Assembly (NCBI RefSeq): GCF_009914755.1
Contig: NC_060927.1
DNA: 64,000 nt
Source of the DNA: the human T2T-CHM13v2.0 reference genome, Homo sapiens
Strand: one strand, 5' to 3'
Below the pieces are notes generated by a model. It saw only the letters and a program-made list of their open reading frames with translations, did not search any database and was not told the origin of the DNA. The position numbers and the translations under genes are program-made. Shown one piece after another: positions 1 through 64,000 of this stretch. How positions within the stretch are numbered: the first letter of the stretch is position 1; each line of letters starts with the position of its first letter.

Positions 1-1571
1 AGAGAAATTTGTGAACCACTTTATATCAACACACTTGAAAACCTAAACAAAAATAGATCATTTTTTAGGTTTCATAATTAAAATAGTATAAATAATACTA
101 TCCTTTTAATTTAAAAATATGGGGACAGGGGAAGGAGAGAGAGGGAACAAAGGGGCAGGGGAGAGAAAGAAAGGTAATTCTCATGGTCTTCCTTCTTGCT
201 TACCTGTGTCCTGATTCATTTACTCCCATGCCTTGTGATTCAGACAAGGTGACTCCTACATATGCAGCCATTTTTTACCAGTTAGGTCGCAGCTTTGGAT
301 AATTTTCCTCTAACCAGCCATGAAGGGCCCTGGAACAAGAGAAGAGAGGGGACATATGGGAATCTGGATAGGCAGAGATGGAACAGCAACATGTCCAGTG
401 ACAGGGCCAATGAAGGAATCCCAAAGGTGGTGGCTGAGGGCTTTAACTGCAGCATGCCCACATGAAATGGTTTTCTGTTCGGCCTGGAGCTGGGTTCCTC
501 TTCCATCACCTTCCACTACCCTTAAACCATTGGTAATAAACGTCCATCACCCACCACACCTTAGAGTCTGTTGCTTCAATGAACTGAAAAGAAGGGATTT
601 GTCCATGCTTGAGGAAAGTTGGGGTGGAGAAAGTCTACCTAGTCACATAGACCATGCCTCAAACAATCTATTCAATAAAAGGTTAACATTAATGTTGAAA
701 ACAATCTTCATCAGTGAATAAATACTTTATCATGCCTTAAAAAGTCTTGTCTAACTTTTAAAAAGTCAGAATAGGAGGAAGAGATAGCTTGCAAAGGAAT
801 TGGAAAAGGGCTGAGAAAACAAGAGTAACACGAGGAAGGGAAGAGAATATTTCAAGAATGTAAGAATAATCAGGTAAGACAAGGCCTAGAAAGTCCCTTT
901 GGATCTTGCAACATGAAGATCAGTGGGGGATCTCAAGCAGATATTTTGTTTTCTTTAAGAAAAAGAACAAAAGGCCCATTGGAGTAGATCCAGGAGTGAG
1001 TGGAAATAAAGAACATATATTGACCACCAGGGATGGTTCTTTCAGGAATTTTAACTAGAAGAGGTTACGACTATAAGAGAGTGGTAATTAGATGAGAATA
1101 TAGTGTTGAGGAAAGTTTGTACTTACTGTTTTCCCTTTTTTTTTTTAGGTAGAAACTATATTAGTTTCCTGAGGCTGCTGTAACAAATTATCACAAATAG
1201 GTGGCTTAAAACAATAAGAATGTATTGTCTCCCTCTTCTGTAGGTCAGAAGTCTACAATCAAGGCGCTGGAAGGGCCACACTCCCTCCCAAGTCTCTTGG
1301 GGGAGAATCTGCCCATGCCTCCTTCCTAGCTTTTGGTGGCTGCTGGCAAACCTTGGTGTTACTTGGATTGTAGCCACAGCACTCCAATCTCTGCCTTTGT
1401 CTTCACATTGCCTTCTCTGTGTGTCTCTTAAAGGACAGTTGTCATTGGATTTAGAGCTCACTCATATAATGCAGGATAACTACATCTCAAAATTCTTAAT
1501 TTATAAGACCCCTTTTCCAAATAAGGTAATAGTTACAGATTCCAGTGATTTAGGGCATGGACATATCATTT

Positions 1572-1587
1572 AAGAGAGCCAACCTTC
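1572..1587 (+). repeat. 5' target-site duplication AAGAGAGCCAACCTTC
   Basis: Identical 16-mer at 3712-3727; preceded by TTT, giving an L1 endonuclease-type TT/AAGA site. Confidence 0.97.
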
Positions 1588-2412
1588 TTTTGAGAAGTGT
1601 CTGTTCATTTATGCAGCCAAAAAACACATGAAGAAATGCTCATCATCACTGGCCATCAGAGAAATGCAAATCAAAACCACTATGAGATATCATCTCACAC
1701 CAGTTAGAATGGCAATCATTAAAAAGTCAGGAAACAACAGGTGCTGGAGAGGATGCGGAGAAATAGGAACACTTTTACACTGTTGGTGGGACTGTAAACT
1801 AGTTCAACCATTGTGGAAGTCAGTGTGGCGATTCCTCAGGGATCTAGAACTAGAAATACCATTTGACCCAGCCATCCCATTACTGGGTATATACCCAAAT
1901 GAGTATAAATCATGCTGCTATAAAGACACATGCACACGTATGTTTATTGCGGCACTATTCACAATAGCAAAGACTTGGAACCAACCCAAATGTCCAACAA
2001 TGATAGACTGGATTAAGAAAATGTGGCACATATACAACATGGAATACTATGCAGCCATAAAAAATGATGAGTTCATATCCTTTGTAGGGACATGGATGAA
2101 ATTGGAAACCATCATTCTCAGTAAACTATCGCAAGAACAAAAAACCAAACACCGCATATTCTCACTCATAGGTGGGAAGTGAACAATGAGATCACATGGA
2201 CACAGGAAGGGGAATATCACACTCTGGGGACTGTGGTGGGGTCGGGGGAGGGGGGAGGGATAGCATTGGGAGATATACCTAATGCTAGATGACACATTAG
2301 TGGGTGCAGCGCACCAGCATGGCACATGTATACATATGTAACTAACCTGCACAATGTGCACATGTACCCTAAAACTTAGAGTATAATAAAAAAAAAAAAA
2401 GAAAAAAAAAAA
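1588..2412 (+). mobile_element. 5'-truncated L1HS, Ta-1 subset, with short 5' inversion
   Basis: Encodes the ORF2p C-terminus (ORF 1628-2182, CCHC knuckle [18 protein letters not shown]), followed by 3'UTR and poly(A). Diagnostics are T1900/G1903 (Ta-1 5536/5539), ACA at 2294-2296 (5930-5932) and G2379 (6015); spacings of 394 and 85 nt match L1 numbering. Confidence 0.96.
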
Positions 2413-3711
2413 GAAAATATTACCAGCAGAAAAAAAAAAAAAAAAAAAATCAAAGCAATGGCTTGCAACTCTGAGTAAAACAGGAATCCCTGCATCCATA
2501 TTGATAAACAAGTGAATAAATAAATGGTGAGAAAGGATGTTTTTCTTTGTATGTAGAATGTCAACCAATAAATGTAGAAGGCATTATGGAGTTAGGAAAT
2601 CATGTTGGTCAATCATGACAGTAATAACTGGGACAAGACTAATCAACTGATACTATATAACTGGTGAATGAGGAGCAAAATACTTATATAGTCTCAAAGT
2701 ATCTCCCCACAAATTACTTGTAAATTACAAAGAGGAAATCGTAAATTTAAAATGAAATCTGGCAGACACCAACCTAAGCGGTGAACAGAGTTAACAACAT
2801 TAATGGGACCAACTGACATTATATGCTGATTACGACGCACTGACGACACACTGCTTCTGTGATATTCCCACCCAGAATGTAAAACCCTCACCTAGTCATG
2901 CGGAACCATCACACAAATCCAAACTGAGGAACATTCGACAAAATAGCCTGTATTCTTCAAAAATGTCATGGTAATGAAAGACAAAAGAAAGTTGAGGAAT
3001 CTGCAGTATTGAGAGACACACGTTTACCAATGTAACACGATCCTGCACAAGGTAAAAGAATGGCTACAAAGGACATTATTGGGATAAATGGCAAAATTTA
3101 AATATGAATCATGGGTTAGATAACAGTATTAAATCACTGTTAAACTTCCTGATTTTGATAATAATACTTAAAAAAATACTGAATAATGCTTAAAGTAATT
3201 CTCTTCTTCTCTTAGAAGAGAATGTCCTGTTCTTAGGGAAATGCATACTGTTTTGGGCATAATGGGGTATCTGTGCAAATTATTCTCAAATGATTAAGAA
3301 AATGCAACATGAAATATAGATAAGGCAAATGGGATAAAATGTAAACACTCAGTAAATCTGGATAAAAGATATATAGGAGTTCTTTGTGATATTCCTGCAA
3401 CTTTTCTGTAAATCTGAAATTGTATTCAAAATTTTAAAGTTACCAATAAAACAAAACAAACAACCCCTGACCAAGAATCCAACAACAAGGGATGAATCAA
3501 AATTATGGTACAGTCACCCTATGGATGCCTTCAAATTACAAGATTTACAGATCAACTTTGTGAAGATATATAACAATATAGTAAAATGCTTATAACATGT
3601 ACAATGTTGAATGATAAAAGCAGGATACAAAATACTTTATGTGTATATTATAACAACTATGTAAAAGCAAGCATATAATAAAGACTGGAAGGATAAAAAA
3701 AAAAAAAAAAA
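2413..3711 (+). other. L1 3'-transduced DNA with terminal poly(A)
   Basis: Lies between the L1 poly(A) and the 3' TSD. AATAAA at 3677-3682 is followed 12 nt later by a pure A tail from 3695. The content resembles old L1MC/L1ME 3'-end fragments from another locus. Confidence 0.92.
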
Positions 3712-3727
3712 AAGAGAGCCAACCTTC
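3712..3727 (+). repeat. 3' target-site duplication AAGAGAGCCAACCTTC
   Basis: Directly follows the terminal poly(A); identical to 1572-1587. Confidence 0.97.
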
Positions 3728-3979
3728 AACCCACTACAGGGGCTAATTGACTATGTATATAAACTGATGGGGTGGTCTAGGCCTTCTCAAGCAAGACATA
3801 AAGTCCAATGTCCATGAAAGAAAAGCCTGACAGATTTAACTACAGAAAAATTAAGCATTTCTAAATGAGAATAAACACCATAAACATAAAAAGACAAGGG
3901 CAGAACGGGAGAAAATATTTGCCACATCCATCTTAAATATATCTAGTTTTAACTGCATAATCACAACTGGGTATAAAAA

Positions 3980-4150
3980 ATAGTAATAGTAGTAAAGTAG
4001 TAAATAGTCATAGTAAAAATAAAAATAGTAGTAAAGATAAAAAGTAAAAAAAGTAATAAAGTAAAATAGTAGTAAAACAATAGTAGTAGTAAATAGTAGT
4101 AAAATACTATCAAGTATTATCATAGTAGAATGCTGTAGTAAAATATAGTA
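3980..4150. repeat. Degenerate (TAG/TAAAA)n low-complexity repeat, resuming at about 4561-4665
   Basis: Repeated TAGTAGTAAAA-like units on both sides of a Tigger MITE. Confidence 0.8.
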
Positions 4151-4533
4151 TAGACGCTCCTTGATTTACAGTGGGATTGCGTCCTAGTAAACCCATCATA
4201 AGTTGAAACTGTCATAAGTTGAAAATGCACTTAATAAACCTAACCTACTGAACATCACAGCTTAGCCCAGCCAACTTAAACATGCCCAGAACACTTACAT
4301 TAGCCTGCAGCTGGGCAAAGTCATCTGACAACATAGTAAAACATAGTCCACCATAGAATATCTCCCTCATGACCTCATGGCTGACTGGGAGCTGTGGCTC
4401 ACTGCTGCTATGCTCAGCATCATGATAGAGTATTGTATCACTTTCTGGTGCTTTTTAATGAATCCATGTAGTTTCTGCATCATCAAAAAGTTGAAAAATC
4501 ATAAGTTGAACCATTATAAGTGGGGGACTGTGT
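4151..4533 (+). mobile_element. TcMar-Tigger MITE, MER47-like
   Basis: Begins TAGACGCTCCTTGATTTACAGTGGG...AAACCCATCATAAGTTGAAA and ends CCATTATAAGTGGGGGACTG; degenerate terminal inverted repeats. Confidence 0.7.
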
Positions 4534-5451
4534 TTTTCTATTATAATGATAGTGTGCAACAGTAGGAAAATAGTAAAAGTAGTAGTCTAGTAATATAGTA
4601 CTAAAATAGTAAAAATTATAGTCTAGTAATATAGTATAGTAATAGTAAAATAGTAGTAAAAATAATAATTTTTCTACTGTTCTTTGGGGACCCCCATTTT
4701 CGTAGCAGGAAAAACAACTCAAACCTGCTGATTCAGGGTAATTTTTTTTCTTTTTTTTTCCCCAGGTTACTCAACCTGTTGGCAGTGTATTTTTCTTCTC
4801 ACTGAGCACAGAGAGAAGTGTATGCACCGTTATGTTTTGCATTAGTGTGGCTGGCTGTGTGCCCAGTGACCAGGAGCTTTTTAAAAGAACAGAATTGTTC
4901 TTTTATCCAACTATGAATCACCAGTGCCTCGATCTGCCCATCACCCATAGAATCCTTATTAACTCATATAGATTTGAAAGCTTTTAAAAATCCTTGAGTA
5001 CTTCAGTTTCCAGGGATGTTAAATAAAGCCAGGACTGCATTTATCATATTCCCAGCTGGGCTGTGTGAGGATTAATGTTTTATCATAAGTGATCTCCTGC
5101 TCCTTTAAAAAGGCATTAATTAAGTTAAAGGTTTTATTTTTCAAGGATATGCTTATTAGTTTTTTAATAACTTGTATCTCAATGTAGTCTCTGAAATGGA
5201 AGTGATAAGGTTTTCATGCTTTCTCATAGAAAATCTGACATACAGGAGTACACAAAACTAATCTACGATTAATGTTCTTCTCTGGACATAATGTTGAGCA
5301 GTTGATCTTTCTGAGTTCTCTTGTTCTCCAGGAAGGTCCTACATGGTAGCTTGGCCTAAGGGAGGGACAGGGTGCATGCTTTGGGGAGACACCCCCTGAC
5401 CTGATGTTGTGTTTCTCTCCTCCTCCCATTTCCCCTACCTTGGTTTCCCAG

Positions 5452-5673
5452 TGAGCTGAAGCAGAAGCTGGATGAGGAAGGCAGCAAGTGCAGCATCCTC
5501 TCGAAGCACCAGCAGTTTGTGGAGCACTGCTGCATGCGCTGCTGCTCGCCCTTCACCTTCCTCGTCAACACCAAGCGCCAGTGTGGAGATTGCAAATTCA
5601 ATGTCTGCAAGAGCTGCTGCTCCTACCAGAAGCACGAAAAGGCCTGGGTCTGCTGCGTCTGCCAGCAAGCGAG
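5452..5673 (+). CDS. MYRIP: MYRIP internal coding exon (second coding exon), zinc-finger part of the Rab27-binding/Slp-homology domain
   Basis: A polypyrimidine tract and CCCAG acceptor end at 5451; the donor is GAG|GTGAGT at 5674. After 1 nt the frame reads ELKQKLDEEGSKCSILSKHQQFVEHCCMRCCSPFTFLVNTKRQCGDCKFNVCKSCCSYQKHEKAWVCCVCQQA(R), which I recognise as the human MYRIP N-terminus. Length 222 nt, phase 2 at both ends. Confidence 0.97.
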
Positions 5674-6899
5674 GTGAGTGGCTGGTGCATTCCCAGGGTC
5701 TACACTGTTGATTTAGAGAGATTCACCTGCCACTTCCTTCAGTCAGGTAGAACCAGCTATGATTGGTAGATCAACACAGAGTATTGACCAAAGTAAATAG
5801 CTTGCTGAAGAGAGATGCATGGATAAGGAAACCTGTTGATCTTTATAGGGAGGATGAGAGAGGGCCCCCCAGGAGCACCTGGGTGTGAATAGAAAGGGCT
5901 TTCTTGGGATTGAAGATGCAGCTCCTACATATGTTATTCATCTTTTTGGAATTTCTCATCTGGTCTCATCCTTTCGTTCGTTCATTGCATAAGCATGTGT
6001 TGGATTCTTAGGAATTATGCTGGGTGCAGGAAACATGATGGTGAATTAGGCCAATTATGAGTGACTCAGAGGCATAGCGGATGGTGTGATACGTAAGTGC
6101 TGGGCCTTCATATGTGGAAATACATGCCCTGACTAGTTTGTCTATTGGCTATGAGGGCACTGAGCAAGGAGAGACTGGCCCTAGGGCTTGGAGAAAGCTT
6201 CATAGAGGACAAGAAATAAAAGCAAGATTGTGAAAGACAAAAAAGAGTCAATGCTGTGAAAGGGGAGATGAAGACAACTTTGCGAGGGAAATAACAAGCA
6301 TGGCATTTCACATTCTCCCTCAGCGACCAGCAGAGCACTTCTTTGATCTGTTGAGTATTTGGAAACTGATGAGTATGATAAACCAGTGTTTGGTATTTGT
6401 CTGTGCTGATCCTAGCATCTGTAGTGTGCATTGTGATTCGTATTTGCTGCATGCTTCCAAAATGCCTGTTAATGAGTGAAGCAGAGATGAGCAGGTCCTG
6501 GGAGCACACACTCAGAAGCCCCTGCCTCCCACACCTTTTCCTTCTTTCCTCCTTTCTCCTCTCCCTGCCCTGTTTACTCGCTTGTATCCTTTAATGCATC
6601 AAGACCTAGAATTTTCCCATAGAGCTAGTTAATGGGGACAGCTGCCAAGTTTCCTTGGGGTCTCCAAGGAATCAGGCTCTGGGCTACAAAATATATATAT
6701 TCATATTCATTCCAGAGACACAAACTGAAACAAAAAGTGGTATGTTAAGCACCCAGTATCCAAGGCTGGGTGCTACGCAGGTCCTGTGCCTGACTTGGTC
6801 AGAGCAAGGAGCCCATCTGGGTCTCCACATGGCAGCTTGAAAGGGGGAGGAAAAGCCCTGCAACAACAAAGGGAAGGAGGAAACTGGGATTATAGATGA

Positions 6900-7630
6900 G
6901 CGTGCATCTGGGAGTGATCAACAGAGAGAGGTTCATCCATGCCTTCTATTTCTCAGTCAAGGTGGGGTAAGCCAAATTCATCATGTAACACGTTTAAGGA
7001 TTACGTGACTTGAATATTGTGGCACTGAGAACAAGACAGTTGGATGTTGGAAGAAATAAGAGTAGATCTAAATAGGCATTACAGGAGTTTGAGATGCACA
7101 CATTCAAGCCAAGTTCCTGTAACAAATTATGAATCTGTTTTCTTTCAATCTTCCCACAGATTGGGAGTTTCGTGGGGCTTGGGACAGGTCAGAGGGTAAC
7201 TGAGTTAAGGATATTGGACAGTGAAGAATGTAAAGACAGAATCTGGATAGTAAGGAAAAACAGAAAGGGGCTATGGATGGATGGGGAGAAAATGAAGGGG
7301 TCAGTCAGCCAGAAGTAGTATCTGGTAAAGTCAAAGAACTGTCACAGTGGGAGTACTTGATAGAGAAAATTGGAAAAAATGAAAATTCTATATAGAGAAA
7401 AAGATGAATTTGTGATTTCTAAAGTAGATCAGTTGAGTGGTGACCATGGGAAGAGGAGACAATGTCTAGAAGAAGAAGTTAAGGGACCAAAATACCAGTG
7501 CCCATATGATTGGAAAAAATCAGGATAGTGGCCACAGTATGGAGGTGAAGAATTGAGCCAGGTGACAAGTTTTTCTGAAATGAGAAGAAGGAACTAGAAG
7601 GTCAGGATGTGAGAGACATAAGGAGTTGGA
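6900..7630. mobile_element. L2 fragment (similar L2 remnants at about 760-1130, 5990-6400, 32680-33230, 50570-51160)
   Basis: Purine-rich degenerate sequence with L2-like motifs such as GCCTTCTATTTCTCAGT; boundaries approximate. Confidence 0.55.
6970..7024 (+). repeat. 55-bp dispersed direct repeat, copy 1 (copy 2 at 9319-9373)
   Basis: AGCCAAATTCATCATGTAACAC[G/A]TTTAAGGATTACGTGACTTGAATATTGTGGCA, 54/55 identical. Confidence 0.95.
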
Positions 7631-10587
7631 GAAGATGAGATGACTGCATGTTATGATTCTGCACCTACCAAGTTGGGCAAGTCCCATGTAGCATTTGACT
7701 CAAACATCTGCCATGGCTGCATGCGCTACACTGACGTTTGTTACCAACTGGTGGTAAACACCGCCAGGACAGGGACACTGTCTTCTTCATTTGTAGCACC
7801 AGAGCCTGACACATAGAAAGCACATGAATCTTTGTGACCCAAATAGAACAGGACGATGTTTATAGCAGCCAGATGCATAGTACAGAATGAGACTTTAGGA
7901 ATTTTAGAGGAAAGGACTCAGAGACTGTTAGATGTCCTAAAGGGGTTTCATGGAAAAGGAGGGCATCCTAGATGGAACTCAGTTGGAGAGGAGGAATCAG
8001 GAGACACTCTCAGACAATGTGTGGCATGAGCAAACAAAGCAGAGTCACCCAAGGTGTGTGGAGGGTCTGAAGCAGACCGCTATTGAAGCGGGATGATGGC
8101 AAGTGATTGGGTCAGTTTGTGTGAAGAATTGGCGTTTGATCTTTAAGGGATGGCGAAATCACTGGAATGTCAAACCCTAGCCGTTATTAAAGTATACTAT
8201 ACTGTGCTTCAGCATATTCCCCCACAAATAAAAGGAAGTATCAGTACCTACATGATTTCATTTCTTTCAATATTTACCTAGTCCTCTTCTCCCCGAGTAA
8301 GAAAAGTCACCAAATTTACTAAACAGTTAGTAGCAATAGAGTGCAGTCACAGCCTGTCAACCCCACATTTACCATGAGTTGTATGCAGGCATCTATTATT
8401 AGTTACAATTAAATGACACATTGCATTAATCAAATACCAGTAGTGCTGAGTAGTTGATGCACCACCTCAGAATCCCATCACCTATAAATGGAAGAACCTT
8501 GCCTCGCAAAAGCAAGATCTTCTGATGCCAACCATTTGCTATTTCTCTTGTACAATGTTGTCTCAATAATTTGTCAGATATTGGAAAAATAAGTTGTAAA
8601 AAAGGCAGCAATGGCTGCCAAGACTATATTTTAAATTTTCATTTCATATTTCTAGCAACTTAATGAGGAGGCAGGAGGCTTAGGTAGTCCCATTTCACTT
8701 AATCTTGCATCATGTTCGTGTTAATATTGCATGACAGCTCCTGAGTCTCAGAAGCTGAGCATTAGAAAATAAAGAACCATTCATAGAAGGATACCTGGAA
8801 AGACATGCAACAGCCAGTGTACCCTTGTTCCATTTTTATTTTAAGAAAGTGGAGGGTTACTGAGGAGTCTTCCACATTCAATGTGTCTAGCTCAAACAGA
8901 ACACACCCACACTTGTTTAATCAAAGCTGGCAGAAAGGGGATGCTGAGGAGAAATTGGAAATGTTGCTGCTTTAATCTTGTATTATGTCTTGAGATTATT
9001 ATTGGCTGAAACCCAAAGGGATGGAGAAATTTTGTTCATTCCCTATTTTTCTGTATTGCTCAATTCAATCACAGGAACCTGTCTAGGAAAGAAATCCATG
9101 AAATATGTGGCATATTTTTGCATCCTGAAATGTCTCTAAGGCCCTGTTTGACAGAGAAGTATGTCTTTCAAAGTACCACGGATGTATGGCCTGTGAGCGG
9201 ACAGTCTTTTATGTTGTACCTGGATCACATTCTTGTTTTTTGAAGGATGCCTTAGAAGAGTTAATTTTATTTATATATCAACAAACTGTGTAACCCTTCA
9301 ACATTACACAAGTGCTAGAGCCAAATTCATCATGTAACACATTTAAGGATTACGTGACTTGAATATTGTGGCAGTATGGACACTCAGGGCTGCTTGTCCA
9401 CTTTGTCCAGTAGCTCCTCTGCCCTTCATTCAATCTGAAACTCCCTTCTTGGTTAGAACTGATTTACTTTAGACACTACTCTTTGGAACATTCTTCTAGA
9501 ATTTTCATCTTCAAGCAAGTGGGTTTTTAAAACATTGTATGTCAGATTCTATGAAGAGCACATTTTGTGTTTGTATATGAAATCTCAATAGTTGATAGTA
9601 GGTCTATGAGGTTACACAGATGACCACTTTTGTGAGGCCACTTTCAGACCCATATTCACTCCCCACTACCCATGAGATGCATTCCTTTCCTTATTTAAAT
9701 GAAACCATTTTTGCTACATTGGTTTAATTTCTAGCTATTTATCCAGTGGCTACCATATGCATATGTTTTTGAGATACTGTGGGCTATGAATAATTATAAT
9801 AATAAAAATTCTTGTCCACAAAAAAGGAGTAGGAATTAAAGGTAGACATTCATCCTACAATATGAATAGCCTCAGAAGTAATAACTGTATCAGAAGTAAT
9901 AACTGGGGCTGTCTATTGTACAGCTGTAAATGAGAGAGTCGGATTAGAAACATGGCATTCATCAGGAGAGGACCCAGACAGTGTCAAGTCTCTAAGAAAA
10001 ACGTGGTAACCTATAACTTTAACTTTCTTCTTTTCATCTCAGTGAAAAACAATCCATATTTTTTTCTGTTTGATTATTTAGTTCAGTAAAAGCATTTTGA
10101 GAATTTTAAAGTTGTAATTGTAATCATTTGGTTCTTTGTTAGTAATTTTGCTTCATATATTTTGCATTAAAATGTATTTCTGTTATCAGTGTTCATCTAA
10201 AATTTTTAGCTTTGGGAGATTAAAAAATTAAATGTATTATAGAATGAATGATGAATTACTTATTTTGGAAGTTCTATAGAAAATGGGATACTACTGAATC
10301 ATCCCTTTGTCATTTTTTCATTATATATAGATTTATCTTCTTGACAATTTATTGTATGCATTCATTCAAACATTATGAATAAAGACATATAGTACTTGTA
10401 TTTAAGGTCTTCTTCAGGAAGCAAAACTTTTCAGAGTGAGCCCAGACCATACATATCAGTCATAATCATTTTGGGCCTAATTGGTTTGGGAACAACATTC
10501 CTACTTTCCTTGGAAACAAATTAGCTTTCTAGCTCTTTGCTTCATTATAAAAATTGTTCACTCTAATTTTTGTCATTTTGTATGTCA

Positions 10588-13024
10588 TAGGCATATCTCA
10601 TTTTATTGTACTTTACTGTGCTTCACAGATATTACATTTTTTACAAATTGAAGGTTTGTGGCAACCCTGCATTGAGCAAGTCTGTCGAGGCCACTTTTTC
10701 CGATAGCATAGGCTCACTTCATGTCTCTGTGTCACGTTTTGGTAATTCTCACAATACTTCAGACTTTTCCATTATATATCAAACTTTCTCATTATTATTG
10801 TTATGGTCATCTGTAATCAGTGATCTTTGATGTTACTATTATAATTGTTTGGGGGCACAACAAACCACACCCATATAAGACAGGACAAACTTAATCTATC
10901 AGTATTGTGTGTGTTCTGACTGCTCCACTGACTGGTGGTTCTCGCATCTCTCTCCCTCTCCCCAGGCCTCCTTATTCCCTGAGACACAACAATATTAAAT
11001 TCAGTCAACTAATGGCCCTATAATGGCCTCTAAGTGTTCAAAAAAAAAAAGGGAAAAGTTACACATCTCTCACTTTAAATCAAAGTTAGAAATGATTAGT
11101 GAGGAAGGCATATTGAGAACCAAGATAGGCCAAAAGCTAAGTTTCTTGAGCCAGACAATTAGCCAGGTTGTGAATGCAAAGGAAAAGCTCTTGAAGGAAG
11201 TTAAAAGTGCTACTCCAGTGAACACATGAATGATAAAATGGAATAGCCTTATTGCTGATGGGGAGAAAGTTTGTGAGGTCTGGATAGAAGGTCAAACCTG
11301 CCACAACATTCCCTTAAGCCAAAGCCATATTCAGAGCAAGGCCCTATTCTTCTTCTATTCTGTGAAGACTGAGAGAGGTGAGGAAGCTGCAGTGGAAAAG
11401 TTTGAAGCTAGCAGAGGTTGGTTCATGAGGTTTAAGGAAAGAAGCCATCTCTATAACATAAAAGTGCAAGGTGAAGCAGCAAGTGCTGATGGAGGAGCTG
11501 CAGGTTATCCAGAAGATCTAGCTAAGATCATTGATGAAGGTGGCTACTCTAAACAATAGATTTCATCAATGTTGACAAAACAGCCTTTTACTGGAAGAAG
11601 AGGCCATCTACAACTTTCATAACTAAAAAGAAGTCAATACCTGGCTTCAAAGAACAGGCTGTCTTGTTAGGGGCTGATGTAGCTGGTGACTTCCAGTTGA
11701 AGCCAGTGCTCATTTTAGCACTCCAAATATCCTAGGTCCCTTAAAAGGTATGCTAAATTTACTCTGCCTGTGCTCTATAAATAAAACAACAAAGCCTGAA
11801 TGATAGTGCATATGTTTACAGCATGGTTTACTGAATATTTTAAGCCCACTTTTGAGACCTACTGCTCAGAAAAAAAAAAAGATTCCTTTCAAAATATTAT
11901 TGCTCATTGGCAATGCATCTGATCACCTGGGAGCTCTGATGAAAATATACAAGGAGATGAACGTTGTTTTCATGCCTGCTAACATAATATCCACTCTACA
12001 GCCCAAGATCAAGCAGTAATTTTGACTTTTAAGTCTTATTTCAGAAATACATTTCATAACACTATAACAGCCACAGATGATTCTTCTGATAGATCTTGGC
12101 AAAGTAAATTGAAAACAAACCTTTTGGAAAGGATTCACCATTCTAGATGTCATTAAGAGCATTTGTGATTTGTGAGAAGAGGTAAAAATATTAACAGGCG
12201 TTTGGAAAAAGTTGATTCCAGCCCACACTGATGACTTTGAGGGATTCAGAACTTCAGTGGAGGAAGTAACTGCAGATGTGATAGAAATAGCAAGAGAACT
12301 AGAATTAGAAGTGGAGCCTGACAGTGTACTGAATTGCTGCAATCTCATGAGAAAACTTGGACAGGTGAAGAGTTGCCTGTTACGAATGAGCAAAGAAAAT
12401 GGTTTTTTGAAATGGAATCTACTCCTGGTGAAGATACTATGAACATTGTTGAAATGACAAAAAAATGATTTAGAATAGTTCATAAACTTAGTTGATAAAG
12501 CAGTAGCCAGGGTTTGAGAGGATTGACTTCAACTTTGAAAAATGTTTACTGTAAGTAAAATGCTATCAAATAGCATCACGTGCTACAGAGAACTCTTTCA
12601 TGAAAGGAAGATCATTCAACATGGCAGACTTCATAATTGTCTTATTTTAAGAAACTGCCAAAGCCACCCCAAACCTCAGCATCCACCACCCTGATCAGTT
12701 AGCAACCATCGACATCAAGACCCTCAACCAACAAACAGATTACAACTTACTGAAGGCCCAGATTATTTTTAGTGTTTCTTTAGCAATAACGTATTTTAAT
12801 TAGCTGTGTACATTTTTGGGGCACAATGCTGTTGCACAGTTAAAAGACTACAGAATGTTGTAAACATAAATTTTATGTGCACAACATTTAATAGACTACA
12901 GTATAGTCTATCTAACTTTTATATGCACTGGGAAACAAAAAATTTGTGTGACTCACTTTTTTGTGATATTCGCTTTATTGTGGTGGTCTGGAACTGAACC
13001 CACAATATGCCCAAGGTGTGCCTA
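10588..13024 (+). mobile_element. Near full-length Tigger1 DNA transposon with decayed transposase
   Basis: TIR-like ends TAGGCATATCTC... and ...CAAGGTGTGCCTA; about 2.4 kb. ORF pieces 11023-11229, 11230-11559 ([20 protein letters not shown]-type HTH) and 12212-12442 are separated by stops and frameshifts. Confidence 0.93.
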
Positions 13025-13290
13025 CATTACCTTTAACACAGAACAATTTGGAAAATTGTTTTCAGTGAATGGGAGAAAAATTATTCTTGGAACTGAAATC
13101 AAAACACAGCTCATTAAGCTTGTGGCATTTGCTTTGGTTTTTCTAAGAAAACTTAAGGCTTCATTTCTTTTTCCTTGGAATTGAGTATTATTTACTTCTA
13201 TCTAGTCACTTATTACTTGGTATTCACACAGCCCACATACCTCATAAATTGCATCTTGTCCTTTTGGAATAAACTCCACAGTATGTTTTA

Positions 13291-13778
13291 TTTATTTATT
13301 TATTTTTATTGATATATCTTAGTTGTATGTATTTTGAGGGTATGTGTGACATTTTGATACCTGTATATAATGTGTCGTGATCAAATCAGGGTAACTGGAA
13401 TATCCATCACCTGAAACATTTATCTTTTCTTTGTGTTGAAAATGTTACAATTCTTTTCTTCCAGCTATTTTGAAATATACAATAAATTGTTGTTAACTGT
13501 AATTTCCCTACTATACTATTGAATACTATAACTTTTTCCTTCCATTTAACTGTATTTTTGTACCCTTTAACCAACTTCTCTTCATCCCTTCCTCCTCACT
13601 TCCTTTCCCAGCCCCTGGTAACCACCGAAATTCTACTCTCTACCTCCATGAGGTCCACTTTTTTAGCGCCCACATATGAATGAGAACATGTAATATTTGT
13701 CTTTCTGTGCCTGGATTATTTCACTTAATATAATGACCTCCAGTTTCATCCATGTTGCTGCCGGTGACAGGGTTTTAT
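13291..13778 (-). mobile_element. L1MA 3' end with TSD
   Basis: L1MA-type 3'UTR in reverse with (TTTA)n tail. TSD TCCACAGTATG[T/C]TTTA at 13275-13290 and 13779-13794. Confidence 0.85.
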
Positions 13779-15814
13779 TCCACAGTATGCTTTAGAGATA
13801 CTCCAATGTATTTGTAATATCCTTTGAAAAATACATTAAACAATTATCACCGTGGGCTAAGAATATGCACAAGTTAACAAATATATGGGGAAATATTGAA
13901 CCTCATTAGAAATCAAGGGAATAGAGGTTTATGCTTCAAGTAGTTTTTAAAATTAAATTAGTGGCACTCTTTTCCATGGCTGGGGAAGTATAAATGGGCA
14001 CAACATTTTACCATCATGTATCAAGAGCCTTTAGCATATCCAAGCACTCTTTTTCCCAGTAATTTCATGTTTGAAAACCTACAACTGATGATGTAAGATA
14101 ATTTTTTAAATGCTGTACAAAAATGAGTTATACTGAATTATTTGTAATATAAAGAATATTCATAATCTAAATGCTCAACAATAAAATGGTAGAAGTAAGT
14201 TAGGACACATTCAACGTGACACAATATGATAAATCCTTTAAAATAATGTACATGTTTTGTTAGTATGGGTAAACTCTTATATTAAAATGTTAGATTGAAA
14301 ACTGCAATGCAAAATGTACATATAATCACTATGTAATAAGGAAAACATAGAAAAATAGAAAAGGAAATATACAATCAATGATATTAGGAGTAATCATTCT
14401 TTAGGAGCTAGGCTTGTGGATTATTTTCTTCTTACCTCTATTTTCCATTTAGTTTCCAAGTTTTCCACATTTTGCATGCATGCTTTTATAACCAGGAATA
14501 AATAAACATAAAGAAATGTAGGACTTGCTCCCTTCTCTCTTCCCCATTCCAAAATCCTCTCCTTTATCAGCCTAGTGTTGCCCTTCCCCCCATCCCTGCC
14601 CCACTTTAAGCCACAGGGCTGATACCACCTGGCTTCCCAGGGATAATGGAGCCACTGAAGGGGACATGTATTTTGAAGTCCCAATTAATGGGCAATTTAG
14701 GTTAAGATACCGCCCTGTCTAAATCAGATCTCTGCAGAGACTGTAACCACAGAGCTCAATCTGAATCATTGTCAAAGTGACCCTAAGTGACCATGAGGTG
14801 GATAGGAATTCTTTAAAATTTAAATTGCCACCAGTGAAAGCTAAACATATTTTCCATTCACTAGTTCTTTAATATCAATAGATTAAAGAACAAATAAATG
14901 TATCAAGAGGACTTGCTATGGGTATGGGATTGAATTTGTCTTTTCAGATGAGTTGTTTCATTTAATCCTTACAAGAACTCTGTGAAGGGCAAGTGATAAA
15001 CCACGTGTAGGGCCAGGGAAGTCTGAAACTTGGAATGATTATGTGGTTGTCTCAAGGTCACCTTGTTTGTCCCAAGTTCAGGAGTCTCCTTACAATATCC
15101 TCAGGAAAACAGCCTGAGCCTCTGGGTCCCCTGCCTTCAACTGCTCAACAGGCCTCCTTACTCAACCAGGCCCTGCACCCTAGTTTAAGTCTTTAGAGGA
15201 ATGGCCAGCCTGTGCTCCCTCACCTCAAAAGAATGGTGGTGATTTCTGCTTCCTCTTGAAGGCACTTGTGTCTACAAGGCACTTAACTGCACACTTGGAT
15301 TTCCTGAGCAGCTGTAGTAGTGAGAACAGACCTGAACAGGGGAGTAACCATCAGGGAACACAGCCCCAACACAGCATAGTGGCCTCACAGCCCATGGGTA
15401 TAGCATTGGCACTCCCGCTAACTGTTTTGTCACTCTGGCTGCCTTAAGTTCATCTTACCCGAGGCCTTTAAGCTCTAACATTTATCCTATCTGGACCACA
15501 GAGGATGAGTTGGTGGTATCCACTGAATGATTGAATCCTTAGAAGTCTGTGTTCTTAGTGAAAGTATATACCATGACCTTGCACATGAGGGGCATGAATT
15601 AAATCTTTAAGTTATTTTGGAAACTCATTGGCCTCCCAATTCATCTTTTAATAGGATTTAAAAGAGGAAGAAAAATGAAGCTTTACGTTGGTATACAAAG
15701 TTTGACAGGCTTTTTATTAAATCTGTAATGTCCACAATATCTGAGCATTTAGGATACATTTATAGCCTGATCACCATAGGTTTTTATTAACATGAGTTTG
15801 TTTGCATAAGGGAC

Positions 15815-16178
15815 TATGATGGTTAATTTTATGTGTCAACTTGGCTAGGTCATATCACCTAGGTATTGAGTCAAATACTAGTCTGGATGTTGCAGTGAAA
15901 ATATTTTTTAGATAAATTAATTTAAATCAATAGACTTTGAGTAAAGCAAATTGCCCTTCACAATGTGGGTGAGCCTTATCCAATCCACTAAAGGCCTTAA
16001 GAGAAAAAAGACTGACCTTCCCAAAGATGAGGGAATTCTTCCAGCAGTCTGCCTTCAAACTCAAGCTGCAACATCCACTCTTCCCTGGGTCTCCAGCCTG
16101 CCATCCACCCTACAAAGTGTGGACTTGCTGGCCTCCACAATCTCATAAGCCTATTCCTTAAAATAAATGTCTCTCTCT
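15815..16178 (+). mobile_element. MLT2B-like (ERVL) LTR
   Basis: TGATGGTTAATTTTATGTGTCAACTTGGCT...CCTTAAAATAAATGTCTCTCTCT. Confidence 0.85.
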
Positions 16179-18229
16179 GGCACTTTAGCTAGATGTTAGC
16201 TAGAATGAAGGGGGAGTGGATGCCTTGGCAACCGTCATCGTCTGCCGCAAGGCATATTTTCAAATTACTGGAGATTTTAGCAACTGAAAAAACATCACAC
16301 TGGCTAATAGCATAGTTCTTATTAACTGACTATAGATTCATGGACCAAGGAACACTACTGAGAGGGCCACATTTTTTGGCCTTGGAGCAATTAGGGTAAT
16401 AAGAAATCATGGGTTCTTAAGCTCTGTTTTCTTTTAACAGTCACCAGCCTAGCAGATGTCATCACTGACTCTGCTTATTTACATGGTAGGGAAAAAATGA
16501 CAAATATTTAACTGCTTTACACTCTGGTATTTAAGTTTGTACCCAGTCTTGAGGCCTTTAGGCATTTCCTTAGCACCACCTTTTTAGCATATAATCAATC
16601 AAGTACATACCCACCAATCACACCAGTGTTTGATATATCTTAGTGGCATTACAATGAAAACTACTCCTGAAAATATAATAAGCTGCAGTATTAGATATGC
16701 TACAAATGTGCTTTAAGGTTTTTGGGAAAAAATAAAATGGGAAAGTTTATCTTTTGTTCAAGTGCCAGTATAAAAAGGCTATCAAATAGAAAACAAACTG
16801 CCATCATAGGTAATGCTCCTCATTTAGCCCCTAATTGATAACACCTTTAAATTAGGGGAGAAAAATCAATAGAAAATGCTCTTTAAAATTGAGGCAACAG
16901 TTGAACAGCTTGTCACAAGTTGAGGCGGGAGAAAAGCCAAAAACATAAAAAGCACCTGTGACTCAGATGTTTGATGACTTCTGGAGGAAGAATATGCCCA
17001 CCTCTCTGGTTTGCTTCTCATCACTCAGCCATACCATACCAAGGGCATGAACAGGCCTTACAACAGATAATCCCCATTGTAATCATTTTTCATCTGTCCA
17101 TAGCACTTTACTGTTTTCAAATGTTTTGGTTGAGGAGTTACATCCAGGCCAAACAAACCTTGTTACAATGTCTTTTACTAAGGAACATAGCTCCTCTACT
17201 CTGGCCTGTCTTGGACCAGGATCTAGACAGCAAGGGTAAGCTGAGAGCCCCACAATAGATTCCAATTTTAACACGAGCTGGAGGTTTTCTTTAACTAGAT
17301 AATACAGAAATAAGAGAATTAATTGAGAATGACTAAATCCATGCCATGAACTAAACCATATATGATTATTAGCATTCACATAAACATCATTGTAATTCAA
17401 CAAATATTAATTAGTGTACAGAGGGGTTTTGATGTTAACATCTAATTCTTCCCCACTAAGGAAGTGGTAAAAGCTTAGCCAGCAGGTGTGAGAGGCATCC
17501 CTGGCTCTTTAGCGAGCTTGTGTGGTTCTTTGAAGATCATCAGCTTGCTTTGGGAACCATGCCTCGGCATTCTTTCCGTTCCTTGGGATGTAATTAAATA
17601 TGAAGCTAGTTAGGGCAAGGGGATACTTCCCTTGCCACCACCACACATATCTTGTGATTCAATTGCCTCCTAGCAGTGTTTATTCTACAGCTTCCAACTT
17701 CACTGTCAGTTTTCCTGATTGAGAACATGGGAGAACTTATCAGGTTGGTTTTCAGCTAAGTACTTGCTGACTTTAGACCTTTGGCCTCAAGCTGGAGGCC
17801 TGCATCCCACTTCTTGACAACCCTAAGCACAGCAAGTATACTCTTAGAGTCTCTTCTCAGAGTCTTTCCCATACCACAGCTTGTCGGGGCTTATGGTTTT
17901 CTTTTCCGGATAAACATGGCTGTTTCCCAGCTGCTGTAGGGGCAAGCTTTAATTAGAGAGAATTTTATTTAACAACCACTATGTGCTAGGCACTGCTCTA
18001 AGAGCATTATAAATATTAACTCTTCAAATATGCATAATTATACCACGAGGTAGGTACTATTATTTCTCCATTATATTTATAGAGAAACTTAAGCACAAAT
18101 AAGCTAAATAACTTAGGTTAATTAATAGATTAGATTTCACTAAGCAGCTTTAGTTTAATAGATGGAATTGGATTAACTGAAAAACCATAGCGCATTATAA
18201 AATGAAGCAGGTTGGGTACCTTCCCGAAG

Positions 18230-18420
18230 TTGTCAGTCTGTGGTATGTGTTGGAATTACAGACTCTGGAATTAAATACTTGAATTGAAATCCACCGTTCA
18301 CTATGCAAAGGGTAGGGGTAGCAGTGCCCATCCCTTGGAGTTGTTGTGAGGATTAAATCAAGGAAATTTGCTTCAGTACCTGACATTTATGTGTTTAGTG
18401 AATATCAGTTACTTTTATTA
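18230..18420. mobile_element. MIR remnants (also about 19230-19400, 25600-25720, 36870-37090, 54550-54750, 59100-59300, 61260-61460)
   Basis: MIR core-like motifs (GTTGTTGTGAGGATTAAAT, GGCAAGTTATT...CTCTGTGCCTC, CCCATTTTACA...AAACT); boundaries approximate. Confidence 0.65.
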
Positions 18421-20182
18421 ATTACTGCTGTTATTGATGTGATAGTAACAGTGTTGCCGGCTTCTCTAGGAGCCCTAAAGAAGAGCCCTTTAGCATCTAT
18501 GGACTATGCTGGAATGAAACTCAACACCCCCACCACCTTCCACACCTTCTCTTCTTTCCTCCCTTCACCTTCATGCTTGGTTCCCTATCTACTAGATTCT
18601 GGTAAGCTCCAGATTCACAAAAAGAGCCTCAATTAAGATTTTGGAGAAGCCTAAACAGTCCTATGTCAAAAGCTGCCAAGAGCCAGGGTGTTCTTCACAT
18701 TTTCCCTCAGCCTGACTCATCAAAGCCGGCTTGTTACTGGGATTGCATTTTGGAACTAAGGCAGCTGGTATTTCAAAGGGGCTGAAGTTAAAAAGAAGAA
18801 ATGAAAAATATCTCTTTTCTAACACATCAGAGTCCTTGAATGAATTAGAACAGCAATTAGAAGCTAACGTTAATCTAGACAACCTCCGTATGTCATAAAA
18901 TAGGAGAATGATGCTGACCTGTAAGAACAGGCACCATATGCCTTGGTAACTCCCAGCAAGTCCTGCTCAGAGGCCCCAGTGGCTTCTCACAGACCACCCC
19001 TGTCCCAGAACTCATACTTTCTCTGTCTTAGTGGTGCACACATGGAATGATGGAGCCTAAAATATGTTATCAAAAAGGTAATGATCTTCTGCACTAGAAA
19101 CTTGTGTTTTGGGAAGGCCAGAATTTTCCTCTGCTAGCAACATCTTCCAGAGGAAGGGATGGGGCTTTGCTTTCTTTTGGGGTTCTTTTCCATCCTATAT
19201 CCATGCATTAAGTTCATGTGCTCTGCATCAGACAGATTAATGGGTTTGAATGCTGGATTAGCCACTTATTTGCTGGGTGATGGTGGACAAGTTATTTAAC
19301 CCTTCTGAGTTTGGAAGTAACAGTACTTTCCTCAAAAGATTATTGTAGAGGAAAAGAGGGATACAGCACAAAAATCACTTAGCAATGACTTAGCTGCAAT
19401 GACTCAGAGCTATTACTATGATGTTTTCATTTTGAAGTTGCTGCATGGGTATTTACTTTATAAAATATTTAGCACCATATCATTGCTTATGATTATGAAA
19501 CCATTTTCTCAATGTGTAGTACTTCTTTTTTAGCACGCAAACAATTTAATTTCTATAATTAATTCCCATAATTTTTTTCCCAGCATTGACCTAAGGCAGT
19601 TAAAGATACCACCACTTGGGAATTGGTGAATGAGGAGACTTAGGTACCTTCTGAAAGACTTCATAGGATCATACAGTGAATGTTTGAGGATATTAAGACT
19701 CAAGTCATCATCTAATAAACTTAAGTGTGTATTACTTTAAGTTTTGAAGTCCCTAGAAACTAAAAAATATGTGTAGAAGACTATAGCTTCAAGACAAACA
19801 TCAAATGAAAACTATTTGTACTGTATCTCAATAGGCATTTCATTTTTTTCTGCTCAAAAGTTTTAATCATCAAGCTAAGTTAATATTATATAGCTAACAT
19901 TTTTTAACTTGACTACATGAATGTCTTCTTTAATGTGCAATTTTTAAAAGTTTGCTATGCAATTATAAAGTTATACCAAGAGAATTAAGAATGAGATTAC
20001 AAATACTTATGGCTCCTTCACTCAGATTATGAACTAAAACATTATCTATCCTAAGGAAGCCCCTGAGTCCTCTTTTTTAATTGCATTTTTCCCTTCCCCC
20101 AGAGATAATCACCATTTTGAACATGGTACTTGGGTTGTATTCACTAATGGTGGTTTCATACTTTCAATATGACTATACGGAT

Positions 20183-20987
20183 TCTTTTTTTCTCTTTTTT
20201 AAATTATACTTTAAGTTCTGGGATACATGTGCAGAATGTGCAGGTTTGTTACATAGGTATATACGTGCCATGGTGGTTTGCTGCACCCATCAACCCGTCA
20301 TCTACATTAGGTATTTCTCCTAATGCTATCCCTCCCCTAGCCCCCCACCCCCCAACAGGCCCCGGTGTGTGATGTTCCCCTCCCTGTGTCCATGTGTTCT
20401 CATTGTTCAGCTCCCACTTATGAGTGAGAACATGTAGTGTTTGGTTTTCTGTTCTGTTTTAGTTTGCTGAGAATAATGATTTCCAGTTTCATCCATGTCC
20501 CTGCAAAGGACATGAACTCATCCTTTTTTGTGGCTGCATAGTATTCTGTGGTGTATATGTGCCACATTTTCTTTATCCAGTCTATTATTGATAGGTATTT
20601 GGCCTGTTTCCAAGTCTTTGCTATTGTGAATAGTGCTGCAATAAACTTACGTGTGCATGTGTCTTTATAGTAGAATGATTTCTAATCCTTTGGGTATATA
20701 CCCAGTAATGGGATTGCTGGGTCAAATGGTATTTCTGGTTCTAGATCCTTGAGGAATTGCCACACTGTCTTCCACAATAGTTGAACTAATTTACACTCCC
20801 ACCAACAGTGTAAAAGCATTCCTGTTTCTCCACATCCTCTCCAGCAACTGTTGTTTCCTGACTTTTTAATGATCGCCATTCTAACTGGCATGAGATGGTA
20901 TCTCGTTGTGGTTTTGATTTGCATTTCTCTGATGACCATTGATGATGAGCTTTTTTTCATATGTTTGTTGGCCGTATAAATGTCTTT
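20183..20987 (-). mobile_element. L1PA (about PA6-PA7) 3' fragment
   Basis: Reverse 3'UTR TTATACTTTAAGTTCTGGGATACATGTGCAG; ORF 20682-20960(-) is the ORF2p C-terminus. Confidence 0.9.
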
Positions 20988-21933
20988 CTTTGTTTCTTTG
21001 ATTGGTGATCTGTCTTTTCAAAGACACTTTGTCTTTGAGTTCTTGAGCCCTTGCCTTATTGAGTTCATGTTTCTATTAGGTTTTCCATAGTGCGAAATCC
21101 TCAAGAGGAATTTTCTTTTGTTTTTTCTTGGATTTTCTTAACTTCCAGACTGGGTTCTTCATCTCCTTTTTAGATACTGGTCTAAGCCAGGTGTTTTGTG
21201 TTTGCCCCGTGAAGGGCCAGATCAACATTCCATCCAAAATTAGTTTCCATGTTGAGATGACAACTCCAAACCCACTAAGAGGATATGAAAAAGTTCATTA
21301 TTCACATGATGGGACTTTGTGAGGCAAACTGGAAGGCTCATGCCAGTCCAGATAACAAGCAAGGCAGAGAGAATGGGTTGGGCCCTTACAGTGACTAGGG
21401 AGTGGAATGGGATAAGGCTTTCTGCATGTGGTGTGGGACTTGAGTGTGTGGGCTTTCTTACCACCTTGCCCAGATATAGGACAAAAGCAAGAGAAAGAAG
21501 AGAGATAGGGCTTCAAAGCTGTCAACTGCCAAACATCAAAAATTGAGTCTTTTTAAAAAAAAAAATTTTACAAGGTGTCATTAATTTTGTCCCTCAGGGG
21601 TGACCCCTGCTTTGGGAAACTCTGTGCTCTGATCATTTTGCCTGAGAACTGTGAGTTCTTCTTGGATGGTTTCAGAGAGGACAGCAAGGCAGTGATGCCT
21701 TTACTCTATTATTTTTAACCAGAAACCTTTGTCTAAATGCCTCTTTATAAATGATATTGATGAACCAAGAGAGTTCTGCCACTTTTAGTTTGTGGACTAT
21801 GTTTTGCTTGAACTCAGATTTTTTTTTTCTTATTTCAAGGGAAAAACACTGACAAAAAAGGCAGCATATATTCTGTTGGTGGTTATTTTGCGAATAAGGC
21901 TGACATGTGTATGGTTATACTTGAATATTTTAG

Positions 21934-22348
<415 letters not shown>

Positions 22349-22510
22349 TAAAAATGTATAGGTTTTCATAATTGAATTGGATGTGCTTTCATTATAATTC
22401 AACAGGATATGCATATTGATGTTGTTATTGACATATTTGATTAAAAACTTCATTATATTATGCATTTCTAAAAGCCCTACTTTTTGATGGAAAGAACAAT
22501 TTTGTGTTCA

Positions 22511-23854
22511 TTTTTAACTTTTATTTTAGGTTCAAGAGTACATGTGAAGGTTTGTTATACAGGTAAACTTCTGTCACAGGGGTTTGTTGTACAGATTATT
22601 TCATTACCCAGTTATTAAGCCCAGTACCCAATAGTTATCTTTCTGCTCCTCTCCCTTCTCCTACCCTCCACCCTCCAGTAGACCCCAGTGTCTGTTTTTC
22701 CCTTCCTCGTGTTCATGAGTTCTCATCATTTAGCTTCCACCTATAAGTGAGAACACGTGGTATTTGGTTTTCTGTTCCTTTGTTAGTTTGCTAAGGCTAA
22801 TAGCCTCCATCTCCACTCATGTTCCCATAAAAGACATGGTCTTGTTCTTTTTTATGGCTGCATCATATTCCATGGTGTATATGTGCCATATTTTCCTTAT
22901 CCAGTCTGTCATTGATGGGCATTTAAGTTGATTGCATGTCTTTGCTATTGTGAGTAGTGCTGCAGTGAACATACATGTGTATGTGTCTTTATGGTAGAAT
23001 GATTTATACTCCTTTGGGTATATACCCAGTAATGGGATTGCTGGGTTGAATGGTAGCTCTGTTTTTAGTTCTTTGAGGAATTGCCATACTGCTTTCCACG
23101 ATGACTGAACTAATTTACACTCCCACCAACAGTGTATAAGTGTTCCCATTTCTCTGCAACCTCACAAGCATCTGTTGGGTTGTTTTTTGTTTGTTTGTTC
23201 AACTTTTTATAATAGCCATTCTGACTGGTGTCAGATGGTATCTCATTGTGGTTTTGATTTGCATTTCTCTAATGATCAGTGATATTGGATTTTTTCAGAT
23301 GCTTGTTGACCACATGTATGTCTTCTTTTGAGAAGTGTCTGTTCATGAACTTTGCCCACTTTGTAATGGGGATATTTATTTTTCTCTTGTAAATTTGTTT
23401 AATTCCTTATAGATGCTGGATATTAGACTTTTTTCTGATGCGTAGTTTGTAAAAATTTTCTCCCATTCTGTAGATTGACTCTTTACTCTGATAGTTTCTT
23501 TTGCTGTGCAGAAGCTCTTAAGTTGAATTAGATCCCATTTGTCAATTTTTGCTTTTATTGCAATTTCTTTTGGTGTATTTGTCATGAAATGTTTGCCTGT
23601 TCCTGTGTCCAGGATGGTATTGCCTAGGTTGTCTTCCAGGGTTTTTATAGTTTTGGATTTCACATTTAACCCTTTAATCTATCTTGAGCTGATTTTCATA
23701 TATAGCGCAAGGAAGGGGTTCAGCTTCAATCTTCTGTACATGGCTAGCCAGTTATCCCAGCACCATTTATTGATTAGGAAGTCCTTTCCCCGTTGCTTGT
23801 TTTTGTCAGCTTTGTTGAAGATCAGATGGTCATAGGTGTGCAGCCTTAGTTCTG
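22511..23854 (-). mobile_element. Older L1PA (about PA13-PA16) 3' 1.35 kb with TSD
   Basis: ORF2p remnants at 22817-23149(-) and 23376-23663(-). TSD AAAGCCCTACTT at 22471-22482 and 23855-23866. Confidence 0.88.
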
Positions 23855-24479
23855 AAAGCCCTACTTATTATTAAAATGAGAAAGACAACATTAAAAGATA
23901 TTAAAAGATTAGTATAAATATTGTATCAAATATATTTCATTTTAAATAAAACATAAATTCTAGAATATGTGTAATGTGTAGGAGGACCCATACAAAATCC
24001 ATGGGCACCCAAATTTTGACTAATAATCAGATAAGGTTAACTCTGGATTCTATTAAATTGATTATAAAATGACCGTGCTTTACATTTTAACGTTTCTGAA
24101 ATCAGGATGGGTCTTCAAAAATATACTTGCCAGGCACCGTGGAAAAAATAAATTGTAAATATAATTGCCTGTTCATTTGTTGACTTGGCCTTGTGTGAAA
24201 AATATCTATTATTGAAATGATCACTTCACTGAGTTATTTGTGCTGGTAGCATCGTGTGCCATTTTTCATTACCTTACCTTGGATAATTAGCTCTTGAGAT
24301 GTCTTTATACACCAAGATGTAGCAAGTCAAAGAAAGTTACTGTGTGCCTGAAAAATCCCAAGTTACACAGGGCTGTTTAGTGGAAAAGCTGTACAACTGC
24401 CAAATCTCTTGACTAGATTAAAGAATTTGAAGGAAAAAAAGATTTAGGAGATGTTGGTGTGAAGCTTATGTACCGTGAG

Positions 24480-24850
24480 AGACAATCCACCTGTCCAAAT
24501 TTCAGTATAAATCTAATTTTGAGGAAACATCAAACAAATACATATATATAAACTGGCTTAAATTTTTCAAAATGTTGATGTCACAAAAGACAAAGGCTGA
24601 GAAAATGTTTGGATTAAAGAAGACTAAGGAGACATGACAGCTAAATGAACTGCCTGATCCTTGATCAACTCCTAAGGTAGGGGAATATAGCTACAAAGGA
24701 CATTGGGACAGTTGGAAATATTTGTTTATGGATAGTAGGGGAATAGTATTGTAGTAATTTAAAATTTCCCTGAATTGATCATTTTCCATGTTTATGTAAG
24801 AGAGTGTCCTTGTTCTTGGAAATACACACTGACATATCCAGTAGTAAAGC
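24480..24850 (+). mobile_element. L1MC-like 3' fragment
   Basis: Diverged similarity to 2890-3250 (TTCAAAA.TGT...AAAGACAAA, GCTACAAAGGACATT, AAGAG..TGTCCT.GTTCTT). Confidence 0.6.
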
Positions 24851-25727
24851 AACATATTTATTACTTATTTCTTCTATGAATGCTTACTGAGTTTGACCTA
24901 TACAAAAGGTCTATGCTAAAGTACTATCAACTGCTTACTGCCCATCAACAATTTTCTGGAGAATGGTTTGTTCAAGTTTTCACTTGCATCTTTGTATATA
25001 ATTTTGGAAGTAGAAATTGTTGGTCTGTCTTTTACTTGTAATATTCTTTTCCTCTTTTCTTCTTGAAGCATATTTGCATAGCTTACATGACAGTTATGTT
25101 GGGGGAACAAACCAGGTGGGAATTTTGATCTCCTTGAAATTTCTTTTATAAGGAAAAACAACTGGTTCACTCTTTCAGCAAGTTCCCAGGCCTACATTAA
25201 TAGTCAAGGTTAAAGAGATGAATTGATCACTATTCATGCTTATGGCAGCTTTTGTGGAAAAAGGTCTGTGCACGGGTAGTTGTGGAGGAGTAAAGAGTGC
25301 TCTGCCGGAGATTGCAAAATTCTCAGGGAGCCCAGTGGCTAGAGCAACAACATGACAAGTGTCCCAGGGGAAGGGATGCATGCGCTGGACTTCCATGAGA
25401 AGAGAGTACAGCAGGTGAGAACAGGAGGGAAGGGCAGGCTATATAAAGTAAAGAGCAAGAAGGGGCAGACTTGAAAGCCTGGGCCAAGTTTAGGCAAGAC
25501 TAACTTCTGAGGGCTGAATCTAGGCTGCAAGCAGAGAGTAGATGGGAGAAGAGTAATCTTGATTAGGTGTCAACATTCTCCACCTTATTATATGTAGTCC
25601 CGTCAGGTGGACAGTACCCGCCTTTTACAGTTGTGGAAACTGAGCTCACCGAGACAGTAATTTACCCAAGGTAATTTTCCAAGTAAGGGCAGGAGCAGGA
25701 TCCAAACCCAGATTTTGGACTCTAGGG

Positions 25728-26027
25728 TGTGCCTTCTCAACAGGATTATATTCCTCTAAGGGGGCAAAAAGTGGCCTTTGGAGGGAAAAAAAAAAACCTT
25801 GCTCTCTTTATCTATAAAGCAGAGACATATATACAGATGATGCTATATGAGAAAATGGATGATTAAAATACAAGTTGTTGTCTAAGGTGTTTTCAGCAGT
25901 TCATATCCCCACTCTGTTGTGCTTAAGGTAGACAGTATAACTGTGGTATTAAAATTTTATCCAGGGGGTAATTAGGGGGAAAATGTCTGAAAAGGCAACA
26001 ATGTAAAACAAAGGTTATGAAACACTG
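25728..26027. mobile_element. hAT-Charlie type MITE interrupted by a ~90-bp duplicated segment
   Basis: Ends TGTGCCTTCTCAAC / GGTTATGAAACACTG; flanks CTCTAGGG / CTCTATAG resemble a decayed 8-bp TSD. Confidence 0.6.
25834..25924 (+). repeat. ~90-bp dispersed direct repeat, copy 1 (copy 2 at 28176-28264)
   Basis: Shared ATGATTAAAATA.AAGTT...GTCTA.GGTGTTTTCAGCAGTTCA core; roughly 80% identity by eye. Confidence 0.9.
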
Positions 26028-26413
26028 CTCTATAGCAAGACAGGCAAGGACAGTGTCCTGAAGCCACGGAGGTCCTGGGATGCCTGGTTGAAGTTGACGT
26101 TTCTGTCCCTTGAGCTGATGGTCTGTTCTCCTGACTTCATTAGCAGGGGCTCCTACAGCCCCATGAAGGTAGGTGTTGGTCTTGCTTATAAAAAGTGATA
26201 AAATGAGCTTGTGTTGAGTTGAGAAGAAAATCCTCATCCTGGGACTTAATTCCTCACCCTGTTAAAAGCGATGGGAAACCATAGTGTGTGTGTCAAAGGA
26301 GCATCTTTCTAGGAGGGGAACACTGGATAACTGTGACCTTTGGTTAAATGATATTTCGAGAGTAATAACCCACAAACTTCCACGTTCCCTACAGATGAGT
26401 AACCTTAACCCTG

Positions 26414-26866
26414 CGTACTCATTTCTTAGGGTTTCCATAATAAAGTACCACAAACTGGGTGGGTTAAAAAACAGTTCTGAAGTCTGGAAATCTGAAATCA
26501 AGGTGCAGGCAGGGCCATGCTCTCTCTGAAGTCTGTAAGAGGAATCATCCTTTGATCCTTCCCAGCTTCTGGTGGTTTGACAACCTTTGGTGCTCCTTTG
26601 CTTGGAGCCATGTAACTCTAGCCTCTGCCTTCGTTATCACATAGTATTCTCCCTGTGTGTCTCTGTCTTCCTACGGCCTTTGACCATCTTCTTATAATGA
26701 CACCCATATTGGACTGGGGTCCACCCTACTCCAGTATGACCTCACATTAACTAAGTGCATCTTCAATGACCCTATTTCCAAATAAGGTCACATTTCTAGC
26801 TACTCAGTGTTAGGACTTCAACTTACCTCTTCTGCGGAGGGAAGAAGCATAATTCAACCCACAACA
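26414..26866 (-). mobile_element. MLT1B/C-like solo LTR
   Basis: AAAGTACCACAAACTGGGTGG...CCCTATTTCCAAATAAGGTCACATT...ATTCAACCCACAACA. Confidence 0.88.
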
Positions 26867-28772
26867 CGCTGTGGGATTTTCTGTGTTTTTTTAATACTTG
26901 CCACTCATCAGTGGTATTTGGTGGATGTTGATATCAGTCTTGCAGCTTGCACCCCTCAAAACTGGAGCTTCAGGATGTTAGTCTGGAATTGGCATTGGTG
27001 TGACTTTAGAAAGAGATATAAACAATGACAAATACACAGGAAGATGTTACATAGGCATGTGACATGGGCATCAGTGAGAAGGTGACAGTTTTAAAACAAG
27101 AGGTAGATGCTTTAATCTTAGAAAGCATTTAATTAATCTTCCATTTTATGTCGTTACACCCAGAAGAGGCATGTGGCTCTGTTGTCCCCCATCTCAATGC
27201 ATGGATGAACCTCATTCTACCATGTCCTGAAAGGCAGGATCTGGTCTTCTTTATCTTTGTACCCAACACAGCTCGAGCACAATGCCTGGCACACTGTAGA
27301 TGCTTAGCAAATGTGGAGTTGAAGTCTCAGAGCCTGGACTGTGTTTCTCAGTCCACCAACTGTTTTAGGTGGGGCCAATACTGGAGAAATGGATGAGTGA
27401 TGCCTTAGCTGTACTGATAGCTCAGATCTGCTCCTGCCATGAACTCTAGGAAAAATAGGCCTTGCTGTGACGAAGAAGGACCCCACACCTTCTGTGCAAC
27501 CTCCTGGAGGCCATAATGGAAGAAGAGTTGGATTTAGGGTTTCAGTGTTGCTCGTCATTTCAGAGAAATAGAGGTGGGAGGAGGAGAAGGAGACCTCTCT
27601 GATGAGCCCAGGAAGTCCTTTGCTGTGCACCACCCTCCCCACACCAACTTGCAACTTTTTACTGCCCTTGTATCAGGTGAATATGGAAGATTCTGTCTTG
27701 GGAGTTCTGATATGCACAGACTGCAAACTTTCTGGGGTCCATTAAGACCATCCTGATATGTTAAGGGGAACCTCTCCTCAAATTGCACTTCTGGGGGACA
27801 AAGCAATCTTGAGATCTGAAGAAAACTTTTTTTTTCCTTTATTTATGTGGCATCCCCACTCCTGTTCAGAGGGTGTTGGCAATGTTTTTGCTTAAGGTAG
27901 AATTAAGGTTGTAGATGAGTACTGGTTTCAACACTTTAATAACAATTTTAGTCTATGACTTAAAACTCCTGACACAAATGAAAAGCTGTGATTCCCTTAA
28001 GGTTGTACCTCTAGTTTGAATGTATGTCAGATTACTGACTCATATATCCTGGTTGAATTTTTTTTTATTAATGAATTGAAATCCTAAAATTTACTCAATG
28101 GACTCTTACTACAGAGAAGGTTCTGTATTCCAAGTAATTTACAGTTAATATAGTCTGCTCACTTGGATAAGGCTGCAGGTTATGTTATAGGAGCAAATGA
28201 ATGATTAAAATATAAGTTGTCTAGGGTGTTTTCAGCAGTTCACATTCCTGCTCCCTTGTGTTTAGCACAATCCTACCAACTGTCCCTCTATACTACAACA
28301 TGAATGAAAATATGTGTATGAGTGACATATTTGTGGATATATGTTTAAATTTAAAAGCTGGTATTTCTTCATGTAGAAGGCAACTTTTATGTCCTTTTTG
28401 CTTTTCTGTCCTTTTTGCTTTTCTATAGTTTCCAAAGCTTTTACTATCAATATTTATTACATATAGAATCAAGAAAACAATGACTGTTATTCATAAACCT
28501 ATAATGACTTTTCAGAAAAAATTTCCTATAACTAGGCCATAAATAAGCATTTGCTATTGATTGTCAGAGATTCTTAAAGTTGAGAATAGTAAATAATGAT
28601 TCTAACTCTAGGCTTCCCAGAAGAGAACTAGACTCACATCTGCAATTTAGAAATTATGTGAACTAAGCAAGCATTCAGGAAGAAATGCATCACTTACCTA
28701 CCCATGGGTGGATTTGAGCAAAGGCTGTGTGCAGTTGTAAAGCAAGAATGAGGTCTGGGTGGGAGAAAGACT

Positions 28773-28970
28773 CAGTGGTTTTCAGGGGCTCAATCTAATT
28801 GTCTAGAGGGCATTCATAAATATCTTTTCTGAGAGTATTTTGATTATCACAATGACTGGGGTTACTACTGACCTCTGGTGCAGTGGGGCCAGGCATCCTG
28901 CAGTATGTGGGCCAGTCGCAGGCCAAGAAGATCTGTTCCCTCCAAAATACCAGGAGGGTTCTGTTGAGTG
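28773..28970. mobile_element. MER3/MER20-like hAT MITE
   Basis: CAGTGGTTTTCA...TCACAATGACTGGGG...GGGGCCAGG.ATCCTGCA...GTTGAG. Confidence 0.55.
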
Positions 28971-30825
28971 GCAACAGTAGACTCTACTGAGTGGGTTTTC
29001 TGTGAGCACAGAGGAGGGTGAGGATCTCCTGAGTCAAGCTAGGTATTGTACTCAGAATGAAGGATAGGCCTTATTTCTACCCAGAAAGACCTAGTTAGCT
29101 TTTCCACTGGTGTAGAAGGAGCTAGTCCACATGAAAGTTAACTTCTGTTTCTGGTACGCACGAGATACCCTGAAATGAGGTCTAAGAGATGGTGGTAACA
29201 TTTTCAATGCTAACAGTTATAAGGTGCTTATCAGATGCCAGGCATTGTGAATAATCACCCATGATCCTATCACCTTGATAGAGTTATTGTCATCTCTACG
29301 TGTTATCATCCATATAACCTCATATTTTAAATGGTAATGTCTTCTTTTTACTACCATTTTACATAAATACATCAACTCCTATCCATATTTCTATACAATA
29401 GCCATAGTTATTGAGATGCATATTTAATAGTCTATCATGATATTGTATCAATGTATTAACCCATTTTCATGATTTTGAACATTGGGCGTTTCTTCTCTCA
29501 TTTTTATTTCGCAGCTATAGACAGTGCTCCCATGAATGTCTTTATACAGATATCCTTTGCTTCTGGTTATTTTCCTAAGAAAAACTCTACAAGTAGCAGT
29601 ATTGGTTCAAAGAATGTATATATTTTTGGCTCTTCTTAAATAGTACTATGTTGCTTTCTCACAAAATTACATGAACTTATTCTGCCACCAGCAATAAATA
29701 TCACTTTCAGCACAAACACACCAATGTCAAGTTCTCTCATTTAAAAAATTCTAACTACTTTTCTGGGAGTAAAACAATGTTTTGCTCTAGGTGAGTTAAA
29801 TATTTCCAGGACTTTGGATGTTTTTCTCTGGCTTCCTTAAAATATCTTATTAGCCTCTTGAGATGGTTGAGGATATAGTGTCAGATTTGTGAAGCTGGAA
29901 CCAGAGTTACACTAAGGATGTATTGTATATAGTTTTCTTCCAGCAAAAATTATTTAGCCCTGAAAGCCAAACAGCAATTCTATACAAAATACTGTATTCA
30001 TTAATCTTTTTATCAACTTACGGAGATATGAAATGGAATCAAACACATACAAATCAAGGATACTACATTCAAGTTATGCACAAGAAAAGGGAACAGAACT
30101 CCCCAGTCTCAGCCCTCTTGGGCTACATTGATTGACTGAGCCAGAGAGGTAAACAAGAGGAAAAGGTACATCATCCCTGGCTTCAGTTCTAACCCGTTTC
30201 CCCATTTGTCATTTATATTTTAGCATGTTGTCTTTACATGTTCCCATGGAGAGCACTGTTCAGGCTTGTATTGACAGTTGCAGGGCGGAACATTCATATC
30301 CACTGCACGCCATCAGAAAGCCTGTGAATTCATCATGCTTTTGTGGACACTGGGCTTGAAAACACTGCTCTGCGTCACCAGCTACAAAACCCAGGCACAG
30401 CCCCATCTTCACCCACTCCCTTATTGTATTAAGACACAAAACACATCTAAGAAACAAAGCCTGGCTTGCCCTGTGTTTCTAAATAAGTAGTAGTATGGTC
30501 CTGTGTTTCTAAATAAATGAGTAGATTGGTAGCTGGTACCCATGGGACAAAAGGATTGTAGTCTCAGAAGTGGGTTCAGTAACACTACTCCTTTGGGAGA
30601 GAAACATGTCACCACATGTTTTGGGGATGCACCTGCACATCTCTTCTCCCCCCATATCCTGGCAGTGGTTGTACAGAAGCTACGCACCACCACCTACTTT
30701 TTATCTTTACTGTCATTGTATTTACTATGACTCTTCAGGTACTTTTCATGTGCTTATTTCATCTAAAACAAAAATTCACAACAGATTCTAATCCAACCTA
30801 CCTCAAGGCCAAATTTCGCAAGATA

Positions 30826-31128
30826 CTTTTTTTTTTTTTGCTTTTTAAAGTGTGATATAATATACATAACATAGAACTTAATATTTTAACCACTATTAAA
30901 TGTACAGCTCAGTGGCATTAAGTACATTCATGTTGTTGTGCAACCATCACTATCCATCTCCAGAAATTTTTCATCATTCCAAACTGAAGCTCTATGCCCG
31001 TTAAATAGTAACTCCCTATTCCTTTCCTCCCCCAGCTCCTGGCAACTATCACTTTACTTTCTGTCTCTGAATTTGACTACTTTAGGTACCTCATATAGGT
31101 GGAATCATACAGTAGTTTGCCTTTTGTG
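30826..31128 (-). mobile_element. L1MB 3' end
   Basis: T tail, then TGTACAGCTCAGTGGCATTAAGTACATTCA...GGTACCTCATATAGGTGGAATCATACAGTA. Confidence 0.85.
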
Positions 31129-31136
31129 TCTTACAA

Positions 31137-31334
31137 CAGTGGTCCTCGACCTTTTTGGCACCAGGGACGGGTTTTATGGAAGACAGTTTTCCCACTTACG
31201 GTGTGCGGAGAGGGATGGTTTCAGAATGAAACTCCCATATGCAGTTCACAACCAGTTCGTGCTCCTAGGAGAATCTAATGCTGCCACTGAGCTTTTGTGG
31301 AGCCAGTCCATGGCCTGGAGGTTGGGGACCCCTG
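31137..31334. mobile_element. MER1B (hAT-Charlie), internally deleted
   Basis: CAGTGGTCCTCGACCTTTTTGGCACCAGGGAC...GTTGGGGACCCCTG; 8-bp TSD TCTTACAA / TCTTACCA. Confidence 0.85.
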
Positions 31335-31951
31335 TCTTACCAAATACATTTTAAACATTTAAATTTTACCCCAGCTTATGCTTAAAGTGGTTCGCAGTAT
31401 CTTTCCAAGAGACCTTTACTAACATGAAAAGATACATAGACATAAATTTTTAAATAGGAGAAGAAAAATATAAACTAAGTATAATTCAAAAATGCACCCT
31501 GCTGTGAATGACACAATTTCAGACATTGGACCACACATTTATATCTGGGTCCCTTAATGCCCAAAACAGAACATAATACTTGATCAATTACATAATTCTT
31601 ATAGAGAACATACTGACTTCCAAGCAAAGCAAGTATTTCAGGGCACTTTAATTCTGAAAGATTTTTCTCCCTTTCATTCTTTGCAGGGAAACATTAATGT
31701 GGGGGACTGTATCCTTGATAATGGCCTCATAGTATTTCACAGGACTGCTCCTTAAAAAGCGTAACTCCACAAGAGCTCTAAAAAAGGCCTGAGAGTGAGG
31801 CCAAGGAAGCATGGCTTATATTGACATTGTTCATTTATACAGTCATTTAACAATAGTTCACCAAGTCACCTGTGAGCATGGATTACAAAGGCAAATGAGG
31901 TATAATTCTTACCCTCAGTGAGATTACAAATCATAGCCTAGTGCTTTTGAT

Positions 31952-32215
31952 TAAGGGTCCTCAACCCCCAGACTGATACCGGTCTGCAAGCTGTTAGGAA
32001 CCAGCCTGGTTCCTAACAAATCAGCGATGGCATTAGATTCTTATAGGAGCACAAACCCTATTGTGAATTGTGTGTGCGAGGGATCTAGGGTACACGCTCC
32101 TCATGAGAATCTAATGCCTGATCCCAAAACCATCCACCCCCTTACCACCCTGGTCCATGGAAAAGTTGCCTTCCATAAAACCAGTCCCTGGTACCAGAAA
32201 GGCTGGGGACTGCTG
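31952..32215. mobile_element. MER1B, opposite orientation to 31137-31334
   Basis: Perfect 8-bp TSD CTTTTGAT at 31944-31951 and 32216-32223; GGCATTAGATTC...GAGAATCTAATGCC core. Confidence 0.88.
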
Positions 32216-33601
32216 CTTTTGATGATCAGGCTAGATTCAGGAGCAAGAAATCTAGGCTCCATGTCCTTTAACATCCTTACATATCATTTTCTGCAGTCCA
32301 GCTTCTGAGAGATGTTGGGCATCTAAAAAGTGTCTTCCCCCAGCAAGGGCATTCTATGTGGTGGATTATTGTGAGCTCCATATACCTTAAAGCACAAACC
32401 AACAGACTGATGGCTCCCCATGCCTGGGTGAGACCTCCCACATGGAGTGAGTCACACAAGATGTCAGGCAAAGCCAAAGCAAGATGCATTTGCCTTTTGA
32501 CATAAGAATCTGTGGTAGGGAAGAAAGCACAGGAAGAAGAGAGTCATTTTGATGTCCTCAACTGCAGTAGGAGCCATCTCCCTGACTTGTTCTGACCTGA
32601 CTTGTTCCCTACCGTAATCTCCTGGATGCAGAAGTCCCTCAGGCCCATCGGGTAAACTAAGAATCTTGCTGGAGTTGGGGTCAGAATGTGAGCCATCAGA
32701 GAGATGGCTGGATCAGGGGATTCAGACAATTATATGGGGTGCACTGGTTGGTGGTTGGGACGGATGGCAGGTCAGGAATGAAAACAGGCGAGCTGAAAAT
32801 GGGAGATGAGGAAATGCAGTCTATCCTGATGGCTCTTCTCAGGAGTTTGACCATAGAGAATGGGGTAAAAGCTGGGACAGTTGTGGGGTCAAGGAGAGGC
32901 TGACAGTTTATTTACTATGTGTGATTTTAGAACATGTGTGACGATTCAGTAGAAAGGGAGAAATTGATGATTGGGGCACAAGGGTAAACTCTAGGTGTGA
33001 GGCTTTAAGAATCTAAGGAGCTGGGACTCACTCAGAGCAGGAGTGAGGGCCTGGCTTCTGATGGAAGGGAATGTTCCCAGTATTTTCAGAGGTTTGCGAG
33101 CAGGATGCAGATGCTGGGGAGGTTGGGGTGGAGAGATGAGGTACTCCCACTTGGTGCCTCATTTTCTCACAGAGGGTAGTTTGGAAGTTTGAGAAGACAG
33201 GACATATAAAAGAGTTGTCTCAGGAAACAAGGATTTTATTGGTCATGTATTGGTTATTTGCTTTGGGGTGTGGCATGGTGATATCATTTCTTGCCTTTCA
33301 CAGGGCACAGCACCTGCAGGGTCACGAGGGAGCTGGCCGGTTCTCTGGTTGGGACACCTAAATCTGAACCTAGGAGTAGAAATGAGGGCCAGACTCTCTG
33401 CTAGACAAACACAAAGGAATCTCTGGTCAGAATGGCATGCCATTCAAAGTCTGTGGTGCTTGTTTAATGGGAAACCCCCCAGTTTGGTTGTGTGATTTTT
33501 CTGCAGTTTATTCAGTGGCTCAGGGGCCGGATGCAGAAAGTAGGCTGTAGGGCTTGCCTGGGGCAAGCATCAAGATAGGTGCTTAGTGCACTAAGTTTTA
33601 A

Positions 33602-33935
<334 letters not shown>

Positions 33936-34616
33936 TGCATTTTAAAAAGTAAGTTTTTGCTAAATACTGTTTTACTACATCTATATATTTTTATGTGTAA
34001 TATTTTTATTGTCACTCAATTCAAAATATATTCAAATTTCTTTTGTGATTTCTTCTTTAACTTGTGGGTTATTTAGCAGTGTGTTTTTAAACTTTCCAAG
34101 CATGTGGAGATGTCTTGGTTATATTTATATTATTGATTTCTAACTTAATTGAATAGATATCAGAGAACTCTTCTGTATTATTTCAATCCTGTGAAATGTT
34201 TTGAGACTTGCTTTGTGGTCCAGTATACTGCTAGTTCTCGTAAACATGGTGTGTTCTTTTTTAAAAAAAATGTATATTGTGCAGTTGTTGGATATAGAGA
34301 CATAAATAGAGATACAGATATCCATCCATCCATAGGCAAGGTTTATTAATGATATTACATTCTCCTATATTCTTTATGATCTTTTAATCTATGTGTTGCA
34401 TCATTTTTGAAAAAGGTATATTAAAAATATTCATATTTTGAGTTCCAGGGCTGGGACCTGCTTTCTCATTTGGCATTTTGATAGAACGTACAAGAGAAAT
34501 TAGAACTTTTTACTGAGAAAATTCTGACTGGTTACAAATTGAAGGAGAAGCTAAAATTATCCTGACTCTCACAACTACATGAGTTGGTAGGTTTTAAAAA
34601 CTGAGATTGAACCTAA

Positions 34617-35311
34617 TGTTACCAGAAGTATGAGGGTTCTGTGTTCCTGTCTTCTTGGAGGAAAGGATTCCACCAAGAGACCAATCAGTAAAGTAAGCAA
34701 AAGGTTTATTAAGGAAATAAGAGTACACTCCAAGAGAAGAGTGGGAGAGTGGGCTGGCCTGGCTGGGAGCAGCCCCAAGAGTTCTGCACTGCGGGTTTTT
34801 ATTATGTCGGACTCTTCCTGCCTCTGTTTCAAGTCTCTGACTTTGCTTATCTGGTTTCCCAATTCTGTCTTAAGTCTCCACCTTTGTCCCCACCTAGTTC
34901 CTGCCGAAGTTTGTAGGATTCTGCCTTACTCTCTGTTGATGCGCATGCTGCGGGGCTCAGTGATCAATACGAATCCTACCTAATGACGGTGTTGCTCATT
35001 ACCACCATCCCTGGAAGGTTCTTTAGCAGTCAAATCTGTATTTATTGCCTCTGCGTATCTCTTAGAAATTTCCCTTTTGCCCTTCTTATTAGCATGTAGC
35101 TATATTCTGACAAGTTAATTACAGAGTAAGTGATTACTGGGCATCTTAAGGGACGTTTCAGAACATTCCTTTCTGCATAGGTAGTTTCCCACCTCTCTGC
35201 TCATATCTAGCAGCATGTTTTGGTTGGTCTCTGAGGCGTGAGGTTTTCCAGAGCTTTCGCCCCCAGGGGCTCCCCCTACTGCTTATGTCTAGCTATCTGC
35301 CTACTCTAACA
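34617..35311 (-). mobile_element. ERV1 solo LTR, MER50-like
   Basis: TG...CA termini, 4-bp TSD CTAA on both sides; minus strand starts TGTTAGAGTAGGCAGATAGCTAGACAT. Confidence 0.8.
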
Positions 35312-35455
35312 CTAAGGACCTTTCAATTCTACTCTCTACCTGTATAGATCTGAGGTCCAAAGAAGAGCATGACAATCACTGTAGTTGATAGAAATCTGGA
35401 ATTAGAACCCAATACTCTTTCCATTCTTGTACTCCTTTAGCAACTAGTAGTTTAG

Positions 35456-35785
<330 letters not shown>

Positions 35786-35799
35786 CAGAAACTCCTACC

Positions 35800-36840
35800 T
35801 ATGCATTCTTATGTCAAAGAAAAACTCACAAAGGAATTTGCAAAATTTTTAAGAAATAGAGAAAATTTAAATGGTACATATTAAAATTAAAATATAGAGC
35901 ACACCTAAATCTGTCCTCTGAGGAAATTTTATAGTATTAAATTTATGTTACTAATATAAAAGAAGAACGAAAAGTGAACTAAGCCTCTAACTTAGTAACT
36001 TCAAAAAGTAACAGTAAAATAAACCCAAGGAAAGCAGAAAAAATGAAATCATAAAAGATGAAAGCAGAAATTAATTAATTTAAGCAGAAAAGCTCAAGAG
36101 AATGAGAAGACCAGACCACAGACTGGGAGAAAATACTTACAAAACATACATCTGATAAAGGAGCTATCCAAAATATACAAAGAACTCTTAAAACTCAACC
36201 ATAAGAAAACAACCTAATTTAAAAGAGCAAAGACCTTAACAAACACCTTACCAAAGAAGATACGTAGATGTCAAATAAGCATATGAAAAGATATTTCACA
36301 TCATATGTTATCAGGAAAACTGCAAATTAAGACTCTTTTCCATTGCATATGATACAAATTCAAAGAGCTAGTTTCCTCAAAATTATAAAAGTTAATACAA
36401 AACAAAGATACTAAAATAGAAAAAGGACATGTGAAATAAGTAGGTTACAGGCAAGGAAATCACAAGAAAAGATATTTTATAACTGAAGTAATACAACAAA
36501 AATGAAAAATCATTTTTCATCTATAAAATTAACAAAACATTTAAGTTTAATGACATCCAGTATTGATACATGTATATGGGAAAACAGGCAATCTATCACA
36601 CAATTACTGGGAAGATAAGTGGTGCAAACTTTTAGAGGACAGTTTACACATACTTTCCAATTCTAAATATTCATTAAACTTGACCAACTTACAAAAGAGT
36701 GGCAAAGATACAAATAAGTACAGTAGTACTTATTAAAGCATTGTTTCTAATGCCTAAGAAAAACTGGAAACTATATAAATGTTCATTAATCAAGGACTAG
36801 TTTTAAAAATTAAGACATCCATTCCATGAAGTACTGAAGT
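35800..36840 (+). mobile_element. Old L1M ORF2/3' fragments (opposite-strand L1M fragment at about 33960-34440)
   Basis: A-rich L1 motifs such as GACTGGGAGAAAATA, CAAAGAACTCTTAAAACTCAAC and CCAAAGAAGATA. Confidence 0.7.
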
Positions 36841-37345
36841 AGATCCACCTGTCCTGATGGGAGAAGGGCGAGAGCATGGCTTTGGAGCCAAACCTCCTGG
36901 GTGCAAATCCCAACTTTGCCATTTACTAGCTGTGTAATATGAGGCAAGTTATTCAGCCTCTCTGTGCCTCAATCCTCTTGAGTAAAATGTGTGCAGTAGT
37001 ACCCATCTCAGAGGGCTATTGTTAGATTTAAATAACTTAATAGAATGCTTAGAACAGTGCCACCACAGAATAATCTTTCAGTAAATATTAATTATTATAC
37101 ATTATTATTAAATGGCACAAATGCAGGACATAGGCCAGTGTGTAGTATGGTCTCTTCTGTAGAAGAAAGGGGGTGGAGTAAATGAGGGAATGAGGAGACA
37201 GGGAGGGTGGGGGAAAAGCATAGAAATACTTAAATGTGGAGGGGAAGAGACTTGTCATCTTCATTTTACAGTTTTGTCTGTATTCCTTGAATTGCCTAAC
37301 TGTATTGTCAGGAAAGCTAATCTGTGATGACAAAGAAACCCCAAA

Positions 37346-37650
37346 GGCTGGGCATGCTCACGCCTGTAATCCCAGCAATCTGGGAAGCCAAGGCAGGTGG
37401 GTCACTTGAGCCCAGGAGTTCGAGACCAGCCTGGCCAACGTGGTAAAACCTCATCTCTAAAAAAATAAAATAAAATACAAAAATTAGCTAGGCATAGTGG
37501 TGCATGCCTGTAGTCCCAGATACTTGGGAGGCTGAGGTGGAAGAATCACTTGAGTCTGGGAGGTTGAAGTGCAATGAGCTGTGATTGCACTATTGCTTTC
37601 CAGTGTTGCTCTGGACACCAGAGCAAGACCCTGTCTCAAAAAATAAAAAT
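37346..37650 (+). mobile_element. AluJ inserted in an old MLT1 LTR (about 37300-38227, which also holds a MER5A-like piece at about 37795-37960)
   Basis: CACTTGAGCCCAGGAGTTCGAG (J type); flanked by AAGAAAC(T)CCCAAA-like TSD. Confidence 0.88.
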
Positions 37651-38403
37651 AAGAAACTCCCAAAATGTAGTGATTTAAAGAACAGAAAAGTAATTATCTT
37701 TCTCAGGGAAGTCCAAGGAGAGTGTTCCAGGTTGGCCAGTATGTATATGTTCCATACAGTCACTCAAGGCCCCACAGCTCTGCCATCCCCTAGGGGCAAT
37801 AGTTTTTACATTTGACTGCATATTAGAATCCTTGGCAGAGCTTTGGAAAAAAATCACATTGCCCAACCACAAACCATATCAATTAAGTCAGAATCACTGG
37901 GCCAGGGCACAGGCACTAATATTTACTCCAGAAGATTCTTGTGCAGCCAGGTGCCTTAGGGCTTTATCATCTAATTGTTGATGCCCAGGCCATCTATGGT
38001 TTAAGCCTCTGAGAAGGGGAGGAGAGCATGGAGGAGGACCACCTTCTGTACAAAGGGCCTGGCCCAAAACAGGCACACATCATATGTGCTCCCATTCCAT
38101 TGTTAAGAGCATAATCACCCTCTCATGCTTAGCTCAAAGGGGGACTGGCAGCCACATGGCTAAAATTCTGTTTCTAGAAAAAAGGGGTAGAAGGGATTTT
38201 GGTGGTCAGCTGGCAGGCTCTGTGACATAAACCACGTGAAAGTATTACCTTACCCTCCCACGCAAAAAATTACAACACCAGAGATTATGGCCTTTTTCTT
38301 CATAATTTTCTGTATTTCAGAACTCTAATGCTATTTTTTAAGTTAGAAAAAGGAAACATAGTTAACCCTTTTTCATTGCATATGACAGCTTACCATGTAC
38401 TAT

Positions 38404-39910
38404 TGTGTCCAGAATTGGTGGGTTCTTGGTCTCACTGACTTCAAGAATGAAGCCGTGGACCCTTGCGGTGAGTGTTACAGCTCTTAAGGTGGCGCGTCTG
38501 GAGTTTGTTCCTTCTGATGTTCGGGTGTGTTCGGAGTTTCTTTCCTTCTGGCGGGTTCGTGGTCTCGCTGGCTTCAGGAGTGAAGCTGCAGACCTTCGCG
38601 GTGAGTGTTACAGCTCATAAAACAGCGTGGACCCAAAGAGTGAGCAGTAGCAAGATTTATTGCAAAGAGCGAAAGAACAAAGCTTCCACAGTGTGGAAGG
38701 GGACCTGAGCCAGTTGCCACTGCTGGCTCGGGCAGCCTGCTTTTATTCTCTTATCTGGCCCCACCCACATCCTGCTGATTGGTAGAGCCTAGTGGTCTGT
38801 TTTGACAGGGCACTGGTTGGTGCATTTACGATCCCTGAGCTAGACACAAAGGTTCTCCACATCCCCACCAGATTAGCTAGATACTGTGTGTGGACACAAA
38901 GGTTCTCCAAGGCCCCACCAGATTAGCTAGATACTGTGTGTGGACACAAAGGTTCTCCAAGGCCCCACCAGAGTAGCTAGATACAGAGTGTCAATTGGTG
39001 CATTCACAAACCCTGAGCTAGACACAGGGTGCTGTTTGGTGTGTTTACAAACCTTGAGCTAGATACAGAGTGCCAACTGGTGTATTTACAATCCTTGAGC
39101 TAGACATAAAGGTTCTCCAAGGCCCCACCACAGTAGCTAGATACAGAGTGTGGATTGGTGCATTCACAAACCCTGAGCTAGACAAAGGGTGTTGATTGGT
39201 GTATTTACAATCCCTGAGCTAGACATAAAGGTTCTCCACGTCTCCACCAGACTCAGGAGCCCAGCTGGCTTCACCCAGTGGATCCCGCACCGGGGCTGCA
39301 GGTGGGGCTGCAGGTGGAGCTGCCTGCCAGTCCCGCGCCCTGCGCCCTGCGCCCGCACTCCTCAGCCCTTCGGTGGTTGATGGGACTGGGCGCCGTGGAG
39401 CAGGGGGTGGCGCTCGTTGGGGAGGGTCGGCCACACAGGAGCCCATGGAGAGGGTGGGAGGCTCAGGCATGGCGGGCTGCAGGTCCCGAGCCCTGCCCCG
39501 CGGGAAGGCAGCTAAGGCCCGATGAGAAATCTAGCGCAGCGCCGGTGGGCTGGCACTGCTGGGGGACCCAGTACACCCTCCGCAGCCGCTGGCCCGGGTG
39601 CTAAGCCCCTCATTGCCCAGGGCCGGCAGGGCCAGCTGGCTGCTCCGAGTGCGGCCCGCCAAGCCCACGCCCACCCGGAACTCCAGCTGGCCCGAAAGCG
39701 CTGTGTGCAGCCCCGGTTCGCATTCGCACCTCTCTCCCTCCACACCTCCCTGCGAGCCGGCTCTGGCCTTGGCCAGCCCAGAAAGAGGCTCCCACAGTGC
39801 AGCGGTGGGCTGAAGGGCTCCTCAAGTGCCGCCAAAGTGGGAGCCCAGGCAGAGGAGGCACCTAGAGCAAGCGAGGGCTGTGAGGACTGCCAGCACGCTG
39901 TCACCTCTCA
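38404..39910 (-). mobile_element. LTR12C (ERV9) solo LTR, about 1.5 kb
   Basis: Ends TGTGTCCAGAATTGGTGGG... and ...GCTGTCACCTCTCA; 4-bp TSD CTAT; tandem U3 repeats (GAGCTAGACAC/ATTGGTG) at about 38780-39250; GC/CpG-rich 39280-39900. Confidence 0.96.
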
Positions 39911-41299
39911 CTATTGTATGACTTTCTCATTTCAGTTAGAGGATAAAACCATGAGCCCTTTGGAATTGTGATTTTGGTACCACATTTTAAAATGCAGTTT
40001 AGAAATTTGAGTGTACCTATCCCAAACACTGCTGAATTCAAGACTCTCTTCCTCCCAAAGTTTATATATGGACGAGCCTCCTGCAGGCTCCTCAACTGCT
40101 GGTAAGAGAGACTAGTGGTCTCCTCTCCTTTCCTCACCCCCAAGCCTCCCAGATTAGCACTTGTAAAATCACTTCTTATGCTGCAGCAGGCAGGTTGTTC
40201 TGCCAAGAATTGGCTTGTGCTCTGGAGAAAAGAGCCCTATTTTAAGAGATGCCACAGACTGCCCGTTCTGCTGAAGGAGACAGGGGAGTGCTGGGACTTC
40301 CACCTGTCAAAACATGATTTGGAGTTCTTTTGGAAAGTGGAATATGCTCAGAGACCACAAAACCGACTCCCTCCAGACCCTCTTCGTTCTCCAGTTTCAC
40401 TTCATTTCCACATCATTTGGAGCTCCTTAATCCTGGAGGTGAGGCCAAGTAACGTGATGGATGTTAGAAGGGGAAAGGACTAGATTTCCTAATTTAGCAG
40501 TGAAAACCCCAGAAAGAGGAAAGAGAAGCTAGAAAAATATGCTCCCTTGTTGTCAGTAGAGATGAAGGGATTTTAAATGTGGTACTTAGAAGTTGACTGT
40601 TCGAAGATCACACGATTTACCATTTAAGCCTTCTTAGACACTTGAGAGTAAAAGGGAGCACCCTTCATTACACTGGACTGATAGCCATACCAAGGCTATC
40701 CTGGGCAACTGGGCTATGTGGTATCTTAATAGTTAGGTGGCCCCTTTCACTAACAGACAAGCCATCTTTGGTCTATATTTCTAACTTTTTAGTGTCTAGT
40801 GGGCCTGTGACCTACACAGTTGTTACGCTGAATTAGGGAAGTGCAGCTTCATCAGGGACAGTTGCCGTTAAATCCACTGGACTAAAGAGTCCTGTTGGCA
40901 GCTCACACCTCTGTCAGAGACAGCCCAGACCTTAACCTTAAAGTAGGTACATTCAGCTTTCAGAGCACACATGAGTGCTAAAACAATCAGGACTTTTCCT
41001 CGTTGTACACAAGAAAGCAATGAATGTCGAAGTTCCATGCATTCCCTAGGTGCATTCTTTTTGTGTGATTCTTGAACATTCCATTCCAAGAGCCTTTGCA
41101 AAAACCAACACAGGATCTGAAAATGCATGTATGCTGGCTAAACTGTGCTATAAACTCATACCAGTTAGCCAAGTTCAGAAGGCTGGGGCCAAGGGAGCTG
41201 GAAGTATAGCATTGTTCACAGCATTGCATGAGAGAAGATATTTCCATTGCAATACAAAATAACTTTGACTATCTGTGAAGCATATGTGATTCCTTTTAA

Positions 41300-42960
41300 A
41301 AAATTAATTCTAATTATATACAGATTTTTCAAGGTTTTCTAAGAAACTAATTTTACCATATTAAAACAATTGTATTTCTTCCTTCCTTATACATTTCTTT
41401 TCTTTCTCTTGTTTTATTGCCCTGGCTAAAATCTCCAGTGAAAGCTGAATAACATGTTAGTCATCACTAACAACCTTGGAAAGGTCCTGATATTAAGGGA
41501 AATACTGTTACCATTTCACTAGTGTGTGTGAGATTGGCTGTAGGGAGTTTTAAAAGCTCCTTTCCAGAATCAAGAAGTTCTTTTTTATTTCTACATTGCC
41601 AAGAGATTTTAACATGAGTGGATAGTTTTCCTTCTCCCTTAACTTGGTGAATTATATTAATTAGTTTTCTAAAAATTAAACTAACTTGCATTCCTGGCAC
41701 AAACCCAGCTTGGTTGTGTATTGTGTTTTTATACTCTGCTTATATTTATTAATATTTTTGTACCTATGTTCACAGGTGAGATTGACCTATAATTTTCAAA
41801 TCTGTTGCTCTTCTTGGTCAGGTTTTAGTTTTTGGTATTAATGTTACACTATCCCCATAAATTGAGTAAGGCGCTATGCCTTCTTTTCCTGTTTTCTAAA
41901 AAAAGAAAAAAAGTGTATATAAAATTAGATTAGTTGTTCCTTAATTTATAATATTTTATTTTGAGTTGGTTTCTAGTAAGGAACAGGTTCTAGGAATTTG
42001 TTTATCTAACTTTCCAATTAATTTGCAAACTTATTTATAATATCATCTTATTCTCTAAGTGTGTATGCATCTGTCTGCATCTCTAGTATCATACCTGTTA
42101 GTATTTATACCTTCTTTTTTTCTTTTTTAAGATGGGAGTTATCTTTTTCTCTTTTCAAAAAACCAATTTCTGACTTGCTAGATTCTCTCTACTGAATAAT
42201 TGTTTTCTATCCTAACTTCTTTTTTTTTTGCTTCCATCTACTTTCTTTGGGCTTTTTCTACTCTTCTTTGTCTAATTTCTGATGATGGATACCTAGCTTA
42301 TTTATTTTCAGTCTTTCTTCTTTTTTCACTAAATTCTTCTTTATATATCATAGTAACTAGATGTAGTCTTTTTATCATTCAATTCTTTTCTAGTTTGATT
42401 TTTTCTTCGACCTATGTGTTATCTAAAAACACATTTTTAAATTAACAAAATATGAGGTTTTTCTAATTGTCTTTTTGCTATTGATTTCAAACTTTATTGC
42501 ATTGTCCTCAGAGACTGTGGCCTGTATGATACCACTTCTCTGAAATGTATTTAGACTTACCTGCCCATGTTATGGTCAACTTTCCTAAGTATTTCACAGG
42601 TGCCTGAGGAGAATATATATTCATGAATTTTTGAGTACAGTGTCTTATGTATGATCTTTAGATCAAGCTTGATATTGTGCTGCTCAAATCTTCTATATTC
42701 TTCCTCAATTTTTGACTGCTTGTTATATCAATTACTGAAAAAGGCATTTCAAAATCTACCCTAACAATAATTTGTCTCTTTCCTTTTGCAATTGTCTGTT
42801 TATGCTTTATGCATTTTGAGGTCAAGTTATTAGGTACATACAAGTTCAGAATTGCTATATATTTCTTTTTCACTTTGGCTCTCTGCACTGCATTTTGGAT
42901 AATTTGTTTACATCTGTCCTTCGTTTTACTAATTCTGTCAAGTTGTGTTTAATCTGCTAT
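41300..42960 (-). mobile_element. Old L1M (L1MD/ME) ORF2 fragments
   Basis: T-rich; ORF 42658-42888(-) ILNLYVPNN resembles the L1 endonuclease; 41467-41700(-) resembles the RT region. Confidence 0.75.
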
Positions 42961-43009
42961 ATAGCCTATCCTATGTGGTTTTTGCCATTACTTTTAATGA
43001 CAACCTAAC

Positions 43010-43760
43010 AATGTGATGTTATGACATATGTATACAATGTAAAATAATTAAATGAAACTAATTAATATATTCATTACCTCACATACCACTTTTTGTGGTG
43101 AGAACATTTGGAATTTATTCTCTTAGCAATTTTGAAATACAACGTATATTATTAGCTATAGTCAACATGTTGTGTAGTAGATCTCAAAAATGTATTCCCT
43201 CTGTCTAACTGAAACTATGTACCCTTTGACCAACATCTCCCCATGCCCCCATCCCAGCCTCTGCTAACCACCATTCTACTCTCTGCTATTATGAGTTCTA
43301 CTGTTTTATATTCCACGTATGAGCAAGATCATGTACTATTTGTCTTTCTGTGCTGACTTCTTTCACTTAGCATGATGTCCTCCAGGGTCATCCATGTTGT
43401 TGCAAATGACAAAATTCCCTTCTTTTTTAAGGCTGAATAGCATTCATTATGTGTATATACCACATTTTCTTTATCTACTAAATGGCCATTATCAAAAAGA
43501 CAAAAGATAACAAGTGTTGTCAAGGATGTGGAGGAAAGAGAACCCTTGTACACTGTTGTTGAGAATGTAATTTAGTATAGCCATTATGTAAAATTATATG
43601 GAGGTTTCTCAAAAAAACTAAAAATAGAACTACCATGTGATCAGCAATTCCACTTCTGGATCTATGTCCAAGGAATTTGAAATCAGTGTATCAAAGAGAT
43701 AAATGCACTCTCATGTTCATCACAGCATTACTCACAAGAGCCAAGATATGGAATCAGCCT
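43010..43760 (-). mobile_element. L1MA 3' end with 5' inversion (inverted part about 43479-43760 on +)
   Basis: Minus-strand 3'UTR and ORF2 end run to about 43478; the immediately upstream L1 segment then appears on +. Confidence 0.85.
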
Positions 43761-45270
43761 GGCATTTATGAACCTCACCATTGCGGGAGCTGGTGGCTGA
43801 AATCAGTGCTCCCTGCCAGTCTGAGAAGTCTACATTCAATTGATCACATTCAAAATTTCATACACCTGTCTTTTTCATGTAAAGTTTTTCATTAATGGCT
43901 TAATTTATATTTAATTACCCAAAATAATGAACTCCAAGATTATTTATTTTCTGGGCCAGAAATCAACAAATCATCTCTCTAGCATTTAGTGTTCTGTGTG
44001 CTTTTCCTGTGATCATTAGGCATAGAACTCAGGAACTTTATAATTCTCATTAGGGCCTAGTTACCAGATTATTTAAAGCATAAATCTTATTGCTAATTAC
44101 AATGGCTGAGGAAAAACAAAAACAGAAACTAACTTTTTCACCGTCCTGATATGGCTCCTTTAAATGGGCCTCCTAATCATGAAGGAAATGGCATGTGTAA
44201 TGGATACATTTTTCATCTCGATGCTCATGAAGGCAACTGCATTTCTTTTGCAGATAAATTTCGGGAAATGGTCCCATAACTCCTTCTGTAATAAGACACT
44301 TAATAAGATAAAATCAGGTGAAAATCAAGGCTTCTACCCGTAAAATAGGCCAGAATAATATTGGATCATTCGAGTGGGGAGCCAAATTTAAAGAAGCTGA
44401 GCATTATCTTACATTTAACGGACATTTGAGTTTAGCCAAGATTAGAAAACAAAATCTCTTGCTAGCTCATGAGGGAGCTCACAGGAATTTAGTCATTCAT
44501 TCAACACCTATTTAATGAGTGGCTGCTGTGCACTGTATTCCAGAATTAGGGAGTCAGATATGAACAAAACAGGCATAATTCTATGTCTGTGGGGCTCATG
44601 GCCTAGAGAAGGAACAAACAGATTATTGTGTGATTCCAGTCAGGGAATGCTGAAAGTCTAATGCTGTGAGTGGGTCTTCATTCAGACAGTAGGGATGACA
44701 GATGTGGCATTATAGTTCCTCTTGAAGGATTGGGGAGCTGGTTAGACAAAGGTAGATTTGTCAGTGTTGGAGGCCAGAAGGGAAGAAGCACAGTCCTGGA
44801 GGGCCCAATGTGGCTAAGATTGCTTTCTTCCTTATTCTTCCTTCTTCCTTTTTCCCCTTCTCTTCATCTTAATTTCCATCTTCAGTAATAGTAAAGCATA
44901 GTATAGGTGGTAAGGGGCAAAGGGAAGAAGAATACTGAATTATCAGAGAAGAGTCTCTGCCTTTTGGACTCCCTAGATACCAGACCTGGTACACAACATA
45001 GAAAAGCAAATACATCCAGATCTATGCCAAGACAAATAATAATTAAACTTCTAAAGGCTAAAGAAAAAAATTGAAAGCACATAGAAACAATGCATTACTT
45101 ACAGGGAAAGATCAATGAGGGTGACAGCAGAGTTCTCCATCTCAAACCATGGAGGCCAGAAGGAAGTGGCACAATATTTTTTAAGTGCTGAAAGAAAAGC
45201 ATGGTCAACTGTGAATTCCTTATCTGGGGAAACATTCCTTCAGGAAGGAAAGGAATATCAAGACATTCTC

Positions 45271-45584
<314 letters not shown>

Positions 45585-45678
45585 TCAGAAGAAGGAAAAC
45601 TAAAAGTTTGTCATTGGCATAAATATTATATATATATTATATATGTAAAATGTAGAAATATATAATATATAAAATATA

Positions 45679-47365
45679 TAATACACATCTATGTATTATA
45701 TATCGATATATAATACACATCTATGTATTATATATCGATATATAATACACATCTATGTATTATATATCGATAGATAATACACATCTATGTATTATATATC
45801 GATAGATAATACACATCTATGTATTATATATCGATAGATAATACACATCTATGTATTATATATCGATAGATAATACACATCTATGTATTATATATCGATA
45901 GATAATACACATCTATGTATTATATATCGATAGATAATACACATCTATGTATTATATATCGATAGATAATACACATCTATGTATTATATATCGATAGATA
46001 ATACACATCTATGTATTATATATCGATAGATAATACACATCTATGTATTATATATCGATAGATAATACACATCTATGTATTATATATCGATAGATAATAC
46101 ACATCTATGTATTATCTATCGATAGATAATACACATCTATGTATTATCTATCGATAGATAATACACATCTATGTATTATCTATCGATAGATAATACACAT
46201 CTATGTATTATCTATCGATAGATAATACACATCTATGTATTATATATCGATAATACACATCTATGTATTATATATCGATAATACACATCTATGTATTATA
46301 TATCGATAATACACATCTATGTATTATATATCGATAATACACATCTATGTATTATATATCGATAGATAATACACATCTATGTATTATATATCGATAGATA
46401 ATACACATCTATGTATTATATATCGATAGATAATACACATCTATGTATTATATATCGATAGATAATACACATCTATGTATTATATATCGATAGATAATAC
46501 ACATCTATGTATTATATATCGATAGATAATACACATCTATGTATTATATATCGATAGATAATACACATCTATGTATTATATATCGATAGATAATACACAT
46601 CTATGTATTATATATCGATAGATAATACACATCTATGTATTATATATCGATAGATAATACACATCTATGTATTACATATCGATAATACACATCTATGTAT
46701 TACATATCGATAGATAATATCTATGTATTACATATCGATAGAAAATATGTATCTATGTATTACATGTCGATAGATAATATGTATCTATGTGTTACATGTC
46801 GATAGATAATATATATCTATGTGTTACATGTCGATAGATAATATATATCTATGTGTTACATGTCGATAGATAATATATATCTATGTGTTACATGTCGATA
46901 GATAATATATATCTATGTGTTACATGTCGATAGATAATATATATCTATGTGTTACATGTCGATAGATAATATATATCTATGTGTTACATGTCGATAGATA
47001 ATATATATCTATGTGTTACATATCGATAATATATATCTGTGTTATATATCGATAGATAATATGTATCTATGTGTTATATATCGATAGATATATATCTATG
47101 TGTTATATATCCACAGATAATATGTGTCTATGTGTTATATATCCACAGATAATATGTGTCTATGTGTTATATATCCACAGATAATATGTGTCTATGTGTT
47201 ATATATCCACAGATAATATGTGTCTATGTGTTATATATCCACAGATAATATGTGTCTATGTGTTATATATCCACAGATAATATGTGTCTATGTGTTATAT
47301 ATCCACAGATAATATGTGTCTATGTGTTATATATCCACAGATAATATGTGTCTATGTATTATATA
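45679..47365. repeat. AT-rich 32-bp minisatellite (VNTR), about 50 units
   Basis: Main unit ATACACATCTATGTATTATATATCGATAGATA, with 28-bp variants and blocks of diverged units toward the 3' end. Confidence 0.97.
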
Positions 47366-47397
47366 TAATTCACACACACACACATACATATATTTCG

Positions 47398-47688
47398 TTT
47401 TCTTTTTTTGAGATGGAGCCTCACTCTGTCACCCAGGCTGGAGTGCAGTGGCGCGATCTTGGCCCACTGCAACCTCCATCTCCCCGGTCAAGTGATTCTC
47501 CTCCTCAGCCTCCCAAGTAGCTGGGATTACAGGCACCCACCACCGTGCCCAGCTAATTTTTGTATTTTTAGTAGAGACGGGGTTTCATCATGTTGGCAAG
47601 GCTGATCTCGAACTCCTGACTCAGGTGATCTGCCTGCCTCAGCCTCCCAAAGTGCTGGGATTACAGGCATGAACCACTACACCCAGCC
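47398..47688 (-). mobile_element. AluS
   Basis: Full reverse dimer ending ...CACTACACCCAGCC. Confidence 0.93.
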
Positions 47689-49678
47689 AGCAGATATATT
47701 TTTAAAGAGTGGCTAAAGAACTTCCTCAGGGAGGAAATGGTAAAAGAAGGCATCCTGGAGCAGAGCAGCCCCAGCAAGGGAGTACTTAGGAATTAGTGGG
47801 TAAGGAAAGAATCGAAAAAGCTTATAGTGTCCTCAAGAAGGAAGAAGAAAGGAAGGAAGGAAGCAGCAGCAATGGAAGAGTAAAAATATGGGTACATAAA
47901 ATAGACTATCTCTCTCCTCATGAGTTTTATAAATCATATTTGGTAACCGAAACAAAAATTATAACCCCATCTGACATTCAAGACAATCATATGGAAAAGT
48001 GGGAAAGGCAAAGGAACCTAAATGAAAATAAGGTTTTCATACTTCACTCAAAGTGGAAAAATGTACACACAGTACTGTGATAAGGGACAGATATGTGTTA
48101 TAATACCAAGAGCAACCACTACAGAAAGTATATAAAGAAATACAGTAAAAAAAACCCTATGAATAAATTAGGATGGGATCCCAAAAAATGTTTCACCCAC
48201 AGGAAGGCAAGGAAAAGAGAAACAAAGGAATGAGAACTAGAAGAAACAGTAGCAGAAGAAACTGCTAAAGAATTTTCAAAATCTAGGAAAATTCTTACAA
48301 ACTTTTGGAAAGTTCTGCATCTTCCCAGCAGAGCCCCAGTCCAGACTCCATGACAATAACTTCTCACGGTCTGAAAGGTCCTCTCAAACCAGGGTGTTCC
48401 AAAACTACCCAGAAGCAATGGATGTGATTCTGTAAGTAACCTCAGTTACTCTTGGCAGCCACCTGAAAACATACTTAATGAACTTGCTTTTCCCTCTGTA
48501 GAGGCTTCCTTTGGAGGGATGGGAAGACTGTGGTAGAGGGGTTTTCGCACTTCGGGCAGGCTCCTCCAACACAGGAGGGGCCGTAACTCAGCCTAGGAGT
48601 CCAGGTGAGAGCCACCAGGGCAGACCTTGCTGCTCTTCGCCAGGTTTCAGGACATGCGGTGTGAGCTGGCTTTCCTGGCTGCTTAGACACCTGCCTCCTG
48701 CCTCACACTCAGGACCTCTGGTGTTGCAGAAAGAATACCAACCCTATCAGCAGGCATTCCAGGCTTAAATCCTAGCTCAGCCCCTTACTTTCTGTCCTCC
48801 AGTTCCACTATGCATCAGAGATAATGCTGGTTCAGGGAGATGCTGGGAGGAATAAACAAGGTAACCCAGTACCTACTTCAGGGGACCTCTAATGAATGGT
48901 GGGTGCTCCCAATTTCCAGAACTGGGTTCAGAGAAGAGGTTTTGACAGCCATGGCCCCCCACATTCCAGCAGGTAGTACATAGCAGCAAGCGGTTCTCGG
49001 GGTGGGCACTGCGGCTGCTTGGCATTCAGAGCTCTGGGGTAGGAACAAGGGAAGCCAGCGCCATGCCCTATAACCAGGACAATGCTGGGGGTGATTGGGG
49101 AATTCATAATATGCCAGAAGGCATTATCAGTTAGCTCCTCTCATGCCACTGCTACGTGGGCGAACATATTACCACAGCAACTGTTGCTGGACATGAACAA
49201 AGATATGATTGTACCCTTGGAGAGAGGTCCCAAGAAGAAGTGAGGCAAGCAACCCAGTGTGGCTATCATGAGGAAGTGGTGTGGCTGAGTTAGTGTGGAT
49301 TCTGACACCAGCCCCATCTGCCCTTGGACAAAGCTCCAAAACCACACTTTCTCCTCAGTCAGATGAGTGTAACAGTCCCAGCCTCACAGTGCTGTGGATG
49401 AAATTCAGTGAGAGGCACATGCAAGGGGCTCAGCCCTGCCCCTGGCCAGGAGTAAGCACTGATACATGTTACCTATTATTATTGCTGCTGTTGTTATTGT
49501 TATCACTGGGAAGTGAGATGGCTAAGTAGATCAACAGAACAAAGAATACAAACTGAAATGTCTGCTTCAAGAAGGGAGTGTGTTATGAGAGACCAGGCTT
49601 TAGTTCTATTACAGAGGGCATTTATCTAGTGTGAATGTAATAGGTTAAGAAGCCAAAGCAAGAGGGCTAGTCTGTGAT

Positions 49679-49883
49679 CAGTGGCATGGTAGCCAATGTT
49701 TAACTAGTTCTCCAGGGGAAAAGAAAGCTTTGATTTGTAGTGTTTGCCGATTTCCACTATGTAAATACTACTACCTTGTACATTGTTAAGCTGCCAACAT
49801 GTCATCACTGAATACAGAGCTGGGAAAAAATGCACACAGAGAGCTCTCTGGATCCAGAACGAGTCTGCTTCAGCATACCACTG
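49679..49883. mobile_element. MER63-like hAT MITE
   Basis: Termini CAGTGGCATG / CATACCACTG; GATTTGTAGTGTTTGCCGATTTCC core. Confidence 0.65.
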
Positions 49884-52800
49884 ACTGGGTGGAGTGGGGT
49901 GGAGTAGGGTGTTTCCAAGAAACAACAGGAAGATTCAGATTGAAGACTGCACTAGGGATTATCACTTTTTCTGTGACCAGCTGGCAGGTAGGGGTGCCAC
50001 TGCTGGGGCACAAAGATGCCTGTGCCTCACTACACCATTGTCTTGTGTTTGTAAGTGGGGACAGACAGGAGACCCTATGCTATAAAAAGGAGAGGGAGCA
50101 AGACCCAGTCACCAGGAAGGAGGCTGGCAGAAGTGCCAGGCTCTGTGCAGAAAAAGGTGGGCAGCCATGAAGAACAAGACCCAGGCCAAGGGCTGGTTGA
50201 CCTGGGAGCCAATAAGCAGTGATGCTGTGGGAAGACAGCAGGGGTCCCCAAGGCTTTTGGCACCTGCTTTGATTGGCAGCAAGTAGGGGTAGGAGGGGAG
50301 GGGGGACAGATGTTGGAACTCATCAGTCTTTACTAGTCTCCAAACCTCAGAATTTTTTTCTCAGTTGTTCAGATGGTTGTGGTTCTTGGGAACCTGCACT
50401 CCTTATTTTAGTCAGAACTGGCTCAGAACCTAGAGCAGGACTGGAGCTAAGAACATAAGCTGAAGGATCAGTCAATACAACTATGAGGGACAGAGTTGTG
50501 GATCTCTCCATTACTGGGAAACCAGGAATTGTTACCCTAATATATCCTGAATGTTAATCAGCTTTTATTCATTCATCCAGCTGATATTGGCCCAGTGCCT
50601 GCTCTGTGCCAGGTACCATGCTTGAGTTAAAGACACAGACCTGAATAGATGAGGTTCCTACCCTTCAGGACCTCAGAGTCTAGTATGGGAGACAGAAAAC
50701 CATCAGCCCCAACCCTACAGAGCTAGTGCTGGTGCTGGGAGGTCACCCAGCAGGCAGTGCAGAGGCCCTTAGGTATGTGAGCCAGGAAACCAGAGCCCAT
50801 CTCTGTGGCTGGAGCCTGTGGCTGGGAAGAAGTGCAGGGCCCAGCCCCCAGAGGGCTTTCTCAGCCCTGGTAGGGAGTAGGATTATCTTGAGAACAGAGG
50901 ACAGCCATTAGGTATTTTTGGCAGAGGCTGGCATGCTCAGATTCATGTTTTTAAGACAATGGCTCTGGCTGCTGGCTGGAGGCAGGAAGTCAGGAAGGAG
51001 GCCACTGTAGTGATCCATGGCAGGGGATGAGGACTTGGCCTTGGTGGTAACCAGAGGAATGGTAAGACACAGAGAGAGAGAGATCTAGGCATGCAGAGGG
51101 TGTGGGGGAGGGAGGAGTCAGGAGTGATTGCAGCTTGGGCACCTGCGTAGATGCTGGTGTCATTCCCAGGGAGGCGGCCCCAGAAAGTAGCAGCTTACAG
51201 GGCGGATGATGCATGGATGTGAGGGCCTGGAATCCCTCTGGTGTACAGCACACCTAGGACTCCAGCTTTACTGCTATATGACAGGAGACACTAGGTGACA
51301 GGAGAAAGGGTTGGATGGGGAAAGTAGGTATCTGACTGCCAACTTAATCCAAAACTGGACTCTTAGTTATTAAGAAGTATTCAGTCTTTCCTTACTAAGC
51401 ACTTAAGTTTAAGAAGCATTTTTGCTTGCATTGTGTTATTTTAAACTTTCAACTATCCATGAGGTGTGTGGAGCCATTATTTCAATTTTGTACCTGAAGA
51501 AATTGATGCATACAGAGGCTGTTAGAACATCATCCTTTTTCATTTACAACCCTTGAAGCCATCTTTAAGCTTGGCGGCTTTCCATGCAGGTTCTTCCAGG
51601 CATGAGACTGGAGAGTAGTAACATAGCAGTGGAACTGGAGTCCTAGATAGGCTGTGCCTAAATGCTAGAAGTGTTTATTGGATTTGACTGAGACTCAAAA
51701 AAATTAACTCAAGTAATAGCCAAAAACAAACAAAGGCAAAAAGGAGACATGAGACTTTCTAGAATGGTTTTCTGAGGTTTACAGAAATATTATCATAAAG
51801 CTTTTATATGTTTGTTCCAAGGGAAGGGCCTCTCTCTGTTGGATGTTGCTGGCTTATTATATTTTAATGGCCTTGGCAATGGATCGTTCATGCAGAATTG
51901 CATTTGCTTCCTTAAAAACCATTTTCTATAGATTTCTATTTTCTTCTCCAAAATTACGTAGAGGGTCTTTAGGCCAAGGTAAATGTGGATAATGCAAAAG
52001 CCTGTGAGTCTGTTTCAGTGGGAAAAGGTCAAGCAAAGTCACACCCTACACTGCATATACCTCTACTAATAATATAAAAGTGCTTCTCTCAATTCTTTTA
52101 TTTATGACCTTGGGAAAGTCTCTCTTATGAGTTATTGTATCTAGTGTGGTGTTACTGGATGCTGAAAAACACTTCATGAATACTTCTTGCATTCAAAATT
52201 TCATCAAGAATAATCAACATGTTCAGTTTTATTTCTGTTCATTTTTTCTTGCATGGTGAGCTTTGAGACCTTGTACAAAATCCCTGATCTTTCTGGGCCT
52301 CATCTGTGAAGATTATGATGATCACGGAGCCCTGTGACACATTCCTCAGAGATCCAGGTGCTGGCTGGTGAGGAGCTGGACAGGTGCTCTGTGCTGAAAT
52401 TCACCAAAGTTGTGAAGGGTATGATTGTGTTCAGGCATTCCATGCCCTTGGAATTGGAGAGCATTAGGACTCCCTAAGACAGTTGGGGAAAAGAGGAAAG
52501 GAAGGGGCAGTGGGGGAGTTTGTCTTTGCATATGACAAGTGACCATCTGGTGTGGGGTGTGAGGCTCAAGTCCTTGAAAAAACCCTCGTTCCTTGTTGGC
52601 CAGCTAGATTTTTACCTATCATCATTTCTGCTGAAGGATGGCTACTAGCCTCTAAGAGCAAGTCAGCTGGAAGCATTACAGCATAGGGTTCAGTTTTAAG
52701 AAAGGAAACCCTAACTCAGATGAACAGCTTCATTCACTTTTAACTGATAGTCTAACAAACCTCCTGGCTTATGCGTTTCTCTGTCCAGGGCTATTTCAGA

Positions 52801-54963
52801 ATATCTTTCAGAAATAAAAGGGTAGTAAATGCTGACATTTTATGCGGCATGTGTTTCTGTGCCTTCCTTTCCTCAACAGTAGTGTCCTACTTCTACTTGG
52901 TGTATGTTTCCTGAATGGGTATCGAGGACATACAGTGTTGAGTTGTACTGTAGTTTGGTGGGCTGTGGAACCTTAAGTAGGCTGTCTCCTCCAACATGCA
53001 GGTGGAACAGAGGGGGATCTTCAAGAAGCAGAGGATGCCGTTTCTTTCTTTCAGTCATGGTTTCTTGGGTGTGGACTTCAGGAGGTCCATATGTGTGCTT
53101 CCAGGCAAGCGAGCACATGTGGCACCTACCATAGGAAGACAGCAGCCCTCAGCAGGAAGCAGCCCTCTGCGCATCAAAGAGCTGAGCCAGCCTAAGGCCC
53201 CTTCTGTGTTCACCACTCCTTTGTGGCTCTGGAGCCTTCATTTGAGCCTTGATCAGGCCCACTCACCTGTTCTGCTGGGATTATCCCCAGCTGAGCCACT
53301 GAAGGGGTCAACTATTAACTGAGAGGGTAGAGTAGAAGAGGGTCTGGCTATGAGGGTGAGACCAACATTTTGGGTTTCCTGGCCAGATGCTTCACCTTAG
53401 TAAAACCTTTCCTTCTAGTACTAGCCACTTTTTTAAAATTAAAGAATATGGATTTCTCTAGTAAATAGTAAATTTAATGGTCATGTGGCAAATCACAAAC
53501 ACCCCAGACCTCTTCCTGTTGTCTAATTGAAATACTAAGCACACACTTTTGCAGACACTTGCTGAGTATATTCTTAGCTGACTTGTGTTGTATCTGAAAT
53601 ACTAGACAGGAATGGTTTAATGAGTATTCCCATCATGGCAACAGGGCATTTTGCTTGTCACTTCTAATTCTCACATCTAATAATGCATTTGATCTACAAA
53701 TTAGACTGCAGGATTCTTGTCCAAGCAGCATCAGGGGCCGGGTGGGTTGAGGGAGAATTCAAACAAGATAAATGCTCTTTCTCAATTATCTCTTCCTCTT
53801 CCCAGAACCTCCCAGAAGGAGCATTTCTGTACTAAAATTGCCCAAAGAAGTCTTCATTTTCTACTCCCTGGTAATGGTGCCAAGTATTGAATTTGCATGG
53901 AAAGAGATGATATTGCAAAGAGACACATTAGAATACATTTCACAAGCTATAAATTGCTTGTCAGAAGCTCTGTAAGCCTTGAAATGGACTCTGTCCTGAA
54001 ATGTCTCTTGTGCAGTGTGTGTTTACCTTCTTTTTCCCCAACCTGCCAGTCTGTGCTCATTCTGAAGACACAGAGCCCCTCACACTGGATGACTGTGAAA
54101 GGAGGTACATCTGGAGCTCCAAGTCAGCCCTTGAGCTTTTGAAGCTGCCACTAAATCTTGATTCAGAGACCCTGCCTAGAGTTTTTGCTGCTTGTTCATC
54201 ATCAGCACCCTAAAGCCCCCAAGATGTCTTCCTGGCTGTTTTGCATGCTTCCTGGGCTCCCTCCCTTTTCCCTGATGACAGCAATTGCCAGGAAGGGCTG
54301 GGAAAGATACTCACCCACACTGTAAGGGATAGCTATGCCTCCCCAAAACCCTCTCCCAGGTGAACTTTGTCTTCACCAGGCAAGTTCTTAAGCTGATGGA
54401 GGGGCATTCAGGAAAAATCCAGGGCTTTACTCTGGGAAGCTTTTGGCAGTGCTTGGGACCGTCTAGGATCCCTCTTTTAACATGTGGCTCAGGTTGGTCA
54501 CCCAGAACCCTGTGAAGGGAAGGTGAAGGTTCTTAAAGTCATGGTACATTTCCTGGGTGCTAAGTATGTCATATACATTAGTTCAACAAATCCCCAGAAA
54601 GTCAACAAAGTAGGTATTGGCCCTTATTTACATAGTAGGAGATGAGATGAGAGAAGTTCATTAGCTGCTCCAAGTCACCCAGCAAATAAGGCACTGAGCT
54701 TGGATTTGAAACAGTTTATTTGGCTCTGAAATCCAAAATATTTCCACCATCTCATTCAGATTACCTAGGAACTTGAGGTTACCACCACCAGCTTCTAGAA
54801 GCTAGTCTGTCTTCTGTGTTCCCGTCGCAGGAGTTTAGTCTGCTAGTGGGCTTCATGTTCCAGGAGGTCCAAGTCCTTTGGTACATCACAGATTTGTACT
54901 TAGTAGTGACTCCCTCCCAGAATCTCCCAGGGAGCTGAAGCCTAGGCCTGGTACCTCTGGCCC

Positions 54964-55520
54964 TGTTGTGCTGAACCCCTCCCTGTTAACCTCAAGGAAG
55001 CACCAGGTTCAAGAGGCCAAAGAAGAGACCCACAGCCAGCAAACAAGCATAGGGTTTTATTAGGGGACTTACATACAGAAGAGAGAGCCCAGTAGTGATG
55101 GGCTAGACAGGAGAACCAACTTATGTACAGAAGCAGTTCAGTGTCATCGGGCTAGACAAGATATCCACCTTATGTACAGTCCAGTGACCCAGTGGCTGCA
55201 GGCTTTTTGCAGAAAAACCACAACTTCATGCAAACAGCGTGAAATTTATATAGCATTTTTACTTAACACTCTCCCCTTAATAACCACCACCTGGCAATCT
55301 TCCTTCAACCCAAAACCCAAGACCTCAATCCTCTCTATGGCCTGTGTTCCACAGGACCGAACAGGGGCTCAGATGTTCCTCATAGACAAGGAATGCATCT
55401 CCAGGATGATCATGCCCAGATTCTCTAGTTGGAACATACATTCAGTTCCAACTATGCAGACCAGCTATGCAGGGTCATTCTAAGGGTATGCTTAAGTTAT
55501 TGCTATCAGGTATGTTTACC
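54964..55520 (-). mobile_element. ERV-type solo LTR, subfamily unresolved
   Basis: TGTTGTGCTGAACCC...CACCAGGTTCAAGAGGCCAAAGAAGAGACCC; reverse poly(A) signal TTTATT near 55056; short internal repeats GGGCTAGACA.GA. Confidence 0.6.
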
Positions 55521-56599
55521 CCGTGAGGGGATCCTGGGACCAAGTCTACCATTCCCAGCTAGCAGCTCCTGCTCTCACACTGGGATAGCAGTGCACTTTA
55601 CCTGGGCTCATTCTTGTCTCAACATTTTTCAAACAGAAGTGAGAGGCACCAAGCTGGTCACAGTTTACTTCTCTCCCAGTGTCTGTTCTCAGACTAGCTA
55701 CACCACCATTGCAATTGGATGCAAAACCAGCAATAGCAATTTGCTTTAAACTCCTAACTATCCAGAGGCAATCATCTATGCTTTCCTCTGCTCTTAAGAT
55801 AAAGACAGAACTCCATAACATCCAATGAAGGCCTGCAGGGTTGGCCCACCAGCTTTTCCACCTGTATATTTCCCCTCACCCCTCTCTCTTCATAATGGGG
55901 GACACTCTGTCTTTCCTACTTTCCTGTTACCTCCTACCACAAGGCCTTTGCACGTGCTATTTCCTCTGCCTGGAAAGTTTCCCCTTCCCTCCCCCTTCAC
56001 ATGTCCCAATTTTATTCTGCTGTTCAGACCTCCCCTCCATGCCACAACTCCATCATCACAGACTGCTATCCAGTGAGTTTATGTCCATCTGGTGATGTTT
56101 ACCCCACTGGATTTAGCTCCCTCTGTTTCTGCTCATCTTGTTTTCCACAGTTTGTGGTACATGATAGGTGCTCAAGAAATAAGTCTTAATAGCCGATTAT
56201 TTAATTTTTATCACAACCCTATGAAACAAGACTGTTACCATTTCCCTTTTGCAAGTGAATAAATGGAGACTAAGAGGCTGAGCTGGAACTCAGAGCTTGG
56301 TCTGTCTGTCTCTAAAGCTGGTGTTTATTACACCATGGCACCTCCACGCCCTAACTCCTCAGTCTTGCCTTTGGCCTTCCATCTTGGCTTCTGGAGTAAT
56401 GCTGTCCACCTCCCCTGCTTTGCAGCACAAGGACATCTGTTGCTAGTTTGGATTTTTGTTCAGACATCTGCCTGCCCTAGTGCCCAGGGGTCCCTAAGGG
56501 ATAGGAATCTCATGTTTAGTCACCTCCTTCTCTGGTACCTGTGGCTATTCCTGCCCAGGACATTGTAGATTCTCAGTAGGTGTTTGGGAATCCCATTCC

Positions 56600-57133
56600 C
56601 CTCTGTTTCAGCCAGGCCTCTATGGATTACCAGTGACAGAAAACTCAACCTCGCTTAAAGAAACAGGAATATATATTAGCTTGTGTAATTGAAGACATTC
56701 AAGAGTAGACTGGATTCAGGTATGACTGGATTCAGAGTTCAAACTATACCTTCAGGGCTCAGTTCTTTTGCTGTTGCTTTCTGCTGATGAGCTGCAGTTT
56801 CAGACTTCTTACAATAGCAAGATGATGGCTTTGCCAGAGCTCTGGCCCCTCTGTGTCTCAGCCACTCAGCCTCAGAAACCACCTCCCTCCCCAACACTGA
56901 ACAAAGGTCCTCAGCATGGCTAACACGAGTCTGATGTGAGGTCACTTGTCTCCTCCTCACCTAATTGCTGTGGCTGGGGAGACACCCTGATTCAAGCAAG
57001 ACCCATTCTTAAAGCTGGGAGTGAGGTCAGCCCCACCCGAGAGCAAGAGTTGGGGGTGAGGGGAGGCAGGGGGACACTTTTACCAGGAAAAGGATTAATG
57101 GATGCCAGGCCTTGAAAGCCAGCTTTCCACTAC
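56600..57133 (-). mobile_element. Old MLT1 (J/K/L-like) LTR
   Basis: CAGTGACAGAAAACTCAAC...TTCAGGTATGACTGGATTCAG...CCACTACA. Confidence 0.6.
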
Positions 57134-57619
57134 AATCTCCTTTCAAGATTTTTCAAGCTGACCTTATACCTCCTCTGACTCTGACTTCCCATTCCTCAAG
57201 TCCCTTCAGGGAAGACTGTCAGGCCTGGGGCTATAAACAGGTCATGGCATCCTTCTTTGAGCAGAGAGGGTGAGTCCGCTTCTAGCTTCTGCCTTCACAG
57301 GTTTTGCTGCTCTGAGAACCCCCAGCTAATGTGTGACTGGCACATCCAGCTTAGTGTCATACTTCCAGACACCCAGAGCCCACGAGCCTGGCCCTGAAAA
57401 GAGGGGCAGGACCCCAGGAGAGGGTCCTGATCCTCTGCCTTCACACTCTGAGAAGCCAGCTTTGTTTTAAAGGTAGTCATGGGGGGAGAATTTCCCGAAG
57501 CCCCTAACGATGCTCTCCAGGGAGCTCAGAGAGGTTTCTGAGAAATGCGTGGGCAGGGGCTGTGTATACTACTCCAGCCTCTACACAGCCACCCCCAATG
57601 CAGAGACACCACAGGCAGA

Positions 57620-58020
57620 CATGCAGTCACACACATCTGCACACTCACTAACACTGCCATCTCTCTGCCTCCCTCGATTCTGCCCTTCCTCCCTCTTTCC
57701 CTTTCCCTCTTTCCCTCACAGTATGCTGTCACACACATCTTTCCTACATACTCCACAGACCCTCTTCTATCCTCCTCTTTTCTCCCTCTGCCCTCTCCCA
57801 CTTGTCCTTCCCTCCTTCTCCTTCTCCTACCACCTCAGGACCTTCCCTCTCCCCATCCTTTTTTCTCACACACACACATCCCCATTTCTCTCACATACAC
57901 ATACATGATATACCCAATCTCTCTCACTCTCATGCACACTTCCCCCTCACACTCCATACCATAACACTCCACCATCCCCCCTCCCCCAGACTCCAGCACC
58001 CACACCCCCAACCCTGAGCC
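57620..58020. repeat. C/T- and CA-rich low-complexity tract
   Basis: Strong G depletion on the + strand over about 400 bp. Confidence 0.8.
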
Positions 58021-60677
58021 TTCTGACCATGTCTGTGACTGCTGTCCCTTCAAAGGTTGGCCTTCATAGGTTTTCTCGGGCCATTCTACCTCTAGATATA
58101 CCCGAGATGGCAGTCAAATCCTAAACCGGTGTTCCATCCTCAAAGAGCAGTCTCACGCTCTCACAGAGTGCCTCAGGTGAGAGGGCTGTAGTCAAAAAAG
58201 GGGTGACCTGGGCATGGTCACACAGTCACTGTGACAGCGGTGGGGATGAAACCCGGCTCTCTGGACCTGTAGGGCAGTATTTTCTCATGTCTCTCTTCTC
58301 ATTTGAAGTGCATCTCACACATCCTGAATCCTCATTGTGTAATAAGGGAGGTGCTGTGAGGATAAAGTCAAATTTAGCATATGGCAAAGGGAGCCTCATA
58401 AATCAATGCAGGAACCTGTGTGTACAGGTAATTTTGAGTTCATGAGTTTGACTCCCCGCAACCACAGCAAAATGACCAAAGAAGTAAAAGATCACTTTTA
58501 ATGGGTCTGTTTCAGCTCTGGATACAGGAATGGCCGTCTCAGGCCAGAATTCCTGCATGATCTCACTAGGAGGACTCTGTGGTGGGATATCTGGACCAGC
58601 CCCAGGGGAGCTGCTATGAGAGCAGCCTAAGCAAGTAGGGTCTAGCCTGGCAGATTCCACAGGGCCTGCATCTCAGAGCAGCAGGGCTGAGAGCGTGGAT
58701 CACAATGTGGCATTGGGCAAAGGCATCGGCATCTTTGAAATAATGAAAACTTTCTTCACCAGGCAAAATAACAACTGTAAGAAAAATCTGGGCACTCTGA
58801 GATGTAGCTTGGCAAAGCTTGTGCTGCTTGGCAAAGCCCCTGGTTTACTGTTTGGGTGAAGCAAAACGCTCCGCCCATCGTCCTAACTCCTCACCTTCTG
58901 CATCAGCTTGCCTGGCTATCAGCAGCCCTGCCAACAACTCAGTAAAAGGCTCCTCTGTTGCCATGGAGGCTTTTGACTTCTTCAGTGAAGCCTAGACCTT
59001 GACTCACTGCCTTTGCAAATAAAACCAACCACGACCAAAAGAAGAAAAGCTTATGGGAATAGGAAACTAATTACTTTTCTGTATAATAGCTAAAATTATT
59101 GAGAGCTGACTCCTGTACGGTTCTAAGCACTCACCTACCCTCACAACAACTCTATAAGGCAGATATACTTTACCCATTTTACAAAGGCAGAAACTAAAGA
59201 AAGAGAGATCAAGTAACTTGCCTGTGGTCTCACAGAGAGGAAGTCAAAGAGTCAGGATTCATATCCAGGTATGTTGGCTCCAGGGTTGGCATTCTTATCC
59301 TCTGACCTATAGTGCCCACAAAAGAGTTCACAAATCTGTGGGCTTTCCAAAGAGTGAGTTCTAAGGTACTCAGTTGAATCTTGGTCAGTGTTTTCAATTT
59401 TGGTAGGAAAAAAAAAAGTCCCCTCTCAAAGCAATTTATTCAAGGCTTCTCTTGGGAGATATTTCTGGCTATATACAGATGGAGTAGATCTTTCTATTCA
59501 GAGCCGTGAAGTCCACCATGATGGGTAATGTTAAAATAAAAAACACCCCCTCTCCACCTACACGCACGAGATCTTTGGCCAGGCTCCCACTCTGGAGGTG
59601 GGGATTGAGAACAAATGTGCACGATTTCCATTCCTGAGGAAGTGTCCCACGGGATGGTACCAGAGCTCAGAGCCTCCTGTGTCTCTGTAGACAGAAGTCT
59701 GCAGAGGCATGGAAATGCTGCAGAACCCATTTGGTGGTCTCGTCTGTTCAAACTATTTGGACTCTAGAAGGGGTACTTGTGATCCTCCACTGACAATATG
59801 AGCAACAGGGGTGGAAAATGAGCTCAGTGACTTAAAGAGAATGAAGTGTTGCCACAGGAATTCAGCTGGAAGAGTGTTACAGAGAGCTGGTGTTCCTCAT
59901 CTGCTCTTCTCTGTCAAAGCAACCCTGGACACTCTGATCTGAGTTTAGTACTGCACTCCCTTTTAAATCAGAGTTATTAGCACTTTCACTATCAAAATGA
60001 AAAGTCAGAATGGATTAGCGGGTTGGATGACCTGTATTGGGCCCCATCAGAGACCACTCCATGATTTCAACTTATTTTTCAAGTCAAACAACAACAGCAG
60101 CCTTTTTGATATGTATATTTAAGTAGAAGTGCATTAAGTTTGCATTTTATTTGCTAAATATACATTTCTTTCCATTTTTTAAGAAGTAAGGCCATTGATT
60201 TTTGCCAGAAAATGAGGCATGCCCCTTTTCAAAGTTTTTATGTATAGCCTGCATATGTGGTATGAACCCATTTGTAATGCAATACATTCCATAAAAGTGT
60301 GAGCAGAATTTTGCATGTGTGCATTTGTCTGGAAAAGAGGGACCCTTTGGTAGCAGCTGTGGGTAGTTGGCAGTGGGCAAAAAAAGACTGATTTTTTTCT
60401 TCCCTCCTAACACTCTGTTTATCTGCAGATCCTTTTCTATCTAAGTTCTACATAAACAGTGTTGCACTGTAAGCAAAGTGCCCTGGGTCTTCATGAATAT
60501 TCTGAATCATCCATGCATACTCACAGAGGGAAGCTAGTGCTACCAACCTCTTCACAATAAAGGCATATGCATATTCTTCCTGATCAAATATTCTGTCCCC
60601 TTCTCTTTCTCAATTTTTCTGATCAAATATTCTGTCCCCTTCTCTTCTGGATGTGTGTATCTCTCTCTGTCTCTCTC

Positions 60678-60679
<2 letters not shown>

Positions 60680-60728
<49 letters not shown>
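60680..60728. repeat. (TG)n microsatellite, about 24 units; second imperfect (TG)n at about 60846-60889
   Basis: Read directly from the sequence. Confidence 0.97.
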
Positions 60729-60729
<1 letters not shown>

Positions 60730-62076
60730 TTCTTACAGATCAGAGATAAAATGACCTAAAGAAATATCTGGGATTATTATTGACATTTTACAGTCATTTC
60801 CAAAAATGCAAAACAAACAGCTATCTCCAGGCATATATTAAGAGGGTGTGTGGGTGTGCATGTGTGTGCGTGTGTGTGTGTGTGTGTGTACATTTGATTA
60901 GGAATTTCAAGTCAAGATCTCTTGTTTGTTTCATTCAGCACCAGAATGTAATTTTATCTGAAAAGTATCTGGTTTTGGATAGAAAACAGGTTGGCCCAGC
61001 TGAGAACTGGCATTTGGAAGTGCACTGGACAATTAACCAGCTTTTCCTGTAGAACTTTCTGGTGACCACCCGATTTTGCCCTGCCTATGTAGAAGGGAGG
61101 GGGACCCACATCAGAAGAGGATGGGTGTTGCAGGAGGCACATTTCAAGAAAGTGTCTGGATTTACAAAAAAATGTGTTTCTTCTTAGTCTAAGATAGTTT
61201 CTTCATAATTTATGTGGTCTGAGAAAAATGCTATGCTTATTAATAATAGTACTTTGCAGATGAGAGGGCACTAATATTTGAGCACTATAATATGCAAAGC
61301 ATTGTAATTTGGTGGAGTATGAGCATGATGTCTTTAGGTCCTTTCCACAAATTTATGAAACCAGGGTGAAGGTGAGGATGATAGCCATTTGTACAAATAA
61401 AGATACTGAGGTTCATAGAAGCAAAATAATTTGCCTGTGGCCACAGGGCTAGGGAGTGGTCACATACTCTCCATCACAGTATATGTTTACACATGCACTG
61501 GAGTCAACATGAATGGGGCCAAACATATATATACACACACTCTCGTGCTTTTCTTATACCACAGGGAGTGTACTGATTTGCCCTGCCCAAAAAAGATCCC
61601 CTGAGATTTCTCTTCCAATTATTCCCTTCCCTCTGTACAGTCTCTTGCTGCTATTTGAAGCATGTTTGTATTAAGAACATTTAGCTAAAGCAAACCTCAT
61701 AGTCTGTGACTGACAAGAAAGCACATGATAAAACCATGTCTTTGGCTCTTCCATATCTTGAATTTACAAACCAAGAAAGTGGGAAAAAAAAGTAAAAATT
61801 CATGTAACATTTCCCCTACAAAGTTGTATTAAACCGGGCAGCTTTAAATGAGCTTTGGTGCCTCTCTCTCCCTGTTGCACATGTGTTGATGGATTTTTCT
61901 CGGCATTGGTTGTCTGAGATTTCACAGCTCTCCGTCACCTCCCTTCTGAAACTGGTAATAGCAACGAGCAGTAGCACTGTGCTGTTCCTTCACTCTGGTA
62001 TTGCTCTCTACCCAGAGCCCTGTGTCTTTTCTTAAGAAGACTACCTGGCTTATCCTCTGTCTGGGCTTTTCTGGCC

Positions 62077-62147
62077 ATGAGGACATGGAGTGAAGATTTT
62101 GGAGCTCTGTGCCCTGTGTCCTGGCGTTTAATTATTTCTCAAGACAC
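62077..62147 (+). CDS. MYRIP: Candidate alternative first coding exon of MYRIP (MRTWSEDFGALCPVSWRLIISQD+AC)
   Basis: GCCATG at 62077 in non-repeat sequence, 23 open codons plus 2 nt, then donor CAC|GTGAGC at 62148. Phase 2 matches the end of the 5452-5673 exon. The transcription start cannot be determined from sequence. Confidence 0.6.
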
Positions 62148-62849
62148 GTGAGCTAAATTTGAGTAGAAGAGCTTGGCAGAAAGAAAACCACCAGTTACGG
62201 TAATTTTAATAATTAAGCAACATTGACTTGTCCTTTATTTCACAATTTGCTATTATTGATTATGTACTATAATCCTTTATTATACATTGCCTGATTGTTT
62301 TCATTGATGTTTTGGAACAGAACTATGTCAATTTTGTCCTATTTTGTACATTTTTTAGCATTTTGCATATGCATATCTGTGCAAACATTAAGAAATAAAT
62401 CATAAAGGAAGAGCATTTTAAACCATTGGCTCTATTTCAACAATATGGGTGGAAAAAGTATTTCTCCTCTCCTTATTGACTGCTTTACAAAAACAGGTAG
62501 AATTTTATTCTTTTATTGATAAAACAGAAACCTGATGTGGTGAGGGTTGTAGCTGTGGCTGCCTTTGCTGCAGATGTGCTATCTCTGAGGCTGGGACTAA
62601 ACTTCTTAGTTTATTCCAGCAGGGAGTGGGAAAGTCACATGTGAGTTTAAGAACATTGACTTACTCTGGGCTAACCCAACATACATGTTTTTTGAGCAGC
62701 AACTGATGAGACCTGAATGTTCTAGGAAATTTCATTGTGTAAGCATGGATTTGACAAAGATGACACAGCATGATACTATATCCATCACCCAGGAGGGACA
62801 TTAAGAGATTTCTTAGGGTCCTGAAGCTAAAAACGAAGTCCTTGGATCT

Positions 62850-64000
62850 TTTTCTTATTTATTTAATTTTATTTTAATCCAAGTCATGAATGTATAGACT
62901 TTAAAACATCAAATAATTCTCTTGACTTATTGAAAAGAAAAAAAAGCCCCTCACCCCACTCCACCCCATCTGTGCTCCTTACACACCACTTTCAACTTTT
63001 AGCTTTCTTTCAGTATTTACTTCCAAATTTCTAAATAATATGCTTACCCTTTTTGTTTTTACAGCTTATATCTTTATTTTCTTCTATGAAAAGGTTTTGT
63101 TTTCAACACCTCCAACACTCAACACATACATATCCCCCTTTCCTCCATTCTCCCAGTATATCTGCAATATAGTCTTTGTTACATCAGTTTTCTGTGTTTT
63201 ATTATTATAATCATAAAAAGCAGCTTTCTGGTGTTGCTGTTGAGTCATTCTGATATTTGATCCTTTCTATGTGGCTTTTTCCCCTCTTTGAAAGTTTCTA
63301 GGCTCTTTCCTTTGGTCTCAGTGTTATAAAACTTCACCAATGTCTTTCCTTTGGGTCTTTATTTCTGCCACTGTACTTGAGCTCTTAGAGAACCATTTCA
63401 TTTTGGATAGCTTTTCCAGGCTTGAGAAACTTTCTTGAATTACATCTTTGATTATTTTCTTTCTTCCATTTTCTTTGTTTCTTCTGAAGTAAAGATATTA
63501 GACCTCTCAGATTAATTCTCTAGTTTTCTTTTTTCTTCTTTTTTCCTCTCTTTGTCCTGTTTTCTGGAAAATATCCTCAATTTCATCATCAATCCTATCA
63601 AGTGTTTAATTTACACAATAATTTCTTTATTTCTGAGAGTTATTTTTGTTTCTATATTCCCTTTACTATGTAATGCTATTGCTTCATACCTGCAATATAT
63701 TCTTATTAATCATTTTTGAAGTTTTTTTTCTCCTTCAACTTTCTTTATTGTGTTTGTTTTGGTATTTATCTTTAACGATAGCAACTTTGCTCAAGAATCC
63801 CATGACCCAGGACTGGCAGTTTACCTTTAATAGTGATGCACTGAAAGCTGATCTGAGGGTTAGTGGGCCTCAGTAGGGCTTATTGACTGGTTGGCTTCAG
63901 CCTAGGATGATCTGGCTGGACTGTTTTATTGGGAGAACTGTCAGTAGGTCTTTTTCTTTAGAGTCGGTCAGTTTCTCAGAAAGGAATGCTCCAGTCTCCT
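62850..64000 (-). mobile_element. Old L1ME-like fragments
   Basis: T-rich degenerate L1 sequence; boundaries approximate. Confidence 0.55.

What the first reader, a model, noticed from the sequence alone, without database searches (positions are those of the whole stretch)
1572..3727. Very young L1HS Ta-1 insertion carrying a ~1.25-kb 3' transduction, likely polymorphic
Seen: the TSD AAGAGAGCCAACCTTC does not follow the L1 poly(A) at about 2400. It follows a second poly(A) 1.3 kb later (from 3695), which has AATAAA 12 nt upstream. Removing 1588-3727 rejoins the end of an MLT1 LTR. All four Ta-1 diagnostic positions are present. Established: Ta-1 is the youngest active human L1 subset, and read-through of the weak L1 poly(A) signal copies 3' flanking DNA. 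Inference: 2450-3694 is a copy of another locus and barcodes an active source L1; the 2140-bp gain is probably present or absent among haplotypes.
Basis: partly seen in the sequence, partly recalled or inferred. Interest (0 to 1): 0.8.

Follow-up and report, generated by a model that had tools for sequence, protein, structure and literature searches.

The report
L1 insertion carrying copied chr15 DNA
A truncated human-specific L1 jumping gene in a MYRIP intron dragged along 1.2 kb copied from chromosome 15, which is an ordinary, well-understood event that records two parent elements missing from this genome.

Summary
An exact 16-nt target-site duplication (1572-1587 and 3712-3727) brackets a 2140-bp insertion.

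That chr15 copy has no L1, no poly(A) and no duplication. It starts at an L1-endonuclease-like site (AT|AAAA) and ends 12-16 nt after AATAAA. It is therefore the parental flank, seen here as an empty allele.

- The 5' end is a twin-priming inversion. 25 nt of inverted L1 overlap the duplication by 4 nt.
- A 16-nt tag with its own A20 tract lies between the L1 tail and the chr15 DNA. This suggests two successive transductions, possibly starting at chr5:99.81 Mb.

"Very young, likely polymorphic" is not supported. There are 2 private changes in 782 nt of L1 and 7 differences in 1254 nt against chr15. That is about 0.27% per lineage, typical of an average-aged Ta element.

Presence in other humans and in apes could not be tested here. 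This is a textbook L1 3' transduction and a new example of a known kind.

The parts
1155..1587 (.). Old interspersed (LTR-like) repeat into whose last ~27 nt the L1 inserted. Its final 11 nt continue at 3728-3738.
   Evidence: More than 40 paralogs at 67-76% identity. 8 fetched paralogs align to 1155-1587 and stop at 1534-1587. 4 of 8 continue with AACCCACT[AG]CA-like ends, as at window 3728-3738.
1572..1587 (+). Target-site duplication, 5' copy (AAGAGAGCCAACCTTC). It is preceded by TT, giving a TT|AAGA target.
1584..1608 (-). Inverted L1 ORF2 fragment from twin priming. It comprises 21 inserted nt (1588-1608) plus 4 nt (CTTC) shared with the TSD end.
   Evidence: 1588-1608 matches 11 of 11 fetched L1HS copies in reverse orientation, just upstream of the sense start. 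Window 1584-1608 equals the reverse complement of the 25 L1 nt that end one base before the sense segment.
1606..2387 (+). Sense L1HS 3' end (end of ORF2 plus 3' UTR), 782 nt. CAT at 1606-1608 is shared with the inverted piece.
   Evidence: 99.74% identical (2 mismatches, at 2037 and 2179) to 11 of 11 fetched L1HS copies, which are identical to one another. Ta-type ACA/G and T/G positions are present.
2388..2413 (+). First A-rich tail, the L1's own, with G at 2401 and 2413.
2414..2429 (+). 16-nt non-L1, non-chr15 tag (AAAATATTACCAGCAG), read as a short first-generation transduction.
   Evidence: It has 3 other genome occurrences, none next to an L1. The chr5:99,812,629-44 site matches over 22 nt including the flanking G and AAAAA. 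The chance expectation for that 22-mer is 0.0014.
2430..2449 (+). Second poly(A), A20. The last 4 A's are also present on chr15.
2450..3694 (+). 1245 nt copied from chr15:61.946 Mb (minus strand): the second-generation 3' transduction.
   Evidence: 99% identity over the full length, and the only such copy in the assembly. 99.44% identity with 6 mismatches and 1 gap over 1254 nt. Alignment.
3677..3682 (+). AATAAA poly(A) signal of the chr15 flank that ended the read-through transcript.
   Evidence: The chr15 homology ends 12-16 nt after it.
3695..3711 (+). Terminal pure poly(A), A17.
3712..3727 (+). Target-site duplication, 3' copy.

Best explanation
Window 1588-3711, plus one TSD copy, is one target-primed reverse transcription event of a read-through L1HS (Ta-1-type) RNA. 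Inferred chain: a full-length L1 once sat on chr15 at the AT|AAAA site, at about 61,947,525-529 of this assembly, in minus orientation. It already carried a 16-nt tag and a second poly(A) behind its own tail, acquired from an earlier source locus (possibly chr5:99,812,645). Its transcript ran past the weak L1 poly(A) signal. It was cleaved 12-16 nt after an AATAAA 1.25 kb downstream and then polyadenylated. L1 endonuclease nicked the MYRIP intron at TT|AAGA, and reverse transcription started from the new poly(A) tail. The free end of the other DNA strand (...CTTC) annealed to GAAG inside the L1 RNA and primed a second cDNA (twin priming). This produced a 5'-truncated, 5'-inverted 803-nt L1 with a 16-nt TSD. 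Shown directly: the insertion anatomy, the unique parental locus, the direction of copying and the empty chr15 site. Inferred: that an L1 ever sat at the chr15 site, the two-generation reading of the tag, and the chr5 origin. Divergence of about 0.27% per lineage suggests an age of very roughly 1-5 Myr, calibrated on recalled human-chimpanzee divergence. It is not a recent event.
For: An exact 16-nt TSD lies at the insert boundaries, with chance expectation 0.0013. The L1 part is 99.74% identical to 11 of 11 fetched L1HS copies. At least 39 other places in the genome score 1397 bits or more over the same 782 nt. Ta ACA/G is present; for its meaning I saw passages of PMC6354063. The inverted 25-mer with 4-nt and 3-nt microhomologies is consistent with twin priming. 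The transduced block has exactly one near-identical partner among the scored candidates (40 of 892 were scored; the next best hit is 69%). The chr15 copy lacks poly(A) and TSD and continues as unrelated unique DNA on both sides, so copying went from chr15 to chr3. The 5' limit of homology falls at AT|AAAA and the 3' limit 12-16 nt after AATAAA. There is no L1HS similarity in the 8.4 kb upstream on chr15. Three separate A tracts separate L1, tag and chr15 DNA. Multigenerational transductions are documented (passages of PMC13009371; PMC6425141).
Against: No source L1 is seen at chr15, or at chr5, in this assembly, so the source is inferred from an empty site. No other copy in the genome carries the tag behind an L1 or the chr15 block, so there are no siblings to confirm a lineage. 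The 16-mer tag is expected about 3 times in the genome by chance and is found 3 times elsewhere. The chr5 assignment therefore rests only on the 6 extra matching bases, 5 of which are A's. 7 differences in 1254 nt is more than typical within-human diversity (about 0.1%, recalled). This means an old event, a diverged source haplotype, or reverse-transcription errors, and these cannot be separated here.
Confidence: 0.8

Rival explanations
1. Template-switch chimera. L1 reverse transcriptase started on an unrelated polyadenylated chr15 transcript. 1245 nt in, it jumped onto the poly(A) tail of an L1 RNA that already carried the short tag. No L1 ever sat on chr15.
For: The chr15 site has no L1 in this assembly. 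The chr15 block ends at a working AATAAA site, which any transcript through the region could use. Chimeric retrocopies made by L1 template switching are described in the literature (recalled, not read here).
Against: The 5' limit of chr15 homology coincides with an endonuclease-type AT|AAAA site. For an arbitrary switch point, 4 templated A's would be expected in only about 1% of cases (my estimate from the base composition). The switch would also have to land exactly on the 3' end of a complete A20 tail. Source L1s absent from a given genome are common (PMC6425141 passages).
Confidence: 0.07
2. Single-generation transduction. The source L1 sat on chr15, but the 16-nt tag is not a copy of a grandparental flank. 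It is a filler or irregularity inside a long, impure poly(A) tail.
For: The tag is short, A-rich at its start, and embedded in a tail that also has stray G's at 2401 and 2413. Its 3 other genome occurrences equal the chance expectation of about 3. No L1 flanks any of them.
Against: A 12-nt stretch without runs of A (TATTACCAGCAG) is not what tail slippage produces. The chr5 site matches 22 nt, including the G before and the AAAAA after, against a chance expectation of 0.0014. That match also begins at a TG|AAAA or TT|GAAA endonuclease-like site.
Confidence: 0.2
3. One reading: a very recent insertion, present or absent among living humans.
For: Ta-1-type positions are present. The TSD copies are identical and the terminal A17 is pure. 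A large share of Ta elements are polymorphic (recalled). The source element is itself missing from this genome.
Against: There are 2 private substitutions in 782 nt of L1, not shared with any other L1HS copy. The only other copy with both is an older-looking L1 on chr1. There are 7 differences in 1254 nt against chr15. The pooled figure is 0.27% per lineage with a lower 95% bound of 0.13%. A 16-nt TSD and a 17-nt tail are too short to accumulate changes at this divergence, so they say little.
Confidence: 0.3

Closest known systems
L1 3' transduction (read-through of the weak L1 poly(A) signal; described by Moran, Goodier, Pickeral and colleagues, recalled; general description seen in the abstracts of PMC9311842 and PMC4862182, listing)
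   Same: L1 3' end, its poly(A), unique non-L1 DNA and a second poly(A) after a downstream AATAAA all lie inside one TSD. A unique parental locus exists elsewhere.
   Different: The source element is not present at the parental locus in this assembly. The transduced block is longer than most (recalled).
Multigenerational (serial) transduction families, e.g. the family in PMC6425141 (passages) and the cascade in PMC13009371 (passage)
   Same: Two different non-L1 segments, each closed by its own poly(A), are stacked behind one L1.
   Different: The first segment here is only 16 nt, so its origin (chr5 candidate) is uncertain. No other family member was found in this genome.
Twin-priming 5' inversion of L1 insertions (Ostertag and Kazazian 2001, recalled)
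   Same: The inverted 5' piece comes from the L1 region immediately upstream of the sense piece. There are microhomologies at both junctions and a tiny loss (1-5 nt) at the inversion point.
   Different: The inverted piece is unusually short (21-25 nt).
Chimeric retrocopies formed by L1 RT template switching (Buzdin and colleagues, recalled)
   Same: Two unrelated transcripts' sequences are joined within one TSD-flanked, poly(A)-ended insert.
   Different: The junction here is a complete poly(A) tail next to an endonuclease-type site on the parental locus, which fits a former L1 insertion there better.

Membership tests
L1 target-primed reverse transcription insertion | Target-site duplication flanking the insert | tested here: met
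   Exact 16-nt repeat at 1572-1587 and 3712-3727. 0.0013 expected by chance.
L1 target-primed reverse transcription insertion | 3' terminal poly(A) directly before the TSD, and an endonuclease-type target (TT|AAAA-like; consensus recalled) | tested here: met
   A17 at 3695-3711. The target reads TT|AAGA.
L1HS Ta subset | ACA and G in the 3' UTR where older L1s have GAG and A (PMC6354063 passages; ACA at 5930-5932) | tested here: met
   ACA at 2294-2296 and G at 2379. 99.74% identical to 11 of 11 fetched L1HS copies.
Ta-1 subset | T and G at L1 positions 5536 and 5539 (values recalled from memory; not found in any paper read here) | tested here: met
   T1900 and G1903. Their distances to ACA (394 nt) and to the G (479 nt) fit the recalled numbering. 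The definition itself rests on recall.
L1 3' transduction | Non-L1 DNA between the L1 poly(A) and the terminal poly(A), matching a unique locus elsewhere that ends at a poly(A) signal | tested here: met
   2446-3698 is 99.44% identical to chr15:61,946,276-61,947,529. AATAAA lies 12-16 nt before the end of homology.
L1 3' transduction | A source L1 immediately upstream of the parental segment | tested here: inconclusive
   There is no L1 within 8.4 kb upstream on chr15 in this haploid assembly. The boundary is an AT|AAAA site, as expected of an empty allele. Other genomes could not be searched.
Twin-priming inversion | Inverted 5' segment adjacent in L1 coordinates to the sense segment, with junction microhomology | tested here: met
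   25-nt inverted match, 4 nt shared with the TSD, 3 nt (CAT) shared with the sense piece.
Polymorphic (presence/absence) L1 insertion | Empty allele in some human haplotypes, and absence in apes | not testable with these tools
   Only the window's own assembly is held. No paper text mentions the locus. The supplements tried were unreadable or silent.

The most novel reading that the evidence does not exclude
The insert is the only surviving record in this genome of a three-locus L1 lineage (chr5:99.81 Mb to chr15:61.95 Mb to MYRIP intron). Both full-length source elements are absent from CHM13. They are either still segregating as unrecognised active L1s in some humans, traceable by the 16-nt tag and the 1.25-kb barcode, or were lost from the species after leaving this one offspring.
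Probability: 0.35. Interest if true: 0.4.

Novelty: new member of a known kind. Interest (0 to 1): 0.3.

Why it matters
The mechanism is textbook, so the value is local.

- The 1.25-kb block and the 16-nt tag are sequence barcodes. They allow a simple search of pangenome assemblies for one or two source L1s that CHM13 lacks.
- The case shows that a first-pass reading from sequence alone can correctly predict a transduction partner.
- The insert lies in the sense orientation in a MYRIP intron, about 1.7 kb upstream of the coding exon at 5452-5673 (hub annotation). It brings in a poly(A) site that has demonstrably been used once. If the insert is polymorphic, an effect on MYRIP transcripts would be worth a look. 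Nothing here shows such an effect.

Tried and rejected
- Lineage relatives: I looked for L1 copies sharing the two private L1 changes. 2037A occurs at 129 places and 2179G at 14 places including this one. Both occur together at only one other place, an older-looking L1 on chr1:69.27 Mb. No L1HS relative was identified.
- Tag origin: the 3 other genomic 16-mers have no adjacent L1. Only chr5 is kept, as a weak candidate.
- Literature: full-text searches found nothing on this locus. They covered MYRIP + LINE-1 + transduction (3 irrelevant papers), source element + 15q22 (none), and the TSD, tag and chr15 boundary strings (only 2 irrelevant bacterial papers).
- Other transduction families: the family of PMC6425141 and the cascade of PMC13009371 involve other loci.
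- Supplements: PMC9311842 too large. PMC7058536 table not read, timed out. PMC6191304 and PMC4862182 hold no row for this site (my hg19/hg38 coordinate guesses were rough). These unseen supplements may list the insertion or a chr15 source.
- Papers not held: Szak 2003 and Ebert 2021.
- Ta-1 positions: a literature check of 5536/5539 found nothing.
- Rejected explanations: copying from chr3 to chr15, because chr15 lacks poly(A) and TSD. Assembly artefact, because of the intact TSD, poly(A) and inversion anatomy.

Full report
**Anatomy**

The region was read directly and scanned for repeats. The 16-mer AAGAGAGCCAACCTTC occurs exactly twice, at 1572-1587 and 3712-3727. About 0.0013 such pairs are expected by chance in 2.5 kb. 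The 2140 bp that this pair brackets (1588-3727, counting one TSD copy) contain, in order:

- 21 nt of inverted L1 (1588-1608)
- 782 nt of sense L1 3' end (1606-2387, sharing CAT with the inverted piece)
- an A-rich tail with G at 2401 and 2413 (2388-2413)
- a 16-nt tag, AAAATATTACCAGCAG (2414-2429)
- A20 (2430-2449)
- 1245 nt of non-L1 DNA (2450-3694) ending with AATAAA (3677-3682) plus 12 nt
- A17 (3695-3711)
- the second TSD copy

The target reads TT|AAGA.

**The L1 part**

A search of the window's own assembly with 1588-2387 returned 40 scored places out of 4056 first-look candidates. All covered query positions 19-800 (one 19-799) at rounded 100% identity. I fetched 11 of these. All 11 are identical to one another over the 782 nt and differ from the window at only two positions, 2037 (A versus C) and 2179 (G versus T). 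That is 99.74% identity.

ACA/G as the Ta signature, with ACA at 5930-5932, is stated in passages of PMC6354063. The T/G pair as the Ta-1 signature at 5536/5539 is my recollection only, and one search found no paper for it. The spacings of 394 and 479 nt do fit that numbering.

**The 5' end**

The first 21 nt match the same 11 copies in reverse orientation, just upstream of the sense start. Extending into the TSD, window 1584-1608 equals the reverse complement of the 25 L1 nt that end one base before the sense segment.

So the 3' end of the upstream target strand (...CTTC) could pair with GAAG in the L1 RNA and prime the inverted cDNA. The two cDNAs then joined at a CAT microhomology, with a loss of 1-5 nt. 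This fits the recalled signature of twin priming.

**The transduced block**

Searching the assembly with 2451-3694 gave the window itself and one other full-length place, chr15:61,946,280-61,947,524 minus strand, at 99%. The next hit was 69% over part of the query. These weaker hits reflect ancient repeats inside the block. 40 of 892 candidates were scored.

BLAST against the fetched chr15 stretch gives 99.44% identity, with 6 mismatches and 1 gap over 1254 nt, for window 2446-3698. The alignment and the chr15 sequence show four things:

- Homology begins at GAT|AAAATCAAAGC, an AT|AAAA site.
- Homology ends at AATAAAGACTGGAAGGATAAAA|CC.
- chr15 has no poly(A) and no TSD.
- The flanks on both sides are unrelated to the window.

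Copying therefore went from chr15 to chr3 through a polyadenylated RNA. No L1HS similarity exists in the 8.4 kb upstream of the block on chr15. In this haploid genome the parental locus is an empty site.

**The tag**

The L1 tail, the tag and the chr15 DNA are separated by three distinct A tracts. The simplest account is that the chr15 source L1 was itself an offspring carrying a 16-nt transduction.

The 16-mer occurs at three other places, on chr2, chr5 and chr21. About 3 occurrences are expected by chance, and none lies next to an L1. Only chr5:99,812,629-644 (minus strand) also matches the preceding G and the following AAAAA, 22 nt in all. The chance expectation for that is 0.0014. The match also starts at a TG|AAAA or TT|GAAA site. 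Because five of the six extra bases are A's next to a poly(A), I treat chr5 as a candidate grandparent, not as established. Multigenerational transductions are documented (PMC6425141 passages; PMC13009371 passage).

**Flanks**

The upstream flank belongs to an old interspersed repeat with more than 40 paralogs at 67-76% identity. The downstream flank beyond the TSD has almost no paralogs, only 2 weak hits. Eight fetched paralogs align up to window 1534-1587 and not beyond. Four of the eight continue with AACCCACTACA-like ends, matching window 3728-3738. The name MLT1 could not be checked.

**Age and polymorphism**

- The two L1 changes are private. 2037A occurs at 129 places and 2179G at 14 places in the genome, including this one. 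They occur together only here and in one older-looking L1 on chr1.
- 2 changes in 782 nt is 0.26% (95% CI 0.03-0.92%).
- 7 differences in 1254 nt is 0.56% pairwise.
- Pooled, this is 0.27% per lineage (CI 0.13-0.52%).
- Against a recalled human-lineage divergence from chimpanzee of about 0.6% over 6-7 Myr, this points to very roughly 1-5 Myr.

There are caveats. Some L1 changes may have been inherited from the source. The chr15 comparison also includes divergence between the source haplotype and CHM13's empty haplotype, and any reverse-transcriptase errors. One difference is a CpG kept on chr3 but TpG on chr15, so it probably arose on the chr15 side.

The identical TSDs and the pure A17 tract are too short to be informative at this divergence. 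The element looks like an average-aged Ta insertion. Whether it still segregates is open, and I put it at about 0.3.

**Rivals**

A template-switch chimera needs no chr15 L1. It does not explain why homology starts at an endonuclease-type site or why the junction is a complete A20 tail. I give it 0.07.

A single-generation reading treats the tag as a filler in an impure tail. It cannot be excluded, and I give it 0.2. It changes only the grandparent part of the story.

**What could not be done**

No other human or ape genome is held, so the empty chr3 allele, a filled chr15 allele and ape orthologues were not examined. Paper searches found no mention of the locus in main texts. Several relevant supplements were unreadable or not held. 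The insertion or its source may therefore already be catalogued.

**Verdict**

The transduction reading is confirmed and extended with a twin-priming inversion, a probable two-step transduction and an empty source site. The claim of youth is not supported, and polymorphism is untested. This is a clean new example of a well-known process.

Noticed in passing
L020 (G000 chr15:95,421,624-95,422,405, minus) and L019 (chrX:11,295,032-11,295,813, plus): Two L1HS copies share the same A19 tail plus about 25 nt of flank (TAACAATAAAATGAGATAAAATCTA). On chrX the flank continues as unique DNA. On chr15 it is followed by a pure poly(A) of about 57 nt. This looks like a short 3' transduction from the chrX element into chr15, with a very long and hence probably recent tail.
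   Followed up: partly
window 3977-4106 and 4563-4661: Two degenerate AGT/TAGTAAAA-type tandem arrays (periods 8-36, 62-84% matches) lie just downstream of the insertion, between it and the MYRIP exon at 5452-5673.
   Followed up: no
L026 (G000 chr10:105,686,347-105,690,128): An L1HS 3' end is followed about 475 nt downstream (starts 1257 nt apart) by a second, older L1 3' end in the same orientation (85.9% identity over 780 nt). It is either a nested insertion or two adjacent insertions.
   Followed up: no
G000 chr7:149,612,627-149,612,778: The 30-nt L1 ORF2 pattern with the 2037A variant occurs three times at 61-nt spacing. This suggests a tandemly repeated L1 fragment.
   Followed up: no
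L011 about 1750-1800 (chr15, roughly 230 nt upstream of the empty source site, transcript orientation): An Alu-like 3' end with an A-rich tail lies next to the inferred L1 source site.
   Followed up: no

What the first reader, a model, noticed from the sequence alone, without database searches (positions are those of the whole stretch)
61800..62153. Hidden in-frame alternative first exon predicting a MYRIP isoform without most of the Rab27-binding domain
Seen: in repeat-poor DNA, GGCCATGA at 62077 opens MRTWSEDFGALCPVSWRLIISQD+AC and ends at CAC|GTGAGC. This is the same phase (2) as the donor of the zinc-finger exon, so it could splice in frame to the next exon. It is too short for the ORF track. 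Upstream are TTTAAA (about 61844), an E-box palindrome CACATGTG (about 61878) and ATTGG (about 61905). Established: MYRIP binds Rab27A through its N-terminal domain and myosin Va/VIIa and actin through more C-terminal regions. Inference: an internal promoter could yield a Rab27-uncoupled linker. I recall that an internal-start MYRIP transcript may already be annotated, but cannot verify it.
Basis: partly seen in the sequence, partly recalled or inferred. Interest (0 to 1): 0.7.

Follow-up and report, generated by a model that had tools for sequence, protein, structure and literature searches.

The report
Annotated MYRIP alternative first exon with upstream ORF
The small reading frame sits inside an already annotated internal first exon of the human MYRIP gene, where it most likely acts as a short upstream reading frame ahead of a known brain isoform that starts at methionine 188 and lacks the Rab27-binding domain.

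Summary
The sequence facts are correct. ATG 62077 opens MRTWSEDFGALCPVSWRLIISQD, a GT follows at 62148 (CAC|GTGAGC), and the phase matches the zinc-finger exon donor.

The exon is not hidden. The hub's RefSeq table lists an exon 61992-62199 of other MYRIP transcripts. Its 5' end has no AG before it and matches an initiator motif, so it is a first exon. Its 3' end uses a different donor, ACG|GTAATT at 62199. With that donor the frame stops at TGA 62149-62151, giving a 24-codon upstream ORF. The MYRIP frame then holds no AUG before Met188.

A capped brain cDNA in print (AK294714, PMC2780955) is a brain-specific first-exon variant of MYRIP. Its ORF is 672 aa, which equals Met188 to residue 859.

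So the idea of an internal-promoter isoform without the Rab27-binding domain is supported and already known. The predicted N-terminus is not supported. None of 256 fetched MYRIP proteins carries it, although clustering could hide a human record.

The two donors score about equally and both are weak, so minor use of 62147, giving a 772-aa protein, remains possible at about 0.25. I could not check RNA-seq, CAGE or mammalian alignments.

The parts
61992..62199 (+). Alternative first exon of MYRIP (208 nt), lying in the intron after the zinc-finger exon
   Evidence: The hub RefSeq table lists 'exons of other transcripts 61992-62199'. The bases before 61992 are TTC, with no AG acceptor, and TTCACT matches the initiator consensus BBCABW (consensus recalled; sequence). 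GC rises to 0.46-0.485 here against 0.26-0.38 in the flanks. CpG observed/expected is 0.29, so this is not a CpG island.
62077..62151 (+). First AUG of the exon and its 24-codon ORF (MRTWSEDFGALCPVSWRLIISQDT, stop TGA). It is an upstream ORF if the annotated donor is used.
   Evidence: It is the first of 2 ATGs in the exon. The context GCCATGA has a purine at -3 but no G at +4. No Pfam family matches.
62085..62093 (+). Second AUG of the exon, a minimal ORF ATG GAG TGA in another frame
   Evidence: The context GACATGG has G at -3 and G at +4.
62145..62153 (+). It is not the annotated exon end.
   Evidence: The score under a recalled position matrix is 2.64 bits, against 7.5 for the zinc-finger exon donor. 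The U1 duplex energy is -4.7 kcal/mol, against -11.9.
62197..62205 (+). Annotated donor ACG|GTAATT (exon ends at 62199)
   Evidence: The hub table gives the exon end. The matrix score is 2.22 bits and the U1 duplex energy is -5.3 kcal/mol. In the MYRIP frame the last 22 codons before it (LFLKTRELNLSRRAWQKENHQL) are open but hold no AUG.
62160..62186 (+). Purine-rich stretch between the two donors (GAAGAG, AGAAAGAAA), possibly an exonic splicing enhancer that favours the 62199 donor
   Evidence: It is 78% purine, in the top 2.6% of 27-nt windows in this window. The enhancer role is an inference.
61843..61909 (+).
   Evidence: Relative to 61992 they lie at about -149, -114 and -87. Only the CCAAT position fits a usual promoter layout, and none exceeds chance on its own.
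5452..5673 (+). Zinc-finger exon of the Rab27-binding domain, bypassed by transcripts that start at 61992
   Evidence: Its translation matches Pfam FYVE_2 positions 31-103 of 118 with E 1.7e-23. The donor is GAG|GTGAGT.

Best explanation
Window 61992-62199 is an already annotated, CpG-poor internal promoter and alternative first exon of human MYRIP. Transcripts that start here skip all exons of the Rab27-binding domain. They splice from the annotated donor at 62199 to the exon that begins with the last base of codon 111.

It is therefore a 24-codon upstream ORF, followed by a 2-codon one at 62085. The MYRIP frame has no AUG until Met188.

The product is a 672-aa protein (Met188 to residue 859). 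It lacks the whole FYVE_2 Rab-binding domain and keeps most of the MyRIP/melanophilin C-terminal region. The upstream ORFs probably reduce translation of this isoform.

Shown here: the sequence features, the exon in the annotation, a brain cDNA in print with a 672-aa ORF, and Met188 as the first Met. Inferred: that the cDNA uses this particular exon, that the short ORF is translated, and that the isoform fails to bind Rab27.
For: - The hub RefSeq table lists exon 61992-62199 in other MYRIP transcripts.
- No AG precedes 61992, and TTC|ACT matches an initiator motif.
- With the 62199 donor the ORF from 62077 reads ...SQDT*. The MYRIP frame ahead of 62199 is open for 22 codons without an AUG.
- The first Met after residue 111 in human MYRIP (P0011) is Met188, and 859-187 = 672.
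- PMC2780955 (passages and supplementary table 3 seen): AK294714/FLJ56979 is an oligo-capped whole-brain cDNA of 'Type A1', a first-exon variant from a TSS in an intron or upstream. It is listed as brain-specific, with length 2517 and ORF 460-2478 = 672 aa.
- Those cDNA numbers require 230 nt ahead of the exon after the zinc-finger exon. The annotated exon is 208 nt, so the start would lie about 22 nt further upstream. No ATG lies in 61970-61991.
- Gene models that start at the Met188 position exist in 4 other mammals among the fetched proteins: P0175, P0176, P0180 and P0229. P0175 matches only Rab_eff_C in Pfam.
- A purine-rich stretch sits just upstream of the 62199 donor.
Against: - I could not read AK294714 or any RefSeq transcript, so the link between that cDNA and this exon rests on arithmetic that is 22 nt off (230 against 208 nt).
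It is also nearer the cap, so it could compete.
- The hub table might merge overlapping exon forms into one span.
- No ribosome-profiling ORF for MYRIP appears in the supplements of PMC10032668 (0 hits for MYRIP), so translation of the upstream ORF is not shown.
- I have an unverified memory of a human RefSeq MYRIP isoform of about 772 aa.
Confidence: 0.65

Rival explanations
1. Some or most transcripts from this first exon use the upstream donor at 62147, so that ATG 62077 is in frame with the next exon. The product is a 772-aa MYRIP (23 new residues, then Thr in place of Arg111, then residues 112-859). It keeps only the last 14 positions of the Rab-binding domain. Donor choice would then switch the same AUG between starting an upstream ORF and starting the main coding sequence.
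For: - The phase is correct: 71 nt is 23 codons + 2, as for the zinc-finger exon donor.
- CAC|GTGAGC and the annotated donor are the only 2 of 17 GT sites in 61992-62320 with a positive matrix score, and 62147 scores slightly higher (2.64 against 2.22).
- The AUG is the first in the exon and has a purine at -3.
- Models with other short new N-termini joined to the same downstream exon exist in horse (P0169, P0170), Arvicanthis (P0172) and Tupaia (P0122).
- My unverified memory of a ~772-aa RefSeq isoform would fit.
Against: - The hub table gives the exon end as 62199 only.
- The cDNA in print has a 672-aa ORF, not 772 aa. An in-frame upstream AUG would have given the longer ORF.
- None of the 256 fetched proteins has any 4-residue word of the peptide in its first 150 residues. 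This is weak evidence, because the human 672-aa product is also missing as its own row, so clustering at 90% hides such forms. Also only the best 120 rows of each of 3 searches were returned.
- The horse, Arvicanthis and Tupaia N-termini are unrelated to MRTWSEDF.
- The -1 position of the donor is C, which is rare at human donors (recalled frequencies).
- The sequence pattern occurs 16 times on the + strand and 12 times on the - strand of this window by chance.
Confidence: 0.25
2. The exon reflects rare or spurious intronic transcription that was captured once as a cDNA and carried into annotation. Neither the 672-aa nor the 772-aa product would be made in meaningful amounts.
For: - Both donors are weak: -4.7 and -5.3 kcal/mol against -11.9 for the constitutive exon, and 13% of all GT sites in the window reach -5.0.
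- There is no CpG island and no TATA box at -30.
- Two upstream AUGs precede the main start.
- My searches found no paper that studies such an isoform.
Against: - PMC2780955 lists the first-exon variant as brain-specific on the basis of 5'-EST counts, not a single clone.
- Met188-start models in 4 other mammals suggest recurrent internal starts.
- The annotated 5' end falls exactly on an initiator-like motif.
Confidence: 0.1

Closest known systems
Human MYRIP internal-start transcript: cDNA AK294714/FLJ56979 in PMC2780955, and the RefSeq 'other transcripts' exon 61992-62199
   Same: An intronic transcription start downstream of the zinc-finger exon, brain-specific, giving a protein without the Rab27-binding domain (672 aa, Met188-859).
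   Different: I could not read the cDNA. Its 5' part is 230 nt by arithmetic, against 208 nt for the annotated exon.
Upstream ORFs in 5' leaders of alternative-promoter transcripts (general class)
   Same: The first AUG has a purine at -3, the ORF is short (24 codons) and ends inside the first exon about 310 nt upstream of the main start codon, and a second minimal ORF follows.
   Different: Translation of this ORF is not shown. MYRIP has no entry in the sORF catalogue supplements of PMC10032668.
Predicted MYRIP isoforms with short new N-termini in other mammals (horse P0169/P0170, Arvicanthis P0172, Tupaia P0122)
   Same: A short alternative coding first exon of 6-9 residues is joined to the exon that begins at Arg111, so the zinc-finger part is bypassed. 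P0169 matches only Rab_eff_C in Pfam.
   Different: Their peptides are unrelated to the human 23-residue peptide, and no matching site is found in this window. These are gene predictions, not tested proteins.

Membership tests
Alternative first exon (internal promoter) of MYRIP | The 5' end is a transcription start, not a splice acceptor | tested here: met
   TC, not AG, precedes 61992. The nearest AG, at 61970-61971, follows a purine-rich stretch without a pyrimidine tract. TTCACT matches the initiator consensus BBCABW, which is recalled.
Alternative first exon (internal promoter) of MYRIP | Cap-selected cDNA, CAGE or chromatin evidence for a start at this place | tested here: inconclusive
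   PMC2780955 reports an oligo-capped, brain-specific first-exon variant of MYRIP. No coordinates or sequence were available to tie it to 61992.
Alternative first exon (internal promoter) of MYRIP | Present in a curated annotation | tested here: met
   The hub table (RefSeq RS_2025_08 on T2T-CHM13v2.0) lists exon 61992-62199 of other MYRIP transcripts. I did not see the transcript records themselves.
Coding first exon giving the N-terminus MRTWSEDF...
   The annotated exon ends at 62199. With that end the frame stops at 62149-62151. Use of 62147 in unannotated transcripts could not be tested.
Coding first exon giving the N-terminus MRTWSEDF...
   0 of 256 fetched proteins has a 4-residue word of the peptide in its first 150 residues. 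Paper searches for the peptide and for accessions gave 0 papers.
Coding first exon giving the N-terminus MRTWSEDF...
   No mammalian genome sequence could be fetched. As an indirect check, models in other mammals carry unrelated N-termini.
Upstream ORF | An AUG upstream of the main start with an in-frame stop before it, on the mature transcript | tested here: met
   ATG 62077 to TGA 62151 lies wholly inside exon 61992-62199. The main start at Met188 lies in a downstream exon.
Upstream ORF | Ribosome occupancy or an effect on translation | tested here: inconclusive
   There are 0 occurrences of MYRIP in the 6 supplementary files of PMC10032668.

The most novel reading that the evidence does not exclude
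Two weak, nearly equal donors 52 nt apart (62147 and 62199) in this brain-specific first exon decide the role of one AUG. With 62199 it starts a 24-codon upstream ORF that dampens a 672-aa isoform lacking the Rab-binding domain. With 62147 it starts a 772-aa isoform carrying a possibly primate-specific 23-residue N-terminus and the last helix of the Rab-binding domain. Donor choice would then set both the amount and the kind of Rab27-uncoupled MYRIP.
Probability: 0.2. Interest if true: 0.35.

Novelty: already known. Interest (0 to 1): 0.12.

Why it matters
MYRIP links Rab27-bearing secretory granules and melanosomes to myosin Va/VIIa and actin. An isoform without the Rab-binding domain could compete for the motors and for protein kinase A without being attached to granules.

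That isoform, from an internal brain-specific start, is already in the annotation and in a 2009 cDNA paper, so this finding adds no new gene product. What remains open is modest. One question is whether the first AUG of that exon only forms an upstream ORF. The other is whether use of the second donor sometimes makes it the start of a longer isoform.

Tried and rejected
- **Peptide as a query.** I did not change the code or the sequence.
- **Indirect protein searches.** I searched with the zinc-finger exon, with residues 112-330 of human MYRIP, and with a 446-residue part chosen so that only proteins of 245-781 aa were candidates. The best 120 rows of each were returned, from 291, 738 and 173 hits, giving 256 proteins in all. 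None shows the peptide. The known human 672-aa product is not a separate row either, so this absence says little about human records.
- **Other species' N-termini.** I looked in the window for counterparts of the horse, Arvicanthis and Tupaia N-termini. There were no convincing matches: the best had 2 mismatches and no donor.
- **TATA box.** TTTAAA as a TATA box is rejected, because it lies 144-149 bp upstream of 61992 and there are 62 copies in the window.
- **E-box.** The E-box palindrome occurs 3 times against 1.1 expected, which is not significant.
- **Interspersed repeat.** There is no second copy of 61700-62400 in the window. No repeat library was available.
- **Internal cassette exon.** Rejected for lack of an acceptor.
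- **Paper searches.**
  - MYRIP + 'alternative promoter': 2 papers.
  - MYRIP + isoform + Rab27 + alternative: 79 papers, seen as a listing only.
  - A five-term search gave a listing only.
  - Accessions and the peptide: 0 papers.
  - MYRIP + 'alternative first exon': 0 papers.
  - MYRIP + uORF: 0 papers.

Full report
**1. The observation**

The window reads GGCCATGA with the ATG at 62077-62079. The frame runs MRTWSEDFGALCPVSWRLIISQD and then AC up to 62147. GT follows at 62148-62149 in CAC|GTGAGC. If unspliced, the frame ends as ACG TGA at 62149-62151, a 24-residue ORF.

The zinc-finger exon 5452-5673 is 222 nt. It is read as 1 base + 73 codons + 2 bases (ELKQKLDEEG...CVCQQA), so 2 bases precede its donor. 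ATG 62077 to 62147 is 71 nt, or 23 codons + 2.

**2. Is it more than chance?**

Not by sequence alone. An ATG followed by at least 20 open codons and a phase-2 GT scoring at least 2.6 on a simple donor matrix occurs 16 times on the + strand and 12 times on the - strand of this window. With a purine at -3 the counts are 8 and 6. The matrix frequencies are recalled, not taken from a tool.

TTTAAA occurs 62 times in the window. CACATGTG occurs 3 times against 1.1 expected, and 9 of 100 shuffles reach 3. What singles this place out is the annotation, not the pattern.

**3. What is there**

The hub's RefSeq table lists an exon of other MYRIP transcripts at 61992-62199, so the exon is not hidden.

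- **5' end.** It follows TC, not AG, and TTC|ACT fits the initiator consensus BBCABW (recalled). The nearest upstream AG, at 61970-61971, follows purine-rich sequence without a pyrimidine tract.
- **Promoter type.** The region is CpG-poor (observed/expected 0.29), with a local GC rise to 0.46-0.485. No TATA box lies at -30. TTTAAA lies at about -149, the E-box at about -114, and the inverted CCAAT at about -87. Only the CCAAT is in a usual position.
- **Repeats.** There is no second copy of 61700-62400 in the window.

**4. The donor**

ATG 62077 is the first of two ATGs in the exon. The second, at 62085, reads ATG GAG TGA. In the MYRIP frame the last 22 codons before 62199 are open but contain no AUG.

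Human MYRIP (P0011, named by its sources as human isoform 2, 794 aa) has its first Met after residue 111 at position 188. The annotated transcript therefore carries a 24-codon upstream ORF, and its protein should start at Met188.

**5. Support from print**

Of PMC2780955 (Wakamatsu et al. 2009) I saw passages of the text and rows of supplementary table 3. [quoted passage not shown]

- The cDNA is 2517 nt long with ORF 460-2478, which is 672 aa.
- Its variation type is A1. The paper defines A1 as a first-exon variant from a transcription start in an intron or upstream.
- Table 3 of the paper lists its first exon as brain-specific.

The arithmetic 859 - 187 = 672 gives exactly Met188 to the end. 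These numbers require 230 nt ahead of the exon that begins at codon 111, whereas the annotated exon is 208 nt. With the 62199 donor the cDNA would start near 61970, and no ATG lies between 61970 and 61991.

If that cDNA had used 62147, ATG 62077 would be in frame and the ORF would be 772 aa, not 672. I could not read the cDNA itself, so assigning it to this exon is an inference.

**6. Domains**

The zinc-finger exon matches Pfam FYVE_2 positions 31-103 of 118 (E 1.7e-23). In P0011, FYVE_2 covers residues 8-125 and Rab_eff_C starts at residue 152.

The Met188 product lacks the whole Rab-binding domain. That such proteins fail to bind Rab27 follows from what is known of this domain family (recalled) and was not tested here.

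**7. Relatives**

Three searches of the protein collection returned the best 120 rows each, from 291, 738 and 173 hits. Together with my own translation they gave 256 proteins.

None has a 4-residue word of the peptide in its first 150 residues. One chance word lies elsewhere in P0080.
- **Met188-type starts.** These occur in models from Propithecus (P0175, 671 aa), Carlito (P0176), Tamandua (P0180) and Trichosurus (P0229).
- **Other short new N-termini.** Peptides joined to the same downstream exon occur in horse (P0169, P0170), Arvicanthis (P0172) and Tupaia (P0122). They are unrelated to the human peptide and have no counterpart in the window.

One caveat applies. The collection is clustered at 90% identity, and the human 672-aa product, which exists in print, does not appear as its own row. 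A human 772-aa record could be hidden in the same way.

**8.

No. Of the 17 GT sites between 61992 and 62320, only 62147 and 62199 have positive matrix scores, 2.64 and 2.22. The zinc-finger exon donor scores 7.5.

Predicted pairing with the U1 5' end gives -4.7 and -5.3 kcal/mol, against -11.9 for the zinc-finger exon donor. In the window, 13% of all GT sites reach -5.0. Both donors are weak and about equal.

A purine-rich stretch at 62160-62186 (78% purine, top 2.6% of 27-nt windows) lies just upstream of the annotated donor. It could act as an exonic enhancer for that donor, which is an inference.

I also have an unverified memory of a human RefSeq isoform of about 772 aa. I could not test it, and it may equally be a faulty recollection of the roughly 770-aa exon-skipping form noted in section 10.

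**9. Verdict**

| Reading | Confidence |
|---|---|
| Annotated internal first exon whose first AUG heads an upstream ORF; protein starts at Met188 | 0.65 |
| The exon is low-level transcription of no consequence | 0.10 |

The core biological idea, a MYRIP uncoupled from Rab27 and made from an internal promoter, is already known. Paper searches found no study of its function. Of the 79 papers I saw only the listing.

**10. In passing**

The second frame of the zinc-finger exon is open from ATG 5472 to the exon end, 67 codons. Ten fetched models from primates, pig, sperm whale, squirrel, bat, hare and mole-rat start with that peptide. They rejoin the normal frame at residue 157/158, which means they skip the 137-nt exon after the zinc-finger exon.

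Noticed in passing
window 5472-5672 (+): The second reading frame of the MYRIP zinc-finger exon is open from ATG 5472 to the exon end (67 codons, Ala/Ser-rich). Ten fetched gene models start with this peptide: P0158 gorilla, P0159 chimpanzee, P0160 Mandrillus (770 aa, 30 members), P0163, P0166, P0168, P0173, P0174, P0177 and P0178. They rejoin the normal frame at residue 157/158, so they skip the 137-nt exon after the zinc-finger exon.
   Followed up: partly
window 62160-62186 (+): A purine-rich stretch (78% purine, top 2.6% of 27-nt windows; GAAGAG, AGAAAGAAA) lies between the two candidate donors. It may be an exonic splicing enhancer.
   Followed up: partly
window 62085-62093 (+): A minimal ORF, ATG GAG TGA, has G at -3 and G at +4. 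It lies 8 nt after the first AUG of the exon and in another frame.
   Followed up: no
proteins P0033, P0034, P0035 (Old World monkeys, 871 aa): Models carry a different alternative N-terminus (MGNLDRQ...) joined to the start of the zinc-finger exon. This suggests a further upstream alternative first exon outside this finding.
   Followed up: no
window 62636-62643 (+): A second copy of the palindrome CACATGTG lies about 750 bp downstream of the first. There are 3 in the window against 1.1 expected.
   Followed up: no
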